This document shows positions 1 through 64,000 of a DNA stretch of 64,000 bases, in pieces. The DNA comes from Christensenellales bacterium. GTDB lineage: Bacteria > Bacillota > Clostridia > Christensenellales > Aristaeellaceae. The translations under genes and the position numbers were made by a program. The stretch is from the NCBI GenBank assembly GCA_045112195.1, contig JBGUHQ010000008.1, positions 14,285-78,284 on the forward strand. The letters run 5' to 3'. Positions within the stretch are counted from its first letter, which is position 1. Every line of letters begins with the position of its first letter. Below the pieces are notes generated by a model. It had not been told where the DNA came from and made no database searches. It worked only from the letters and a program-made list of their open reading frames with translations.

Positions 1-407
1 GGGAGTGCATCGCGGCCGCCGCGGAAGCGGATCATGTGATCCTGGTTCACCGGGTTTACAATGTGGCCTGTATGGATCCGGCCACAGAAGACGGATTCTC
101 TTCCGGAACGTTTGACAGGATCATCGGGGCGGTCCATGAAGACGGGAAGACCGTGATCGTCGTCAGCTGCCAGCTGCCTTACGACGCGGCGCGTTTCCCG
201 GCAGCGGACGCGATCCTCCTGACCTACTGGGGCAGCGCGATGCCGCAACTTCCGCCGGAAGGCAGTTCCTGGTCCGCCAACCTGCCCGCCGGGCTGCTGG
301 CCTGCTTCGGAGTATGCAAAGCGGAAGGAAAGCTTCCGGTTGAGATCCCGGCGCTGGACGATAACCGGCGGCCGACGGACCGGATCGTGTTCCCGCGGGC
401 GAAGTAA
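1..407 (+). CDS. glycoside hydrolase family 3, C-terminal domain (3' part only; gene starts upstream of window)
   Basis: Frame 3 is open from the window edge to TAA at 405-407. Translation ...GKTVIVVSCQLPYDAARFPAADAILLTYWGS...GKLPVEIP looks like the C-terminal domain of GH3 beta-hexosaminidase/beta-glucosidase. Confidence 0.55.
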   Translation, partial: ECIAAAAEADHVILVHRVYNVACMDPATEDGFSSGTFDRIIGAVHEDGKTVIVVSCQLPYDAARFPAADAILLTYWGSAMPQLPPEGSSWSANLPAGLLACFGVCKAEGKLPVEIPALDDNRRPTDRIVFPRAK

Positions 408-603
408 GAAGCGGCCCTGAAGAGGACGGAACACGCGGCGTCCGGGGGATCAAAACCGAAGGAGTGCACAACACATTGATTTTACCGGCCATTGATATGC
501 GGTAAGGCATCGCTGATAAGGAACCGTATGAAAGGTAAATCCGGAGATTACTGAAAAAGGAAATCATAAGCCCGTAAACCGGGCTCAAAGCCGGCCGCGA
601 GGC

Positions 604-647
604 AAAAAAGGCCCGGATCCCGCTGAAAAAGGGAATCCGGGCTTTTA
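604..647. terminator. bidirectional intrinsic terminator between convergent genes
   Basis: aaaaaa-GCCCGGATCCC-gctgaaaaa-GGGAATCCGGGC-tttt. A GC-rich hairpin flanked by an A-run and a T-run. Confidence 0.5.
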
Positions 648-808
648 ATCATGATTGTTCGAACCCGATAATGGAATTGTGTGTTCTATATATATGGCGG
701 CAGCATATGGCGCTGCGTCAACAGTTCCGGCCGGCACAGTTGCTTTGCGGAGAGAACCCCGCGCTTTTTCCGTGTTTCCCGGATGATGCCGCGCATGGGC
801 AGGCAGTC

Positions 809-2077
809 TTACGGCTCCTGGACGGGAGGAGCGCACACCAGGCGCAGGTTGTCACCGGAGGCCTCGGCCATGACGAGGCGCATGTACGCCCCGAAGGCGG
901 ATTCCGGATGGCTTTCCCAGAGGGCGTACGCAGGGTCCTCCGTCCAGGAGGCGTCGTCTTCCCGGAAGGTTCCGGAAAAATAGGCTAGGTTGAATCTTGC
1001 CGCGTAATCCGCCATCATCCTGATCTCGTCCTCCTTCCCGGTGAGGGAGGCAGAGGCTTTTTCACGGGTGATGCCGGCGAACCATTCCCGGCTCATCTCC
1101 GGAAAACCTTCCGGAAGGAACCGGCTGTCCAGTTCGCGGGCTTCATAGACAAGGCTGCCGTCATCGCCGGCCGTTACCAAGGCATAGCGGTGCGGCCAGA
1201 TGCAGAAGGCGCCCAGCGCAGCGTCAGCCAGACCGTCTTCCCGGGCGATATGCTGGATATGCAGGTGGCCGGACAGGTTCAGCTTCACGCCGTACCGGGC
1301 GGCAAGGGAAGCCATTTGCCCGCTGCCGAACATCAGGAAGTTATCCCGGGAGAATTCCGTATGCGGCAGCAGGCTGTGGTGGGTAGCAGTGACCACCTGC
1401 GCGCCCGCCTCCGAGGCGGCTGAAAGCACGCTGTCCAGCCAGGTCTCATGCCGGTCGGTAAAGAGGCCGAAGGTCTGCGCTCCGTCCCGGTACCAGGATA
1501 CATCCGTCATGGCAACCCACAGGCTGTCGCTGACTTTCACGGTATAGCTGAAACCGGCGTCCCCGAACCAGGTGAAACCTGAATAGACGGAAGCGAATTC
1601 CTCCGGCGTGACGGGGTCCGTACGGTAGTATGTTTTACCGGAAAAACCGACGGGGGCGGAGATGTTGATGTCGTGGTTGCCGGGAATGATCCGGACAGGG
1701 ACGCCCGCTTCCTCCACGGTCCTGAACCAGTCCGCCAGCGCGAGATGGCTGGCTTTTTCGCCGTTGAAGGTCAGGTCGCCGGTCACAAGGAGGACATCCG
1801 GTTTTTCCGCCATGATTTCCCGGTACAGGGCGGCAAGCAGCTCTTCGCCGTACTGCGTCAGCTTTCCGTCGCCCCGGCGCAGTGAACTGAGGAAAAGCCC
1901 GCTGTTGCGGTACAGCTCCGGAGCCAGATAATGAAGGTCGGAAACGACCATGAGCCTGGATTCCGCGGACGCAGAACCAGCGGCCAGCGAAAGGCAGAGC
2001 ACAGCCAGAAAGATGATAAGCCGCAAGGCGGCCGGCATGAACCGGAAAAGAAAGCGCTTTTCTGTCCTCATAACCAT
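809..2077 (-). CDS. secreted calcineurin-like metallophosphoesterase
   Basis: Motifs VVSDLHY, TGDLTFNG, GNHD and GHLH. N-terminal signal/TM segment. Start chosen at ATG 2077 (MVMRTEKR) preceded by GGAGG. The upstream extension of the ORF to 2227 lacks an RBS. Confidence 0.8.
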   Translation of the reverse strand: MVMRTEKRFLFRFMPAALRLIIFLAVLCLSLAAGSASAESRLMVVSDLHYLAPELYRNSGLFLSSLRRGDGKLTQYGEELLAALYREIMAEKPDVLLVTGDLTFNGEKASHLALADWFRTVEEAGVPVRIIPGNHDINISAPVGFSGKTYYRTDPVTPEEFASVYSGFTWFGDAGFSYTVKVSDSLWVAMTDVSWYRDGAQTFGLFTDRHETWLDSVLSAASEAGAQVVTATHHSLLPHTEFSRDNFLMFGSGQMASLAARYGVKLNLSGHLHIQHIAREDGLADAALGAFCIWPHRYALVTAGDDGSLVYEARELDSRFLPEGFPEMSREWFAGITREKASASLTGKEDEIRMMADYAARFNLAYFSGTFREDDASWTEDPAYALWESHPESAFGAYMRLVMAEASGDNLRLVCAPPVQEP

Positions 2078-2284
2078 ACCGCCTCCAGTTCCTGAGTTTA
2101 TTCCACGGCGTTGTTCCGCACAGGAAGTCATCCGTCCGTACAGTACATTGTAACACCGGGAGAAACGCCCAACAAGCTGACAGAACGCGTACATCGGAAA
2201 AAGAGCTGTTTTCAGGCAGAAGACCAATCCGGCCTATCAGTTGGCACTGTTCTCCGGGTCAAAATTTGGTCACGAAGCAAAATA

Positions 2285-2328
2285 AAAAACCCGGAACCTG
2301 TTGATCAATCAAAAGTTCCGGGTTTTTT
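2285..2328 (-). terminator. intrinsic terminator hairpin (bidirectional shape)
   Basis: AAAAACCCGGAAC-17 nt-GTTCCGGGTTTTT. Lies directly downstream (minus sense) of the guaA-like 3' remnant. Confidence 0.45.
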
Positions 2329-2332
2329 ACAA

Positions 2333-2416
2333 TTATCCGAACCCGATGGTGGCGACGGGCTTTTCACCGGGAAACACGCCAACCGAAAGAACGGCAGCAT
2401 TCAGGATTGATTGTAT
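2333..2416 (-). pseudogene. short 3'-terminal remnant resembling the end of guaA
   Basis: Minus-strand reading gives ...VFPGEKPVATIGFG*, compared with the GuaA C-terminus ...DISEKPVATIEFE* at 3504. There are 22 identical nt (cgatggtggcgacgggcttttc) at 2343-2364 and 3523-3544. An in-frame stop lies about 27 codons upstream, so it is not a functional gene. Confidence 0.3.
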
Positions 2417-2720
2417 TCATTCATGCTGCCTGATAAAACAGCTGATCGACAGAAACCTCAAAACAACGCATTGCCGGAATGGTTTGAAGCCGGTACCTTT
2501 ATCAGTGCCACTGGAAACTGTGCGAATCGTGAAAAGCAGCTATGACAGTCCGGGAAAGAAGATGTATGTAACAGGATACATTCTTTCTCCGCTCCTATCA
2601 CTGCCTGTTAATCAGGACAGGCTGTTCCGCCGGCCCACTTGCTCTCAAGAGGGAAAAGGTTTATAGTAGATTCACAGAAATACCGTTTTACAGAATTTCA
2701 TACAGAAGGAGGAACGAATC

Positions 2721-3362
2721 ATGGCTATCCAGATTGTTGAGATTCCGAATCACCAGAACAAGGTACGTCTGCGCGTCGCCCGCGGGCATTTCGCCACAAG
2801 CCACAGCCATATCAATTACTACATTGACCTGACCATGACCAAGCACCGGCTGTCAGAAGCCCGGATTGCCGCGGAAGAATTATGCGGCATGTACAAGAAT
2901 TCCACAATCGTGGACTCCATCCTCTGCCTGGACGGAACGGAGGTGTTGGGCACCTGCATGGCATCAGCACTGTCCGAGGCCGGGTTCCGGAGCATGAATG
3001 CGCACCAGACGATATACGTGGTGACTCCGGAACATACCTCCGGAAGCCAGCTGATCTTCCGGGACAATATCGCTCCGATGATTGTGGGCAAGCATGTGCT
3101 CGTGCTGGCAGCCTCTCTGACCACTGGCTTTACCGCCCGCTCCGCCATCGAGGCTATCCGGTATTACAGCGGTGTGCCCGCTGGTGTCTCAGCCATCTTC
3201 TCCGCGATTGATGAATGTGAAGGCTTCCCGGTCAAGAGTGTTTTCACCGTAAAGGAGAACATCCCCGATTATGTCAGCTGCTCCTCCCACAACTGCCCGA
3301 TGTGCAAGGCGGGGGAAAAGCTGACAGGACTGGTCAACAGCCACGGCGTTTCCTCCTTCTGA
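2721..3362 (+). CDS. phosphoribosyltransferase-fold protein with degenerate PRPP loop and C-terminal Cys/His knuckle
   Basis: AGGAGG RBS. The PRTase-like loop is VLVLAASLTTGFT, where the usual acidic pair is replaced by Ala-Ser. The C-terminus carries C-x2-H-x-C-x2-C (CSSHNCPMC). Confidence 0.65.
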   Translation: MAIQIVEIPNHQNKVRLRVARGHFATSHSHINYYIDLTMTKHRLSEARIAAEELCGMYKNSTIVDSILCLDGTEVLGTCMASALSEAGFRSMNAHQTIYVVTPEHTSGSQLIFRDNIAPMIVGKHVLVLAASLTTGFTARSAIEAIRYYSGVPAGVSAIFSAIDECEGFPVKSVFTVKENIPDYVSCSSHNCPMCKAGEKLTGLVNSHGVSSF

Positions 3363-3380
3363 GGACGCACTTTTTGGAAA

Positions 3381-3420
3381 AACGGAAGCTAGGCATGATG
3401 CCCGGCTTCCGTTGTATTTC
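3381..3420 (+). terminator. intrinsic terminator after PRT-like gene
   Basis: Long hairpin AACGGAAGC..GGCATgATGCC..GCTTCCGTT followed by a weak T-tract, gtatttc. Confidence 0.4.
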
Positions 3421-3451
3421 AATGCCATTCGTCTTACTGACGTGCCGCAAG

Positions 3452-3493
3452 ATAAAAAACATCCCGGGGACCTTTGTAAATAAGGCTCCCGGG
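3452..3493 (-). terminator. intrinsic terminator of guaA
   Basis: Minus-strand hairpin CCCGGGAGCC..GGTCCCCGGG followed by aUGUUUUUUAUC. Confidence 0.5.
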
Positions 3494-3503
3494 TTTCTTG
3501 CAG

Positions 3504-4490
3504 TTATTCAAATTCGATGGTGGCGACGGGCTTTTCGGAGATGTCCCAGAGGACGCGGTTGACGCCGGGAACGGTTTTGACGATCCGGTCGCGCATGGTG
3601 CAGAGCACGGGGAAGGGAATCTCCGGGATGGTGGCGGTGACGGCGTCCACGGTGTTGACCGCGCGGATGATCACAGCCCAGCCCATGTAGCGTTCGCCCT
3701 TGCCGTCCACGTACTTGATGCCGGTGGACTGGAAGTCGGGGATTACGCAGAAGTACTGCCACGGGGTCTCCGGCAGCTTGCCGATTTCCTCACGGACGAT
3801 GGCGTCCGCCTCGCGGAGGGCTTCCAGTCGGTCACGGGTGATGGCGCCGACGCAGCGGACGCCCAGGCCGGGGCCGGGAAAGGGCTGGCGGTAGACCATG
3901 CCGTCCGGCAGGCCCAGGGTCTTGCCGACCACGCGGACCTCATCCTTGTACAGGAGCTTGACGGGCTCGACCAGCTCAAACTGCAGGTCGTCCGGCAGGC
4001 CGCCGACATTGTGGTGGGCCTTGACGCCTACGCTCTCGGTAATATCGGGATAGATGGTGCCCTGCGCCAGGAAGGCGATGCCGTCCTGCTTGCGGGCTTC
4101 TTCTTCAAACACGCGGATAAACTCGGCGCCGATAATTTTGCGCTTCTGTTCCGGGTCGCTGACACCGGCCAACTTATCCAGGAAGCGGTCGACCGCGTCC
4201 ACATAAACCAGGTTGGCGTTCATCTGGTTCCGGAATACTTCGATCACCTGCTCGGGTTCGCCCTTGCGCAGGAGGCCGTGGTTCACGTGAACGCAGACCA
4301 GGTTCCGGCCGATCGCCCTGATCAGCAGGGCGGCGACGACGGAAGAATCCACGCCGCCGGACAGGGCGAGCAGAACCTTCCTGTCCCCGACCTGTTCCCT
4401 TACCGCTTTGATCTGTTCCTCAATAAAGGCGTTGGCGAGTTCCGGGGTAGTGATCCGCTGCATGCTTTCAGGCCGTTTGTTACTGTCCAT
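3504..4490 (-). CDS. guaA: GMP synthase ATP-pyrophosphatase/dimerisation part only (GuaA 'subunit B'-like, no glutaminase domain)
   Basis: P-loop SGGVDSSV and C-terminal KPVATIEFE. At 328 aa it is too short to contain the class-I glutamine amidotransferase domain. RBS GGAGG. Confidence 0.85.
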   Translation of the reverse strand: MDSNKRPESMQRITTPELANAFIEEQIKAVREQVGDRKVLLALSGGVDSSVVAALLIRAIGRNLVCVHVNHGLLRKGEPEQVIEVFRNQMNANLVYVDAVDRFLDKLAGVSDPEQKRKIIGAEFIRVFEEEARKQDGIAFLAQGTIYPDITESVGVKAHHNVGGLPDDLQFELVEPVKLLYKDEVRVVGKTLGLPDGMVYRQPFPGPGLGVRCVGAITRDRLEALREADAIVREEIGKLPETPWQYFCVIPDFQSTGIKYVDGKGERYMGWAVIIRAVNTVDAVTATIPEIPFPVLCTMRDRIVKTVPGVNRVLWDISEKPVATIEFE

Positions 4491-4650
4491 CTTTTATCCT
4501 CCAGTCATTCCACAGAATTTCATATATAATACAGAGACAAGGATAGGAAAAGAGGGAGAGACTGTCAATCGAAAAACATGACAGAATTATAAACCCTTTT
4601 TTTCAGAAACCCTAATTTTGCTCCGGCCTGCGCCAAAAAGTGAAAAGTGA

Positions 4651-4679
4651 TTGACAAGCGGTTCTTCTGAGTTTACAAT
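4651..4679 (+). promoter_or_regulatory. sigma-70 type promoter of manA
   Basis: TTGACA-17 nt-TACAAT. Confidence 0.55.
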
Positions 4680-4695
4680 ACTGCCGCTGGAAGGC

Positions 4696-4728
4696 TAACA
4701 TATAAACTTAACAAAAGAGTTAACAAAA
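4696..4728 (+). promoter_or_regulatory. three direct TAACA(AAA) boxes at 12-13 nt spacing in the manA leader (candidate operator / RNA-binding site)
   Basis: cTAACAtataaacTTAACAAAAgagTTAACAAAA. The same arrangement recurs at 5884-5913. Confidence 0.35.
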
Positions 4729-4775
4729 CTGACCCCCAGCAGAATCAAATACCGGAAAAGCAGGAGGGGAGCCTG

Positions 4776-5729
4776 ATGACCGATCTCTATCCGTTAGTGA
4801 TGAAACCCGCGTTCCGAAGCGGAAAGAACACCCCCTGGGGCGGACACGCCCTGAAGGACAAATACGGGAAAAACACGCCGGAGGAGATTACCGGGGAGAG
4901 CCTGGAGATATCAGCGCTTCCGGGATATGAGAGCCGGGTGGCCAACGGAGCGTGCCGGGGGAAAAGCCTGAGCGAGGTGTTCCGTCTCTGGGGTGAAAAG
5001 CTGACAGGGGAAAGGGAAAAAGGTTTTCCGCTAATGCTCAAGCTCCTGGACGCCCGGCAGTGCCTGTCTGTACAGGTGCACCCGGATGATGCCTATGCGA
5101 TGGATCACGAAGGGAAACGCGGTAAAAGCGAAGCGTGGTATATCCTGGACGCGGAACCCGGAGCCCGGCTGGTTTACGGGATCGAGACGCACGGTGAAAA
5201 ACTGGACGATATCGTAGCATCCGGCCGGCTGGAGGAATGCCTGCACTGGGTGGAGGTTAAACCGGGAGACATCTTTTATATACCCAGCGGCACAATCCAT
5301 GCCCTCGGCTCCGGGATTCAATGCTATGAGATCCAGCAATCCAGCGACGTAACCTACCGCTTCTGGGACTGGGGCCGGGTCGGGAAAGACGGAAAACCCC
5401 GTGAGCTGCATACGCGGCAGGCGCTGTCCGTATCGAAAGCGGAATGTCCGGTCGGCACGGCGGGAACGGAAGAAAAGACCGTCGAGGGAGGAACCGTTAC
5501 GATGCTGGTCAGCGATCCGCATTTCCGGCTGTGCACGGTTGACCTGGACGGAACCTTCGCGCTGCCTGCCGGCAGGATGCAGTTTCTGACGACCACCACG
5601 CCCTGCACGCTGAGCTGGGGAACGCACAGCCATGAACTGGCTGCATACCGGAGCGTGCTGATCCCGGCACGAATGGAGAATGTCAGGATTTCCGGGCATG
5701 GACGGATCCTGCTATCGAGCGCCCTGTAA
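4776..5729 (+). CDS. manA: mannose-6-phosphate isomerase, class I
   Basis: Motifs LSVQVHPDD, KSEAWYIL and IPSGTIHALG. RBS AGGAGGGG. Confidence 0.85.
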   Translation: MTDLYPLVMKPAFRSGKNTPWGGHALKDKYGKNTPEEITGESLEISALPGYESRVANGACRGKSLSEVFRLWGEKLTGEREKGFPLMLKLLDARQCLSVQVHPDDAYAMDHEGKRGKSEAWYILDAEPGARLVYGIETHGEKLDDIVASGRLEECLHWVEVKPGDIFYIPSGTIHALGSGIQCYEIQQSSDVTYRFWDWGRVGKDGKPRELHTRQALSVSKAECPVGTAGTEEKTVEGGTVTMLVSDPHFRLCTVDLDGTFALPAGRMQFLTTTTPCTLSWGTHSHELAAYRSVLIPARMENVRISGHGRILLSSAL

Positions 5730-5846
5730 ACCGGAGTACGATATGACGGAACATATTGAAATGCGACCGCGGCATGATCTTCATCGTTTTCCGGAAACAG
5801 GTTTACGCAGGGTCGGCCGGCGGATCGGTGAGGGAATAAAAACAGA

Positions 5847-5874
5847 TTGACAGCAAATGAATTTTCGGTACAAT
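5847..5874 (+). promoter_or_regulatory. sigma-70 type promoter of the epimerase operon
   Basis: TTGACA-16 nt-TACAAT. Confidence 0.5.
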
Positions 5875-5883
5875 ACAATCAGA

Positions 5884-5913
5884 TTAACAAAATGATTAAC
5901 AAAGGAGTAAACA
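5884..5913 (+). promoter_or_regulatory. three direct TAACA-type boxes at 12-nt spacing overlapping RBS and start codon of the epimerase gene
   Basis: TTAACAAAAtgaTTAACAAAGGAGTAAACAatg. Confidence 0.35.
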
Positions 5914-7086
5914 ATGTTTCAGGACGAGATTCGTTCACAGCTCGAGGAGAAGATCCTACCGTTCTGGATGGGTCTGAAAGACGAAACGTACGGCGGTTTC
6001 TACGGATATATGGACAACAACCTGCTGCTGAACCGGACGGCTGATAAAGGCTGCATACTGAACAGCCGGATTCTGTGGACCTTCTCGGAGGCCGCGCGCC
6101 TGATTGACCGGGAGAAATACCTTCCGTTCGCGGCCCATGCCTACCGTTTCCTGGAACGGTTCCTGGACCCGGAAAACGGCGGTGTGTACTGGTCCGTGAC
6201 ATACGACGGAAAACCGGCGGACACCACGAAACACACCTACTGCCAGGCTTTCACGGTTTACGGCCTGGCCGCCTATTACCGGCTGACCGGCGAGCAGAGG
6301 GCGCTGGGCAGAGCGATGAACCTGTTCCGGACGATTGAGGGCAGGTGCAGGGACGAAGGCGGATACCTGGAAGCGCTGAAGGCGGATTTCCTGCCGGAAA
6401 GCAACGAAAAGCTGAGCGAGAACGGCGTGATGGCTTCCCGGACGATGAATACGCTGCTGCATGTGGTGGAAGCGTACACTGAGTTGTACCGGGCACAGCC
6501 GGACGGGCAGGTCATGGTGGCGTGCGTGGAAGGCCTGAACCAGTTCCTGGCGCAGATCTACAATCCGGAAAAGCGCCGGATGGAAGTGTTTTTTGACGCG
6601 GCGTTCCGGCCGCTGCTGGATATGCAGAGCTACGGGCACGATATCGAAGGCAGCTGGCTGGTCTGGGACGCCGTGGAGATGTTCATCCGGGAGGATGGAC
6701 GGGAACCCTGGCGGAAGATGTGCCTGGACCTGCTGGAAAGCGCTACAGAGCGCGGGTTTACCGACCACGGCCTGCATTATGAGGTCGTGAACGGCGAGGT
6801 CAATACCACCCGGGCCTGGTGGCCGCAGGCGGAGACGATGCTCGGATTCGATTTTGGCTGGCGGATGACAAAAGATCCGGTATGGATCAGCCGGATGCGG
6901 ACGCAGTGGGCGTATATCCTCGGGCATACCGTCGATCCCCGGGAGGGGAGCGAGTGGTTCAACGAACTGCGGGAAGACGGAACGCTGATTGGCGAAAAGC
7001 CGATGGTGGATGAATGGAAATGCCCCTATCATAACGGACGCATGTGCCTGCGCCTGGCAGCCGCTGAGCTGCCGGCGAAGCTCTGA
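5914..7086 (+). CDS. cellobiose/mannobiose 2-epimerase (N-acylglucosamine 2-epimerase superfamily)
   Basis: 390 aa (alpha/alpha)6-barrel AGE-family sequence (FWMGLKDETYGGFYG..., WWPQAE). Its context next to GH130 phosphorylases matches the Ruminococcus albus/Roseburia mannan pathway. Confidence 0.8.
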   Translation: MFQDEIRSQLEEKILPFWMGLKDETYGGFYGYMDNNLLLNRTADKGCILNSRILWTFSEAARLIDREKYLPFAAHAYRFLERFLDPENGGVYWSVTYDGKPADTTKHTYCQAFTVYGLAAYYRLTGEQRALGRAMNLFRTIEGRCRDEGGYLEALKADFLPESNEKLSENGVMASRTMNTLLHVVEAYTELYRAQPDGQVMVACVEGLNQFLAQIYNPEKRRMEVFFDAAFRPLLDMQSYGHDIEGSWLVWDAVEMFIREDGREPWRKMCLDLLESATERGFTDHGLHYEVVNGEVNTTRAWWPQAETMLGFDFGWRMTKDPVWISRMRTQWAYILGHTVDPREGSEWFNELREDGTLIGEKPMVDEWKCPYHNGRMCLRLAAAELPAKL

Positions 7087-7096
7087 GGATAAGCGG

Positions 7097-8053
7097 ATGA
7101 AGATCAAAGGATTTACCTACGGATACGACGGAAAGCGCGGCGACTACCGGACGGCGGAGGCCGCACTGTCTGTTGAACGGCTGGCTGCCCTCGGCGGGGA
7201 CTGGGCAGCGCTGGCATTCACGGTCTGCCAGGATACGTACCACTCCACGCAGATCCGGCCCGATTACCGGTTTACCGTCACGGACAGGGATGTCGCGGAA
7301 GCGGTGACCCGCCTGCGCGGGGCCGGGATGAAGGTCTGCATGAAACCCATCGTCAACTGCCTGGACGGTGTATGGCGCGCGAACATCGATTTCCCGGAAC
7401 GCGAGTGGGGCCAGGGCGATTACTGGCAGGAATGGTTTTCCTCCTATAGGGCTTTCCTCTGCCATTACGCGGAGATCGCGGAGGAGACCGGCTGCGAAAT
7501 GTTCTGCGTCGGGTGCGAGATGCTCGGCACCGAGAAGAAGGAAGAACTTTGGCGGCAGACGATCGCCGCGGTCCGGGAAATCTATCACGGGCCGCTGGTA
7601 TACAACACCAACCACGGAAAGGAAAAGAACGTCCGCTGGTGGGACGCGGTTGATTATATCGGTACGTCCGCCTATTTCCGGGTGGCGGACAGGCCCGGCG
7701 CGTCCATGGAAGAGATGAAGGAACAGTGGGACGGGTATAAGGCGCAGCTGGCGGAGATTTCCCGGCTCAACGGGGGCAAGCAGATCATTTTCATGGAGAT
7801 CGGCTGTCGCAGCGCGCTTGGCTGCGCGATGATGCCCTATGATTTTTCACACCGGGAGTTTCCCTACAGCGAGGAGGAACAGGCGAACTTCTATGAATCC
7901 TGCTTCCGGTCCGTGTGGGCGGAACCGTGGTTCGGCGGCATGTTCTGGTGGGACTGGTACACGAAGCTGCCGCGGCATACGCCCGAAACCGGCTTCTCCA
8001 TCGTCGGGAAGAAAGCGGAAGCGGTCGTGAAGGAATGGTACAAAAAACAGTAA
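7097..8053 (+). CDS. intracellular clan GH-A TIM-barrel glycosidase, GH113-like beta-mannanase/exo-oligomannosidase candidate
   Basis: 318 aa with no signal peptide. Motifs FMEIGCRS and WWDW. Located in a mannan locus. Start ATG 7097 (MKIKGF). The family assignment is by eye only. Confidence 0.55.
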   Translation: MKIKGFTYGYDGKRGDYRTAEAALSVERLAALGGDWAALAFTVCQDTYHSTQIRPDYRFTVTDRDVAEAVTRLRGAGMKVCMKPIVNCLDGVWRANIDFPEREWGQGDYWQEWFSSYRAFLCHYAEIAEETGCEMFCVGCEMLGTEKKEELWRQTIAAVREIYHGPLVYNTNHGKEKNVRWWDAVDYIGTSAYFRVADRPGASMEEMKEQWDGYKAQLAEISRLNGGKQIIFMEIGCRSALGCAMMPYDFSHREFPYSEEEQANFYESCFRSVWAEPWFGGMFWWDWYTKLPRHTPETGFSIVGKKAEAVVKEWYKKQ

Positions 8054-8070
8054 CGGAAGGACTGGAACGG

Positions 8071-9081
8071 ATGTCGGTGAAAAAGCCAACGATGCGGGAT
8101 ATTGCCTGCGAGGTGGGGACCAGCGCAGTGACGGTTTCCAAGGCCATGGCCGGAAAGACGGGCATGAGCGATGAGCTGCGGATGAAGATCCTGAAAAAGG
8201 CTTCGGAGATGGGATACGAGTATCCCCACAACACCCGCCTGCTGCCCCGGGAGCATCTGGAGATCGGAATCCTGATTCCGGACAAGTATTTTGAGGCGGA
8301 TTCGTTCTACGCGGAGATCTACAAGCGGCTGGTCAAAAAACTGGCGGATCTTGGGCATTTCGGCCTGCTGGAGCTGCTGGACCCGGAGAATGAGCGGGAA
8401 CTGGCGCTTCCGAACCTGCTGACCACCAAGCATGTGGACGGACTGGTGATGCTGGGCGAGCCGGCGAAGGCTTATTACCGGAAGGTGGCCCAGGCGGGAA
8501 CGCCGATCGTGTTCCTGGATTTTTATGACGAGCAGGCCAACGCGGATGCCGTGGCGGGAGATAACAGCTACGGTACCTACCGGCTGACCAGCCACCTGAT
8601 CCGGCGCGGCCACCGGAAGATCGGATTTGTCGGAAACATCAAGGTAACCAGCAGTATCATGGACCGTTACCTTGGTTATTACCGGGCTATGCTTGTAAAC
8701 GACCTGCAGGTGCGGGAAGAATGGATCCTGCCGGACCGGAAGATGACCGGCGGGATCGTGAGACCGGAATTGCCCGAAGAACTGCCGACGGCCTTTGTCT
8801 GCAACTGCGACATGACGGCCCGGATGATGATCGACCTGCTGAGGGACAAGGGATACCGGGTGCCGGAGGACATCTCCGTAACCGGGTTTGACGATTACCC
8901 GGCAGGGAGTGAAACGGACATTCCCCTGAGCACCTTCCGGATTGACACGGACGGAATGATCGAACTGGCTGTCAAAACGCTTCTGGATCGCTGCGCCGGA
9001 AGCGGCAAGCCCTTCGGCCGGTTTGTAGTCGGCGGACAGCCGGTCTATCGGCATTCTGAAACCGAGATTCAGGATGCATGA
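8071..9081 (+). CDS. LacI family transcriptional regulator
   Basis: N-terminal HTH PTMRDIACEVGTSAVTVSKAM followed by a periplasmic-binding-protein-like sugar-binding fold. Start ATG 8071. Confidence 0.9.
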   Translation: MSVKKPTMRDIACEVGTSAVTVSKAMAGKTGMSDELRMKILKKASEMGYEYPHNTRLLPREHLEIGILIPDKYFEADSFYAEIYKRLVKKLADLGHFGLLELLDPENERELALPNLLTTKHVDGLVMLGEPAKAYYRKVAQAGTPIVFLDFYDEQANADAVAGDNSYGTYRLTSHLIRRGHRKIGFVGNIKVTSSIMDRYLGYYRAMLVNDLQVREEWILPDRKMTGGIVRPELPEELPTAFVCNCDMTARMMIDLLRDKGYRVPEDISVTGFDDYPAGSETDIPLSTFRIDTDGMIELAVKTLLDRCAGSGKPFGRFVVGGQPVYRHSETEIQDA

Positions 9082-9083
9082 CA

Positions 9084-9116
9084 ATTCATAATTCATAATT
9101 CACAATTCATAATTAG
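9084..9116 (+). repeat. heptamer tandem array AATTCAT AATTCAT AATTCAC AATTCAT AATTA
   Basis: 4.7 copies of a 7-nt unit starting 3 nt after the lacI-like stop codon (9079-9081). About 80% AT. Confidence 0.8.
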
Positions 9117-9171
9117 AAATGGTTTAGCACAGTTCAGGGAAACAGTTATGACTGAGAAGGAGTACGGGAAA

Positions 9172-10203
9172 ATGGGCAAAGTAAAAATGATTAACGCGGA
9201 AGCACTGCCGAATATTCCCTGGCAGGAGAAACCGACGGATCTGGTTGCGGAATCGCCGGTCTGGCGCTATTCAGAGAACCCGGTGATGGGCCGGAATCCC
9301 ACACCGGAGATTGCGCGGATCTTCAACAGCGCGGTGGTGCCGTGGGAGGACGGGTTCATTGCGGTGCTGCGCGGGGAACAGATCAACGGCGTGCCCTATG
9401 TTTATCTGGGCCATTCGAAGGACGGCATCCACTGGGATGTGGAACGGGAGAAGGTGCCCTTTACCGACGAGGCGGGGAACCCGAAGATGCCGCATTACGC
9501 CTATGATCCCCGGCTGGTGAAGGTGGAGGATACCTACTACATCATCTGGTGCGGGGATTTCTACGGCGCCTCCATCGGCATGGCGAAGACGAAGGATTTC
9601 AAAACCTTCACCCGGATTGAGAATCCATTTATTCCCTTCAACCGGAACGCGGTGCTGTTCCCCCGGAAGATCGGCGGAACCTACCGCCTGCTTTCCCGGC
9701 CGTCGGACAGCGGACACACGCCCTTCGGCGATATCTTTATCAGCGAGAGCCCGGATATGACCTTCTGGGGCAAACACCGCCATGTGATGGGCAGCGGCGG
9801 GGAATGGTGGCAGAGCGTGAAAATCGGCGCCGGCGCGGCGCCCATCGAGACCAGCGAAGGCTGGCTGATGTTCTACCACGGCGTGGCTACCACCTGCAAC
9901 GGTTTTGTGTATTCCATGGGCGGCGCGATCCTGGATATCAACGAGCCCAGTAAGGTGCTGTACCGCTGTGCCAACCACCTGCTGACACCGGAAGAACCCT
10001 ATGAGGTCAGCGGCTATGTGCCGAACGTGATCTTCCCCTGCGCGACGCTGCAGGACGGGGATACGGGACGGATCGCGATTTATTACGGCGCGGCTGACAC
10101 CCATGTAGGCCTTGCGTTTACGACCGTTGACGATGTGGTTACGTATATCAAGGAACACAGCGTGCTGCATCCCGGTGATAATGAAGGAGTACATAACTAC
10201 TGA
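9172..10203 (+). CDS. GH130 beta-1,4-mannooligosaccharide phosphorylase-like
   Basis: Five-bladed beta-propeller GH130 sequence (NSAVVPW..., YYGAADT). The short (about 340 aa) form resembles R. albus MP2. ATG 9172 has AAGGAG 9 nt upstream. The alternative start is ATG 9148. Confidence 0.8.
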
Positions 10204-11378
10204 TGAGAAGCAGAAGTTTTGAATCTTTGATGGAGCAGTATGAGCGGCTGCTGGCGAGGCCGAACCCGGCGGACGAGCATTTTTACAACGGGCTGTTCAT
10301 CCGGTACCGTAACCCGGTGCTGACCCGGGAGCATATCCCGCCCTTCTGGATGTACGACGCGAATCCGGAAAGCAATCCCTTCATGATGCAGCGGCTGGGC
10401 GTCAACGCGACGATGAACAGCGGCGCCATCAAGTTGAACGGAAAATACTGCCTGGTGGTCCGGGTGGAGGGGATGGACCGGAAGAGCTTCTTTGCCGTGG
10501 CGGAAAGCGACCGGCCCACGGAAGGCTTCCGCTTCCGGGATTACCCGGTGATCCTGCCGGATACGGAAAAGCAGGAAACCAACGTGTACGACATGCGTTT
10601 GACCGCACATGAGGACGGCTGGATCTACGGCGTTTTCTGCTCGGAAAGCAAGGACACGAACAGCGCGGATCTGTCAGCGGCGGTGGCGGCGGCGGGCATC
10701 GTGCGGACGAAGGACCTGGAGAGGTGGGAACGGCTGCCGAACCTGGTCACCCTGCACTCTCCCCAGCAACGGAATGTGGTGCTGCATCCGGAGTTTGTGG
10801 ACGGTAAATACGCTTTCTATACCCGTCCGATGGACGACTTCATCGAGACCGGGTCCGGGGGCGGCATTGGCTTCGGCCTGTGCGAAGATATCACCCATGC
10901 CGTGATCGGGGAGGAAAAGATTATCTCCCGCCGGAAATACCATACCCTGACCGAAAGCAAGAACGGCGCCGGTGCGGTGCCGATCAGAACGGACCGGGGC
11001 TGGATCCATATCGCCCACGGTGTGCGGAATACCGCGGCGGGGCTGCGATATGTGCTGTACGCCTTCGCGACGGACCTGAAGGATCCGGCGAAGCTGATCG
11101 CCGAGCCTTCCGGCATGCTGCTGGGACCGCTGGGACGGGAACGCACCGGCGACGTGAGCAATGTGGTGTTCACCAACGGCGCGATCGCGGATGAGGACGG
11201 AAAAGTCTATATTTACTATGCTTCCTCCGATACCCGGATGCATGTGGCGGAAACGGACGTGGAACGGCTGAAGGACTATGTGTTCAATACGCCGGAGGAT
11301 CCGCTGCGGAGCCCGGACTGCGTGCGGCAGCGGGCGGAGCTGATCCGCAGGAACCTGGAATATATGAGGAATCAGTAA
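10203..11378 (+). CDS. GH130 4-O-beta-D-mannosyl-D-glucose phosphorylase-like
   Basis: 391-aa GH130 long form ([19 protein letters not shown]..., YYASSDT). ATG overlaps the upstream TGA by 1 nt (tgATGa). Confidence 0.8.
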
Positions 11379-11396
11379 GGAAAGAAGGCAGCGGTT

Positions 11397-12902
11397 ATGC
11401 TGAAGCCGGCAACCCTGTTTACGGACGGGGCGGTACTGTGCAGAAACAAGGAGATCCGCGTTTTCGGGGAGGCGGATGACGGGGTGGCCGTGACGGCGGT
11501 GCTGCGGGACCGGCATGGAAACGTGCTGGCTGAAGCGGAGAGCCAAAGCCGGGACGGCCGCTTCCTCATGTCCTTCAGCCCCCAGACAGCGCAGACCGGC
11601 TGCACGCTGACTTTCCGGTCCGGGAAAGAGCAGGCTGAAGCGGCGGACGTCGCCATCGGCGAGGTATTCCTGGCCGGCGGACAGAGCAATATGGAACTGG
11701 AACTGCGCAACGCGGACGAGGGGCCGGGGATCATCGAACGGTACGACGATCCGCTGCTGCGTTTCTTCAACGTGCCGAAAATTGCCATTGCCGGGCCTGA
11801 ACAGCGGAAAGCCAACGAGGAAACCCGCTGGCATGCCGTCCGCCCGGACGAGGGCGGGGAAAACAGCGCGGTGGCCTATTTTTTTGCCGCGAAGCTCCGG
11901 GAGAAGATGCCGGAGATACCCGTGGGAATCATCGGCTGTTACTGGGGCGGCACCTCGGTCACCTGCTGGATTGAGGAAGAAAGCCTCCGGACCTGCGCGG
12001 AAGGTGCCCGCTACCTGGATGAGTATGCCGCGCAATGCAAAGGGAAAACGATGGAAACCTGGCTGGAGGAAGACCGGGTATTCTGGGATACGATCAACGC
12101 CTGGAACCAGGCGGTGGCGGAGTATCAGCAGGCGCATCCGGACGCGCCGTGGAAAGAGGTTGAGGGCGTCTGCGGCCCGGCGCCGTGGGATCCGCCCGCC
12201 GGGCCGGGATCACCTTTCCGCCCCGCGGGGCTGGCGGCGACCATGGTCCGGGAGGTCGTGCCGGTTACGCTGACAGGCATTCTGTATTACCAGGGTGAGC
12301 AGGACGCGGGGGTGACCGATCAGTATGACGTGCTGATGAAACTGCTGATCAGCAGCTGGCGGGACCTGTTCCGGGAAAAAACTTTGCCGTTCCTGTTTGT
12401 GCAGCTGCCGATGTGGCTGGACTGGGACGCGGAGGACGCGCACAGCTGGGCAAAAATCCGCCTGGCCCAGGCTAAAGCAAGGGACGAAACGCCCGGCACC
12501 GGCATGATCTGCCTGCTGGACCAGGGCGAGTACGGCAATATCCATCCGACGGCAAAGCGGCCGGTCGGGGAGCGGCTGGCGGAACTGGCCGGTGCGATGC
12601 TCTATGGCGGCGGAGCGGTTTCGCCGCGGGCGCTGGGAAAACGGACGGAAGGGAACATGCTGATCGTCAGCCTTTCCGCGCCGGTAAAGACGAAGGACGG
12701 TAAAGCCCCGAACCTGCTGGAGATTGCCGGAGAGGACGGACAATTCGTTCCCGCCCGGGCGGAGATCCGGGGCAACCGGCTGATCCTGGAAGCGGAAGGC
12801 GTCAGCCGTCCGGTCCGCGCCCGTTACGCCTGGACGGATTATTCCTGCCAGGTGAACCTCTTCGGGGAGAACGGGCTGCCCCTGGAACCGTTCAGCCTGT
12901 AA
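11397..12902 (+). CDS. carbohydrate O-acetylesterase (sialate O-acetylesterase/SASA-like SGNH family); probable acetyl-mannan esterase
   Basis: GGQSNME catalytic-serine motif near the N-terminus. 501 aa. Last gene of the mannan module. Confidence 0.7.
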   Translation: MLKPATLFTDGAVLCRNKEIRVFGEADDGVAVTAVLRDRHGNVLAEAESQSRDGRFLMSFSPQTAQTGCTLTFRSGKEQAEAADVAIGEVFLAGGQSNMELELRNADEGPGIIERYDDPLLRFFNVPKIAIAGPEQRKANEETRWHAVRPDEGGENSAVAYFFAAKLREKMPEIPVGIIGCYWGGTSVTCWIEEESLRTCAEGARYLDEYAAQCKGKTMETWLEEDRVFWDTINAWNQAVAEYQQAHPDAPWKEVEGVCGPAPWDPPAGPGSPFRPAGLAATMVREVVPVTLTGILYYQGEQDAGVTDQYDVLMKLLISSWRDLFREKTLPFLFVQLPMWLDWDAEDAHSWAKIRLAQAKARDETPGTGMICLLDQGEYGNIHPTAKRPVGERLAELAGAMLYGGGAVSPRALGKRTEGNMLIVSLSAPVKTKDGKAPNLLEIAGEDGQFVPARAEIRGNRLILEAEGVSRPVRARYAWTDYSCQVNLFGENGLPLEPFSL

Positions 12903-12916
12903 CACTGTTTTTCCCG

Positions 12917-12945
12917 TTGACCACCGCAGACTTTTCAGTTACAAT
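12917..12945 (+). promoter_or_regulatory. orphan promoter-like element
   Basis: TTGACC-17 nt-TACAAT immediately after the esterase stop codon. No ORF with a start codon follows before the terminator at 13057. Confidence 0.3.
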
Positions 12946-13056
12946 CAATACAGGCTTCGGGGACGGCACCCATCGTAAAAACGGCAGCGACAGCGTCGAA
13001 GCACTTAAGGTGATCAGGGATCTGTACAGCGATCTGCTGAAACAAGCGTAACCCTT

Positions 13057-13086
13057 CCCCTCAGGCGGCCCGCCTGAGGGGTTTTT
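13057..13086 (+). terminator. intrinsic terminator
   Basis: CCCCTCAGGCGG-cc-CGCCTGAGGGG-TTTTT. Confidence 0.65.
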
Positions 13087-13112
13087 CAAAACATGCGGAA
13101 GGAATACGGAAA

Positions 13113-13706
13113 ATGGAAGAGATCAGGATCAGCGACGCAATCAGCTATATCGGGGCTTCTGACAATCCGCTCAGCGCGGATATCGGAATCATCCGGCGGG
13201 AGGACGGAACCTGGCTGTACGACGTGGGGAACGGCGAAAAGAATATCGCCGGCCTGGATGAAAGCTACCGTATCGTCCTGTCCCACTTCCATGCAGACCA
13301 TACCGGCAATATCGGCCGGATCCGGGCGGAATCGCTGTATGTTTCCCGGGAGACATACGACCATATCGGCCGGGGCGAAATCGTACGGGAGGATCTCCGC
13401 ATCGGCGGCATGCATATTTTCCCGCTGCCGTCCAGCCATACCAAAGGCGGCCTGGGGCTGGAAGTGGACGGGGAATACGCCTTTGTCGGAGACGGGCTTT
13501 ACAGCAAGGTGAAGGACGGATTCTATGTATACAACGCCCAGCTGCTGAAGAATGAAATCGAAGTTCTGGGCAGGCTGAAGGCGTCGAAGCTGCTGGTGAG
13601 CCATTTCGCGGGCCTGGTCCGGGACAGGGATGAAGTGATTGAAGAACTGAAACTGATTTACAGCAAAAGGGAAAAGAACTCTCCGGAAATCCGGGTCGGA
13701 ATGTAA
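13113..13706 (+). CDS. MBL-fold metallo-hydrolase
   Basis: HxHxDH motif (LSHFHADHTGN). 197 aa. Confidence 0.75.
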   Translation: MEEIRISDAISYIGASDNPLSADIGIIRREDGTWLYDVGNGEKNIAGLDESYRIVLSHFHADHTGNIGRIRAESLYVSRETYDHIGRGEIVREDLRIGGMHIFPLPSSHTKGGLGLEVDGEYAFVGDGLYSKVKDGFYVYNAQLLKNEIEVLGRLKASKLLVSHFAGLVRDRDEVIEELKLIYSKREKNSPEIRVGM

Positions 13707-13831
13707 CACTGGGCTGTCGGCCGGGCCGTTGATGAAGGAAACAGTATTGGGCAAATCGAATCAATATAACAGAAGGGGCATCTGAACAGCGTCCGGAGCC
13801 CGAAGGGAATCCGGACAGACGAGGTACCGGA

Positions 13832-14920
13832 ATGAATGCGCTGAAGATCATACGGAATTATTTCTTCTATTGTGGGATCGAAAAAGACGAATACAATGCG
13901 CTGAAAAAAGATGCGTATGTTTCGAACTATAAAATCTGGCGGGTTCTCCATTTTCTGATGGCGGCCGTTTTCGGGCTGCTGTTTGCCTTTTCGTTTGCCA
14001 GCGACCTGCTGGCCCTGAACCGGGTTTTCTACCTGGCCGCCCTGGTTTATTCCGTTGCCGCTATCGCTCTTTTCGGATGCCTGAGGAAAGAATCGATTCT
14101 CGCCCAGTTCCTGATTTATCTGTCCATCTCCCTGCTGTTTCTGTTCGGCTGCGTGATTTCCCAGAACAGGCCGGACAGTCCTGCCGTCACATTCATCGCA
14201 TTTTTGCTGATTACGCCGATGTTTATGATCGATAAGCCCTTTTTCATGGCTTTTGAGCTGATTGCCGCGTCCGCCGTGTTCCTGGGCTGGATGCACGGCG
14301 TCAAACCGCCCGAAGTCTGGCAGATTGATTTCGGCAACGTGGTGACGTTCACTGTGGTCGGGATCTTCCTGAATATCATCGCCAACGCGATCCGCATCAA
14401 GGAATTCGTGCTGACCCGGGAAATCAATGTCCAGAAAGATACGGACGAAATGACCGGACTGAAAAACAAGGGCGCACTGACCAGGGAGATCAATGAATAC
14501 CTGGCGCATGCTTCTGCCGGCAAAGGCGTTATGTTCCTGCTGGATATCGATCGGTTCAAGTCGATCAACGATACATATGGCCACGACGTCGGGGACAGCG
14601 TCATCAGCCGGTTCGGCAGTTTCCTCAGGGACAGGTTTACCGACCGCGAAATTGTCGGACGCTTCGGAGGGGACGAGTTCATCGTCTTTTTCAGGGACGG
14701 GGACAGTCCTGAAGAAGCCTGCCGGATCGCGGAGGGAATCATCTCAGGAGCAGCGGAGAACGTCGTGCTGCCGGACCGGAAAGAAGGGATCAGCGTCAGT
14801 ATCGGCATCGCCGTGTGCGACGGCAGTGAAAAGAATTATTCGGACGTGTTCAAAAAGGCCGATACTGCCATGTACAGGTCGAAAGCTGACCTGGATAGGA
14901 GAATCCATCTGTACGAATAA
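13832..14920 (+). CDS. membrane-bound diguanylate cyclase (GGDEF domain)
   Basis: About 6 N-terminal TM helices, then RFGGDEFIVF and the DIDRFKSINDTYGH motif. Confidence 0.85.
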   Translation: MNALKIIRNYFFYCGIEKDEYNALKKDAYVSNYKIWRVLHFLMAAVFGLLFAFSFASDLLALNRVFYLAALVYSVAAIALFGCLRKESILAQFLIYLSISLLFLFGCVISQNRPDSPAVTFIAFLLITPMFMIDKPFFMAFELIAASAVFLGWMHGVKPPEVWQIDFGNVVTFTVVGIFLNIIANAIRIKEFVLTREINVQKDTDEMTGLKNKGALTREINEYLAHASAGKGVMFLLDIDRFKSINDTYGHDVGDSVISRFGSFLRDRFTDREIVGRFGGDEFIVFFRDGDSPEEACRIAEGIISGAAENVVLPDRKEGISVSIGIAVCDGSEKNYSDVFKKADTAMYRSKADLDRRIHLYE

Positions 14921-14964
14921 CCGGCCGGAGAGTTGCAGAACGAACAAAATACATCCGAAATGTG

Positions 14965-14993
14965 TTGACAATCGCCCGGGAAGGGCGTAAACT
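14965..14993 (+). promoter_or_regulatory. promoter of the T-box leader
   Basis: TTGACA-17 nt-TAAACT. Confidence 0.45.
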
Positions 14994-14999
14994 CCCGTT

Positions 15000-15257
15000 A
15001 AAGGCCTTGAAGGAGAGGGGTCCAGGGTTCGGCGTAAGAGACGCGGCGGTCGGTGCGAGCCGCGGGAAGAACCTGGATGCTGTCGCTCCCGAGCCGGAAG
15101 GAAGAAAGCGGAGACGCGAGTAGAGCCTTCCCGAACCAGCCGCGTAAGGGCAATGGACCTGCTGGGGTCCGTGAGTGGCGGAGGAATCCGCAATTTGAGT
15201 GGTACCGCGGGCAATATTCATGCTCGTCTCAAAGTGTTTTGAGACGAGCATTTTTTT
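15000..15257 (+). promoter_or_regulatory. T-box riboswitch leader (tRNA-sensing transcription attenuator)
   Basis: Stem I carries the AG bulge (AAGAGA, 15046-15051) and the distal loop (GGTGCGA). The conserved T-box sequence is gaGTGGTACCGCGgg at 15197-15211. The antiterminator (TTTGAG / bulge TGGTACCG / CGGGCA..TGCTCG / CTCAAA) is mutually exclusive with the terminator ATGCTCGTCTCAAA-gtgt-TTTGAGACGAGCAT-TTTTTT at 15220-15257. Confidence 0.75.
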
Positions 15258-15262
15258 AGCAA

Positions 15263-15346
15263 GGGATCCCTCGGCTACGCTCGGGATGACACCGCTGCGG
15301 CGGGGGAGATTTCTCCACGCGGCCTTCGGCCTTGGTCGAAAAGACA
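15263..15346 (+). repeat. mosaic REP-like dispersed repeat, copy A (modules 1+2)
   Basis: GGGATCCCTCGGCTACGCTCGGGATGACA + CCGCTGCGGCGGGGGAGATTTCTCCACGCGGCCTTCGGCCTTGGTCGAAAAGACA. Module 2 recurs at 39452-39509 and module 1 at 36057-36112. Confidence 0.6.
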
Positions 15347-15382
15347 GACAGGGATGGGATGACATAACAGGAGGTCTGGAAC

Positions 15383-17680
15383 ATGGCGCAGATGACAGGA
15401 TTGAATTACAAGATCCAGGAGATGGCTCACCGGATCCGGGAGCTGCGGGAGATCGAGAACTTCACGATCGCTGAAATGGCGAACAAGACGGGCGTTACGG
15501 AGCAGGAGTATATCGACTGCGAGATGGGCCGGTCGGACCTGAACTTCGCGTTCCTGTACCGCTGCGCCCTGGCGTTCGGCGTTGACGTCGGCGATATCAT
15601 CGAGGGTTCCAGCCCGAACCTGAACTCCTTTACCGTTACCCGGCGGGGCGAAGGCCAGCGCATTGAGGAAGCCCACGACATGGTGTATTACAACATGGCG
15701 GCTTCCTTCCGGAACCGGATCGCGGAACCCCTGTATGTGCAGGCGGCCTACAGCGCCGAAGCCGAGAAGGAGGATATCAAGCTGACCACCCATGAAGGGC
15801 AGGAGTGCGATATCGTCATCGAGGGCCAGCTGAAGGTCCAGGTGGGCGAGCACATCAGCGTGCTGAACCCCGGCGATTCCATCTATTACGACTCCGGCAC
15901 GCCCCACGGCATGATCGCCGTGGGCGGCGAGGACTGCCTGTTCTACGCGATTGTCCTGAACCCGACCGGCGCCCCGATTCCGGAACTGACCCCCGAAAAG
16001 GCCATGCCCGGCACGGCCCTGCAGGAGTTCCCGGCGGAGAACGGCCGGACCCGCGTGTGGCACCGCTACGCCGACGTGGAAAAGGACGAGAACGGCACGC
16101 CGGTGAAGATCGAATTCAAGAATACCGAAAAGTTCAACTTCGCCTTCGACGTGATCGACGCGATCGCCGAGGAAGTGCCGAACAAGCTGGCCATGCTGCA
16201 CCTGGACCGGGACCTGAACGAACACCGGTTCACCTTCAACGACCTGAAGCGTGCGTCCAACCGCTGCGCGAACTACTTCAAATCCCTGGGCATCAAAAAG
16301 GGTGACCGGGTCATGCTGGTGCTCAAGCGGCATTACCAGTTCTGGTTCTCCATCCTGGCCCTGGAGAAGATCGGCGCCATCGCCATTCCGGCCGTGGCCC
16401 AGCTGCAGGAACATGATTTTGAGTACCGCTTCAATGCCGCCGGCGTGAAGGCCATCATCTGCACCGCGGACGGCGACACAGCGCACCAGGCGGAACTGGC
16501 CGCAAAGGACGCGCCCTGCCTGGAACTGAAGCTGATTGTGAACGGCACCCGGGAAGGCTGGCATACCTTCGACGAGGAATACCAGATGTATTCCACCCAC
16601 TTCAACCGCACGGACGACACGCCCTGCGGCGACGACCTGATGCTGATGTACTTCACCTCCGGCACGACGGGCTATCCCAAGATCGCCGCCCACAGCTACA
16701 AGCATCCCCTGGGCCACCTGCATACGGCCAAATACTGGCACTGCGTGAACCCGAACGGCCTGCACTTGACGATCTCCGACACGGGCTGGGCCAAGGCCGG
16801 CTGGGGCAAGATCTACGGCCAGTGGCTGTGCGAAGCCGCGATCTTCGTATACGACTTTGACCGCTTCGACGCGGCGACGATCCTGCCGCTGTTCGCGAAG
16901 TACCATATCACGACCTTCTGCGCGCCGCCCACCATGTGGCGGATGCTGATCAAGCAGGACCTGAGCAAGTACGACCTGAGTTCCGTGACCCACGCTTCCA
17001 GCGCCGGCGAAGCGCTGAACCCGGAGGTTTACCGCCAGATCGAGCTGCAGACCGGCCTGCAGGTCATGGAAGGCTTCGGCCAGACCGAAAGCACCATGAT
17101 CATCGGCAACCTGGCCGGCGCGGATCACAAGCTGGGCTCCATGGGCAAGGTGGCTCCGATTTATCATGTGGAGCTGCTGGATCCGGAAGGCAATCCTGTG
17201 CCCGCCGGTACCCCGGGCGAGATTTGCGTGGATATTTCCAAAGGCATCCCGATCGGCCTGTTCCAGATGTATTACCGGGATGAGGAAAAGACGAAGGAAG
17301 TTATGCACGACGGCTGGTACCACACCGGCGACCTGGCCTGGTGCGACGAGGACGGTTTCTACTGGTACGTGGGACGGGCGGACGACGTGATCAAGTCCAG
17401 CGGCTACCGCATCGGGCCGTTCGAAATTGAGAGTGTGATCATGGAACTGCCCTACGTGCTGGAATGCGGCGTCAGCGCCGCGCCGGACGAGGTCCGCGGC
17501 CAGGTGGTCAAGGCGAGCATCGTGCTGACCAAGGGCACCGAAGGCACCGAGGAACTGAAGAAAGAGATCCAGAATTACGTCAAGCAGCATACCGCGCCGT
17601 ATAAGTATCCCCGGATCGTCGTATTCCGGGATGAACTGCCCAAGACTGTATCCGGCAAGATCCAGAGGGCGCTGCTGTGA
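15383..17680 (+). CDS. XRE-HTH / cupin / AMP-forming medium-chain acyl-CoA synthetase fusion protein
   Basis: N-terminal HTH (FTIAEMANKTGVTEQEYIDCEMG) and a cupin (GDSIYYDSGTPHGM). ANL adenylation motifs follow: YFTSGTTGYPK, GFGQTE, YHTGD, GRADDVIKSSGYRIGP and PKTVSGKIQR. 765 aa. Confidence 0.85.
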   Translation: MAQMTGLNYKIQEMAHRIRELREIENFTIAEMANKTGVTEQEYIDCEMGRSDLNFAFLYRCALAFGVDVGDIIEGSSPNLNSFTVTRRGEGQRIEEAHDMVYYNMAASFRNRIAEPLYVQAAYSAEAEKEDIKLTTHEGQECDIVIEGQLKVQVGEHISVLNPGDSIYYDSGTPHGMIAVGGEDCLFYAIVLNPTGAPIPELTPEKAMPGTALQEFPAENGRTRVWHRYADVEKDENGTPVKIEFKNTEKFNFAFDVIDAIAEEVPNKLAMLHLDRDLNEHRFTFNDLKRASNRCANYFKSLGIKKGDRVMLVLKRHYQFWFSILALEKIGAIAIPAVAQLQEHDFEYRFNAAGVKAIICTADGDTAHQAELAAKDAPCLELKLIVNGTREGWHTFDEEYQMYSTHFNRTDDTPCGDDLMLMYFTSGTTGYPKIAAHSYKHPLGHLHTAKYWHCVNPNGLHLTISDTGWAKAGWGKIYGQWLCEAAIFVYDFDRFDAATILPLFAKYHITTFCAPPTMWRMLIKQDLSKYDLSSVTHASSAGEALNPEVYRQIELQTGLQVMEGFGQTESTMIIGNLAGADHKLGSMGKVAPIYHVELLDPEGNPVPAGTPGEICVDISKGIPIGLFQMYYRDEEKTKEVMHDGWYHTGDLAWCDEDGFYWYVGRADDVIKSSGYRIGPFEIESVIMELPYVLECGVSAAPDEVRGQVVKASIVLTKGTEGTEELKKEIQNYVKQHTAPYKYPRIVVFRDELPKTVSGKIQRALL

Positions 17681-18147
17681 TCGACTCCAGCCTCTGCTAT
17701 CTGTACCGCGGCGGCGACGTCCTGATGATGCACCGGACGCGGAAAAAGAACGACATGAACCACGACAAGTGGATCGCTGTCGGCGGCCGCTTTGAGGCGG
17801 GAGAAAGCCCGGAGGAATGTGCCCTTCGCGAGGTGAAGGAGGAAACCGGGCTGACCATGCTGGATCCGTGCTACCGCGGCGTAGTCACGTTCATCAATGA
17901 CCAGTACGAAACGGAACGGATGCACCTGTTCACCTGCGAAAAGTGGAGCGGGGAAATGACCGACTGCGACGAGGGTGAACTGGTCTGGCTGCCGAAGGAA
18001 CAGATGAACGAACTGCCCATGTGGGAAGGGGACCGGATCTTCCACCGGCTGCTGGACGAAGGCATTCCGTTCTTTGGGCTGGAACTGGTCTACAGCGGGG
18101 AGAAACTGCTGTCAGCCGTACTAAATGGTAAACGATTGCACATTTAA
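17677..18147 (+). CDS. Nudix hydrolase (MutT-like)
   Basis: Nudix box GGRFEAGESPEECALREVKEETGL. GTG start overlaps the upstream TGA (GTGA). Confidence 0.8.
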   Translation: MIDSSLCYLYRGGDVLMMHRTRKKNDMNHDKWIAVGGRFEAGESPEECALREVKEETGLTMLDPCYRGVVTFINDQYETERMHLFTCEKWSGEMTDCDEGELVWLPKEQMNELPMWEGDRIFHRLLDEGIPFFGLELVYSGEKLLSAVLNGKRLHI

Positions 18148-18183
18148 GACAAATCGCCGGTGAAAATCGCTGAAACGCTTGAC

Positions 18184-18223
18184 AAACAACGCGCTGTGAT
18201 GTTTAATATGCGCGTTGTTTTTT
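18184..18223 (+). terminator. intrinsic terminator after Nudix gene
   Basis: AAACAACGCGC-15 nt-GCGCGTTGTTT-TTT. Confidence 0.55.
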
Positions 18224-18268
18224 GATGTTCGGGCAGGGGCGGGCGCCCTTGCGGGGAGGCAGTCTGAA

Positions 18269-19579
18269 GTGGATCTGTTCAGGGTTATTCTGGAAATCAT
18301 CGCGGGTGTATGCGGTTTTTTCCTGACCTTTATCATGGTATATCAGATCATCATCGGTTTCTTCGGCTTCGGAAAAGCGAAAAAGGATTATCAGGATCAC
18401 GACCCGCAGTCGCGTTTCCTGGTGCTGGTCCCGGCCCATAACGAGGAAAAGGTGATCGGGGACATTATCCGGAACCTGGACGCGATGGATTATCCCCGGG
18501 AACTGTATGATTACTACATCATCGCCGACAACTGCACGGACAGCACGGCGGAGACGGCCCGGAGCCTCGGCGCGAAGGTGATTGAGACGCGGAAGGAATC
18601 CCCGGACGCGCCTACCGGCAAACCGATCGCGCTGAAAAAGGCGCTTCAGGCCGTGGGCGACTACCAGAACCGCTATGATCTGATGATGATCTTCGACGCG
18701 GATAACCTGATGGACACCAACATGTTCCGCGAAGTGAACAGCCAGTACCTGGACAAGGGAAAGCCGGATTTCATCCAGTGCTATCTCGGCGCGAAGAACA
18801 AGACGGGCGTTGTGGCCTGGTTCTACTACACGGGTTATACGCTGACCAACCGGTTCTTCGATCTGGCGAAATACCGTCTCGGCCTGAACTGCGCCATCGG
18901 CGGAACGGGTTTTGCGATGACGACCTCCTACCTGTACCGGCGGGGCGGCTGGACCACGATGTCCCTGACAGAGGACTTCGAGATCCAGGTGGAAGCCACG
19001 CTGGAGGGCCGCCGGATCCTGTGGAACCATCATACCCGGGTATACGACGAAAAGCCCACTTCGCTCCTTGCCTCCATCCGGCAGAAGATTCGCTGGGGGC
19101 AGGGCCACTGGTACGTGGCGCTGCACAATACCGGCAAGCTTTTCCGCGCGCTGGCGGCAGGCCGCATCGGCTTCGGGGAGTTCCTGAGCCTGCTGACCTA
19201 TATGTACAGCATCGCGGCCTATGTGGTCGCGGCGGCGCAGCTGGTGGTTTCAACCGCCCTGTGCCTGATTGTTCCCGGAAGGCCGTTCTTCGATATGTCG
19301 TTGAGCAGCCTGCTGACGGGCGGCCTGATCTTCGGTTACAGCTACCTGTTCCTGTTCTATTTCGCGGACTGGGTAGACAACCACATCCGCTTCGATTTCC
19401 ACACGATCCCGGTCATGGTCGGCGGCTTCTTCGCCAACCTGATCGTCGGCTTCTTCAATGAGATCGTCGGCCTGATCCGCTGCAAGGACCAGCAGCACTG
19501 GGTTAAGACGGAACACGCCATCGGTGCTGAGGCGGCGCAGGAAAACCAGTCTGCCCAGCTGCGCCGTAAGGCTGCCTGA
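18269..19579 (+). CDS. membrane glycosyltransferase family 2 (processive synthase-like)
   Basis: Motifs LVPAHNEE, DADN and QxxRW (QKIRWGQGHW), with flanking TM helices. Start set at GTG 18269 with GGGGAGG 9 nt upstream. The ORF is open from 18215 and an ATG alternative lies at 18335. Confidence 0.75.
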   Translation: MDLFRVILEIIAGVCGFFLTFIMVYQIIIGFFGFGKAKKDYQDHDPQSRFLVLVPAHNEEKVIGDIIRNLDAMDYPRELYDYYIIADNCTDSTAETARSLGAKVIETRKESPDAPTGKPIALKKALQAVGDYQNRYDLMMIFDADNLMDTNMFREVNSQYLDKGKPDFIQCYLGAKNKTGVVAWFYYTGYTLTNRFFDLAKYRLGLNCAIGGTGFAMTTSYLYRRGGWTTMSLTEDFEIQVEATLEGRRILWNHHTRVYDEKPTSLLASIRQKIRWGQGHWYVALHNTGKLFRALAAGRIGFGEFLSLLTYMYSIAAYVVAAAQLVVSTALCLIVPGRPFFDMSLSSLLTGGLIFGYSYLFLFYFADWVDNHIRFDFHTIPVMVGGFFANLIVGFFNEIVGLIRCKDQQHWVKTEHAIGAEAAQENQSAQLRRKAA

Positions 19580-19592
19580 GCATACAGATACA

Positions 19593-19621
19593 AGCTCTGC
19601 GAAAGCAGGGCTTTTCTTTTT
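19593..19621 (+). terminator. intrinsic terminator of GT2 gene
   Basis: AGCTCTGC-gaaa-GCAGGGCT-TTTCTTTTT. Confidence 0.5.
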
Positions 19622-19626
19622 CCCGA

Positions 19627-19658
19627 GAAAAAAGAGACTGCCGCGCGGGCAGCCTCTG
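19627..19658 (-). terminator. intrinsic terminator of pyrH
   Basis: Minus strand: AGAGGCTGCC-cgcg-CGGCAGTCTCT-TTTTTC. Confidence 0.5.
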
Positions 19659-19671
19659 TGGCATACTGGGT

Positions 19672-20382
19672 TCAGGGATGGACGAAGGTGCCGATGTCGC
19701 TGCCTTCGAGTACGCGGATCAGGTTGTCCGGATCGTCCAGGCCGAAGACCCGAACCATGGGGACCTTGTTTTCCGCACACAGGGCGAAGGCGGAAGCGTC
19801 CATGACCTTCAGGCCTTTTTCAAGCGCCTCGGTGTAGGTGATGTCCTTAATCAGGGTGGCGGAAGGATCCTTTTTCGGATCAGCTGTGTAAACGCCGTCG
19901 ATGTTCTTGGCCATCAGGATCGCGTCCACCTCCATCTCGACGGCGCGCAGGGCGACACCGGAGTCCGTGGAGAAGAAGGGATTGCCCGTACCGCAGGCAA
20001 AGAGCACCACGCGGCCTTCCGCCAGGTGGCGGCGGGCGGCCATGGCGTTGAACGGTTCGGCAAAGCGGTTCATATCCACCGCGGACTGCACCACGGCATC
20101 CATCCCGGCTTTGCGCAGGGCGTCCGCCACGCACAGGCAGTTGATCACGGTACCGAGCATGCCCATCTGGTCCGCGGTGACCGCGTCCATGTTCGCGGCG
20201 GGGCCCTGGCGGCCGCGCCAGATATTGCCCGCGCCAATTACAATGCCGATCTGCACGTTCATGTCATGCATCCGGCGGATGACGGCCGCAATCTGGTTTA
20301 CCTTGTCAAAATCAAACAGGTCGTTTCCGGATTTGAGCGCTTCGCCGCTCAGTTTTAACAGGATCCGGCGGTATACAGCCAT
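19672..20382 (-). CDS. pyrH: UMP kinase
   Basis: YRRILLKLSGEAL..., 236 aa, amino-acid-kinase fold. RBS AAGGAGG. Confidence 0.95.
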   Translation of the reverse strand: MAVYRRILLKLSGEALKSGNDLFDFDKVNQIAAVIRRMHDMNVQIGIVIGAGNIWRGRQGPAANMDAVTADQMGMLGTVINCLCVADALRKAGMDAVVQSAVDMNRFAEPFNAMAARRHLAEGRVVLFACGTGNPFFSTDSGVALRAVEMEVDAILMAKNIDGVYTADPKKDPSATLIKDITYTEALEKGLKVMDASAFALCAENKVPMVRVFGLDDPDNLIRVLEGSDIGTFVHP

Positions 20383-20519
20383 ATTGTCCTCCTTGCGTCG
20401 GTCGACTTTTTATTCAGTATACCACGATTCGGCCGGCGGAACAATTGCGGTTTTTGACCGCCTGTGGTAGGATTATTTTCCGTGCGAAGGAGAAAACGGC
20501 GGAAAAGGAGGGAAAGCGG

Positions 20520-22643
20520 ATGAGCTTCACGGAAGCGCTTTATACGCTGGCCGTCAGGCCGGCAGCCCTGTTTTTTGACGCCGGCCGGGCGCTGCTGAAC
20601 CGTCTTTCCCTGAACGACGGAATGGCCACGGCAGTGATGATCCTCCTCCTCTGCCTGACGGCGCTGCCGCTGATCCTGCGGCTGGCGAAGCATGGCTTCC
20701 GGCCGGCAGAGCTGAACGTGAAACAGCGGAAAACAGACCGGAACAACCGGATCCTGCTGATCCTCTGCTGCCTGTATATGGCCATCCTGACCGGGGTGTT
20801 CATTCCTTCGGCCGTGATCAGCGCATCCCCGGCGGAGTTTGTGGACGCCCATTATTATCAGGATCCGGGACGGTACCTGGCACATTCAGCGGCGCTGGGC
20901 GCCGGGACGTACCTGCTGTGGTGGCTCGGCTACGGACTGCTGCTGACCCCGAAAGCCCGGAAACGGTACACCGTCTTCGCGGCGATTGTTACGGCGGTTT
21001 CAGCCGTGGACTATATGTTCTTCGGCAAGGATTACGGATTCATCTCTTCCGCCCTGCAATATGAGGCCGGGATCTCCAACCAGGTAGGGAAGGTGCTGCT
21101 GAACACAGCCTGCGTGCTGCTGACGGCGGGCGCCGTGTGGTTCCTGACGCGGAAAAAGCGCGCCTTGATTCTCCGTATCCTCTGCCTGTACGGCTGCGCC
21201 GCACTGGCGGTGATGTCCGTGATGAACATCGTCTCCCTGGAGAACAAGGCGGGCGAGGTCCGGGATATCACGGACCGGATCAAGGCGGAGGACGCCTCTT
21301 TCCGGCTGGACCGGAAGGGCCGGAACGTTGTTGTGATCATGCTGGACCGCGCGGTGGGCGCGTTCGTTCCCTATATCATGAACGAGAAGCCGGAACTGCT
21401 GGAGCAGTTTGACGGGTTCACCTGGTATCCGAACACGCTTTCCTACGGTTACCACACCAACATCGCCGCGCCGGCACTGTTCGGCGGATACGAATACACG
21501 CCGGACGGCATGGAACAGCGGGACGGGCTGACCCTGAAGGACAAGCACAACGAAGCGCTGAAGATCATGCCTCAAAATTTCCTGGACGCCGGGTATGAGG
21601 TGACCGTGTGCGACGCGCCCTACGCCAATTACCAGTGGATCCCGGATCTGAGCATTTACAACGATATGCCGGAGGTCCGCGCCTACAACACCATCGGCAT
21701 GTTTGACGAATACAAGGTGCAGATGCTGGAGAACCTGGACCGCAACCGCAACCGGAACCTGTTTTTCTACAGTCTGTTCCGCTCCGCGCCGCTGGCGCTG
21801 CAGGAAACGCTGTACGACGATGGCCGCTGGCTGGAACCGGACGCGGAAAAAGACAACAGCGAGGGATCCGAACTGATCGGCGTATCGCCGGACTTCCTGA
21901 ATTCCTATATGGTAATGAAAAACCTGGGTACGCTGACACGGGTGACAGAGGACGGCACCGATACCTTCCTGATGCTGACAAACGAGATGACGCACGACGT
22001 CATTGAACTGCAGGAACCGGACTATACCCCGGGCAACCGGATTGACAATACCGCGTATGAAACGGAGCACGGGATCCGCCGGACGGCGGAGGGCCGGGAA
22101 CTGAACCTGGCGGAAGGGACTGATCAGCTGCGGATCCACTACCAGTCAAACATGGCGGCCTTCCTCCAGCTGGGCAGATGGTTCGAGGAGCTGAAGGCCC
22201 AGGGCGTATGGGACAATACCCGGATCATCGTGGTTTCCGATCACGGCTGCTATCTGGGGCTGACCGGCGTGGATCTGTCCGAAAGGATCACGGACAAGGG
22301 GCTGTTGTCCCGCTACCTGTCAGAGGAATGGACGGACACCACCTGCTTCAATCCCCTGCTGCTGGTGAAGGATTTCGGCGCGACGGGGTTCACGACCGAT
22401 AAAACCTTCATGACGAACGCGGAGACGCCCGGCCTTGCCTTTGACAGAACGGTTGAACACCCGGTCAATCCGTATACCGGGAACCCGGTAACACGGGAGG
22501 CCGGAAAGGACGGGGAGCATCATATCGTGGAATCAGACTGGCATATCGTGACCAACTGCGGAAACAGTTTTTCCGATCCGCTCCGGATTACTTTCCGGGG
22601 AACGGACGTTTTTGATCCGGAGAACTGGAGCGTTGAAGAATAA
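20520..22643 (+). CDS. polytopic membrane protein with extracytoplasmic sulfatase/LTA-synthase-like (alkaline phosphatase superfamily) domain
   Basis: N-terminal multi-TM region, then VVVIMLDRA...IVVSDHG. Start ATG 20520 after AAGGAGGG. Confidence 0.6.
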   Translation: MSFTEALYTLAVRPAALFFDAGRALLNRLSLNDGMATAVMILLLCLTALPLILRLAKHGFRPAELNVKQRKTDRNNRILLILCCLYMAILTGVFIPSAVISASPAEFVDAHYYQDPGRYLAHSAALGAGTYLLWWLGYGLLLTPKARKRYTVFAAIVTAVSAVDYMFFGKDYGFISSALQYEAGISNQVGKVLLNTACVLLTAGAVWFLTRKKRALILRILCLYGCAALAVMSVMNIVSLENKAGEVRDITDRIKAEDASFRLDRKGRNVVVIMLDRAVGAFVPYIMNEKPELLEQFDGFTWYPNTLSYGYHTNIAAPALFGGYEYTPDGMEQRDGLTLKDKHNEALKIMPQNFLDAGYEVTVCDAPYANYQWIPDLSIYNDMPEVRAYNTIGMFDEYKVQMLENLDRNRNRNLFFYSLFRSAPLALQETLYDDGRWLEPDAEKDNSEGSELIGVSPDFLNSYMVMKNLGTLTRVTEDGTDTFLMLTNEMTHDVIELQEPDYTPGNRIDNTAYETEHGIRRTAEGRELNLAEGTDQLRIHYQSNMAAFLQLGRWFEELKAQGVWDNTRIIVVSDHGCYLGLTGVDLSERITDKGLLSRYLSEEWTDTTCFNPLLLVKDFGATGFTTDKTFMTNAETPGLAFDRTVEHPVNPYTGNPVTREAGKDGEHHIVESDWHIVTNCGNSFSDPLRITFRGTDVFDPENWSVEE

Positions 22644-22660
22644 TTCATCATTCAGAATTA
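22642..22660 (+). repeat. heptamer array, short copy (AATTCAT CATTCAG AATTA)
   Basis: Overlaps the TAA stop (22641-22643) of the upstream gene. Confidence 0.55.
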
Positions 22661-22681
22661 ATGGATAAGGACCTCAAATCC

Positions 22682-22709
22682 TTGACAATACAAGCCTTTC
22701 GGATATAAA
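22682..22709 (+). promoter_or_regulatory. candidate promoter of prfC-typA
   Basis: TTGACA-16 nt-TATAAA. Confidence 0.4.
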
Positions 22710-22785
22710 ATACAGTGTTTTGTGCCGCGCGGCCGGACGGGCCGCGCAGGCGCCGCTTTGATCAGCTTTCAGGGGAGGGAATGAC

Positions 22786-24402
22786 ATGCTGCCGGAGAGA
22801 GATACCCAGGCATTCCGGACGCTTCTGCACGAAGAGGTGGAGAAGCGGCGCACGTTTGCCATCATTTCCCATCCTGACGCCGGAAAGACCACGCTGACCG
22901 AGAAACTGCTGCTCTACGGCGGCGCGATCCGCAGCGCCGGCAGCGTCAAGGCCCGGAAGACCGACAAACACGCAACCTCCGACTGGATGGAGATTGAAAA
23001 ACAGCGCGGCATCTCCGTGACGAGTTCCGCGATGCAGTTTGTTTACGACGGGTACCGGATCAACATCCTGGACACCCCCGGACACCAGGACTTCTCGGAG
23101 GATACCTACCGGGTGCTGGTGGCGGCGGACGCCGCGGTCATGCTGCTGGACGCCGCGAAGGGCGTCGAAGCTCAGACGATCAAGCTGTTCAAGGTCTGCC
23201 GGATGCGGAACATCCCGATCTTCACGTTTGTCAACAAAATGGACCGGGCAGCCAAGGATCCTTTCGCCCTGATGGAGGAACTGGAGCAGGTGCTGGGGAT
23301 CCGCTCGTGCCCGATCAACTGGCCCATCGGCGTGGACGGGGATTTCCAGGGCGTTTACCACCGGGATACCCGGACGGTGGAACTGTATACCGGCGGGGAC
23401 CACGGCAAAAAGATGGTTGAAAAGACCGATATCGGAATCGACGATCCGGCGCTGGAAAAAGTGCTGGACAAGCACTACCGGGACCGCCTTGCTGAGGAAA
23501 TCGAGCTCCTGGACGAAGCGGGGGACGCCTTTGACCTGGACAAGGTCCGGGCGGGCGAACTGACGCCCATGTTCTTCGGCTCCGCGGTAACCAACTTCGG
23601 CGTGGAACCGTTCCTGGACCGTTTTCTGTCCTTCACGCCGCCGCCCCTGCCCCGGGAGAGCGACGCGGGACTGATTACGCCTGAGGAACCTTATTTCTCC
23701 GGCTTTATCTTCAAGATCCAGGCCAACATGAACCCGGCCCACCGGGACCGGCTCGCTTTTATGCGGATCGTGTCCGGCGCGTTTGAAAAGGGTATGGAGG
23801 TCTGGCATTCCGGTACCAACAAACCTGTGGCGCTCAAGCAGCCGCAGCAGTTCATGGCGGACGAGCGCGAAGCGGTGGAGGAAGCCTGGGCCGGCGATAT
23901 CATCGGCCTGTTCGACCCCGGGATATACCGGCTGGGCGACACGCTTTCCACCGGACCGAAGATCCATTACGCCAACATTCCCGTGTTCGCGCCGGAATTC
24001 TTCAACCGGGTACGTCCGCTGGACAGCATGAAGCGCAAGCAGTTCCAGAAAGGCATCAGCCAGCTGGCCGAAGAAGGCGCGATCCAGACCTTCACCCGCA
24101 CCGAGACGGGCATGGAGGAATTCATGGTCGGCGTGGTCGGCGTACTGCAGTTTGAAGTGCTGGAACACCGCCTGCGCACCGAGTACCAGACGGAGATCGT
24201 GATGGAGGGCATGCCCTTCCGCTACGTCCGGTGGGTCATCAAGACTCCGAAGCCGGTGGAGGACCTGAAACTGACGTCCACCTCCGGACGGGCGAAGGAC
24301 AGCCACGGACGGGATGTGCTGCTGTTTGAGAACGAATGGAGTATCCGCCTGGCGTGTGAGAACAACGAAGGCTTAGAGCTTAAGGAGACCGCGGAGAGAT
24401 AA
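22786..24402 (+). CDS. prfC: peptide chain release factor 3
   Basis: RRTFAIISHPDAGKTTLTEKLLLYGGAI, DTPGHQDF and NKMD. 538 aa. Confidence 0.95.
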   Translation: MLPERDTQAFRTLLHEEVEKRRTFAIISHPDAGKTTLTEKLLLYGGAIRSAGSVKARKTDKHATSDWMEIEKQRGISVTSSAMQFVYDGYRINILDTPGHQDFSEDTYRVLVAADAAVMLLDAAKGVEAQTIKLFKVCRMRNIPIFTFVNKMDRAAKDPFALMEELEQVLGIRSCPINWPIGVDGDFQGVYHRDTRTVELYTGGDHGKKMVEKTDIGIDDPALEKVLDKHYRDRLAEEIELLDEAGDAFDLDKVRAGELTPMFFGSAVTNFGVEPFLDRFLSFTPPPLPRESDAGLITPEEPYFSGFIFKIQANMNPAHRDRLAFMRIVSGAFEKGMEVWHSGTNKPVALKQPQQFMADEREAVEEAWAGDIIGLFDPGIYRLGDTLSTGPKIHYANIPVFAPEFFNRVRPLDSMKRKQFQKGISQLAEEGAIQTFTRTETGMEEFMVGVVGVLQFEVLEHRLRTEYQTEIVMEGMPFRYVRWVIKTPKPVEDLKLTSTSGRAKDSHGRDVLLFENEWSIRLACENNEGLELKETAER

Positions 24403-24403
24403 T

Positions 24404-26230
24404 ATGATTCGTGAAGATATCAGAAATATAGCAATTATCGCGCATGTTGACCACGGCAAGACAACGCTGGTGGACCAGATGCTGAAGCAGGGCGGCGTAT
24501 ACCGCGAGAACCAGCAGACCGTGGACCGCGTCATGGATTCCAACGACCTGGAGCGGGAACGCGGCATCACCATCCTGAGCAAGAACACCGCAGTGCACTA
24601 CCTCGGACACAAGATCAACATCGTGGATACGCCCGGGCACGCCGACTTCGGCGGCGAGGTGGAACGCGTGCTGAAGATGGTGGACGGCGTGCTGCTGCTC
24701 ATCGACAGCTTTGAAGGACCGATGCCCCAGACCCGATTCGTGCTGAAGAAGGCGCTGGAACTGAAACTGAAGGTCCTGATCGTGATCAACAAGGTGGACC
24801 GCCCGGACGCCCGCTGTGAGGAGGTCGTCAACGAGATCCTGGATCTGCTGATCGACCTGGAGGCGGACGAAAGCACCATCGAGAACCCGATCCTTTATGT
24901 TTCCGCCCGGAAGGGTACGGCGACGCTGGACCTGAACGAGCCCGGCACGGATCTCCGGCCGCTGTTTGACGCGATCCTGAAGTACATTCCCGCCCCGGAA
25001 GGCGACGCGGAAGGACCGGCACAGGTGCTGATCTCCACCATCGACTACAGCGAATATGTGGGCCGCATCGGCGTGGGCCGCATTGTCCGCGGGAAGTTTA
25101 CCGAGGGCATGAACGTGGTGCATACCAACCTGGAAACCGGTGTGACCAGCCCGGTATGGCGCCTGGGCGGCCTGTTCCAGTATGACGGCCTGAAGCGGGT
25201 GAATGCCTCCGAAGTGAGCATGGGAGATATCGTCGCGCTCTACGGCGCGGAGGATATCTCCATCGGCGACACGGTCTGTGATCCGGCGCAGGTTGAAGGC
25301 CTGCCCTTCGTGAAGATCTCCGAGCCGACGGTGACGATGACCTTCTCCGTGAACGACAGCCCCTTTGCCGGCCGGGAAGGCCAGTTTGTAACCAGCCGCC
25401 ATCTGCGGGCCCGCCTGATGAAGGAGCTGCAGACGGACGTTTCCCTGCGGGTAAACGATACCGAGAGTACCGATTCCTTTGAGGTGTGCGGCCGTGGCGA
25501 ACTGCATCTCTCGATCCTGATTGAGAATATGCGCCGCCAGGGTTATGAGTTCGCGGTCAGCAAGCCGCGGGTCATCTATAAGGAGATCGACGGCGTCAGG
25601 TGCGAGCCGGTGGAACGGCTGATCGTGGATACGCCGCAGGCGTCCGCGGGCGCGGTAATCGAAAAGATCGGCCGGCGGCGCGGCACCCTGGAGCATATGA
25701 GCGGCATCGACCGGGTTCGACTGGAGTTCCTGGTGCCTTCCCGGGGCCTGTTCGGCTACCGGAGCGAGTTCATGACGGACACCCGGGGCGAAGGCATTAT
25801 GTCCTCCGTCTTTGAACGCTACGAGCCCGTAAAGGGCGATATCCCACACCGGAATGCCGGCGCACTGATCTGCTTCGAGACAGGCGTTTCCACAAGCTAC
25901 GGCCTGTTCTATACCCAGGAACGCGGCACGCTGTTCATCGGCGCTGGCGAGAACGTCTACGCCGGCCAGATCTGCGGCCAGAACGCCCGGCCGGGCGACC
26001 TGGTGGTGAACGTCTGCAAGGCGAAGCATGTGACCAACATGCGCAATGCGTCCGCTTCCGAAGACGCCATGCGCCTGATCTCCGTCCATCCGCTGACGCT
26101 GGAGGAATGCCTGGAATTCATCGACGACGATGAACTGCTGGAGATTACCCCGAAGAACCTGCGGATGCGGAAACGCCAGCTGGACCATTCTCTGCGGGCA
26201 AAGGCGCGCAGCAAAGGCGAAGAAGCCTGA
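24404..26230 (+). CDS. typA: translational GTPase TypA/BipA
   Basis: [27 protein letters not shown] and NKVD. 608 aa. Confidence 0.95.
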
Positions 26231-26244
26231 TACAGAACAATTGC

Positions 26245-26273
26245 CCCCGCTGAAGAACCGGCGGGGGTTTTGA
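26245..26273 (+). terminator. intrinsic terminator of typA
   Basis: CCCCCGC-tgaagaac-cGGCGGGGG-TTTT. Confidence 0.55.
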
Positions 26274-26306
26274 AAACCGCCGGCCTTAAAAGCCGGCGGC
26301 GTTTTG
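26274..26306. terminator. bidirectional terminator (serves the convergent PPIase gene)
   Basis: AAAA-CCGCCGGC-cttaaaa-GCCGGCGG-cgTTTT. Confidence 0.55.
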
Positions 26307-26318
26307 CTTCAGTTTTGC

Positions 26319-28046
26319 TTATTCAGCGGGGGTTACGTCGGTGGGCGTAGCGGCTTCCTCAGCAGGCGTTTCCTCTTCGGCGGGTTCTTCTTCGGGGATC
26401 CGCCAGGCTTCGCCTTCCGCGGTGTACTCAATCTTAGCCGCGGCAACCCACTCCGTGAGGGCGCTCTGAAATACTTCGTTCTCGGCTTCCGTATACAGGG
26501 AATCGCGGAACTGTTCTTTCAGCTCATCGGTCAGCTCAACCGCGCCGCCCTGGATGTCCTTCAGGTACTGGATGATATGGACACCGTACTGGCCAACAAC
26601 AGGCTCACTGACGTCGCCGATCTTTTCCAGAGCCATGGCGGCTTCCTTGAAGCTGCTGTCGTACATGATGCTGTCGTTATGGATGAGGTATCCGTTTGCG
26701 AGACCATCTTCGCTCTGCATACCAGGATCGGTGCCGTATTCTTTGATCAGGTCTTCAAAGGAGGTACCGGCTTCCAGCTTGGCTTTGATTTCGTCCACAG
26801 TGGGCTTCACACTGTCCAGGATGGCCTGCTCGGCGGCCTTGACCATTTCTTCGGTTACCGGTTCGGCGGTGGGTTCAACAGTGGGCTCGGCAGTGGGTTC
26901 GGCGTCAGCGGAGGCTGTTTCTTCAGGAGCGGCCTCTTCTGTTCCGGTGGATTCCGCTTCCTGCGCGGACTTCTGCTCCTCCAGGCGGGCGGACAGGTCT
27001 TTCCAGTCGTTCAGCAGGGTTTCATCCACAGGCAGCAGGATGTGGATCACGCCGCGGAACCCTTCCGGAATATAGTAGGAAGGCTGCCCGTAGTAGCTTG
27101 TATAGAATTCATAGGTGGGTACCTGGCCTTCGTAGGCTTCCTTATCATCCTGGACCAGGTCGTTATAGTACGCTTCGACTTCCTCGTCCGAAATGGTTTT
27201 TCCGTTCATGAGGGAAGCCCTTACGCGGCTTTCCACGAGATCCTCGGCAGCCACTTCGGTGTATTCGTTGGCGTAGATTTCCTCGGTATAGCCGTAAGCC
27301 AGCAGCAGGGCTTCCGCGTCCGCGCGGGCGGCGGCTTTTTCTTCGTCGGTGGATTCGTCGGTAATCACGCCCTGGTCGGCGATGATCTGCTGGATGATTT
27401 CTTCCCACTGCTCTTTGGCAGTGGCGGCCATCGCAGCCTTATCTTCGTCCGTTACGGTGTCCAGGCCGAGTTCGGCCGCCTTCTGTTTGACCAAGGCGGA
27501 CTGAACCGCGTTCAGCATGGAGTAGGAGCGGATGATTCCGACCGTGCTCTCTTCGGTCGGATCCATGCCGTAGTTCTGGGCGGCATAAACATACTGATCA
27601 TACGCGTAGAGCAGATCGGTATTGTTGGACCAGATTTCCTCGCCGTTGACGGTGGCCAGCAGGACCGGGGGCGTTTCGGTGGGGACCTCAGTGGGTTCTT
27701 CAACCGGCGCTTCCGTGACATCCGCGGACGCGCTGTTCAGGGCCTCTTCGGTGGGTTCCTCGGCAGGCGCTTCGGTAGGTGCTTCGGTGGGTTCCTCTGT
27801 AGGCGCTTCAGTGGGCTCCTCAGTGGGTGCTTCGGTAGACTCTTCTGTGGGGGCCTCAGTGGGCTCTTCGGCCGGCGCTTCAGTAGCTTCCTCAGCAGGC
27901 GCTTCAGTGGGCGCTACGGTTACTTCGGGCGTCGCAGTGGCTGCAGGCTCATTCTTCTGGCTGCAGCCGGAGATCAGGCAGACGACGAGCGCCAGCACGA
28001 CCAGCAGCGCGATCCGAACGATGGTATTGCGTGTTTTGGTGGACAT
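26319..28046 (-). CDS. PrsA/SurA-like peptidyl-prolyl isomerase lipoprotein with Pro/Thr/Glu/Ala-rich linker
   Basis: Lipobox LISGC. (PTEEPTEA)n linker. Parvulin-type segments FRGVIHILLP and GQYGVHIIQYL. Start ATG 28046 has AAGGAGGAA 6 nt upstream. Confidence 0.75.
   Translation of the reverse strand: MSTKTRNTIVRIALLVVLALVVCLISGCSQKNEPAATATPEVTVAPTEAPAEEATEAPAEEPTEAPTEESTEAPTEEPTEAPTEEPTEAPTEAPAEEPTEEALNSASADVTEAPVEEPTEVPTETPPVLLATVNGEEIWSNNTDLLYAYDQYVYAAQNYGMDPTEESTVGIIRSYSMLNAVQSALVKQKAAELGLDTVTDEDKAAMAATAKEQWEEIIQQIIADQGVITDESTDEEKAAARADAEALLLAYGYTEEIYANEYTEVAAEDLVESRVRASLMNGKTISDEEVEAYYNDLVQDDKEAYEGQVPTYEFYTSYYGQPSYYIPEGFRGVIHILLPVDETLLNDWKDLSARLEEQKSAQEAESTGTEEAAPEETASADAEPTAEPTVEPTAEPVTEEMVKAAEQAILDSVKPTVDEIKAKLEAGTSFEDLIKEYGTDPGMQSEDGLANGYLIHNDSIMYDSSFKEAAMALEKIGDVSEPVVGQYGVHIIQYLKDIQGGAVELTDELKEQFRDSLYTEAENEVFQSALTEWVAAAKIEYTAEGEAWRIPEEEPAEEETPAEEAATPTDVTPAE
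27745..27915 (-). repeat. in-frame 12/24-nt tandem repeats encoding the PTEE/APTE linker
   Basis: Repeated ggtgggttcctc / ggcgcttcagt units on the plus strand. Low-complexity coding sequence. Confidence 0.7.
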
Positions 28047-28088
28047 ATCGGGTTCCTCCTTACTGTTGATCACGAATCAACTTTCCAT

Positions 28089-28117
28089 ATTATACACAAA
28101 ACAGGAGGGCGGTTCAA
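28089..28117 (-). promoter_or_regulatory. promoter of the PPIase gene
   Basis: Minus strand TTGAAC-17 nt-TATAAT with TGTG upstream of the -10 element. Confidence 0.5.
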
Positions 28118-28178
28118 TGAGTCGTTTGTGAACTTGCTGTGAACAATGCAAAGCCGAGTCTCCGGACTTTTGAACCCC

Positions 28179-28207
28179 TTGCCACAAACCTGGATATGGC
28201 ATAAAAT
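28179..28207 (+). promoter_or_regulatory. promoter of the HD-GYP gene
   Basis: TTGCCA-17 nt-TAAAAT. Confidence 0.45.
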
Positions 28208-28255
28208 GGAACGGCCCGGAGGCTCCGTAAGCGGGAAACCGGGCGGAGGTGAAAA

Positions 28256-30043
28256 ATGGGCAGCGTAAATCCCATTGTGCTGTATTATGATATCGCCCTG
28301 GTGGTTTCCATTGTGCTGACAGGCATCTACCTGTTCATGTGGCACAAGCATTTTGACGCGCATATTACCCTGATCTTTTTGCTGGTGCCGCTGATGTGCC
28401 TGGGCTATGTGCTGCGGGCCCATTCCACCGCGCTGTCCGAGGCCCTGGCGGCGAACAAGCTCATTTATCTCGGCGCCTGTTACCTGCAGCTGATCGTCCT
28501 GCTGGCGATCTTTAATCTGGGTGAAATCCGGGCAGGCAAGGCCGGACGATACATCAAAACGGTGGCCTTTGCGATCTGCACCGCGATCTTTGTTTATGTC
28601 CTGAACCCCATGCAATCCGGGGATTTCTACAAGAATACAGCCCTGGAATTCCACAACGGGCTGCCGGTCCTGGTCAAGGAATACGGCTGGATGCATACCG
28701 TGTTTGAGGTAATGGTCCTCGTATACTACCTGCTGAGCATCGTGACAATCCTGTACTGCCTGTTCCGGAAGAACCAGGTATCCCGGAAGATTCTGGGGCT
28801 GCTGCTTTTCCCGGAGACCCTGGCCGTGGCGGCCTTCTTCCTGGGCAAAATGGCGGGCGGGGACGCGGAACTGCTGCCTGCCGTCTATGTCATTGCCCAG
28901 ATCAATTACCTGATCATTGTGGCCCGGATTTCCCTGTACGATATTACGGATACGGCGATCGATTCCCTTGTGAAAAACGGAGATACCGGGTTTATTGCCG
29001 TGGACTTCAACCATCACTATCTGGGCAGCAACGAAACCGCGAAGGAGATTTTCCCGATTCTCCGGAAACTGACGGTGGACCTGTCCGTCCGGCGGCGGAA
29101 GTCGTTCAGCGACCTGGTGACGCCCTGGCTGGAAACCTATCAGCAGGACAGAAACAGGAACACAGCGGATTATGAAAAAGACGACAAGATCTACCGGATT
29201 ACGATTTCTCCGCTGTACAACGGCCGCCGGGAAAGAGGCTACGAGCTGACTGTTACGGACAACACCCAGGACCGGCGGTTTATCAGCCTCCTGAACAGAA
29301 TGGTGGAGGAAAAAACCGGACAGCTGCAGGATATGTATACGCGACTGATCAGGGGTATGGGTGACATGGTGGAAAGCCGTGACAAATCAACCGGCGGGCA
29401 TATCAAGCGGACCAGTGAAGGTGTGAAGATCCTGCTGGGTGAAATGCGCAAATGGGAATTCCCGGAATTGACAGACAAGTTCCGGGACAACCTGATCAAC
29501 GCCGCACCGATGCATGACTTGGGCAAGATCACCGTGCCGGACGCGATCCTGAACAAACCGGGACGGTTTACGCCGGATGAATATGAAAAAATGAAGGACC
29601 ATGCCGCGAACGGCGCCAGGATCATCCATAAGCTGTTGGACGGAACGGACGAAGCCTTTCATGTGATGGCGGAAAGCGTGGCCCAGTTCCACCATGAGCG
29701 CTGGGACGGCAAAGGCTATCCGGACGGCCTGAAGGGGGAGGAGATCCCGCTTGAGGCCCGGATTATGGCGGTGGCTGACGTGTATGACGCGCTGGTTTCC
29801 AAGCGCGTGTACAAGGAAAGAATGTCCTTTGAAAAAGCCGACGCGATCATGATGGAAGGCATGGGCAGCCAATTCGCACCGGAAATGAAGGATGTCTATT
29901 GCCGGGCCCGGCCGAAACTGGAAGCATATTACCTTGAGCAGGAAAGACTGGAGACCGAAAGGGAAGCGGAACACCAGGCCAGGATGGAAGCGGAACGGGC
30001 GGCGGAACGCAAAACGGAAAAAGAAAGGGACCAGGCTGAATGA
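28256..30043 (+). CDS. membrane-bound HD-GYP domain c-di-GMP phosphodiesterase
   Basis: N-terminal polytopic domain, HDLGK, HHERWDGKGYPDGL. Confidence 0.85.
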   Translation: MGSVNPIVLYYDIALVVSIVLTGIYLFMWHKHFDAHITLIFLLVPLMCLGYVLRAHSTALSEALAANKLIYLGACYLQLIVLLAIFNLGEIRAGKAGRYIKTVAFAICTAIFVYVLNPMQSGDFYKNTALEFHNGLPVLVKEYGWMHTVFEVMVLVYYLLSIVTILYCLFRKNQVSRKILGLLLFPETLAVAAFFLGKMAGGDAELLPAVYVIAQINYLIIVARISLYDITDTAIDSLVKNGDTGFIAVDFNHHYLGSNETAKEIFPILRKLTVDLSVRRRKSFSDLVTPWLETYQQDRNRNTADYEKDDKIYRITISPLYNGRRERGYELTVTDNTQDRRFISLLNRMVEEKTGQLQDMYTRLIRGMGDMVESRDKSTGGHIKRTSEGVKILLGEMRKWEFPELTDKFRDNLINAAPMHDLGKITVPDAILNKPGRFTPDEYEKMKDHAANGARIIHKLLDGTDEAFHVMAESVAQFHHERWDGKGYPDGLKGEEIPLEARIMAVADVYDALVSKRVYKERMSFEKADAIMMEGMGSQFAPEMKDVYCRARPKLEAYYLEQERLETEREAEHQARMEAERAAERKTEKERDQAE

Positions 30044-30191
30044 TCAGTCCGGTCTTTCTATGCCAACCCGTCCGTTGCATCCGATAACCTGCCAGGAGTA
30101 CCAGATATCATCCTGGTCCAGCTTCAGAAATACTTGGATGATGCGGGATGCCTTGAGCCCGGTTTTCCTTCTGAGCCTCTTTTTCCCGTGG

Positions 30192-30220
30192 ATGATAAAT
30201 CCGTTTTTCTTTGGTATAAT
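30192..30220 (+). promoter_or_regulatory. candidate extended -10 promoter of MATE gene
   Basis: TGGTATAAT. Weak -35 (ATGATA). Confidence 0.35.
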
Positions 30221-30256
30221 AGGTTCACTGATCGGAACGACGGTTCGGAGGAAGAC

Positions 30257-31615
30257 ATGCAGATCGACAACCACGCTTTTTACGCCAAGCTGAGAAAGCT
30301 GGCCACGCCTATCGCGTTCCAGAGCCTGATGCTGGCGGCGGTGGCCGCCGGGGATGCCCTGATGCTCGGCAGCGTTGCCCAGAACGAGATGACGGCGGTT
30401 TCGCTGGCCACGCAGATCCAGTTTGTCCAGAATATGTTCCTGATGGCTGCGACGGCTGCCGGGTCGATCCTGGGCGCCCAGTACTGGGGCAAGGGCGACC
30501 GGGAAACCGTGCGGACCCTGTTCAACATGATGCTGCGCTGGTGCGGCGTGATCTGCCTGGCCTTTTTCTCCGCCTGTGAACTGTGTCCGGATCTGCTGAT
30601 GCGGATGTTCTCCCATGATCCGGTGATTATCGGGATCGGCAGCGACTATCTGCGGATTGCCGGTTTTTCCTACCTGATTACCGGCGTCTCCCAGTCCTAC
30701 CTGACCGCCATGAAGGTTACGGACCATGTGACGCCCAGCGCCTGGATTTCGTCCTCGGCGGTGGTGTCAAACATCGCCCTGAACGCGGTGTTCATCTTCG
30801 GCCTGCTGGGCGCGCCTGCCATGAACGCCCGGGGTGCAGCGCTGGCGACAACGCTGGCACGGGTGATCGAGCTGGGACTGTGTATCGGGGTTGCCTCCGG
30901 GAAGACCTATCTTCGTCCGGCCTGGGACCGGTTCTTTGAAAAACAGAAGCTGCTGGCTGCCGATTTCCGTCGCCAGTGCCTGCCCCTGCTGGGCGGCGGC
31001 CTGCTCTGGGGAGTCGGCTTTACGTCCTATACGGCGATCATGGGCCATATGGGGACGGACGCTGCCGGCGCCAACGCCGTGGCGGCGGTGGTCCGGGACC
31101 TGATCTGCTGCGTGTGCAACGGCGTGGGCAGCGCGGCGGGCATCATGGTGGGAAACGAGCTGGGCAACGGCGAGCTGGAAAAAGGCAAAGCGTACGGGAT
31201 CAAGCTCAGGAATATCTCCTATGTGATCGGTTTCGCTTCCACGGCGGTGGTGCTCGCTTTGACGCCGCTGGTTGTGCAGATGGTGATTCTGACGGAGGAG
31301 GCGCAACAGTATCTGACCGGGATGATGGTCATCATGGCGGTGTATATGATCGGCCGCTGCGTAAATACGGTGACGATCAACGGCGTGCTGGACGGCGGAG
31401 GCGACACGGTTTTCGATATGTATTCCCTGGCGGTATGCATGTGGGGCATCGCCATCCCGCTGGCGCTGCTGGGCGCTTTTGTATTCAACTGGCCGGTGCT
31501 GGTGGTCTATGCCTGCACCTGCCTGGACGAAGTGGGTAAGATTCCCTGGGTGATGATCCGGTTCCGGAAATACAAGTGGGTCAAAGACCTTACGAGGGAC
31601 CGGACGGAAAACTGA
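30257..31615 (+). CDS. MATE family efflux transporter
   Basis: 12-TM profile. N-terminus LRKLATPIAFQSLMLAAVAAGDALMLG is typical of the MATE/NorM family. Start ATG 30257 after GGAGGAAG. Confidence 0.85.
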   Translation: MQIDNHAFYAKLRKLATPIAFQSLMLAAVAAGDALMLGSVAQNEMTAVSLATQIQFVQNMFLMAATAAGSILGAQYWGKGDRETVRTLFNMMLRWCGVICLAFFSACELCPDLLMRMFSHDPVIIGIGSDYLRIAGFSYLITGVSQSYLTAMKVTDHVTPSAWISSSAVVSNIALNAVFIFGLLGAPAMNARGAALATTLARVIELGLCIGVASGKTYLRPAWDRFFEKQKLLAADFRRQCLPLLGGGLLWGVGFTSYTAIMGHMGTDAAGANAVAAVVRDLICCVCNGVGSAAGIMVGNELGNGELEKGKAYGIKLRNISYVIGFASTAVVLALTPLVVQMVILTEEAQQYLTGMMVIMAVYMIGRCVNTVTINGVLDGGGDTVFDMYSLAVCMWGIAIPLALLGAFVFNWPVLVVYACTCLDEVGKIPWVMIRFRKYKWVKDLTRDRTEN

Positions 31616-31650
31616 TTGCCCGGCCGCCCGGAAACAACCGATACAGATTC

Positions 31651-31677
31651 CTGCCGGACATCCGGCAGGTGTTTTAT
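31651..31677 (+). terminator. intrinsic terminator of MATE gene
   Basis: CCTGCCGGA-cat-CCGGCAGG-TGTTTT. Confidence 0.55.
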
Positions 31678-31680
31678 ATG

Positions 31681-31709
31681 TTGATAGGACATAAGCATGA
31701 TGATATAAT
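31681..31709 (+). promoter_or_regulatory. promoter of the PP2C sensor gene
   Basis: TTGATA-17 nt-TATAAT. Confidence 0.5.
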
Positions 31710-31792
31710 AATATAAATATATCCATTAACCCGGAAAACCGGGAAATCTGTTCATCTGTTGATAAACCAGCACAGCCAATGGGGTGACGTGA

Positions 31793-33955
31793 TTGAAAAA
31801 ATTCGGAAAACTTGTATTCGGCGGAATCGAGAGCAAGATTATCGCGCTGATCGTCGTGGCGATGCTGCTGATCGCGGGCGTTTTCTTCGGCTTTATTCTG
31901 ACGCAGTACAATACGCTGACGGAGCTGACGGAGGAAACGACCGAAAAGCAGCTGGCTTCCATGACCGGGATTACCGGAACGGTGATCGATTCGGTGATAT
32001 ACCAGAGCATGGACAGCTCCATGGAGAAGGAAGCGCAGGTTTCGGACCAGCTGTTCCGCGACAGCGCGATCCGCGTACGGATGACCGGAGAATACGCGAA
32101 GAAACTGCTTGACGATCCGGACGGCGTTCCGCGGCAGTCCTGGTCCAGGCCGGACGCTTCGAAAGACGGGCAGCTGTTTGTCAAGGTGCTCCTGGCGGAC
32201 GGCGTGGAGGAAGCTGACGTGAGCGACAGGCTGGGCGTACTCGCAAACCTGTCGGATATGATGGTTTCGATCTGCAACGCCTACGGGGCGGACAACGTCT
32301 GGTTTTCTGTGCCGGAAGGCGCCACGCTGATGGCGGACACCGTTCCGGGAAACTGGATCAATGAGGACGGGTCCTACGTTTCCTACAACGCTCCGGACCG
32401 GTACTGGTACAGGCAGGCCGCGGAGGCGGGCACGCTTGTGTTCTCCGACGTGGAAATCGACAAGCGGACCGGACAGATGTGCGTTACCTGCGCGATGCCG
32501 GTATACGGCAGGGACGGAACGCTGCTGGGTGTGGCCGGCACCGATCTGTACCTGACGGAGATGCAGCGCACGGTTGCCTCGGCGGGGGAAAACGGCGGAT
32601 TCCTGATGGCCGTCAACCAGGACGGCCACGTGGTCATCGCGCCGGAAGGGCAGGGCGCGTTCCGCGTGCTGATCTCTTCCGAGGCCAGCGACTTGCGCGC
32701 CTCGGGCAACCGGGACCTCGCGGCGCTGGTTACGGACGCGCTGCGGCAAAAGACGGGCGTGCGCAGCGTTCCGCTGGTCGACGGTAACTACTATATGGTC
32801 GGCGTTCCTATGGAGACGGCCGGTTGGGCGCTGATCGCGGCATACAGTGAAGAACTGGCGGAACAGCCTATCCGGACTCTGGAGGAAAACCACAAGCAGA
32901 TCCAGCAGGAAGCCACATCCACTTTCCGGGAAAAGATGGGAAAGCGCAACACGGTTACGCTGCTGGTGCTGATTATCCTGCTGGCCCTGATGCTGGGCGG
33001 CGCCCTGCTTGCCGGCAAGAGAATCGTCAAGCCCCTGAACAGCATGACGCGACAGATTGCCCGGCTTGGAGAAGGCAATCTGGAGTTTAAAATGAAGGAC
33101 TCCTACCGGACCGGCGACGAGGTCCAGGTGTTGGCGGAATCCTTTGCCACCCTGTCGCACAAGACGGTGGAATATATCGAACAGGTGAAAACCGTGACCG
33201 CGGAGAAAGAACGAATCGGCACGGAACTCCACCTGGCCCAGCAGATTCAGGAAGGAATGCTTCCCAGCGTCTTCCCGCCTTACCCGGAACGGATCGAATT
33301 CGACCTGTACGCCTCCATGAACCCCGCCAAAGAAGTGGGCGGCGACTTCTACGACTTCTTCCTGATTGACGACGATCATCTGGCGCTCGTCATGGCGGAC
33401 GTCAGCGGCAAGAGCGTGCCCGGCGCGCTGTTCATGATGGTTTCCAAGGCGATCCTGAAGAACAATGCGATGATGAGCAAATCCGCCGCGGAGATCCTGA
33501 CCGTGACGAACGAGACGATCTGCTCGAACAACAAGATGGAAATGTTCGTGACGGTGTGGCTGGGTATCCTGGAGATCAGCACAGGCAGGATTATCGCCTC
33601 CAACGCGGGGCATGAATACCCGGTGGTCTGCCGGAAGGGCGGAAACTTTGAGGTGTTCAAGGACAAACACGGATTTGTTGTCGGCGGATACGAAGGCGTA
33701 AAATACAAGGAATATGAACTGGACCTGCAGCCGGGTGATAAGCTGTTCCTGTACACAGACGGCGTGCCCGAAGCTACCGACGCCAACAAGGAACTGTTCG
33801 GAACACAGCGGATGCTCGACGCGCTGAACAGCCATAACGGCAGCCCCGCGGAAGTGCTGCGCGGCGTGCTGGAAAGCGTAAATGAATTTGTCGCTACGGC
33901 GGAGCAGTTTGACGACCTGACCATGCTGTGCCTGGAATACAAGGGAAAACAGTAA
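31793..33955 (+). CDS. Cache-HAMP-PP2C (SpoIIE/RsbU-type) sensor serine phosphatase
   Basis: TM, then an extracytoplasmic Cache-like domain, a second TM and a HAMP domain. PPM domain follows (GGDFYDFF, ADVSGKSVPGALFMM, LYTDGVPEA). TTG start. Confidence 0.85.
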   Translation: MKKFGKLVFGGIESKIIALIVVAMLLIAGVFFGFILTQYNTLTELTEETTEKQLASMTGITGTVIDSVIYQSMDSSMEKEAQVSDQLFRDSAIRVRMTGEYAKKLLDDPDGVPRQSWSRPDASKDGQLFVKVLLADGVEEADVSDRLGVLANLSDMMVSICNAYGADNVWFSVPEGATLMADTVPGNWINEDGSYVSYNAPDRYWYRQAAEAGTLVFSDVEIDKRTGQMCVTCAMPVYGRDGTLLGVAGTDLYLTEMQRTVASAGENGGFLMAVNQDGHVVIAPEGQGAFRVLISSEASDLRASGNRDLAALVTDALRQKTGVRSVPLVDGNYYMVGVPMETAGWALIAAYSEELAEQPIRTLEENHKQIQQEATSTFREKMGKRNTVTLLVLIILLALMLGGALLAGKRIVKPLNSMTRQIARLGEGNLEFKMKDSYRTGDEVQVLAESFATLSHKTVEYIEQVKTVTAEKERIGTELHLAQQIQEGMLPSVFPPYPERIEFDLYASMNPAKEVGGDFYDFFLIDDDHLALVMADVSGKSVPGALFMMVSKAILKNNAMMSKSAAEILTVTNETICSNNKMEMFVTVWLGILEISTGRIIASNAGHEYPVVCRKGGNFEVFKDKHGFVVGGYEGVKYKEYELDLQPGDKLFLYTDGVPEATDANKELFGTQRMLDALNSHNGSPAEVLRGVLESVNEFVATAEQFDDLTMLCLEYKGKQ

Positions 33956-33995
33956 AACCAAACCGGCGGAAGCCGATTCGCAGGAGGAATGGAAC

Positions 33996-35228
33996 ATGAC
34001 GACCCAACCCAGGAAGAAATTAGCCTTGTCCACCCAGATCTTTATCGCCCTGGTGCTCGCGATCGGCGCGGGCATCGCGCTGACCGGAAACCCGGACTTC
34101 GCGAAGACGTACATCAAACCCTTCGGTACGATCTTCCTGAACCTGATCAAATGGATCGTCTGCCCGCTGGTGTTTTTCTCCATCATGGCCGGCGTGATTT
34201 CCATGAAAGATATTAAAAAGGTCGGCATGATCGGCGGGAGGACCGTGCTCTACTATCTGTGCACAACCGCTTTCGCGGTGGCCATCGGCCTGCTGTTCGC
34301 CAACCTGCTCAAGGGGATTTTCCCGGTGATATCCACCGCGGAACTGTCCTACGAGCCTTCCGCCACCTCCGTCAACTTTATGGACACGCTGGTGGGGATT
34401 TTCCCGTCCAACTTCATCAAGCCTTTTGTGGACGCGAATATGCTGCAGATCATCGTAATGGCGCTGATCGTCGGCTTTGCCCTGATCCTGATCGGACCGC
34501 GGATCAACCAGGAATTCTATTTCGTGAACACCTGCAACGACATGTGCATGAAAGCCATGGAAATGATCCTGAAGCTGTCCCCGATCGGCGTGTTCTGCCT
34601 GCTGTGCCCGGTTGTGGCAGAGAACGGCCCGGCGGTGCTTGGATCCCTGGCGATGGTGCTGTTGGTGGCTTATCTCTGCTATATCGTCCACGCGGTCGTG
34701 GTCTATTCCACGGCGGTCAAGACAATGGGCGGGCTGAGCCCGATCAAGTTTTTCAAGGGCATGATGCCCGCAATCATGATGGCCTTTTCCTCCGCTTCTT
34801 CCGTGGGAACGCTGCCCCTGAACATGGAATGCTCCGAAAAGCTGGGCGCGGATAAAGAGGTCACCTCCTTCGTACTGCCGCTGGGCGCGACGATCAACAT
34901 GGACGGCACGGCCATTTATCAGGGCGTATGTGCCGTGTTCATCGCCTCCTGCTTCGGCATCAATCTGAGCTTCTCCCAGATGCTGACGATCGTGCTGACT
35001 GCTACGTTGGCGTCCATCGGTACGGCAGGCGTGCCCGGCGCCGGTATGGTTATGCTGGCAATGGTGCTGCAGTCTGTCGGCCTGCCGGTGGAAGGCATCG
35101 CACTGGTCGCGGGCATCGACCGGATCTTTGATATGGGCCGTACGGTTGTGAACATCACCGGCGACGCATCCTGCGCGATTATCGTTTCCCGGATGGAACG
35201 CCGCAGGATGGAAAAGAAAGGCGCATAA
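33996..35228 (+). CDS. dicarboxylate/amino acid:cation symporter (DAACS family)
   Basis: Sequence typical of the GltP/SstT family (SSASSVGTLP, GATINMDGTA, NITGDA). Confidence 0.9.
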   Translation: MTTQPRKKLALSTQIFIALVLAIGAGIALTGNPDFAKTYIKPFGTIFLNLIKWIVCPLVFFSIMAGVISMKDIKKVGMIGGRTVLYYLCTTAFAVAIGLLFANLLKGIFPVISTAELSYEPSATSVNFMDTLVGIFPSNFIKPFVDANMLQIIVMALIVGFALILIGPRINQEFYFVNTCNDMCMKAMEMILKLSPIGVFCLLCPVVAENGPAVLGSLAMVLLVAYLCYIVHAVVVYSTAVKTMGGLSPIKFFKGMMPAIMMAFSSASSVGTLPLNMECSEKLGADKEVTSFVLPLGATINMDGTAIYQGVCAVFIASCFGINLSFSQMLTIVLTATLASIGTAGVPGAGMVMLAMVLQSVGLPVEGIALVAGIDRIFDMGRTVVNITGDASCAIIVSRMERRRMEKKGA

Positions 35229-35257
35229 GAAAAGAAGCTGACAGGGAGGCTTTTACT

Positions 35258-35686
35258 GTGTTTTCTTACATCTGGCCGGTTGCGCTGGTGGTGATTTCCA
35301 ACACGCTGTACCAGGTCTGCGCAAAATCCGTTCCGGAAGGAATGAATCCGCTGGCGTCGCTGACGGTCACGTATCTGATCGGAGCCGTTGTTTCCTGCGC
35401 GCTGTATTATGTGCTGAACCGTGACGCGAACCTGGTCCGTGAGCTCCGGCTGACGAACTGGGCACCGATTATCCTGGGCGTCGTGATCGTCGGTCTGGAG
35501 GTCGGGTTCATCTATGCCTTCCGTGCCGGGTGGCAGGTCGGTACGACCCAGATTATTACGTCCGCCGTGGTGGCCGTTCTCCTGATTTTTGTGGGATATC
35601 TGCTTTACCACGAGGCGATTACCTGGAACAAGATCGCCGGGATCATCATCTGCCTGGCCGGGCTTGTCCTGATCAATATCCGCTAG
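35258..35686 (+). CDS. small EamA/DMT-type membrane protein
   Basis: 142 aa with 4-5 TM helices. GTG start after GGGAGG. Confidence 0.55.
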   Translation: MFSYIWPVALVVISNTLYQVCAKSVPEGMNPLASLTVTYLIGAVVSCALYYVLNRDANLVRELRLTNWAPIILGVVIVGLEVGFIYAFRAGWQVGTTQIITSAVVAVLLIFVGYLLYHEAITWNKIAGIIICLAGLVLINIR

Positions 35687-35753
35687 ACCGCAAACCGGAA
35701 GCTCCAGGGACAGAGAGACCGTTTCGGTACAAAGCTTTATTTCAGCATAAGAA

Positions 35754-35783
35754 ATGCCCTGCAGGCGTTGACCTGCAGGGCAT
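35754..35783 (-). terminator. terminator hairpin downstream of the tRNA pair
   Basis: Perfect 12-bp stem ATGCCCTGCAGG-6 nt-CCTGCAGGGCAT. On the minus strand it is followed by UUCUUAU. Confidence 0.5.
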
Positions 35784-35791
35784 AAAAAAAG

Positions 35792-35864
35792 CAGCTCCGA
35801 CGGGATTCGAACCCGTGTTTCAGCCTTGAGAGGGCCGCGTCCTAGGCCTCTAGACAACGGAGCC
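35792..35864 (-). tRNA. tRNA-Glu (anticodon CUC)
   Basis: Reverse complement GGCTCCGTTGTCTAGAGGCCTAGGACGCGGCCCTCTCAAGGCTGAAACACGGGTTCGAATCCCGTCGGAGCTG folds as a cloverleaf. Anticodon loop CT-CTC-AA. TPsiC loop GGTTCGAATCC. No encoded CCA. Confidence 0.9.
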
Positions 35865-35877
35865 AGAAAAAGAAAAG

Positions 35878-35948
35878 CTGGGGAACTAGGATTCGAACCT
35901 AGACAATACGAGTCAGAGTCGTAGGTGCTGCCGTTACACCATTCCCCA
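35878..35948 (-). tRNA. tRNA-Gln (anticodon CUG)
   Basis: Reverse complement TGGGGAATGGTGTAACGGCAGCACCTACGACTCTGACTCGTATTGTCTAGGTTCGAATCCTAGTTCCCCAG. Acceptor TGGGGAA/TTCCCCA. Anticodon loop CT-CTG-AC. Confidence 0.9.
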
Positions 35949-35969
35949 TCGGCGTTAGCCGCAAGCGGT

Positions 35970-35998
35970 ATTATAACAGAGCATATGATGCATGTCAA
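35970..35998 (-). promoter_or_regulatory. consensus promoter of the tRNA-Gln/tRNA-Glu unit
   Basis: Minus strand TTGACA-17 nt-TATAAT. The -10 ends about 21 nt before the tRNA-Gln 5' end. Confidence 0.6.
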
Positions 35999-35999
35999 G

Positions 36000-36038
36000 C
36001 AAAAAACCCCGGAAACTTTTGAAGAGTTTCCGGGGTTT
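36000..36038 (-). terminator. intrinsic terminator of gltX
   Basis: Minus strand AAACCCCGGAAACT-7 nt-AGTTTCCGGGGTTT-TTTG. Confidence 0.6.
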
Positions 36039-36056
36039 GGTTTTCAAGAAATGACG

Positions 36057-36112
36057 CCCTTCGGGGGAGATCCTTCGACGCGACCTGCGGTCTTGCTCAG
36101 GATGACACCGGG
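36057..36112 (+). repeat. mosaic REP-like dispersed repeat, copy C (module 1)
   Basis: CCCTTCGGGGGAGATCCTTCGACGCGACCTGCGGTCTTGCTCAGGATGACACCGGG. Shares GGGA(G)ATCC...CTC(A/G)GGATGACACCG with copy A and CCTTCGGGGGA with copy B. Confidence 0.5.
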
Positions 36113-36138
36113 AAGGTAAGCAAGGTGGTGGGATTCGG

Positions 36139-37587
36139 TCAGCCGAGCTTCGCCAGAGAGGCCTTCATGCGGCGGAGGGTTTCGTCTCTGCCGAGGAGAT
36201 AAGCGATCTCAAAGGCGCCGCCGGGGGTGGATTCCTGGCCGGAGATAGCGATACGCATAGGCCAGAGCACTGAACCGGTTTTGCGCTCCCACTGCTGGAT
36301 CTTTTCCATGACCACGTCGTGGATGTTTGCTTCAGTCCAGTCGGAAATGCCTTCGAGCACGGGGATCAGGAGCGGGAGAACCTCTTTGGCGACGGTCTCG
36401 TCACTCTTCTGCTTCTTGTTGAAGAAGATAGCGGTGTCGTAGTCCGGCATCTCCGCCAGGAAGGCAATCTTCTCCGGAATGCGGGAGAAGATGTCCGTGC
36501 GGCTCTGCATGAGTTCAGCCAGGCGGCGATAATCGATGCCCTTGCCGGCAAGTACCTTGTCAAACCACGGGGTTGCCATGTCCAGGTACTTTTCCGGATC
36601 CATCTTTGCCACATACTGGCTGTTCATCCACTCCAGCTTGTTGACGTCGAAGATGCCGGGGGAGTTATTGATCCGGTGGATGTCGAAGGCTTCCACCAGC
36701 TCCGGCAGGGTGAAGAACTCACGGTCCGTACCGGGATTCCAGCCGACCAGCGCCAGGTAGTTGATCAGGGCTTCGGTCAGGAAGCCTTTTTCGATGTAAT
36801 CGGAATAATAGGCGTCGCCGTCCCGCTTGGAGAGCTTGTGGGTGGCATCCCGCATGACGGTGGGCAGGTGAATGTAGGTGGGAATATCCCAGCCCAGGGC
36901 TGTATAGAGGTAATTGTAGCGGGGCGTGGAGGAAAGGTATTCCATGCCGCGCATGACGTGGGTGATGCCCATCAGGTGGTCGTCGATGACGTTGGCGAAG
37001 TTATAGGTCGGCATGCCGTCCTGCTTGATGAGGACCATGTCGTCCATGGACTCGGCGTTCTGGAAGGTCATATCGCCGAACACCACGTCGCTGTAACTGG
37101 TCACGCCCTCGGTGGGCGCGTTCATGCGGATCGTGTAGGGGATGCCGGCAGCTTTCTTCGCGGCGATCTCCTCAGGCGTCAGGTGCAGGCAGTGCTTATC
37201 GTACTTCCAGGTTCCGCCGGCGGCTTCCACATTGGCTTTGCGCTCCTCGATCTCCTCCTTGGAGCAGAAGCAGTAATAGGCATGGCCGGATTTCACGAGC
37301 TGCTCCGCATAGGGGAGATAGGTGGATTTGCGCTCGGATTGGATATACGGACCGACGGGGCCGCCGACGTCGGGGCCTTCATCCCAGTTCAGGCCGCAGG
37401 CGCGGAGGGTATCGTAGATGACCTCGGTCGCGCCTTCCACATAGCGCTCCTGGTCGGTGTCCTCAATGCGCAGGATGAACTGGCCGTTATTCTGTTTGGC
37501 GTAAAGATAGGCGTACAGGGCGGTACGGACGCCGCCGAGATGCATGAAGCCCGTCGGGGACGGGGCAAAACGGGTTCTGACAGTCAT
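36139..37587 (-). CDS. gltX: glutamate--tRNA ligase
   Basis: RTRFAPSPTGFMHLGG (HIGH motif) and KLSKR (KMSKS motif). 482 aa. Confidence 0.95.
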   Translation of the reverse strand: MTVRTRFAPSPTGFMHLGGVRTALYAYLYAKQNNGQFILRIEDTDQERYVEGATEVIYDTLRACGLNWDEGPDVGGPVGPYIQSERKSTYLPYAEQLVKSGHAYYCFCSKEEIEERKANVEAAGGTWKYDKHCLHLTPEEIAAKKAAGIPYTIRMNAPTEGVTSYSDVVFGDMTFQNAESMDDMVLIKQDGMPTYNFANVIDDHLMGITHVMRGMEYLSSTPRYNYLYTALGWDIPTYIHLPTVMRDATHKLSKRDGDAYYSDYIEKGFLTEALINYLALVGWNPGTDREFFTLPELVEAFDIHRINNSPGIFDVNKLEWMNSQYVAKMDPEKYLDMATPWFDKVLAGKGIDYRRLAELMQSRTDIFSRIPEKIAFLAEMPDYDTAIFFNKKQKSDETVAKEVLPLLIPVLEGISDWTEANIHDVVMEKIQQWERKTGSVLWPMRIAISGQESTPGGAFEIAYLLGRDETLRRMKASLAKLG

Positions 37588-37707
37588 AACTCATTTTCCT
37601 CCTTCGGAAAAATCAATAAAGGAGAAGGATTCCGCGTCTGCGGACGCGGCCAGGGCTTTCCGATCGCCCTGGACCTTCGGTCAATTACAGAGTGAAAGAT
37701 TAAGTAA

Positions 37708-39399
37708 TTACTGTTGATTGGTCTGTTTCGCGAAGGTATCGCGGAGACCGACGGTGCGGTTGTAGACCGGCAGGGCGTCGGTGGAATCCGGATCCTTGCA
37801 GAAGTAACCGGTGCGAAGGAACTGGAAGGAGGTTCCGGTTTCCGCTTCGGCAATCACCTTTTCGGCGAAGCCGCGACAGACCTTCAGGCTTTCCGGGTTC
37901 AGGCGGGAAATGAAGTCCTTCTTATCGGCTTCGGCTTCTTCGTCGTCCAGGTTGTCGTTCAGCAGAGGCTCATACAGCCGGGCTTCGAAGGGGATGCAGT
38001 CGTCGGCGGGGACCCAGTGGAGGGTCTTGCCCTTGATCTTCCGGTCGGCACCGGCGCTGCCGGAGAAGGAATCCAGGTCCACGGTGCAGCGCACTTCGGT
38101 GACGTTGCCGTCCGCGTCCTTGACGCATTCGTCGCAGCGGACGATGTAGGCGCCTTTCAGCCGGACCTCGTTGCCGGGGAACATCCGCTGATATTTCTTG
38201 ACGGGGACTTCCATGAAGTCATCCTGCTCGATATACAGTTCCCGGCCGAAGGACAGGGTGCGTTCGCCCATTTCCGGATGGTCCGGATGGTTCTCCAGGG
38301 TGACGGTTTTGGTTTCGCCTTCCGGCCAGTTGGTCAGGACGACCTTCAGGGGATTCAGCACCGCCATAGCGCGGGGAGCGGTGTCGCCCAGCACGTCGCG
38401 GACGCAGTGCTCCAGCACGGCGTAATCCACCACGGAGTCCGCCTTGCTCATGCCGATGGTGTCCACGAAGTTCCGGATGGCCATGGCGGGGTAGCCGCGG
38501 CGGCGCATGGCGGAAAGGGTGGGCATGCGGGGATCATCCCAGCCGGCGACATAGTGTCCTTCCACCAGCTGGCGGAGGTAGCGCTTGGACATGACCGTAC
38601 CGGTCATGTTCAGGCGGGAGAACTCAATCTGACGGGGCTTGGCGGGCAGCATCTCCGCGCTCTTTTCCACGACCCAGTCGTACAGGGGACGGTGGATTTC
38701 ATACTCCAGGGAGCACATGGAATGGGAGATGCCTTCCAGTGCGTCGCCGATGGGGTGGGAGAAATCGTACATGGGATAGATGCACCATTTGTTCCCGGTG
38801 CGCCAGTGCTCCTTGTAGAGGATGCGGTACATGGCGGGATCCCGCATGACGATGTTCGGGGAGGCCATGTCGATCTTCATCCGGAGGGTTTTGCTGCCTT
38901 CCGGGAATTCGCCGGCCTTCATGCGGCGGAACAGGTCCAGGCTTTCTTCCGCGGGACGGTCGCGCCAGGGGCTGTTTTTGCCGGGCTCGGTCAGGGTGCC
39001 GCGGTACTCGCGCATCTCATCCTTGCTCAGCTCGTCCACATAGGCCAGGCCGCGGCGGATCCACTCCTCGGCGATTTCGTAGCACTTGTCATAATAATCG
39101 GAGGCGTAGAATTCCCCGCCGGTCCAGTGGAAACCGAGCCAGTGGATATCCCGCTTGATGGCTTCGACGTATTCCGTATCTTCCTTGGCGGGATTGGTGT
39201 CGTCAAAGCGCAGGTTGCACTTGCCGCCGTATTTCTCCGCGGTCAGGAAGTCCATGATCAGGGCCTTGCAGTGGCCGATATGCATATAGCCGTTGGGCTC
39301 CGGAGGGAAACGGGTATGCACTTCCGTGTAACGCTTGTCCTCCAGATCCTTGTCGATGGCGTCCCAGATAAAATTGCCGCGGGTATTGGTTTCTTCCAT
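37708..39399 (-). CDS. glnS: glutamine--tRNA ligase
   Basis: TRFPPEPNGYMHIGH (HIGH motif) and VMSKR (KMSKS motif). About 563 aa. Start ATG 39399 (MEETNTRGNFI) after GGAGAA. The ORF extension to 39510 runs through a repeat element. Confidence 0.9.
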   Translation of the reverse strand: MEETNTRGNFIWDAIDKDLEDKRYTEVHTRFPPEPNGYMHIGHCKALIMDFLTAEKYGGKCNLRFDDTNPAKEDTEYVEAIKRDIHWLGFHWTGGEFYASDYYDKCYEIAEEWIRRGLAYVDELSKDEMREYRGTLTEPGKNSPWRDRPAEESLDLFRRMKAGEFPEGSKTLRMKIDMASPNIVMRDPAMYRILYKEHWRTGNKWCIYPMYDFSHPIGDALEGISHSMCSLEYEIHRPLYDWVVEKSAEMLPAKPRQIEFSRLNMTGTVMSKRYLRQLVEGHYVAGWDDPRMPTLSAMRRRGYPAMAIRNFVDTIGMSKADSVVDYAVLEHCVRDVLGDTAPRAMAVLNPLKVVLTNWPEGETKTVTLENHPDHPEMGERTLSFGRELYIEQDDFMEVPVKKYQRMFPGNEVRLKGAYIVRCDECVKDADGNVTEVRCTVDLDSFSGSAGADRKIKGKTLHWVPADDCIPFEARLYEPLLNDNLDDEEAEADKKDFISRLNPESLKVCRGFAEKVIAEAETGTSFQFLRTGYFCKDPDSTDALPVYNRTVGLRDTFAKQTNQQ

Positions 39400-39438
39400 G
39401 GTGATTCTCCTTGCACTCTTTGATACTGAATCCTTTTT

Positions 39439-39509
39439 CCTTCGGGGGAATGCCGCTGTGGCGGGGCGATTTCTCCACGCGGCCGCAGGCGGCCTTGGTC
39501 GAAATGACA
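39439..39509 (+). repeat. mosaic REP-like dispersed repeat, copy B (module 2)
   Basis: CCTTCGGGGGAAT + GCCGCTGTGGCGGGGCGATTTCTCCACGCGGCCGCAGGCGGCCTTGGTCGAAATGACA. Near-identical to 15292-15346. Confidence 0.6.
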
Positions 39510-39589
39510 ATAAACAGAGGTTCAGGCAGCGTTGCGATCGCTGTTACCCAAATCAAAGATTTGGACAGCTGCTTAAAAGCGCTTGCTTC

Positions 39590-39618
39590 ATTATATAAAA
39601 AGAACAGGTGAGAAGCAA
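39590..39618 (-). promoter_or_regulatory. promoter of glnS-gltX
   Basis: Minus strand TTGCTT-17 nt-TATAAT. Confidence 0.5.
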
Positions 39619-39650
39619 GAAAAATTATGTTCACAATATGCAGGAAAGAC

Positions 39651-39680
39651 TTGTATTTTCTGCACAAGATGTTGTATAAT
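39651..39680 (+). promoter_or_regulatory. promoter of the ireB-like gene
   Basis: TTGTAT-18 nt-TATAAT. Confidence 0.4.
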
Positions 39681-39713
39681 ACATTGAGAGGCGCAGAATA
39701 AGGGGGAGTCAGA

Positions 39714-39968
39714 ATGGAAGAACTGTTCAACACCCATAAAATGGATCCGATCGTGGGAACCGGGAATGAAGCCCACGACATCCTGATGTATGTCTACAAA
39801 GCATTGCAGACAAAGGGCTATGATCCGATTACCCAGCTGGTGGGCTATCTCGTTACCGGAGAGCCTACATATATCACCAGCTATAATTCCGCACGGAGCC
39901 TGATCTGCCGCCTGGAGAGGGACGAGATACTCGAAGAGCTGGTCCGGTCCTATCTGGACACTCACTGA
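39714..39968 (+). CDS. IreB family regulatory phosphoprotein (UPF0297)
   Basis: 84 aa. ...[30 protein letters not shown]... is characteristic of the family. Confidence 0.8.
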
Positions 39969-39980
39969 CCGTCTACACAA

Positions 39981-40010
39981 ACGGTGCCGTTAAGACGGCA
40001 CCGTTTTTCT
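39981..40010 (+). terminator. intrinsic terminator
   Basis: ACGGTGCCGT-taag-ACGGCACCGT-TTTTCTTC. Confidence 0.65.
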
Positions 40011-40084
40011 TCGTATTGGGGAAGCACATGTTTTTACAGGGCGTTCTATAGTAAAACGTGACTGACGACGATGGGGGTAACGGA

Positions 40085-42154
40085 ATGAAAAAACGCCTGA
40101 TGATCTGCCTGCTGGCCGCCGTTTTCTGCCTGACCGCTGCGGTACCTGCGCTGGCGGCCAATACTTTTTTGTTTACCGAGAAAATAATAACGCTTTTTGA
40201 GGGCGAATCGGCGCAGACTGCGCTGAAACGGGAAGGCAACTTTGACGGCGAAGGCGAGATCGTATATACAAGTTCCCGGGAGACCATCGCGACCGTGTCC
40301 GCGGACGGAATGATCACAGCAATCGCAAAGGGACGGGCGGACGTATACGCCTCTCTGATGCGGAACGGGAAACGGGTTGCTCGGGCAACCATCGCGGTAA
40401 ACGTGCTGCGCGCGGTGACCAAAGTGACCCTGAACACGACAAAGCTGTCTGTGTACGATCCGGATGACCCGGCGGTGGCCGGACTGCTTAAAGAACCGAT
40501 AGCGCACCAGGTGCTGGTCATACCGGCAGGCGGATCTGCCAGCCTTGTCACGACCTGTACGCCGGAAACGGCGAGCAGCCGGAAGGTGGTTTATTCCACC
40601 ACGGACGCCGGCGTGGCGAGGCTGGCCGGAACGACGCTTCGGGCCGTGCAGCGGGGCGAATGCGAACTGACCGTTGCGAGCGAACAGAATCCGGAAATAA
40701 CAGAAACCTTCCGGGTACTGGTGATCCAGCCGGTAAAGAAAATCCAGTTTGAGGACGGAAAAAAAGAGGTTGCCGCGGGTTCAACGCTGCAGCTGACCGC
40801 CGTGTGCGCACCGGACAACGCGTCCATCACAGGGGTAACCTGGACGTCCCAGAATCCGACGATTGCGACAGTGGATGAGAACGGTACGGTAACCGGCCTG
40901 AAGAAAGGGAACGCGAAGATTACGGCGACGGCAACGGACGGTTCCCGCACGGCGGGTTCCGTGATTGTCAGGGTTACGCAGCCCGTTACAATGATTACGG
41001 TCAAGACCCCGGAGATCCAGGTCACGGTCGGCAAAAGCGCGCAGGCGAAGGCGACAGCGCAGCCTGACACCGCCAGCGACCGGAAACTGGTCTGGTCTTC
41101 TTCGGATGAGACCATTGCCACGGTGAACAGTTACGGCGTAATTACAGGCAAGAAGGCAGGCACCTGCATCGTCACCTGCACAAGCAATTCCAATCCTGAC
41201 GTGACCGGCACCGTAACGGTGGCTGCCAGCCAACCGGTAACAAAGATTGAAAACGCGAACGAGCCGGAAGAACTGAGCTTGCTGACGGGACAGACCGTCC
41301 AGACAAGATGGAATGTGCAGCCGGCGGATGCGACGGACAAGACGCTGACGTTCAAAAGCCGGCATCCCCGGGTTGTCACAGTGGACGCGAACGGCGTTGT
41401 GACGGCGATGGGCCGCGGTACCGCAACCGTTGAAGCTACGGCGAAGGACGGATCCAGAAAACAGGGCAGCGTCAGGATTACAGTGATCCAGCCGGTGACC
41501 GGGGTGGAGGTACAGCAGCAGCGGTATTATGTCCAGTGGGGCAGAAGCTCCCAGATCCGTGCGATCGTGCAGCCGCGGAACGCGAACAATCAGCAGGTAT
41601 ACTGGTCGTCTGAAGACGAGGGAATCGCTTCAGTGCGTTCCACCGCGACAAGCACCGGATCCATTTACGGCGTGGCATACGGCACGACCACGGTGACTGC
41701 CTGGACCGAGGACGGCGGCTTCTCTGCCTCTGCCGAGGTCAGAGTCGGAAACTTTATCGAGGCTGTGCTGGTCGAAGAACTGTATGTGGACAGTCAGAAC
41801 AACATTCAGATTTCCCTGCGGAACATGACGCAGGACCTGACGCTTGGGAGCATCTCCTACCGGATTGAATGCTTTGACACGGAAGGAAACCCCTTCGTCT
41901 GCAACACAGACGGCGTCAGCATGTATTTTGACGGCGAGTATGTCTACGGCCTGCCGCCGATGGGCCGGACGTATTACGGGTATTTCACCTCCCGGAACTG
42001 TGCGATTGACAGGATGCTGGGCGGCATTACGCTGACTATTACCGGCTGGCAGGACGCGGAAGGAAATGCCTGGCAGATTCCGGACAACGAACAGGTGCGG
42101 AACACGTGGAATATGAATAACTACAATTATAATCCGGGCGAGGGTGTGGGTTAA
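40085..42154 (+). CDS. secreted protein with multiple bacterial Ig-like (Big_2) domains
   Basis: Signal peptide [24 protein letters not shown]. About 6 repeats of the pattern ...W(S/T)S.....ATV...G.VT....G.A.I.A... Confidence 0.75.
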
Positions 42155-42158
42155 AGGT

Positions 42159-44051
42159 ATGGCAGATCTGGTAGTGATCGGCGCGGGACACGCGGGCTGT
42201 GAGGCCGCGCTTGCCGCCGCCCGGATGGGGATCGATACGCTCCTGCTGACGCTGAATATGGACGGAATTGCCCTGATGGCCTGCAATCCGGTCATCGGCG
42301 GCTCAGCAAAGGGGCATCTTGTGCGGGAACTGGATGCGCTGGGCGGTGAGATGGGCCTGGCGATCGACGATACTTTCCTGCAGAGCCGCATGCTGAATAT
42401 GGGCAAGGGCCCGGCGGTTCATTCCCTGCGCGCTCAGGCGGACAAACAGGGATACCAGAACCGGATGCGGAAAGCCCTGATGACAACGGAACGGCTGACG
42501 GTACGGCAGGGCGAAGCCGCATCCATTGAGACAGAAAACGGCCGGGTGACGGCGGTGACGACGGTGACCGGCGCGCGGATTCCCTGCCGCGCGGTTGTGG
42601 TTTCTACCGGCGTGTACCTGAAGGGCAGCATCATCATCGGCGAGCACCGGCATGACGGCGGTCCCCAGGGGCTGATGAACGCGGGCGAGCTGTCCGCAAG
42701 CCTGGCGGGGCTGGGATTCGAGCTGCGGCGGTACAAGACCGGCACACCGGCAAGAGTCGATGTGCGGAGTGTGGACTTTGACGAGATGGAGGAACAGAAA
42801 GGCGATGAGCCGGTGGTTCCCTTCTCCTTCCTGACGGACCGGAAACTGGAGAACACCTACAGCTGCTACCTGACCTGGACCACGCCGGAAACGCACAGGA
42901 TCATTCTGGACAACCTGCACCGGGCACCGCTGTACAGCGGCAAGATCCACGGCATCGGCCCGCGGTACTGTCCGAGCATTGAAGACAAGGTGGTGCGTTT
43001 CGCGGACAAGGACCGGCACCAGATCTTCCTGGAGCCGGAGGGTAAGGAAAGCCGGGAATGGTATGTGCAGGGAATGAGCACTTCCATGCCGGAGGACGTG
43101 CAGTGGGCTATGTACCGGACGATTCCCGGGCTGCGGCGCTGCGAATTCACCCGGCTCGGCTACGCCATCGAATACGACTGCATCGACAGCCGGGAACTGA
43201 AGCCGACGCTGGAGAGTTTGCGGATCGGCGGCCTGTTCTTTGCGGGGCAGATCAACGGAACCAGCGGATATGAAGAAGCGGCCTGCCAGGGCCTGCTTGC
43301 CGGTATGAACGCCGCGCTGGAACTGCAGGGCAGGGAACAGATTATCCTGACGCGGGATATGGCCTATATCGGCGTGATGACGGACGACCTGACCACCAAG
43401 GGAACAGACGAACCTTACCGCATGATGACCTCCCGGGCGGAACACCGGCTGTATCTGCGGCAGGACAACGCTGACCTGCGGCTGACGGAGATCGGCCACC
43501 GGGCCGGGCTTGCCTCAGACGAGCGGCTGGAACGGACGCGGAGGAAACAGGAGGAAACCGCGGAACTGATCCGCCGGCTGGAGACGACCCGTTTCGCGCC
43601 GGGGGAGGCGCTGAACGGCCTGCTGAAAGCAAAGGGCCAGCCGGAAGTGACCGGTTCTCAGAAGGCGGAAGACCTCCTGAAGCGGCCGGAGATTACCCTG
43701 AAAGATCTGACCGGGCTGAAGCCGGAATGGGGAACTGTTTCCCCTGCGGCGGCGGAGCAGGCGGAGATTTCCGTGAAGTATGCCGGCTACCTGGAGAAGG
43801 AAGCTCAGATGATCCGGCAGGCTAGGCAGATGGAAGAGATCCGGCTGCCGCAGGACATCGATTATGCAAAGATCGAGCATCTGCGGCTGGAAGCGCGGCA
43901 GAAGCTGAACAAGCAGAAGCCGGTTTCACTGGGCGCGGCGGGGCGGATCCCGGGCGTCAATCCGGCGGACGTGGCGGTGCTTTCCGTCTGGCTGCACAAG
44001 CAGAACAGCCGGCAGGGATCTTCTGAAACTGGAGGGAAAGATGAACGCTAA
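42159..44051 (+). CDS. mnmG: tRNA uridine-5-carboxymethylaminomethyl(34) synthesis enzyme MnmG
   Basis: FAD motif [31 protein letters not shown]. About 630 aa. Confidence 0.95.
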
Positions 44052-44637
44052 GACACTGAAAGTGCTGTGGCTTATCGGACTGGTCGCGATCCTTATTGCC
44101 GGGGCGGTTATCCTGTTCGCCCCCGGAGGGAAACCGACGGATCAGGTAAAACCGGCGGCGCAGCGGCAGCAGTATGAGCCGAAGGTCACAAAACCCCTGG
44201 CGGAGGCCAGCACCAATGATCCGCTGCTGAAGAAATTCGAGGGGATCAGCTGGGGCATGACCAAGGACGAACTGACGGAAAAGTTCGGAAAGGGACTGAT
44301 TCCGGATTCGTCCGGAGGCATGATCTACCGGGACGCGAACTCGATCTACGGCACCGTAACCTATACGCTGGCGCTGCGGGACGGGAAGCTGAACATGATC
44401 CTTGCTTCGGTGAGCCCGGACGATAAACTGGATATGCTCCGCGTATCGCTGAACGGCAGATACGGGACCGCGATGCCGGCCAACTATACCTACGCGATGC
44501 TGGGAAAGATGGAGGAAGACCAGAGAAGCAAAACCCTGGCCTGGCAGACCGCGGATACGGTGATCTGCATGAATGAGTCGAGCATCAATTATGTGCCCGC
44601 TTCCCCGGGGTCGCTGGTGCCGGAAGAAAATAAATAA
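44041..44637 (+). CDS. hypothetical membrane-anchored protein
   Basis: GGAGGG RBS. The ATG overlaps the end of mnmG. A single N-terminal TM helix. No recognisable motif. Confidence 0.55.
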
Positions 44638-44638
44638 C

Positions 44639-44667
44639 AAAACGGCTGCCTGACGGCAGCCGTTTTT
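44639..44667. terminator. bidirectional intrinsic terminator between convergent genes
   Basis: AAAACGGCTGCC-tga-CGGCAGCCGTTTT. Confidence 0.65.
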
Positions 44668-44678
44668 GCTACGCATTT

Positions 44679-47600
44679 TTAAGATTCTTCTTCGACTTTG
44701 TCGTAGTTCCGGCGGGGGAGTTCGATGCCGAATTCCCGGGCGGTGGCTTCGAGAATATCAAGAGCCTGCTCGATCTGTTCGGGTTTGTGCTCGCTGATTA
44801 CGCAGAAGCGGAGACGGGCTTTTCCCTTCGGAACAGCGGGATACATGGCGGGCGGTACGCTGACGCCGCGCTTCTTCAGCTCGTTGGAGAGCAGCCAGGC
44901 GTCCTCATCCTTGCCGACCAGGACCGGCAGCACGGCCGTTTCGCCGGCAAGACAGATATCCAGGTGGCGGCGCCGCGCGCTGTCCGCGAAGGCCTTGATG
45001 GCGATCCGCAGATGCTCCATGATCTCGGGATGGGAGCGGAGGGTGCGGATGGCGGCCAGGGAACCGGCTGCCAGCGCGGGGGAGATGCCGACGGAGAAGA
45101 CGAAGCCGGGCATGTTGTAGCGCAGGTAGTCGATGAGGCACTTTTTGCCGGCCAGGTAGCCGCCGCAGGTGCCCAGGCCCTTGGACAGGGTGCCGTATTT
45201 GATGTCGATATCGTCGCCCTTGAGGTTGAAGTACTCATCCACGCCGCCGCCGGTTTTCCCGATGACGCAGGCGCTGTGCGCTTCGTCAACCATCAGGAAA
45301 CAGCCGTACTCCTTCTTGATCCGGACAAATTCCGGCACGGGGGCGATATCGCCGTCCATACTGTAGGCGCCCTCAATGACGATGAGGACTTTTTCATAAT
45401 AGGCGCGCTGGCTCTTCAGGATCGTTTCCAGCGCGGCGGTATCGCTGTGGGGGAAGGGCCGGGAGGTCGCGTCGGACAGCTTGCAGCCCTGCTCGATGGA
45501 GTTGTGAGCCAGGGCGTCGTAAAGGATCAGGTCGTTCTTGCCGCAGAAGTTGCCGACGAAGGTCACGTTGGTGGAATGACCGCCGACGCAGACCACGGCG
45601 TCCTCGGTGTGCTTCCAGTCCGCGATCTCTTTTTCCAGATCCTTGTGGACCTGCTTTTCACCGGCCAGCAGGCGGCTGCCGCTGGCGCTGGTGCCGTACT
45701 TGTCGATGGCGGCCTTGGCGGCGTCCTTGACTTCCTTGCGGCCGGACATGCCGATATAGTTATAGGAACCGAACTCCAGGACTTCTTTTCCGTCGATGAT
45801 GCCGGTATCCAGCAGGGGAGACTCATGGGTGACGAAATAGGGGTTGTCGCCCTTGCCGACCAGGGCTTCCTGGCGCTCAAGGAAATGCTTGTATTCGGGT
45901 GTGTCCTCGAAACGGAAGATCGGGCGGACGGGAACGCGCTCCTTCGGCTTCGCGCCTTCGGCGGCGCCGCCGTCCAGCAGGTTCTCCACCACCTGGCTCA
46001 TGCCGAGCACGGTGGCGCACTGGCCGTATTCTTCCGCGGGGATGGTGACGCCCCATTCTTCTTCCGCCTTCAGGGCGATGGAGAGCACCTGCAGGCTGTC
46101 GCCCTGGAGGTCCTCGATGAAGTTGGCGTTGTCGGTGATTTCGCTCTCGCTGATCTCAAGGGCCTCGGCATACATGGAGCGGACCTTTTTGAGGATTTCG
46201 TCATGACGGGCGCTCTTGGTTTCCAGCGCGGCCGCCGCGGCCACTTCGGCGCCGGCGTTCTGGGCGTGCAGGTCCAGCTCGCGGTAGGACAGCTCACCCT
46301 CTTCATACATACGCTTGAGCTCGATCCGCTTGACCTTGATACCGCTGACAAGCGGCAGGCGCATGGGCGTGACGAGAGCGCGGTTCAGCTGGGAATACAG
46401 GGGGAGCTTGCTGTTGGCGGCAGCCACGGAGGCGGCCAGCTTGTCAAGATACTGGCTGTCGGTATAGTTTTCACCGACGTTCATGACCAGGACGATATCC
46501 TCGTTCCGGTCGCGGCGGTTGCGGCGGAAGCCGACTACGCAGCTCTGGTCCACGCCGCGAAGAGAGGCGAAGGCGTCTTCCATGTCGTCGGGATAGACGT
46601 TCTCGCCGGATTCATTGATGATGACGTCCTTCAGACGGCCTCGGATATACAGGCGCCCGGAGGCGTCCAGCTGGGCGATGTCCCCGGTCTGGAGCCAGCC
46701 GCCGGCCAGCGTGTCAGGCGGGAGCAGTTCCCCGTGCACGACGCGGGCGGTATGGATTCCGGGACCACGGATCTGCAGTTCGCCGACCTTCTCGCCCTCC
46801 TTTTCCGGAACGATCCGGTATTCGGCAGAGGACAGGGGTTTACCGACGGAACCGTTCAGCCGGTGCTTCAGGTCCATGCCGAGTTCAAAGCCGTTGATAC
46901 CGGTTTCGGTCATGCCGTAGCCGGTGACGGTATAGTAACCCAGGGCATTCAGGGTGCGCAGGGTTTCGTTCGGCGTATGGCTGCCGCCGAGGATAAGCAC
47001 GTCCACCTCGGTGCCCAGGAGTTTTTCATTGAGAGCGGCGAACGCCTTTTCCTGCGCCCAGGCGAGGCCGGCTTCGGGAGAGACGGTCTGGCGCATGATG
47101 GAAATGGCCTTCATGGACTGATAGGCGCTGCGCTTTGCCTTGCTCTCTTTCTTCAGGCCCTTTTCCACGGAGCGGACCAGGCTGTTGCCCACCAGGGGCA
47201 CCATGATCAGCAGGTTCGGCGGGAAATGGCGGCAGGTATTGATGATGGAATTGGGGGTGCGATCCTGCAGGTAGATGCTGGCCGTGCCCATGAAGTGCGC
47301 CAGGATGACGTTGCCCATGAAGCCAAGCACATGGTGGAAGGGCAGGAACGCCAGGGTCTTCCGGCCGCGGTTATCCGGATGGATAATGCGGGGGTTGGTC
47401 TTGTAGAGCGTCAGGGCGTTCAGGGCCTGCTCGCAGACCGCTTCGCCGTTGTAGGCGAAAATGCGGCTGGTGCCGGTGGTGCCGCTGGTGCACATGGCGG
47501 TATATTCACCCCAGACAGGGGTGAAGCCGATGGTGCGCGGGGCTTCCCGGACGGCCTTGAAATCGATCTGGCGGACGTTGCCGGACAGCGCCCGGGGTTT

Positions 47601-47969
47601 CCGGGAGATAATCTGGCGGCAGTTTGCCTCGTCCAGCAGGCCCTGGATCACGCTGTCAGGCGCGGACGCGTCCAGCAGCAGGGCATTGTGGCCGGAGCGG
47701 AGTACGCCCCAGTACAGGGACGGCCAGTCGTGGCAGGTGTCCACAGCGACGCCGACCCAGCCCTCGTCAGGCGCGAGCTCAGCGATGCAGGCGGCATAGT
47801 CGTCCGCCCGGTGGGTCATCTCCGCGTAGGTGCAGGAGAGTTCTTGCTCGCCCTTCAGCCACAGGGCCGCGGGGGCGTCCCCGTATTCCCGGAGGATTTC
47901 GAACAGGGTTGCCAGGGTTTTGTCAGCTTCCAGTCTTGCGCATACAGATTGCGCGTCGTAATTGCTCAT
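44679..47969 (-). CDS. tri-domain fusion: fatty-acyl-AMP/long-chain acyl ligase - acyl carrier protein - alpha-oxoamine synthase (PLP, class II aminotransferase)
   Basis: ANL motifs TSGTTGTSR (aa 161-169), YGMTE (351-355), TGD (428-430) and GRLKDVI (444-450). Carrier-protein motif LQGDSL (Ser625). AOS motifs SYNYIG, DEAHS and GTLSKGLG (Lys930). 1096 aa. RBS GGAAGGAGG. Confidence 0.85.
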   Translation of the reverse strand: MSNYDAQSVCARLEADKTLATLFEILREYGDAPAALWLKGEQELSCTYAEMTHRADDYAACIAELAPDEGWVGVAVDTCHDWPSLYWGVLRSGHNALLLDASAPDSVIQGLLDEANCRQIISRKPRALSGNVRQIDFKAVREAPRTIGFTPVWGEYTAMCTSGTTGTSRIFAYNGEAVCEQALNALTLYKTNPRIIHPDNRGRKTLAFLPFHHVLGFMGNVILAHFMGTASIYLQDRTPNSIINTCRHFPPNLLIMVPLVGNSLVRSVEKGLKKESKAKRSAYQSMKAISIMRQTVSPEAGLAWAQEKAFAALNEKLLGTEVDVLILGGSHTPNETLRTLNALGYYTVTGYGMTETGINGFELGMDLKHRLNGSVGKPLSSAEYRIVPEKEGEKVGELQIRGPGIHTARVVHGELLPPDTLAGGWLQTGDIAQLDASGRLYIRGRLKDVIINESGENVYPDDMEDAFASLRGVDQSCVVGFRRNRRDRNEDIVLVMNVGENYTDSQYLDKLAASVAAANSKLPLYSQLNRALVTPMRLPLVSGIKVKRIELKRMYEEGELSYRELDLHAQNAGAEVAAAAALETKSARHDEILKKVRSMYAEALEISESEITDNANFIEDLQGDSLQVLSIALKAEEEWGVTIPAEEYGQCATVLGMSQVVENLLDGGAAEGAKPKERVPVRPIFRFEDTPEYKHFLERQEALVGKGDNPYFVTHESPLLDTGIIDGKEVLEFGSYNYIGMSGRKEVKDAAKAAIDKYGTSASGSRLLAGEKQVHKDLEKEIADWKHTEDAVVCVGGHSTNVTFVGNFCGKNDLILYDALAHNSIEQGCKLSDATSRPFPHSDTAALETILKSQRAYYEKVLIVIEGAYSMDGDIAPVPEFVRIKKEYGCFLMVDEAHSACVIGKTGGGVDEYFNLKGDDIDIKYGTLSKGLGTCGGYLAGKKCLIDYLRYNMPGFVFSVGISPALAAGSLAAIRTLRSHPEIMEHLRIAIKAFADSARRRHLDICLAGETAVLPVLVGKDEDAWLLSNELKKRGVSVPPAMYPAVPKGKARLRFCVISEHKPEQIEQALDILEATAREFGIELPRRNYDKVEEES

Positions 47970-48084
47970 GAATGCCTCCTTCCGTCTGGTTCAGGAGCAT
48001 GTATTGACGCGACAGGGACGGGGAAGGGACGGATAATGGCGTATAAAATGAATAATCCTTCCGATGCCCAAATCACATCAGCAT

Positions 48085-48093
48085 ATTATAACA
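48085..48093 (-). promoter_or_regulatory. extended -10 element for the tri-domain gene
   Basis: Minus strand TGTTATAAT. No good -35. Confidence 0.35.
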
Positions 48094-48120
48094 CAAAATA
48101 TAGCGGAGAATGTTACAAAG

Positions 48121-48153
48121 GATTCACAATTCATAAGTCACAATTCATAATTA
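48121..48153 (+). repeat. heptamer tandem array GATTCAC AATTCAT AAGTCAC AATTCAT AATTA
   Basis: 4.7 copies. The only copy not abutting a CDS stop. Lies between divergent promoters. Confidence 0.75.
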
Positions 48154-48172
48154 AATAAGCGGAGAATTGGAG

Positions 48173-48201
48173 TTGTACGGGGCAGGGGAATATGGTATGA
48201 T
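48173..48201 (+). promoter_or_regulatory. promoter of the amylosucrase operon
   Basis: TTGTAC-17 nt-TATGAT with TG at -15/-14. Confidence 0.45.
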
Positions 48202-48287
48202 TTGTATATAAGACAGAACAAAAGAACAGACGTTAAAATCTGAAGACCCGTCAATAAAAGCATATCAAACAGCAGAGGTGTATGTTT

Positions 48288-50138
48288 ATGAGTACACAGG
48301 CCTGGAACGAGGAGTTTGCCGTCCGATTCGCCCGCCACGCGGACGAGCTGAAATGGCTCTATATGGAACTGTACCACAACGACCAGAAAGCCTGGGAATA
48401 CTTTACCGGGATGCTTTACCGCGCCTGGGAGAACCGCTCCGAAAGCCTCCGGATGATCGACCGGGCCCGGGAAGCCTGTCCGGAATGGTACCGGGGGCAC
48501 GACCTGGTAGGCATGCTGATGTATGTGAAGCAGTTTGCCGGAACGCTGCGGGGCGTAAAGGAAAAGCTGGACTACGTCCAGGAATGCGGCGTCAACTACC
48601 TGCACCTGATGCCGCTGCTGGAAAGCCCGGAAGGCCGGAGTGACGGCGGATATGCCGTGAGCGATTTCCGAAAAGTTCAGCCGGAGCTCGGCACGATGGA
48701 CGACCTGACGGACCTGTCGGAGGAATGCCACCGGCGGGGGATCTCCGTCTGCCTGGATTTTGTAATGAACCACACCAGCGAGGATCACGAATGGGCCCGC
48801 AGGGCAAGGGCGGGAGAAACGGAATTCCAGAACCGTTATTTCTTCTATGATTCCTGGGATATTCCCAACTGGTACGAACAGACCGTGCCGCAGGTGTTTC
48901 CAACCACGGCGCCGGGCAATTTCACCTGGTGCGAGGAAGCGAAGAAAGTGGTCATGACCATGTTCTATCCCTACCAGTGGGACCTGAACTACGCCAACCC
49001 GGCGGTGTTCAACGACATGACGGACAACATGCTGAACCTGTGCAACCACGGGGTGGACATTATCCGGCTGGACGCGGTGCCTTATATCTGGAAGGCGCTG
49101 GGGACCACCTGCCGCAACCTGCCGCAGGTGCATACGCTGGTGCGGATGATGCGGATGGCCTGCGAGATTGTCTGCCCGGGTACGCTGCTGCTGGGTGAGG
49201 TCGTGATGGAACCCAGCCGGGTGGTGCCGTATTTCGGCACGGTGGAAAAACCGGAATGCCACCTGCTGTACAACGTGACGACCATGGCGACCCTCTGGCA
49301 CACAGTGGCCACCCGGGATGTGCGGCTGCTGGAGCACCAGCTTGGTCAGGTGTTCGCACTGCCGAAGGAATATGTATTCCTGAACTATCTGCGGTGCCAC
49401 GATGACATCGGCTGGGGACTGGACTACGATTATCTCCGATGGAATTTCGGCTGGGAGGAAGTGCCGCACAAAAAGTACCTGAACGACTACCTGACCGGCG
49501 CTTTCCCGGGAAGCCGAGCGAGAGGCGAGCTGTACAACGACGACCCGCGGCTGGGAGACGCCCGGCTGTGTGGCACAACCGCGTCCCTGTGCGGAATCGA
49601 AGCTGCCCGGAAGGACGGCGGGGCGCGGGATATGGAGGAGGCAGTCCGGCTGGACGGCATGCTGCACGCGCTCATGTTTACCCTGAGCGGAGTACCGGTG
49701 CTTTACAGCGGCGACGAGATCGCGCAGGAAAACGACTATACCTACCACGATGATCCGCTGAAAGCGGAGGACAGCCGCTACCTGCACCGGGGAGACATGG
49801 ACTGGAAAAAAGCGGAGAGGCGAAACGACAAGGACAGCCCGGAAGGGCAGGTCTTCGCGGAGATCAGCCGCCAGGAGAAGATCCGGGCGAAATACGGCGT
49901 GTTTGACGACGACGCGGACGTGTGGGTCCTGAACACCGGAAACCACCAGGTGCTCGGCATCGGGCGGTATTACCGGGGCGAGAAACTGCTTGCATTGTTC
50001 AACTTCTCCAAAGACCCGCAGATGGCATGGGTGCACGACGTCAGCGTATTCAACGACCTGGCGAACGGACACCGCTGCAAGGCGGGCGCGGTGAAGGTGC
50101 CGGCGGGCGGATACCGCTGGCTGTACAAGAAGATGTAA
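48288..50138 (+). CDS. amylosucrase (GH13 subfamily 4-like)
   Basis: GH13 regions DFVMNHTS, GVDIIRLDAVPYIWK, LLGEVV and YLRCHDDIGW closely resemble Neisseria amylosucrase. ATG 48288 has better RBS spacing than ATG 48282. Confidence 0.8.
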   Translation: MSTQAWNEEFAVRFARHADELKWLYMELYHNDQKAWEYFTGMLYRAWENRSESLRMIDRAREACPEWYRGHDLVGMLMYVKQFAGTLRGVKEKLDYVQECGVNYLHLMPLLESPEGRSDGGYAVSDFRKVQPELGTMDDLTDLSEECHRRGISVCLDFVMNHTSEDHEWARRARAGETEFQNRYFFYDSWDIPNWYEQTVPQVFPTTAPGNFTWCEEAKKVVMTMFYPYQWDLNYANPAVFNDMTDNMLNLCNHGVDIIRLDAVPYIWKALGTTCRNLPQVHTLVRMMRMACEIVCPGTLLLGEVVMEPSRVVPYFGTVEKPECHLLYNVTTMATLWHTVATRDVRLLEHQLGQVFALPKEYVFLNYLRCHDDIGWGLDYDYLRWNFGWEEVPHKKYLNDYLTGAFPGSRARGELYNDDPRLGDARLCGTTASLCGIEAARKDGGARDMEEAVRLDGMLHALMFTLSGVPVLYSGDEIAQENDYTYHDDPLKAEDSRYLHRGDMDWKKAERRNDKDSPEGQVFAEISRQEKIRAKYGVFDDDADVWVLNTGNHQVLGIGRYYRGEKLLALFNFSKDPQMAWVHDVSVFNDLANGHRCKAGAVKVPAGGYRWLYKKM

Positions 50139-50182
50139 GGCCGGACCGTAAGCCCGGCAGACACATAACAGGAGAAAAACAG

Positions 50183-51121
50183 ATGAAGATCACAACCATT
50201 GGTGAAATCCTGATCGACATGACCCAGACCCATATTGAGAACGGCATTCCCCATTTCGCAGCCAATCCCGGCGGCGCGCCGGCAAACGTGGCGGTCGCAG
50301 CCGCGAGGCTGGGGGTTGAAAGCGCCTTTATCGGCTGCGTCGGCGACGATCTGTACGGCAGCCTGCTCCGGAATACGCTGGAAAAGAACGGCGTTTCAAC
50401 GGAAGGGCTGCAGGTGACCCCAAAGGCCAACACCACCCTGGCGATCGTTATGGTGGACGGGAAAGGGGAACGCAGTTTTTCCTTCTACCGGAAGCCCGGG
50501 GCGGACACCCTGATTGACGCGGAAAAGGCGGTCAGGGCCCTGGGCAATACCGGAATCCTGCATTTCGGAAGCGTGAGCCTGACAGATCCCGCGTGCCGGG
50601 AGACCGTGATTACCGTGATCCGGGCCGCGAAGGAAGCCGGCACGCTGATTACCTACGATCCGAATTACCGCGCCGCGCTGTGGGACAGCGAGGAAACCGC
50701 GGCGGAACAGATGCGCGCCGTGCTTCCGCTGTGCGATATCGTGAAGATCAGCGACGAGGAGACCCTGCTGCTCTGCGGCGTACAGGAACCGGAGGCGGCG
50801 CTGGAAAAGCTGACGGAGCTCGGCGTCCGCGTGGCTGTCGCCACGCTTGGAGCAAAAGGAGCCATGTGGCGCTGCGGCGATATGCGGGGAACGGTTCCCG
50901 GGTTCTCCGTGAAGGTTGCGGATACCAATGGGGCCGGCGATACGTTTTTCGGGTCTTTCCTGAGCCGGATTGCCGCCCGGGGCGGACTGGACGGCCTGAC
51001 TGAAGAAGAGCTCAACTGCTTCGTCCGGTTTGCCAACAAGGCCGCGTCGATCACGACGAGCCGGCCGGGCGCCATCCCGGCGATGCCGACGCTGAAGGAA
51101 GTTGAGGAAGCACTGAACTGA
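50183..51121 (+). CDS. fructokinase (PfkB/ribokinase family)
   Basis: GEILIDMT...ANPGGAPANVAVAAARLG and DTNGAGDTF. 312 aa. Confidence 0.85.
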   Translation: MKITTIGEILIDMTQTHIENGIPHFAANPGGAPANVAVAAARLGVESAFIGCVGDDLYGSLLRNTLEKNGVSTEGLQVTPKANTTLAIVMVDGKGERSFSFYRKPGADTLIDAEKAVRALGNTGILHFGSVSLTDPACRETVITVIRAAKEAGTLITYDPNYRAALWDSEETAAEQMRAVLPLCDIVKISDEETLLLCGVQEPEAALEKLTELGVRVAVATLGAKGAMWRCGDMRGTVPGFSVKVADTNGAGDTFFGSFLSRIAARGGLDGLTEEELNCFVRFANKAASITTSRPGAIPAMPTLKEVEEALN

Positions 51122-51149
51122 CCGGCCGTGACGGAAAAGGAGAAAAATC

Positions 51150-51974
51150 ATGAACCGGAAACTGATTTTCCTGGATATTGACGGTACCCTGACGCCCGCA
51201 GGAAGCAACGTGCCGCCGGAAAGCGCCATGACGGCTGTGCGGAAAGCGCAGGAAAAGGGCCACGTGGTCTTTCTGTGCACAGGGCGCAATCCCGCCATGC
51301 TGGCGCCGGTGTTCGCCCTGGGGTTTGACGGCGCGGTGGCCGGGGCCGGCGGCTATGTGTTTACGAAGGACGAAGTATTGTTTGACTGCCCGATGAAGAA
51401 AGAGGATTTCGAAACGGGCATGAGGCTGCTCCGGGAAAACGGCGTTTTCCGGACCATCGAAGCAAAGGACGCTACCTGGGGGGACGAGGATCTGGGCGAA
51501 TTCCTGGCGCAGGCAGGCGACGGGAACAGCGAACTGATCCGCTGGCGGAAAGCGCTGGCGGAGCAGCTGAACATCCGCCCGATGAGCGAGTATGACGGCA
51601 GCCCGATCTACAAGATCGTGATCATGTGCAAGGAAATGAAACAGCTGGAACCGGCAAAACGAGCCCTGGAGAAAGACTACAACTTTGTGGTGCAGGACCT
51701 GGCCGCCCGCGGCTGCCTGAACGGCGAACTGATCAACCGTCAGTTCGACAAGGGCAGGGGCGTCCGGATTGTCGCGGATCATTACGGAATCGACATCAAA
51801 GACACCATCGGTTTCGGCGACAGCATGAACGACCTGGAAATGATCGAAACCGTCGGGTATTCCGTCTGCATGGCAAACGGCAGCCCCGCCCTGCAGGCGA
51901 AGAGCAACCTGATCTGCCCGGCCGTGGAGGAGGACGGGCTGTACCAGGCGTTTGAACAGCTCGGACTTTTATAA
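51150..51974 (+). CDS. Cof-type HAD-IIB sugar phosphatase
   Basis: FLDIDGTLT and GDSMNDLEM. 274 aa. Confidence 0.85.
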   Translation: MNRKLIFLDIDGTLTPAGSNVPPESAMTAVRKAQEKGHVVFLCTGRNPAMLAPVFALGFDGAVAGAGGYVFTKDEVLFDCPMKKEDFETGMRLLRENGVFRTIEAKDATWGDEDLGEFLAQAGDGNSELIRWRKALAEQLNIRPMSEYDGSPIYKIVIMCKEMKQLEPAKRALEKDYNFVVQDLAARGCLNGELINRQFDKGRGVRIVADHYGIDIKDTIGFGDSMNDLEMIETVGYSVCMANGSPALQAKSNLICPAVEEDGLYQAFEQLGLL

Positions 51975-51975
51975 C

Positions 51976-52001
51976 AATTCAGAATTCATAATTCATAATT
52001 A
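51976..52001 (+). repeat. heptamer tandem array AATTCAG AATTCAT AATTCAT AATTA
   Basis: Starts 2 nt after the TAA of the HAD gene. Confidence 0.75.
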
Positions 52002-52075
52002 GGAACACACCATTTTGAATCAGCGAATTGGAGGAAGGAGGTTTTTCCGGATCCGCGTCAGACAGAAAAAACCAG

Positions 52076-52104
52076 TTTACGGATCCCGCTTTTTCCTGTA
52101 TAAT
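52076..52104 (+). promoter_or_regulatory. promoter of the PTS gene
   Basis: TTTACG-17 nt-TATAAT with an upstream TG. Confidence 0.5.
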
Positions 52105-52163
52105 TTTTCCAGATGGCAATGTAACACCCCGACAACAACATCATACAGACAGGAGGGAACCCA

Positions 52164-54011
52164 ATGGCTCTCGATTACCGGAAGTGTGCGGAGGAGATCT
52201 CAGCCGCGATCGGCGGAGGCTCCAACGTCATCAGCGCGGCACACTGCGCAACCCGGCTCCGCCTGGTCATTGCTGACAACAGCAAACTGAATAAGGCGGC
52301 GCTTGAGAACGTCGACGGCGTGAAGGGCATGTTCGAGTCCAACGGTCAGCTGCAGCTGATCATCGGCACGGGCACGGTCAACAAGGTCTATGACGAATTC
52401 CTCGCGGTGACCGGCGTTTCCGCTGCGTCCAAGGACGACGTGAAGGCGGCCGCGGTCTCCAAGATGCCCTGGTGGAAGAAACTGCTCAAGACCCCCGGCG
52501 ACGTATTCGTTCCGATCCTGCCTGCCATCGTGGCTTCCGGCCTGATGATGGGTATCGTCGAAGCGATCCCGAAATTCTGGCCGGCGTTCGGCAACAGCGA
52601 CTGGTTCTCTTTCCTGGACCTGGTTGCCAATACCGCGTTCGCTCTGCTGCCGGTGCTGGTCGCGATCTCCGCGGCGCGGGTATTTAAGGGCAACATTTTC
52701 CTTGGGGCCGTCATCGGCCTGATGATGGTCCATCCGGCGCTGATCAACGCCTGGAACGTCGGCAATTACGCGGCCGGGGAGATACCAACCTGGCACTTGT
52801 TCTTCTTTAACGTCCAACAGGTCGGCTATCAGGGGCACGTGATACCGGTTATCCTATCGGTATTGCTGATGAGCAAGCTGGAGATATGGCTGCATAAACA
52901 CGTGCCGGAAATGATTGACCTGTTTGTCACCCCGCTGGTCACGGTGCTGGTGACTTCCTTCGTAACCTTCACGATTATCGGGCCCATCTTCTCCATTCTG
53001 GAGAACTGGGTGCTGGAAGGCGCAAAGTGGCTGGCGAGCACGCTGTACGGCGCGGTGGTCATGGGCGCGATCTATCCATGGACCGTGGTCATGGGCCTGC
53101 ACCATATGTACAACGTCATCGAGGCCGGCATGATTGCCCAGACGGGACTGAACACCTGGATGCCCATCGCGTCCGCCGCGAACTTCGCGCAGTTCGGCGC
53201 CTGCCTCGCGGTTGCCCTGAAGGTGCATAACCAGAAAACCAAGTCTGTGGCTTTCCCGTCTTCGCTGTCCGCTTCCCTGGGCATTACGGAGCCGGCGATC
53301 TTCGGTATTAACTTCCGCTTTATGAAGCCGTTCCTGTGCGGCATGGCCGGCGGCGCGGTCGGTTCCCTGTTCGGCGCGCTGTTCAAGCTGGGCGCTCCGG
53401 TATACGGCGTGACCGGTATTCCCGCGATCCCCGCAGTGAACAATGTGCCGCTCTATCTCGTTGAGCTGCTGATCTCCGCCGGCGTGGCCTTCGCACTGGT
53501 ATGGATTATCTGGAAAGAAGAGACGCCCGCGGCGGCTCCCGCCGCGCCTGTTCCGGAACCCACGGCCATTGAAGTGCCGACTGTTTCCGTGATCCGCTGC
53601 GCGGCGGGTACGGTGCTGCAGCCCGTGAAGGGCAAGGTCATCGCGCGGGAAGCGATCCCGGACGACACCTTTGCTTCCGGTGTGCTGGGCGACGGCGTCG
53701 GCATCGAACCGGAGGACGATCTGGTGGTAGCCCCGTTCGACGGCGTCATCTCCTCCGTGGCAGAGAGCCAGCACGCGGTCGGCGTTGAAGCCAACGGCAT
53801 GGAAATGCTGATCCACGTCGGCGTGGATACGGTGAACATGCAGGGCGACGGTTTCACCTGCCTGGTCAGGGAAGGCGATGAAGTGAAAGCAGGCCAGCCT
53901 CTGATTCGTTTCAGCCGTGAAAAGATCAAGGCGGCCGGGTACAGCGATACCGTCGCGGTGCTGCTGACCAACTCCGACGACCTGGAAGGCGTTGAGTGCG
54001 GAGCCAAGTAA
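52164..54011 (+). CDS. PTS EIIBCA component, sucrose/beta-glucoside (Glc superfamily) type
   Basis: EIIB motif ISAAHCATRLRL, a polytopic EIIC domain, and a C-terminal EIIA-Glc (GDGVGIEP...HVGVDTV). 615 aa. Confidence 0.9.
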   Translation: MALDYRKCAEEISAAIGGGSNVISAAHCATRLRLVIADNSKLNKAALENVDGVKGMFESNGQLQLIIGTGTVNKVYDEFLAVTGVSAASKDDVKAAAVSKMPWWKKLLKTPGDVFVPILPAIVASGLMMGIVEAIPKFWPAFGNSDWFSFLDLVANTAFALLPVLVAISAARVFKGNIFLGAVIGLMMVHPALINAWNVGNYAAGEIPTWHLFFFNVQQVGYQGHVIPVILSVLLMSKLEIWLHKHVPEMIDLFVTPLVTVLVTSFVTFTIIGPIFSILENWVLEGAKWLASTLYGAVVMGAIYPWTVVMGLHHMYNVIEAGMIAQTGLNTWMPIASAANFAQFGACLAVALKVHNQKTKSVAFPSSLSASLGITEPAIFGINFRFMKPFLCGMAGGAVGSLFGALFKLGAPVYGVTGIPAIPAVNNVPLYLVELLISAGVAFALVWIIWKEETPAAAPAAPVPEPTAIEVPTVSVIRCAAGTVLQPVKGKVIAREAIPDDTFASGVLGDGVGIEPEDDLVVAPFDGVISSVAESQHAVGVEANGMEMLIHVGVDTVNMQGDGFTCLVREGDEVKAGQPLIRFSREKIKAAGYSDTVAVLLTNSDDLEGVECGAK

Positions 54012-54012
54012 T

Positions 54013-54045
54013 AATTCAGAATTCATAAATCAGAATTCAGAATTA
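54013..54045 (+). repeat. heptamer tandem array AATTCAG AATTCAT AAATCAG AATTCAG AATTA
   Basis: Starts 2 nt after the TAA of the PTS gene and ends 29 nt before the ptsH ATG. Confidence 0.75.
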
Positions 54046-54073
54046 AAATATCAGAATATGGAGGAAACAACAC

Positions 54074-54331
54074 ATGAAGTCTTTTGAGTACACGATTACC
54101 GATCCCGTAGGCATCCATGCCCGTCCCGCAGGCATCCTTGTGAAGAAGATCAAGGAATTTACCTCCACCGTTACGGTGATCAAGGGCGAAAAGTCCGTCA
54201 ACGCGCTGAAGCTGATGGCCCTGATGGGTATGGGCATCAAGCAGGGCGACACCGTGAAAGTGACGATCGAAGGCGCGGATGAAGATACCGCTGCCGCAGC
54301 CATCGAAGAGTTCTTCAAGGCCAACCTGTAA
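54074..54331 (+). CDS. ptsH: phosphocarrier protein HPr
   Basis: GIHARPA active-site His15 motif, and KSVNALKLM around Ser46. 85 aa. Confidence 0.9.
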   Translation: MKSFEYTITDPVGIHARPAGILVKKIKEFTSTVTVIKGEKSVNALKLMALMGMGIKQGDTVKVTIEGADEDTAAAAIEEFFKANL

Positions 54332-54340
54332 CCCGGTTAT

Positions 54341-54377
54341 AAACAAACGGCTGCCGCTGCGACAGCCGTTTGTTTTT
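54341..54377 (+). terminator. hairpin/partial terminator between ptsH and ptsI
   Basis: AAACAAACGGCTG-9 nt-CAGCCGTTTGTTT-TT. Confidence 0.5.
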
Positions 54378-54408
54378 CCCATGGAAATAAAGACGGAGGG
54401 TATAAAAA

Positions 54409-62796: not shown

Positions 62797-64000
62797 ATGA
62801 AGGAAATCATGAAAGCTTTGCGGCCTGTTAAAAACAGGATCCGCCGGAACAGGTTTCTGCAGGGCGCCGCGGCCGGACTGGCCGCGGGGCTCGCGGCTGC
62901 CGCGGTATTGCAGGCAGTCGCGTTTTTCGTGCCCGTGCCTGACCGCGGCCTGTGGGCGGCGGCGTCCGCGGCAGCGGTGACACTGCTGGCGGCAGCGGTC
63001 AACGCGCTGCGCTCCGTGAGGGATACCGACGCTGCAAAAGCGGCGGACGCCTGCGGACTGAAAGAAAGGACGATCACCGCACTGGAAGGCGGGGACGAGC
63101 CGATCCGGCAGCTGCAGCGCCGGGACGCCCGCGAAGCGCTGAAGAATCTGGACGTGAAACAGATCCGGCCGGGCAGCGTCAAGAAATATCTGTTTACTGC
63201 ACTGGGCTGCGCGGCGCTGCTGTGTTGCCTGACGCTGATTCCGAGCCCCACGGACGGCGAGGCGGCGGCGCACAAGGCGCTTACGCAGACCATCCGGAAA
63301 GGGCAGGAAGCGATTGACCGGGCGGCGGAAGATGACGCGGAGAAACTGCCGGATGAAAAGAAGAGCGAACTAAGGAAGATTACCGCGGATCTGCGCCGGG
63401 AACTGGAAGGAAGCCGCGACGCGGCGGACGCGCTGGTGGCGCTGGACCGGGCGGAACAGCGGCTTGACAAGATGAGACAGGAAACGGCTGGGGAACTGTC
63501 CGCTGAGGGCAGCGGTGCCGCGGGAGAGAGCGGAACCGACGGAACCGGCAAAAACAGCGGCGCAGAGGGACAGGCATCCGGCGACGCGGCCGGGAAGGCG
63601 GAAGCAGGACAACAGGGAGCCGCTTCAGCGAACAGCACAGCCGGCTCGCAGATGAAAACGACGCAGGCGGTTTCCGCCCTGAAATCCGCGGTGAATCCTT
63701 CTATGCAATCGGCGACGGGCAGTCAGGGCGCTCAAGGAAGCCAGGGCAGCCAGGGCTCGCAAGGCGCTCAAGGCGCGACAGGCACGACCGGAAACAGCGG
63801 CAGCATGAACGGCCAGAACGGCCAGAGCGGAAGCGGCGCCAGCGGAAGCAATAACGGCCAGAGCAGCGGCGGAGCCGGGGAAGGCTCCACCAACGAGGAA
63901 CAGAAGGGCAGCGGCGGAAACAACGGCCAGCTTATGAAGGGAAACCGCGATCCCCGTTACAAGGAATCGCAGTATGAAACCATCTACGATCCGGAACGGA
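62797..64000 (+). CDS. membrane-anchored low-complexity protein with coiled and collagen-like (G-X-Y) segments; 3' end outside window
   Basis: Absent from the supplied ORF track because it has no stop in the window. The frame is open from ATG 62797 (alternative ATG 62809) to position 64000. It has two TM helices, a charged helical region, then GSQGAQGSQGSQGSQGAQGATGTTGNSG. Confidence 0.6.
   Translation, partial: MKEIMKALRPVKNRIRRNRFLQGAAAGLAAGLAAAAVLQAVAFFVPVPDRGLWAAASAAAVTLLAAAVNALRSVRDTDAAKAADACGLKERTITALEGGDEPIRQLQRRDAREALKNLDVKQIRPGSVKKYLFTALGCAALLCCLTLIPSPTDGEAAAHKALTQTIRKGQEAIDRAAEDDAEKLPDEKKSELRKITADLRRELEGSRDAADALVALDRAEQRLDKMRQETAGELSAEGSGAAGESGTDGTGKNSGAEGQASGDAAGKAEAGQQGAASANSTAGSQMKTTQAVSALKSAVNPSMQSATGSQGAQGSQGSQGSQGAQGATGTTGNSGSMNGQNGQSGSGASGSNNGQSSGGAGEGSTNEEQKGSGGNNGQLMKGNRDPRYKESQYETIYDPER

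Follow-up and report, generated by a model that had tools for sequence, protein, structure and literature searches.

A tRNA-Val T-box leader that probably controls a predicted isobutyrate-CoA ligase for the salvage of isobutyrate into valine

In the window (the whole 64-kb stretch of DNA that we analysed), a T-box leader precedes a gene encoding a three-part protein in which an XRE-type HTH (aa 17-73) and a cupin (aa 131-190) are fused to a Macs/MbcS-like synthetase (aa 248-765), and an overlapping Nudix gene follows (Table 1). Pfam places HTH_19, Cupin_2, AMP-binding and AMP-binding_C domains in the fusion, and the identity of both genes is as described in an earlier sequence-only reading of the locus. 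The Nudix gene, translationally coupled to the ligase through the GTGA overlap, is specific to the window lineage (the same ligase-Nudix arrangement occurs in relatives L001, L002, L004 and L005), and the genomes most closely related to the window come from rumen isolates and MAGs.

Table 1. Coordinates of the features at the T-box-ligase locus, numbered from the first letter of the window.
Feature	Position	Strand	Basis
Sigma-70-type promoter: -35 TTGACA (14965-14970), 17-nt spacer, -10 TAAACT (14988-14993)	14965..14993	+	sequence
T-box leader (Stem I, Stem II, IIA/B region, Stem III, antiterminator/terminator)	14998..15257	+	RF00230 match, covariation in 49 orthologues
Stem I base, 5' side: GGC, K-turn UGA-A, GGAG closing the specifier loop	15003..15015	+	covariance-model alignment
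Stem I AG bulge AGAGA (15037-15041) and distal loop GGUGCGA (15052-15058); tRNA-elbow platform	15037..15058	+	covariance-model alignment
Specifier codon GUC (Val, 15082-15084) and following purine G (15085)	15082..15085	+	covariance-model alignment, orthologous column
CUCC, 3' strand of the specifier-closing helix, and CGAGCC, 3' half of K-turn and base	15086..15095	+	covariance-model alignment, covariation
T-box sequence and antiterminator: A1 UUUGAG/CUCAAA, bulge UGGUACC, A2 GCGGG/CUCGU	15192..15233	+	covariance-model alignment, covariation
Intrinsic terminator: 14-bp stem (15220-15251), 4-nt loop, U7	15220..15257	+	sequence, consensus fold
Ribosome-binding site AGGAGG, 8 nt 5' of ATG	15369..15374	+	read from sequence
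765-aa HTH-cupin-AMP-forming acyl-CoA synthetase fusion, predicted isobutyrate-CoA ligase	15383..17680	+	Pfam, NCBIfam and PDB matches
Nudix hydrolase gene	17677..18147	+	Pfam, NCBIfam; GTGA overlap with ligase stop

The leader is a full-length T-box with its own promoter. A covariance-model search with Rfam family RF00230 aligned all of model positions 1-219 of 219 to 14998-15234 at 77.2 bits (E = 5.3e-17 when searched locally, 5.7e-15 when the whole window was searched), a score that lies below the Rfam gathering score of 93 bits, an operational threshold, and thus keeps the leader off the default Rfam scan list. Orthologous Val leaders (100.2 bits in L017, 95.6 in L072) and Ile leaders (103.4 in L072, 101.1 in L033 and 96.1 in L010) exceed that threshold, and the copy in the window is a GC-rich, diverged T-box orthologue. 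The AG bulge, the GGTGCGA distal loop, the F-box-like element (CCGCGUAAGGG, 15140-15150) and the T-box core on which the sequence-only reading had based its call are all in place. The core, UGGUACCGCG at 15200-15209, has its sole copy in the window here, against a chance expectation of 0.12 matches, and the T-box sequence at 15192-15211 reads AAUUUGAGUGGUACCGCGGG. Its UGGU (15200-15203), with the NCCA end of a tRNA as predicted partner, is present in all orthologous leaders, and the earlier argument from UGGU to a discriminator A was correct. The antiterminator had been said to compete with the 14-bp terminator, and so it does: the two overlap at 15220-15233, and the antiterminator 3' arm (15223-15233) doubles as the terminator 5' arm, making the structures mutually exclusive. 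The consensus fold of the orthologous leaders also predicts the terminator, and the TTGACA box stands at an equal distance in every one of them.

Comparative evidence for the fold comes from 49 orthologous leaders, in which the canonical T-box pairing scheme leaves 97.4% of cells paired, compared with 35-50% when the partners are slid. Of the 46 pairs, 30 show compensatory changes, and the observed values were reached by none of 500 shuffles. The specifier-closing helix, in which CUCC (15086-15089) pairs with GGAG (15012-15015), is 100% paired with compensatory changes at three-quarters of its four pairs, and helices 9 and 10, which form the antiterminator, are 99% paired. Covariation is also seen at the Stem I base, with 97.5-100% pairing (14-16/114-116 and 23-26/107-110 in alignment A1), and the columns of the AG bulge and distal loop are conserved in the same alignment.

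The 3' side of the specifier loop reads UGCUGUCG (15078-15085), which had been parsed as GUC (Val) followed by a purine, with CUG (Leu) as the alternative. A survey of 80 related genomes provided 74 leaders preceding the ligase clade to which the window fusion belongs, and every one carries GUN at the specifier (GUA 68, GUC 5, GUG 1). Among the 68 leaders that were aligned, the specifier column is GUN throughout and the base after it is always a purine (G 59, A 9), with a variable base before it (U 64, C 2, A 1, G 1). Judged from this column, the leader is specific for valine (tRNA-Val). The CUG (Leu) specifier, and with it a UGU (Cys) specifier, is ruled out by the GUA, GUC and GUG of the orthologous leaders.

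As an RNA the leader is an ordinary T-box, and the novelty lies in the regulon under its control. Among the Firmicutes, T-box leaders of branched-chain amino-acid genes are known from valS, ileS and the ilv-leu operon of Bacillus subtilis, and the window leader resembles these in its Stem I K-turn, specifier with following purine, distal platform, UGGN bulge and antiterminator opposed to a terminator. It would also share their logic, by which genes that replenish the cognate amino acid are switched on by uncharged tRNA. The target sets it apart from those systems: instead of a synthetase, a transporter or a gene of de novo biosynthesis, it precedes an acyl-CoA ligase, joined in relatives by 2-oxoisovalerate:ferredoxin oxidoreductase (VOR) and an aminotransferase, a predicted route of volatile-fatty-acid salvage. 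Val and Ile leaders, moreover, alternate here within one cluster, and the usual motifs of the specifier loop are missing (GCU stands in the window where GAA is usual, and AGGG in place of the 5' AGUA). We found no earlier description of this T-box-ligase regulon in the literature.

The catalytic part of the fusion is most similar to AMP-forming synthetases acting on short branched-chain acids. Its best PDB match is 3ETC, the Methanosarcina acetivorans enzyme MacsMa (592 bits over aa 248-763), whose preferred substrate is 2-methylbutyrate (PMC10455477). Both proteins have the Macs hallmarks: a Gly replacing the pocket Trp of Acs (Trp416), with FGQTES in the window aligned to FGQTET in MacsMa, and an alternative pocket Trp within KYW (aa 450-452 in the window), aligned to KYW in MacsMa. 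The Gly at the AcsMt Trp416 position and MacsMa Trp259 both have a role in the acyl pocket (PMC10455477). MacsMa, the closest solved structure, differs in being a stand-alone archaeal enzyme with neither a regulatory N-terminal module nor an associated riboswitch. The best NCBIfam model is that of MbcS (NF047394, 437.7 bits), the methylbutyryl-CoA synthetase of Staphylococcus aureus. That enzyme, also AMP-forming, acts selectively on 2-methylbutyrate and isobutyrate and works poorly with isovalerate (PMC10026030). Since the score is well under the MbcS equivalog cut-off of 850 bits, the ligase is predicted to 'work like' MbcS, not to be an MbcS equivalog, and MbcS has no HTH-cupin extension. 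Taken together, the enzyme in the window is most likely an AMP-forming short branched-chain acyl-CoA synthetase, namely an isobutyrate-CoA ligase. We know of no T-box control of MbcS.

The neighbourhood of the ligase was surveyed at 62 loci in related genomes with at least 3.5 kb of downstream sequence. A P-loop gene and VorB lie directly downstream of the ligase at 48 of these, accompanied by Vor-beta at 43, Vor-gamma at 40 and a class IV (branched-chain) aminotransferase at 39, all co-directional and with intergenic gaps of 4-20 nt. VorB of the relatives scores 536 bits (NF005507 cut-off, 399), and a 2x[4Fe-4S] Vor delta ORF was present at all 36 loci checked. The operon of the relatives thus has all the required enzyme types, for activation, ferredoxin-dependent carboxylation and transamination. 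The neighbouring oxidoreductase that the sequence-only reading had suggested looking for is therefore found in relatives; the 64-kb window itself contains no VOR (by tblastn), aminotransferase or P-loop gene, so we infer the fate of the acyl-CoA in the window organism from orthology. A T-box and ligase standing alone, as in the window, occur in about 14 of the 62 genomes.

A second ligase lies directly upstream, behind an Ile (AUC) T-box of its own, in 42 genomes, giving the gene order Ile-ligase then Val-ligase at 42 loci. The T-boxes before this second clade read AUC in 46 of 46 cases, and specifier and protein clade agreed in all 118 nearest-neighbour tests. The two paralogues differ at A470G, beside the conserved DTGW, where MacsMa has Gly. 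Because MbcS prefers 2-methylbutyrate and isobutyrate and is poor on isovalerate, its substrate range mirrors the Ile and Val leaders only; we found only these two kinds and no evidence of a Leu/isovalerate member of the regulon. At loci with both ligases in tandem, only the Val leader has the VOR genes behind it, an arrangement that is puzzling if isoleucine synthesis depends on VOR as well.

Our preferred reading, to which we give a probability of roughly 0.75, is that the tRNA-Val T-box controls an isobutyrate-CoA ligase that serves the salvage of isobutyrate into valine. Transcription would start from the promoter at 14965-14993, and the leader would act as a transcription-attenuating riboswitch for tRNA-Val. 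With charged tRNA-Val the terminator (15220-15257) would form and transcription would stop. Uncharged tRNA-Val would instead pair through its anticodon with GUC (15082-15084) and through its free NCCA end with UGGU (15200-15203), stabilising the antiterminator and allowing RNA polymerase to read into the ligase and Nudix genes. VOR would carry out a reductive carboxylation of the isobutyryl-CoA produced, and transamination would then yield valine, such that valine starvation would switch on isobutyrate salvage. The operonic VOR and aminotransferase, the Ile paralogue and the kinship with MacsMa and MbcS give a branched-acid salvage role of the T-box-ligase pair strong contextual support, and with it the salvage hypothesis as first proposed, though no evidence was found for its Leu/isovalerate part.

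To our knowledge, the pathway from branched short-chain fatty acids to valine and isoleucine has been known only biochemically since the 1960s, and the genes and regulation of the classical rumen reductive carboxylation have not been assigned. The linkage of T-box, ligase, VOR and aminotransferase in relatives supplies candidate genes and a candidate regulator for it, the T-box-ligase pair heading, in related gut and rumen bacteria by the hundred, an operon with the remaining enzymes predicted for the route from branched acids to valine and isoleucine. Rumen anaerobes have established pathways from isobutyrate to valine and from 2-methylbutyrate to isoleucine (Allison and Peel 1971; Robinson and Allison 1969, as cited in PMC7356843). 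The chemistry predicted here and the habitat are the same as in the work of Allison and co-workers (cited in PMC7356843), which consisted of labelling and enzymology in other organisms.

Three other readings were weighed against salvage into valine. That the leader is decayed and the ligase driven constitutively by a different promoter within the 125-nt spacer is very improbable: the score below the gathering threshold and the post-terminator spacer, unusually long in the window lineage, would fit, but the functional elements are all intact, the structure covaries across 49 species, and the leader is kept in more than 70. Moreover, the sole promoter-like site in 14600-15600 is the one at 14965, and structure in the spacer (15252-15400) is not significant (z = +0.54). 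An unlikely but more substantial reading is that the branched acyl-CoA primes the synthesis of branched-chain fatty acids for membrane lipids, as in Staphylococcus aureus, with low valine leaving few isobutyryl-CoA primers and isobutyrate being salvaged for lipids. The best NCBIfam model points this way, given that the documented role of MbcS is BCFA priming (PMC10026030), as does the stand-alone ligase without VOR, seen in the window and some 14 of 62 genomes. MbcS feeds lipid synthesis, whereas we propose amino-acid synthesis for the ligase here, as it shares an operon with VOR in 48 of 62 genomes and with the aminotransferase in 39, and inducing these degradatively under valine starvation would waste valine. 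The amino-acid-specific pairing of paralogue and T-box, too, is most simply explained by amino-acid supply. Both fates of the acyl-CoA, lipid and valine, are possible together.

The N-terminal module raises the question of regulation. An XRE-type HTH followed by a cupin is the architecture of PuuR-like regulators, and in the fusion both HTH_19 (33.5 bits; cut-off 30.2) and Cupin_2 (48.8; cut-off 27.2) exceed their Pfam cut-offs, with weak PDB matches of the module to 1Y9Q, 9K3W and 1V70. It is conserved within each paralogue group much as the catalytic domain is (identity 0.63-0.74 vs 0.73-0.78), is only 0.45-0.58 identical between groups, and holds 12 of the 16 paralogue-discriminating positions; no other part diverges as much between the Val and Ile paralogues. 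The fusion could on these grounds be primarily a regulator, a BirA-like trigger enzyme whose DNA binding is set by acyl-adenylate, acyl-CoA or a cupin ligand, in which case the T-box would determine the amount of a transcription factor that re-programmes branched-chain amino-acid metabolism. We consider this quite unlikely: the catalytic domain has stayed intact and is strongly conserved, no conserved operator-like palindrome lies near the promoters save for an A/T tract (a possible UP element), and such a role would add to the enzymatic one without replacing it. BirA, the biotin protein ligase and bio-operon repressor, is likewise an adenylate-forming enzyme with an N-terminal helix-turn-helix and offers a precedent for a reaction intermediate controlling DNA binding, by analogy only, as its catalytic fold is unrelated and its HTH is winged rather than XRE-type. 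Tentatively, and with far less confidence than in the salvage role, we suggest that these proteins may act as trigger enzymes with two functions: the Val clade would activate isobutyrate and the Ile clade 2-methylbutyrate, while the N-terminal module might sense the cognate end product or substrate and either bind DNA or gate the enzyme allosterically. If so, two amino-acid-specific controls would be stacked, a T-box reading tRNA charging and a protein domain reading a small molecule, and the specifier codon could serve, in more than 590 species, as a natural label from which to assign the ligand specificity of the sensor domain.

The sequence-only reading had placed a T-box leader at 15000-15257, and every element that it named is present within 14965-15257, both on reading the sequence and in the covariance-model alignment (see the table). 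A search with RF00230, the Rfam T-box model, returned a full-length match (14998-15234, model positions 1-219 of 219, E 5.3e-17 locally and 5.7e-15 for the whole window), but its 77.2 bits lie below the gathering score of 93 bits, and the leader is detected with a permissive filter only. The specifier loop departs from the consensus, with GCU for the usual GAA (15079-15081) and AGGG for the 5' AGUA (15016-15019), and these deviations, together with a G+C content of 61%, probably account for the low score. Many leaders of this T-box clade fall below the Rfam cut-off, probably because of their atypical specifier loops, the exceptions including two orthologous Val leaders and three of the Ile leaders discussed below; the loop sequences suggest a non-canonical geometry. 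The relatives' loops likewise lack the usual GAA (mostly UUU; columns 100-102 of leader alignment A1) and the 5' AGUA.

Features of the T-box leader and of the two genes behind it (nucleotide positions are those of the window; aa, residues of the fusion protein)
Feature	Position	Strand	Source
Sigma-70-type promoter	-35 TTGACA 14965-14970, 17 nt, -10 TAAACT 14988-14993	+	promoter scan
K-turn and base	15003-15015 with 15086-15095	+	cm alignment
AG bulge, AGAGA	15037-15041	+	cm alignment
Distal loop, GGUGCGA	15052-15058	+	cm alignment
Specifier loop 3' side, GCU-GUC-G, then CUCC	15079-15085	+	cm alignment
T-box core with UGGU	UGGU 15200-15203	+	cm alignment
Intrinsic terminator, 14 bp and U7	15220-15257	+	terminator scan
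Fusion ORF, 765 aa	15383-17680, RBS AGGAGG 15369-15374	+	
HTH-linker-cupin module	15383-16105 (aa 1-241)	+	
HTH_19	aa 17-73		Pfam
Cupin_2	aa 131-190		Pfam
AMP-binding	aa 262-617		Pfam
AMP-binding_C	aa 681-759		Pfam
Nudix gene	17677-18147	+	GTG start overlaps ligase TGA (GTGA)

Within the window there is a single copy of the T-box core, TGGTACCGCG (chance expectation 0.12 matches), and this sequence lies 80-270 nt upstream of the gene in 68 of the approximately 75 orthologous loci with upstream DNA (80 fetched). Under the canonical T-box pairing scheme, 97.4% of positions were paired across 49 leaders, compared with 35-50% in slid controls; compensatory changes were seen at 30 of 46 pairs, and none of 500 shuffles matched the observed values. 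The terminator and antiterminator have 15220-15233 in common, so that the two structures are mutually exclusive, and the RNA mechanism is that of a standard T-box. Judged by these sequence comparisons, the window leader is almost certainly a functional Val T-box. Its promoter is the sole promoter-like site in a scan of 14600-15600, and the 125 nt that separate the ORF from the terminator hold neither a second promoter nor significant structure (z = +0.54). A GGDEF diguanylate cyclase gene (13832-14920, + strand) stops 45 nt upstream of the T-box promoter, with no terminator detected between them in the same scan.

Specifier codons were taken from the columns of a MAFFT alignment of 68 leaders that are homologous to 15082-15084. 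These columns read GUA in 62 leaders, GUC in five and GUG in one; the base on the 5' side is U in 64, C in two, and A and G in one each, while that on the 3' side is a purine throughout (59 G, nine A). An invariant GU, a wobbling third base and a free flanking base together identify a Val specifier and exclude the CUG and UGU frames. The GUC (Val) assignment of the sequence-only reading thus stands, with GUN in all 74 leaders of an extended set, and CUG (Leu), which it had kept as an alternative, falls with the variable preceding base, the A, C or G in third position and the constancy of GU. A UGU (Cys) specifier was rejected on the same variation; the +1 frame would read UAG or UAA stop codons in the Val leaders.

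Scanning whole loci located 123 leaders and revealed that in many genomes a second HTH-cupin-ligase paralogue lies directly upstream, with its own promoter and T-box; all 46 of these T-boxes carry AUC as the specifier. Because these AUC leaders carry A, C or G as the next base, we also weighed a Ser reading (UCN, +1 frame) for them, but rejected it, since the AUC frame is the one homologous to the Val leaders and agrees with the canonical position rule. The Ile reading of the upstream leaders is thus retained, and the two specifier groups correspond to clean protein clades, with no cross-group nearest neighbours among 118. The order Ile leader, first ligase, Val leader, second ligase occurs in 42 loci; tandem examples among the related loci L007-L079 are L017:1090-3990 and L072:823-3990, with Ile AUC upstream and Val GUA downstream. 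Four loci (L022, L030, L033 and L056) have no internal leader; loss of the leader at a free-standing gene was considered for them and rejected, their ligase genes forming closely spaced pairs 10-50 nt apart, and in L033 one Ile leader precedes both. No Leu/isovalerate ligase was found among the loci, and the sole CUC leaders, in L038 and L079, precede a leuA-like gene. In these two loci (L038, minus strand, near 680; L079:9620-9900) the CUC (Leu) leader is a third T-box, lying before the leuA-like HMGL-type gene beside the ligase-VOR cluster (VOR, 2-oxoisovalerate:ferredoxin oxidoreductase); it is an ordinary Leu T-box.

Pfam searches bore out the two genes expected behind the window leader, an HTH-cupin-acyl-CoA synthetase fusion and an overlapping Nudix gene. 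The top curated family for the ligase is MbcS, the methylbutyryl-CoA synthetase of Staphylococcus aureus, at 437.7 bits against a cut-off of 850, and the enzyme is hence not an equivalog; the nearest solved structure is 3ETC, the Methanosarcina acetivorans acyl-CoA synthetase MacsMa (592 bits across aa 248-763). MacsMa favours 2-methylbutyrate as substrate (PMC10455477), and MbcS is selective for 2-methylbutyrate and isobutyrate and weak on isovalerate (PMC10026030). Hallmarks of MacsMa are kept in the window ligase, namely the Gly that replaces the Acs pocket Trp and the alternative Trp. We put at roughly 0.75 the probability that this is a CoA ligase for branched short-chain acids, with isobutyrate preferred, and that it contributes to the supply of valine. 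The small Nudix hydrolase, whose translation is coupled to that of the ligase through the GTGA overlap, has a standard Nudix box and matches no specific family, and no CoA-pyrophosphatase signature was noticed in it. The ligase-Nudix arrangement is common to the window and its closest relatives (L001, L002, L004 and L005) and confined to this lineage; the unit is flanked by two unrelated genes, on the upstream side that for the GGDEF protein and on the downstream side one for a GT2 glycosyltransferase.

A scan of species-representative genomes found at least 591 that encode the fusion. The orthologues, predominantly from rumen and gut MAGs, are about 70% identical across Acutalibacteraceae, Oscillospiraceae, Ruminococcus, Christensenellales-like and other Clostridia, and the nearest named organism by this protein is Aristaeella hokkaidonensis (96%). 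The HTH-linker-cupin portion is the most divergent between Val-linked and Ile-linked paralogues: between the groups, identity of the HTH-cupin module is 0.45-0.58 vs 0.69-0.87 for the ligase domains, while within a group the module matches the enzyme in conservation (0.63-0.74 vs 0.73-0.78). With a threshold of at least 90%, sixteen positions separate the groups; 12 of them lie at aa 11-117, and the four in the ligase domain are A470G, A485G, M572L and G575A. Residue A470 directly follows a conserved DTGW, and MacsMa and the Ile clade both have Gly there, which would fit a larger pocket for a C5 acid in the Ile clade. The HTH-cupin module may serve as a trigger-enzyme or allosteric sensor. Orthologous promoters are of strong TTGACA/extended -10 types, and no conserved operator palindrome was found near them, only an A/T tract 5' of the -35 box. 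The first promoter of many loci (e.g. L015, L016, L023, L027, L064 and L006) has a T6-N-A6 tract (TTTTTTCAAAAAA-like) abutting TTGACA upstream; this tract, absent from the window's promoter, may be an UP element or possibly an operator.

Genes downstream of the Val-linked ligase were counted by tblastn in the 62 loci where the sequence extends 3.5 kb or more on its 3' side. A neighbouring VOR, suggested by the sequence-only reading as a gene to look for, is indeed found among the relatives, where VorB occurs in 48 of 62 loci, but tblastn detected no VOR subunit in the 64-kb window itself, nor an aminotransferase, the P-loop gene or a second fusion; the window carries a Val-type unit only, and RF00230 finds no further T-box in it at E < 1e-3. 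The relatives' block is co-directional and comprises, besides VorB (536 bits vs a curated cut-off of 399), a P-loop NTPase gene (48/62) starting 4-20 nt past the ligase stop, Vor-beta (43/62), Vor-gamma (40/62) and a class IV aminotransferase (39/62). Vor-beta and Vor-gamma carry TPP_enzyme_C and POR domains, and a 68-aa delta ORF with 2x[4Fe-4S] precedes VorB in all 36 loci examined. The P-loop NTPase (220 aa), conserved between the ligase and VOR delta (e.g. in L040, about 12-680 nt past the ligase stop), gives weak CbiA/ParA-like matches and none in NCBIfam, and may help to mature VOR or to deliver Fe-S to it. In tandem loci such as L017:3696-10292, VOR and the aminotransferase are placed behind the Val leader only, so that read-through into them on Ile starvation alone would require a leaky Val terminator. 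Seven loci (L030, L048, L053, L054, L056, L073 and L078) have, between ligase and aminotransferase, a gene for a protein of about 260 aa that by eye resembles carbon-nitrogen hydrolases. A stand-alone T-box-ligase unit is present in about 14 of the 62 genomes, and the genes further 3' seem, by eye, unrelated to the pathway.

The need for, or use of, isobutyrate and 2-methylbutyrate for valine and isoleucine by rumen and gut anaerobes has been recognised since the 1960s, and dairy cattle receive branched-chain volatile fatty acids as feed for this reason. In the dominant cluster, a short acid would be activated, its acyl-CoA carboxylated in a ferredoxin-dependent step to the 2-oxo acid, and this transaminated; an AMP-forming ligase induced by uncharged tRNA would argue for an anabolic direction of flux. 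The route from isobutyrate to Val and from 2-methylbutyrate to Ile is known from rumen anaerobes (references in PMC7356843), and, by its gene content, this is the route that the relatives' cluster encodes. Strong genomic context supports a predicted valine-supply function for the switch and ligase. With neither VOR nor aminotransferase in the 64-kb window, the step from isobutyryl-CoA to valine in the window's organism rests on orthology, and we hold the exact fate of the ligase product there with less confidence than the assignment of the enzyme.

Our literature searches found no work joining a T-box with an acyl-CoA synthetase, isobutyrate, 2-methylbutyrate or ketoisovalerate ferredoxin oxidoreductase (a passing mention in a 2008 T-box regulon survey is possible), such targets are absent from the T-box reviews and databases examined, and neither a gene assignment nor the regulation of the branched-acid route in Clostridia was found in the literature searched. 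What appears to be new here is the regulon, in which tRNA-Val and tRNA-Ile charging would govern paralogous branched-acid CoA ligases and which in most lineages also appears to take in VOR and the aminotransferase. The long-known pathway thereby gains a testable genetic basis, in the form of a widely conserved operon (two ligases, VOR delta/alpha/beta/gamma, aminotransferase and P-loop protein; >590 species) and a regulatory logic that would put fatty-acid salvage under the control of tRNA charging. As the T-box specifier names the amino acid served, each paralogue, and hence each of the two enzyme clades, bears a built-in functional label. The reach of T-box regulons would extend beyond synthetases, de novo biosynthesis and transport to salvage from fermentation products, and metabolic models and auxotrophy predictions of gut and rumen Clostridia would gain.

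Among other RNA features, no tRNA-Val gene lies within the 64-kb window; adjacent tRNA-Glu(CUC) and tRNA-Gln(CUG) genes are found at 35791-35948 on the minus strand, and a DUF3800-XI RNA (RF02975) match at 56151-56198 on the plus strand scores 39.1 bits against a gathering score of 37.8.

Follow-up and report, generated by a model that had tools for sequence, protein, structure and literature searches.

What does a single polypeptide that joins an adenylating enzyme, a carrier protein and an alpha-oxoamine synthase (AOS) produce in an anaerobe of Gram-positive lineage, and can it do so alone? The question is raised by a gene on the minus strand at 44679-47969 of the window, the 64,000-nucleotide stretch of Christensenellales DNA that we analysed. 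The original prediction described its product as a self-contained synthase that activates a fatty acid, tethers it and condenses it with an amino acid to an amino-ketone. The open reading frame has 1096 codons plus a stop. A Pfam scan of the translation recovered all three expected domains in one polypeptide: AMP-binding (PF00501) at residues 27-405 (5.8e-33), accompanied by AMP-binding_C_3 (PF23562) at 448-537, then PP-binding (PF00550) at 595-659 (1e-09) and Aminotran_1_2 (PF00155) at 729-1072 (2.8e-44). The identical architecture occurs in more than 1000 homologue clusters, and the catalytic motifs of all three domains are invariant across an alignment of 49 homologues. A cluster look-up aimed at cultured carriers yielded no names of isolates. 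The motifs on which the prediction relied lie where it had placed them: TSGTTGTSR at 161-169 (with A3, T161-SGTTG), YGMTE at 351-355 (A5), TGD at 428-430 (A7) and GRLKDVI at 444-450 (with A8, GRLKD 444-448) in the first domain, LQGDS625L in the second, and DEAHS at 895-899 and GTLSK930G in the third. Misalignment of the carrier serine or the PLP lysine had been raised as a concern; Ser625 and Lys930 are both invariant in the 49 homologues. The G+C fractions at the three codon positions (0.63/0.41/0.82) are those of real genes in this genome. A longer plus-strand frame at 44787-48158 (0.81/0.42/0.61) has no recognisable protein content and is a GC-rich shadow frame. Open reading frames in the compared genomes were called with a codon-position-GC filter against such shadow frames. 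The gene at 44679-47969 is thus confirmed as a real, monocistronic three-domain gene. We found no biochemical characterisation of this tridomain family in the literature.

The flanks bear on how the gene is expressed. On one side, the genes for MnmG and a small membrane protein are convergent toward it, and on the other a sugar operon (alpha-amylase family, PfkB, HAD and PTS genes) diverges from it. Because these neighbours are unrelated, the gene is monocistronic, as had been claimed. A terminator scan identified a bidirectional intrinsic terminator hairpin at 44639-44666 (12 pairs, 7 of them G-C, and a T-run), which is common to the tridomain gene and the convergent gene at 44041-44637. This G+C-rich 12-bp hairpin with its T-run begins 13 nt past the tridomain stop codon. 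The upstream region on the minus strand (47970-48281, 312 nt) separates the gene from the divergent operon. It contains a Shine-Dalgarno sequence, GGAGG, at 47975-47979, 5 nt ahead of the ATG on the minus strand. Reading the sequence, we also noted a putative extended -10 element, TGTTATAAT, on the minus strand at 48085-48093, 115 nt upstream, which is a plausible promoter of the gene; the automatic promoter scan gave it no score. A repeat search found TTATGAATTGTGA twice at 48124-48150 in the same region. Gene and leader contain no riboswitch by an Rfam scan, whose sole match was a sub-threshold sRNA on the terminator. Near-identical contigs from a bovine gut metatranscriptome, a dataset that may contain DNA, cover the gene, and their depth is lowest in the bin at 44519-44735, at the terminator.

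The N-terminal domain (residues 1-570; 46260-47969, minus strand) belongs to the ANL superfamily. Its core motifs, including the A10 lysine Lys545, are invariant in the 49 homologues, and its AlphaFold model (mean pLDDT 85.6) has a generic acyl/aryl-CoA-ligase fold. In non-ribosomal peptide synthetases (NRPS) the A4 motif reads F-D-x-S, and its aspartate binds the alpha-amino group of the amino acid. Here LPFHH at 209-213, invariant in the 49 homologues and of the acyl/aryl-CoA-ligase type, stands where FDxS is expected, so the domain lacks the mark of an NRPS amino-acid adenylation domain. FAALs and acyl-ACP synthetases deliver the acyl group to the phosphopantetheine of a carrier protein and not to CoA, and FAALs have a specific insertion. 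The model contains a four-helix insertion at about residues 258-316, and its fold matches generic ANL enzymes only. The best curated matches are long-chain fatty-acid-CoA ligase families, every one of them below its cut-off. Structural neighbours in the fold search were 15-20% identical: MatB, MenE, FadD13, ACSM2A and aryl-acid ligases. Since these are generic ANL enzymes at such low identity, no acid can be assigned from the fold. Fusion of the domain to a carrier implies loading in cis, and we infer that the acid is most probably a long-chain fatty acid.

The ACP/PCP-like carrier domain (residues 590-665; 45975-46202, minus strand) forms a three-helix bundle in the structure model. Its predicted phosphopantetheine serine is Ser625 (codon 46095-46097), within G623-D624-S625-L626, which is invariant in the 49 homologues. 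Two phosphopantetheinyl transferase (PPTase) genes are present in this genome. The description of the enzyme as self-contained is thus too strong: three activities are fused, but the enzyme needs a PPTase and very probably an unlinked reductase, which is described below.

The C-terminal PLP domain (residues 690-1096; 44682-45902, minus strand) has the key residues of an alpha-oxoamine synthase: His822, Ser870, Asp895, His898, Thr927, Ser929, Lys930 and Arg1052/1054. Lys930 (codon 45180-45182) is the Schiff-base lysine, His822 stacks on the cofactor, Asp895 and His898 contact the pyridine nitrogen and O3', and Arg1052/1054 bind the carboxylate. These six residues are invariant in the 49 homologues. 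The best PDB matches are serine palmitoyltransferase (SPT; 3a2b/8guh, 1e-60) and ThAOS, the Foldseek TM-score against 8guh is 0.84, and a fold search with the full-length model matched solely AOS structures. All catalytic residues of Sphingobacterium multivorum SPT are conserved. Mapping on that enzyme placed Tyr736, Ser765, His798 and Val960 on the substrate side. Ser765 is shared with SPT and BioF, whereas Kbl has valine and ALAS threonine at this position. Val960 stands where cysteate acyltransferases carry a basic residue. In the CFAT of Capnocytophaga this is Lys280 from the neighbouring protomer, and alanine occupies the position of S. multivorum SPT Ser81, which is Ser765 here (PMC13692747); two CFAT-like plasmid genes in our alignment have Arg or Lys in the Lys280 column. 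A cysteate fatty acyltransferase (CFAT/SulA) is ruled out by Val960 and Ser765 in these diagnostic columns. In SPT, the serine hydroxyl is sensed mainly through the PLP phosphate and waters (PMC10196870). Inspection of the active site, which the original prediction had proposed as a guide to the amino acid, excluded glycine-specific and cysteate-type pockets and did not separate serine from alanine. The co-substrate is most probably a small, side-chain-bearing L-amino acid, serine before alanine.

Curated family models argue against the named AOS functions, some of which the original prediction had listed. The top single NCBIfam score, 341.6 bits, is to bioF (TIGR00858), and BioW-BioF fusions occur naturally (PMC9544090), so one could picture an A domain that activates pimelate and a BioF that makes KAPA for biotin. 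However, the score is below the cut-off of 426.45 bits, the tree places the domain apart from BioF and Kbl, and the gene's conserved partner encodes a ketoreductase, an activity that biotin synthesis does not use. In this 93.6%-complete rumen Clostridia genome bioB (best 82 bits, cut-off 225) and bioA (best 215, cut-off 405) are absent, and a BioY transporter is encoded. We consider the biotin function extremely improbable, and the KAPA option is abandoned. Kbl (NF005394) is rejected at 289 bits against a cut-off of 460, with Ser765 in place of valine and a classical SDR, not Tdh, as the partner. A synthase of CAI-1/LAI-1-type autoinducers, giving an alpha-hydroxyketone or amino-ketone quorum signal, would belong to the same AOS superfamily, and the reductase could take an amino-ketone towards a hydroxyketone-type product. 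On the CqsA/LqsA model (NF005526) the protein nevertheless reaches 154.8 of the 428 bits required, CqsA ranks among the weakest matches in the PDB (~1e-22, compared with 1e-60 for SPT), and no sensor-kinase gene adjoins the tridomain gene. Such a function is very unlikely. The SPT equivalogs NF047600, NF047599 and NF047603 also fail, with 292, 271 and 226 bits against cut-offs of 640, 500 and 670, and the domain is outside the SPT clade proper.

The phylogeny of the AOS domain agrees with these tests. The AOS domains of the tridomain proteins fall together (100/100), and their sister group comprises the AOS domain of a Planktothrix type I PKS and an ACP-AOS from Bacillus (100/99). At 88/71 these carrier-fused enzymes join the clade that contains SPT, apart from BioF, Kbl and ThAOS; nesting within BioF, named by the original prediction as a sign of simple biotin synthesis, was not observed. 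The tridomain AOS thus neighbours the serine palmitoyltransferases and is not within them. The domain is 47.5% identical to the Planktothrix PKS C-terminal domain and 43.9% to the Bacillus ACP-AOS. His798 and Val960 are clade-specific residues common to the tridomain and the Planktothrix/Bacillus enzymes. Tree, identities and residues together indicate common ancestry of the carrier-fused AOS enzymes. The Bacillus tropicus ACP-AOS is plasmid-borne, in a cluster with glycosyltransferase, methyltransferase, KS, PPTase and ABC transporter genes.

Because the nearest AOS relatives reside in PKS-type clusters, the product could be a specialised metabolite rather than a membrane lipid. The same chemistry would then yield a diffusible signal, an antibiotic or a pyrazine/pyrrole precursor, perhaps from an acid that is not a common long-chain one. 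Among relatives, the A domain is 32-43% identical and the AOS domain 59-75%, which would fit shifting acid specificities. The patchy occurrence of the gene is also consistent with this reading. It is present in about 13 of the 151 genomes of the order, and a class-wide sample found further carriers in 3 of 401 genomes (two candidates per genome were scored, so that sensitivity may be lower). On that last count, the family is concentrated in this order within our sample. In several relatives an AraC-type regulator precedes the tridomain gene and its reductase. On the other hand, no tailoring, export or resistance genes recur among the neighbours in the close relatives examined; the sole recurring neighbour of related function is a KdsR-like reductase, and the same reductase family also occurs beside SPT-like genes in the order. 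We regard a specialised metabolite as unlikely. As a separate observation, DegV, PHP-domain and epimerase-family genes neighbour the tridomain gene in the 44-47% identity clade. This linkage is not strong evidence, since it may reflect synteny with housekeeping genes (DnaX, RNase J-like). The three DegV genes of the present genome are unlinked to the tridomain gene.

The reductase bears on the product. Among relatives with 50-58% identity, the gene directly upstream of the tridomain gene is of the adh_short family and overlaps it or is coupled to it. The present genome has a homologous SDR elsewhere, at 4221-5045 of another contig (C4), among unrelated genes. It is 47-61% identical to the linked SDRs, compared with about 30% for the next-best SDRs in the genome, and forms a clade with all six linked SDRs (94/96). 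Its best NCBIfam match, over the full length, is KdsR (NF049977) with 232 bits against a cut-off of 400. By these comparisons it is orthologous to the SDRs whose genes, in relatives, show translational coupling to the tridomain gene. The earlier statement that no reductase is adjacent thus holds for the neighbourhood, and the genome search that it recommended does find a KdsR-like enzyme. In at least 23 of the 151 genomes of the order, a member of this SDR family is the immediate neighbour of a stand-alone AOS gene. On the SPT model these stand-alone AOS reach 535-565 bits, and in the tree they cluster with the S. multivorum enzyme. AOS and SDR occur together with an odds ratio of 16.8, a statistic that ignores phylogeny, and at a loose threshold an SDR match is also found in 23 of 90 genomes that lack any AOS. 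With a KdsR-like SDR as partner, the sphingoid type gains support among the products originally listed; the CAI-1 type, by its model score, and KAPA lose it.

We propose that the tridomain protein is probably a self-loading synthase for long-chain amino-ketones. The N-terminal ANL domain would adenylate a carboxylic acid in free form, most likely a fatty acid of long chain, and load it as an acyl group onto the phosphopantetheine of Ser625, which one of the two PPTases would install. The PLP domain, through Lys930, would bind a small L-amino acid, most probably serine and otherwise alanine. Decarboxylative condensation with the tethered acyl thioester would release a 2-amino-3-keto long-chain base. 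The unlinked SDR would finally reduce the ketone to a sphinganine-like amino alcohol. A more tentative extension, which we consider possible but somewhat doubtful, is that sphingoid-base production is hidden across the order, with a Bacteroidota-like stand-alone SPT and the self-loading fusion as interchangeable starts feeding one KdsR-like reductase. The fusion may then channel free fatty acids, dietary or biohydrogenated, directly to long-chain bases and bypass both CoA and the housekeeping ACP. The relatives concerned are gut and rumen Clostridia labelled Christensenellales, Limiplasma and similar.

Bacteroides sphingolipids reach the host and affect it. Among bacteria, sphingolipid production is known from Bacteroidota and some Proteobacteria and is predicted for a few Actinobacteria (PMC9278070, PMC11087976, PMC12134224). 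Our data suggest that sphingosine-like lipids occur in a group of bacteria for which such lipids are not known. If this is true, sphingoid lipids would have a second, so far unrecognised source in the abundant Clostridia of rumen and gut. Present AOS biocatalysts require acyl-CoA thioesters (PMC11906848), and a tridomain enzyme that takes a free acid and an amino acid to an alpha-amino ketone would therefore be an attractive biocatalyst.

Known systems share parts of this design. The BioWF fusion (PMC9544090) is likewise a natural union of an acid-activating enzyme and an AOS, but it lacks a carrier domain and BioW does not belong to the ANL enzymes; its intermediate is a CoA thioester and its product a precursor of biotin, for which genes are absent here. 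Carrier-fused AOS architectures (A-CP-AOS, CP-AOS and KS-AT-...-CP-AOS) have been catalogued, A-CP-AOS being listed in 2013 in Microscilla and Blastopirellula (PMC3870968). Those proteins have no assigned function or lie in large multi-gene clusters, whereas the tridomain protein stands alone with a KdsR-like SDR as its only conserved partner. Bacteroidota SPT and KdsR (BT_0972; PMC9278070, PMC10196870) similarly pair an AOS with a classical SDR that acts on the 3-keto base. That SPT, however, is a stand-alone enzyme with acyl-CoA as its substrate; on the SPT model the tridomain AOS reaches 292 of the 640 bits required, and it differs from the S. multivorum enzyme at Tyr736/Asn52, Ala769/Asn85, His798/Phe114 and Val960/Ala274. 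In Pseudomonas fluorescens MYb115, PfSgaA/B/C comprise a PKS, an AOS of proven SPT activity and a KDSR-like SDR (PMC12134224). By description this is also a non-canonical way to sphinganine, where an acyl group tethered to a carrier is passed to an AOS and the product to the SDR, but there an iterative type I PKS builds the acyl chain and the AOS is separate, whereas here a ready-made acid would be adenylated and the AOS is fused. A further parallel, aptly drawn by the original prediction, is the AasR/AcpR/Spt system of Caulobacter and other 'Rhodobacteria', an acyl-ACP-dependent SPT with a dedicated synthetase (PMC9386255). The three activities and their order are the same: a free fatty acid is loaded on a dedicated carrier and the acyl-ACP is condensed with an amino acid by an AOS. 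AasR, AcpR and Spt are three separate proteins, whereas the Christensenellales enzyme is one polypeptide, from a Gram-positive-lineage anaerobe, with an AOS outside the proteobacterial SPT clade. Its predicted reductase is a Bacteroides-type KdsR-like classical SDR, presumably acting on the free base, and not of the CerR type. If our proposal is correct, the tridomain enzyme would deliver its acyl group in a third way, distinct from acyl-CoA and AasR/AcpR and standing beside the PKS route.

The tridomain gene (window 44679-47969, minus strand) is an ORF of 1096 codons encoding adenylation (A), carrier and alpha-oxoamine synthase (AOS) domains. Its codon-position GC content of 0.63/0.41/0.82 matches that of real genes in this 60% G+C DNA. 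The opposite strand carries a longer ORF (44787-48158), which was rejected as a shadow frame, with values of 0.81/0.42/0.61 that mirror the real-gene pattern. The stop codon is followed by a strong hairpin and T-run (44639-44666), a terminator shared with a convergent plus-strand gene (44041-44637), whose 198-aa product carries a membrane helix at its N-terminus and matches no Pfam family. The 312-nt upstream region is common to the target and a divergent sugar-utilisation operon. In it, GGAGG is located 5 nt 5' of the ATG and an extended -10 box, a putative promoter, 115 nt upstream of the ATG; an Rfam search of the gene and upstream region returned no element. Combining the ORF, GC pattern, catalytic motifs, terminator hairpin and upstream region indicates that the gene is real, intact and monocistronic. 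In a bovine gut metatranscriptome, near-identical contigs span the gene, with a depth minimum at the terminator. As libraries of this kind may contain DNA, the evidence for transcription is weak. Arrays of a 7-nt unit (TTATGAA or TTGTGAA on the minus strand) recur between genes in the window (9079-9112, 48124-48150, 51972-51998, 54016-54042 and 58274-58293), with 13 matches to a 13-mer versus 0.6 expected. One array is found immediately 5' of the putative promoter of the target, and several directly follow stop codons of plus-strand genes.

The three-domain fusion read from the sequence in the original prediction is confirmed. Pfam assigns AMP-binding to residues 27-405 (C-terminal subdomain 448-537), PP-binding to 595-659 and Aminotran_1_2 to 729-1072. 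The motifs named earlier are all in place, including Ser625 and Lys930. In an alignment of 49 homologues with 55-95% identity, the catalytic positions are invariant throughout. They are T161-S-G-T-T165 (A3), G350-x-G-M-T-E-T356 (A5), G429-D430 (A7), G444-R-x-K447 (A8) and Lys545 (A10) in the A domain; G623-D-S625-L626 in the carrier domain; and His822, Asp895, His898, Ser929-Lys930 and Arg1052/1054 in the AOS domain. The A4 region reads L-P-F-H-H (209-213), which is typical of acyl- or aryl-CoA ligases, whereas amino-acid-activating NRPS domains have F-D-x-S. The A domain is therefore predicted to activate a carboxylic acid without an alpha-amino group. Its top curated matches, all far under their cut-offs, are MenE and families of long-chain fatty-acid-CoA ligases. 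The domain was modelled by AlphaFold with good confidence (mean pLDDT 85.6), and the fold search assigns no acid because the structural neighbors are generic (MatB, MenE, FadD13, ACSM2A and aryl-acid ligases, 15-20% identity).

The AOS domain reaches the cut-off of none of the curated equivalogs, scoring 341.6 bits on bioF (cut-off 426), 292 on the Bacteroidota-type serine palmitoyltransferase (SPT) model (640), 289 on Kbl (460) and 155 on the CqsA type (428). By both sequence and fold, the top solved structures are S. multivorum SPT and the Thermus AOS. A comparison with annotated plasmids ranked highest a Planktothrix type I PKS, through its C-terminal AOS (47.5%), and an ACP-AOS in a small biosynthetic cluster of Bacillus tropicus (43.9%); Kbl, ALAS and BioF are only 27-35% identical. 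The Bacillus protein (494 aa, 44% identical to the tridomain AOS domain) is encoded beside a glycosyltransferase, a SAM methyltransferase, an ABC transporter, a ketosynthase and a PPTase, in what appears to be an uncharacterised amino-lipid-type cluster (plasmid NZ_CP065740.1, 9397-18228, L101). A maximum likelihood tree of 50 AOS sequences included as references E. coli BioF and Kbl, a second BioF, a second Kbl, ALAS, S. multivorum SPT, ThAOS and a Sphingomonas SPT adjoining its ACP gene. The tridomain AOS domains form a single clade (100/100), sister to the two carrier-fused domains from Planktothrix and Bacillus (100/99). This carrier-fused group joins the SPT-containing clade at 88/71. The tree places BioF, like Kbl and ThAOS, elsewhere; nesting of the tridomain AOS in BioF, which the original prediction named as refuting, is therefore not seen.

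A KAPA-like biotin intermediate was one product offered in the original prediction, and it must be abandoned. The genome assembly (2.88 Mb, 93.6% complete) contains no bioB (best 82 bits, cut-off 225) and no bioA (best 215 bits, cut-off 405), and it encodes the biotin transporter BioY, which together exclude biotin synthesis. The tridomain gene is the only AOS gene in the genome. Two PPTases were found: an AcpS-type on contig C5 and a 202-aa Sfp-type on contig C18. Either could prime Ser625. The Sfp-type gene is in a separate minus-strand cluster (C18:24000-31600; L076:5917-13613) with a FabD-like acyltransferase, a FabG-like reductase, a 118-aa ACP, a FabA-like dehydratase, an ABC transporter pair and a 465-aa protein without a Pfam match. 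A stand-alone NRPS-like protein of 996 aa, with adenylation, carrier and condensation domains, is encoded on contig C6 (L077:5125-8115, minus strand).

Mapping the AOS residues onto S. multivorum SPT (PMC10196870) provided insights into the amino acid substrate. The PLP-binding and catalytic residues are the same in both enzymes. The SPT Ser81 position is Ser765 in the tridomain protein and Ser in SPT and BioF; it is Val in Kbl and Thr in ALAS, both glycine-specific. The Y-N-Y motif (736-738) is shared with the Sphingomonas SPT, and His798 and Val960 are specific to the carrier-fused AOS clade. In cysteate fatty acyltransferases (CFAT), the neighboring protomer contributes a basic residue (PMC13692747); Val960 occupies this position in the tridomain AOS, where two aligned CFAT-like plasmid genes have Arg or Lys. 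AOS genes of a Legionella lytica plasmid (L108) and a Spirosoma plasmid (L107) have Lys or Arg at the position of the cysteate-binding CFAT Lys280, and next to the Legionella gene is one for phosphosulfolactate synthase. Both AOS genes are candidates for cysteate acyltransferases beyond the usual taxa. For the tridomain enzyme, the active site points to serine or alanine, small L-amino acids that have a side chain. The inspection proposed originally does not separate these two, because SPT senses the hydroxyl of serine mostly via waters and the PLP phosphate (PMC10196870). Serine specifically is a tentative choice.

Relatives 50-58% identical to the tridomain protein (loci L043, L047, L051-L053, L061-L063 and L065; genomes G105 and G008) have, on the same strand and directly upstream, an adh_short gene of 270-285 aa, which in many cases overlaps the start codon of the tridomain gene and sometimes has an AraC-type regulator on its 5' side. 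The window's genome has one clear orthologue, a short-chain reductase on contig C4 (C4:4221-5045, the C4 SDR), 47-61% identical to the linked SDRs, versus ~30% for the next-best SDRs. The genome thus has a reductase candidate, which is unlinked to the target and flanked by unrelated genes. In an SDR tree it groups with all six linked SDRs (94/96), apart from the genome's other SDRs (99/99). Its top curated family is NF049977, 3-ketodihydrosphingosine reductase (KdsR), matched over the full length with 232 bits (cut-off 400), which exceeds all generic SDR families.

We searched 151 genomes, an even sampling of the same order, with the C4 SDR. In at least 23 of them the best match lies directly beside a stand-alone AOS gene. 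In 20 such loci (L078-L097, from 20 genomes) the AOS-SDR pair is the only conserved linkage, in otherwise unrelated neighborhoods. On the Bacteroidota SPT model, the stand-alone AOS proteins reach 535-565 bits, which exceeds their Kbl or BioF scores by ~150 bits, and in the AOS tree they make up a clade whose sister is S. multivorum SPT (92/88); the adjacent SDRs have KdsR as top match (214-275 bits). This module suggests that sphingoid bases are made in the canonical way by many of the order's Clostridia. At a loose SDR threshold and ignoring the genomes' kinship, the SDR is present in 52 of 61 genomes with any AOS versus 23 of 90 without (odds ratio 16.8, Fisher p = 2e-13). The KdsR-like SDR is thus the partner shared by two alternative condensing enzymes in the order. 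No other argument speaks as strongly for a tridomain product that is a 3-keto long-chain base and undergoes reduction to an amino alcohol.

In the proposed pathway, the tridomain protein would load an acid onto its carrier as acyl-S-ACP and condense it to an alpha-amino ketone. This product would be a 3-keto long-chain base, to be reduced to an amino alcohol. Sequence evidence lends good support to the assembly-line mechanism, and the steps from acid to alpha-amino ketone are highly probable. Comparative genomics supports, and does not prove, a sphingoid-type outcome. From the weak family matches, the analogy to Caulobacter AasR and the nature of the partner enzyme, we infer that the acid is a long-chain fatty acid; the amino acid is likewise one that we infer. 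The stated pathway as a whole is reasonably likely.

Protein clusters with the full three-domain architecture number more than 1000. A full-length copy occurs in ~13 of the 151 genomes, across several families, and a class-wide sample of 401 genomes has almost no carriers beyond this order. The closest public loci all come from MAGs of uncultured Clostridia of the rumen and gut, and some of these carry the labels Christensenellales, Candidatus Limiplasma, Bianqueaceae or Oscillospiraceae. Sequence identity among homologues is much higher in the AOS domain (59-75%) than in the adenylation domain (32-43%). Natural partial forms also occur (L123:1382-2605 in G051, L124:6176-8272 in G031 and L122:6834-8915 in G086): G051 has a stand-alone AOS of the tridomain clade (63% identity) and no detected A-ACP gene, and an A-ACP protein without AOS and a copy whose A domain is truncated or split are found as well. 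In a clade 44-47% identical to the window protein (L112-L121 and L123), a DegV (fatty-acid-binding) gene lies directly downstream in 7 loci and a PHP-domain gene directly upstream in 8, which may reflect functional linkage or plain synteny with housekeeping genes.

The A-CP-AOS architecture was catalogued in 2013 without a function (PMC3870968). Our full-text literature search found no characterised fused enzyme and no sphingolipid synthesis in Clostridia, and recent papers list as producers only Bacteroidota, Proteobacteria and small Gram-positive (actinobacterial) groups (PMC9278070, PMC11087976). The finding is of interest because gut and rumen may harbor a group of sphingoid-lipid producers that has so far gone unrecognised, and because it can be tested with one expressed protein. 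The closest functional match is the AasR/AcpR/Spt trio of Caulobacter and relatives, in which a synthetase specific to the pathway charges a dedicated ACP with free fatty acid and the SPT prefers the AcpR-borne acyl group over acyl-CoA (PMC9386255). Unlike that trio, the tridomain protein is one polypeptide and its AOS is from another clade. A second precedent comes from Pseudomonas, where PfSgaABC produces sphinganines by means of an iterative PKS, an AOS whose SPT activity is proven and a KDSR-like SDR (PMC12134224).
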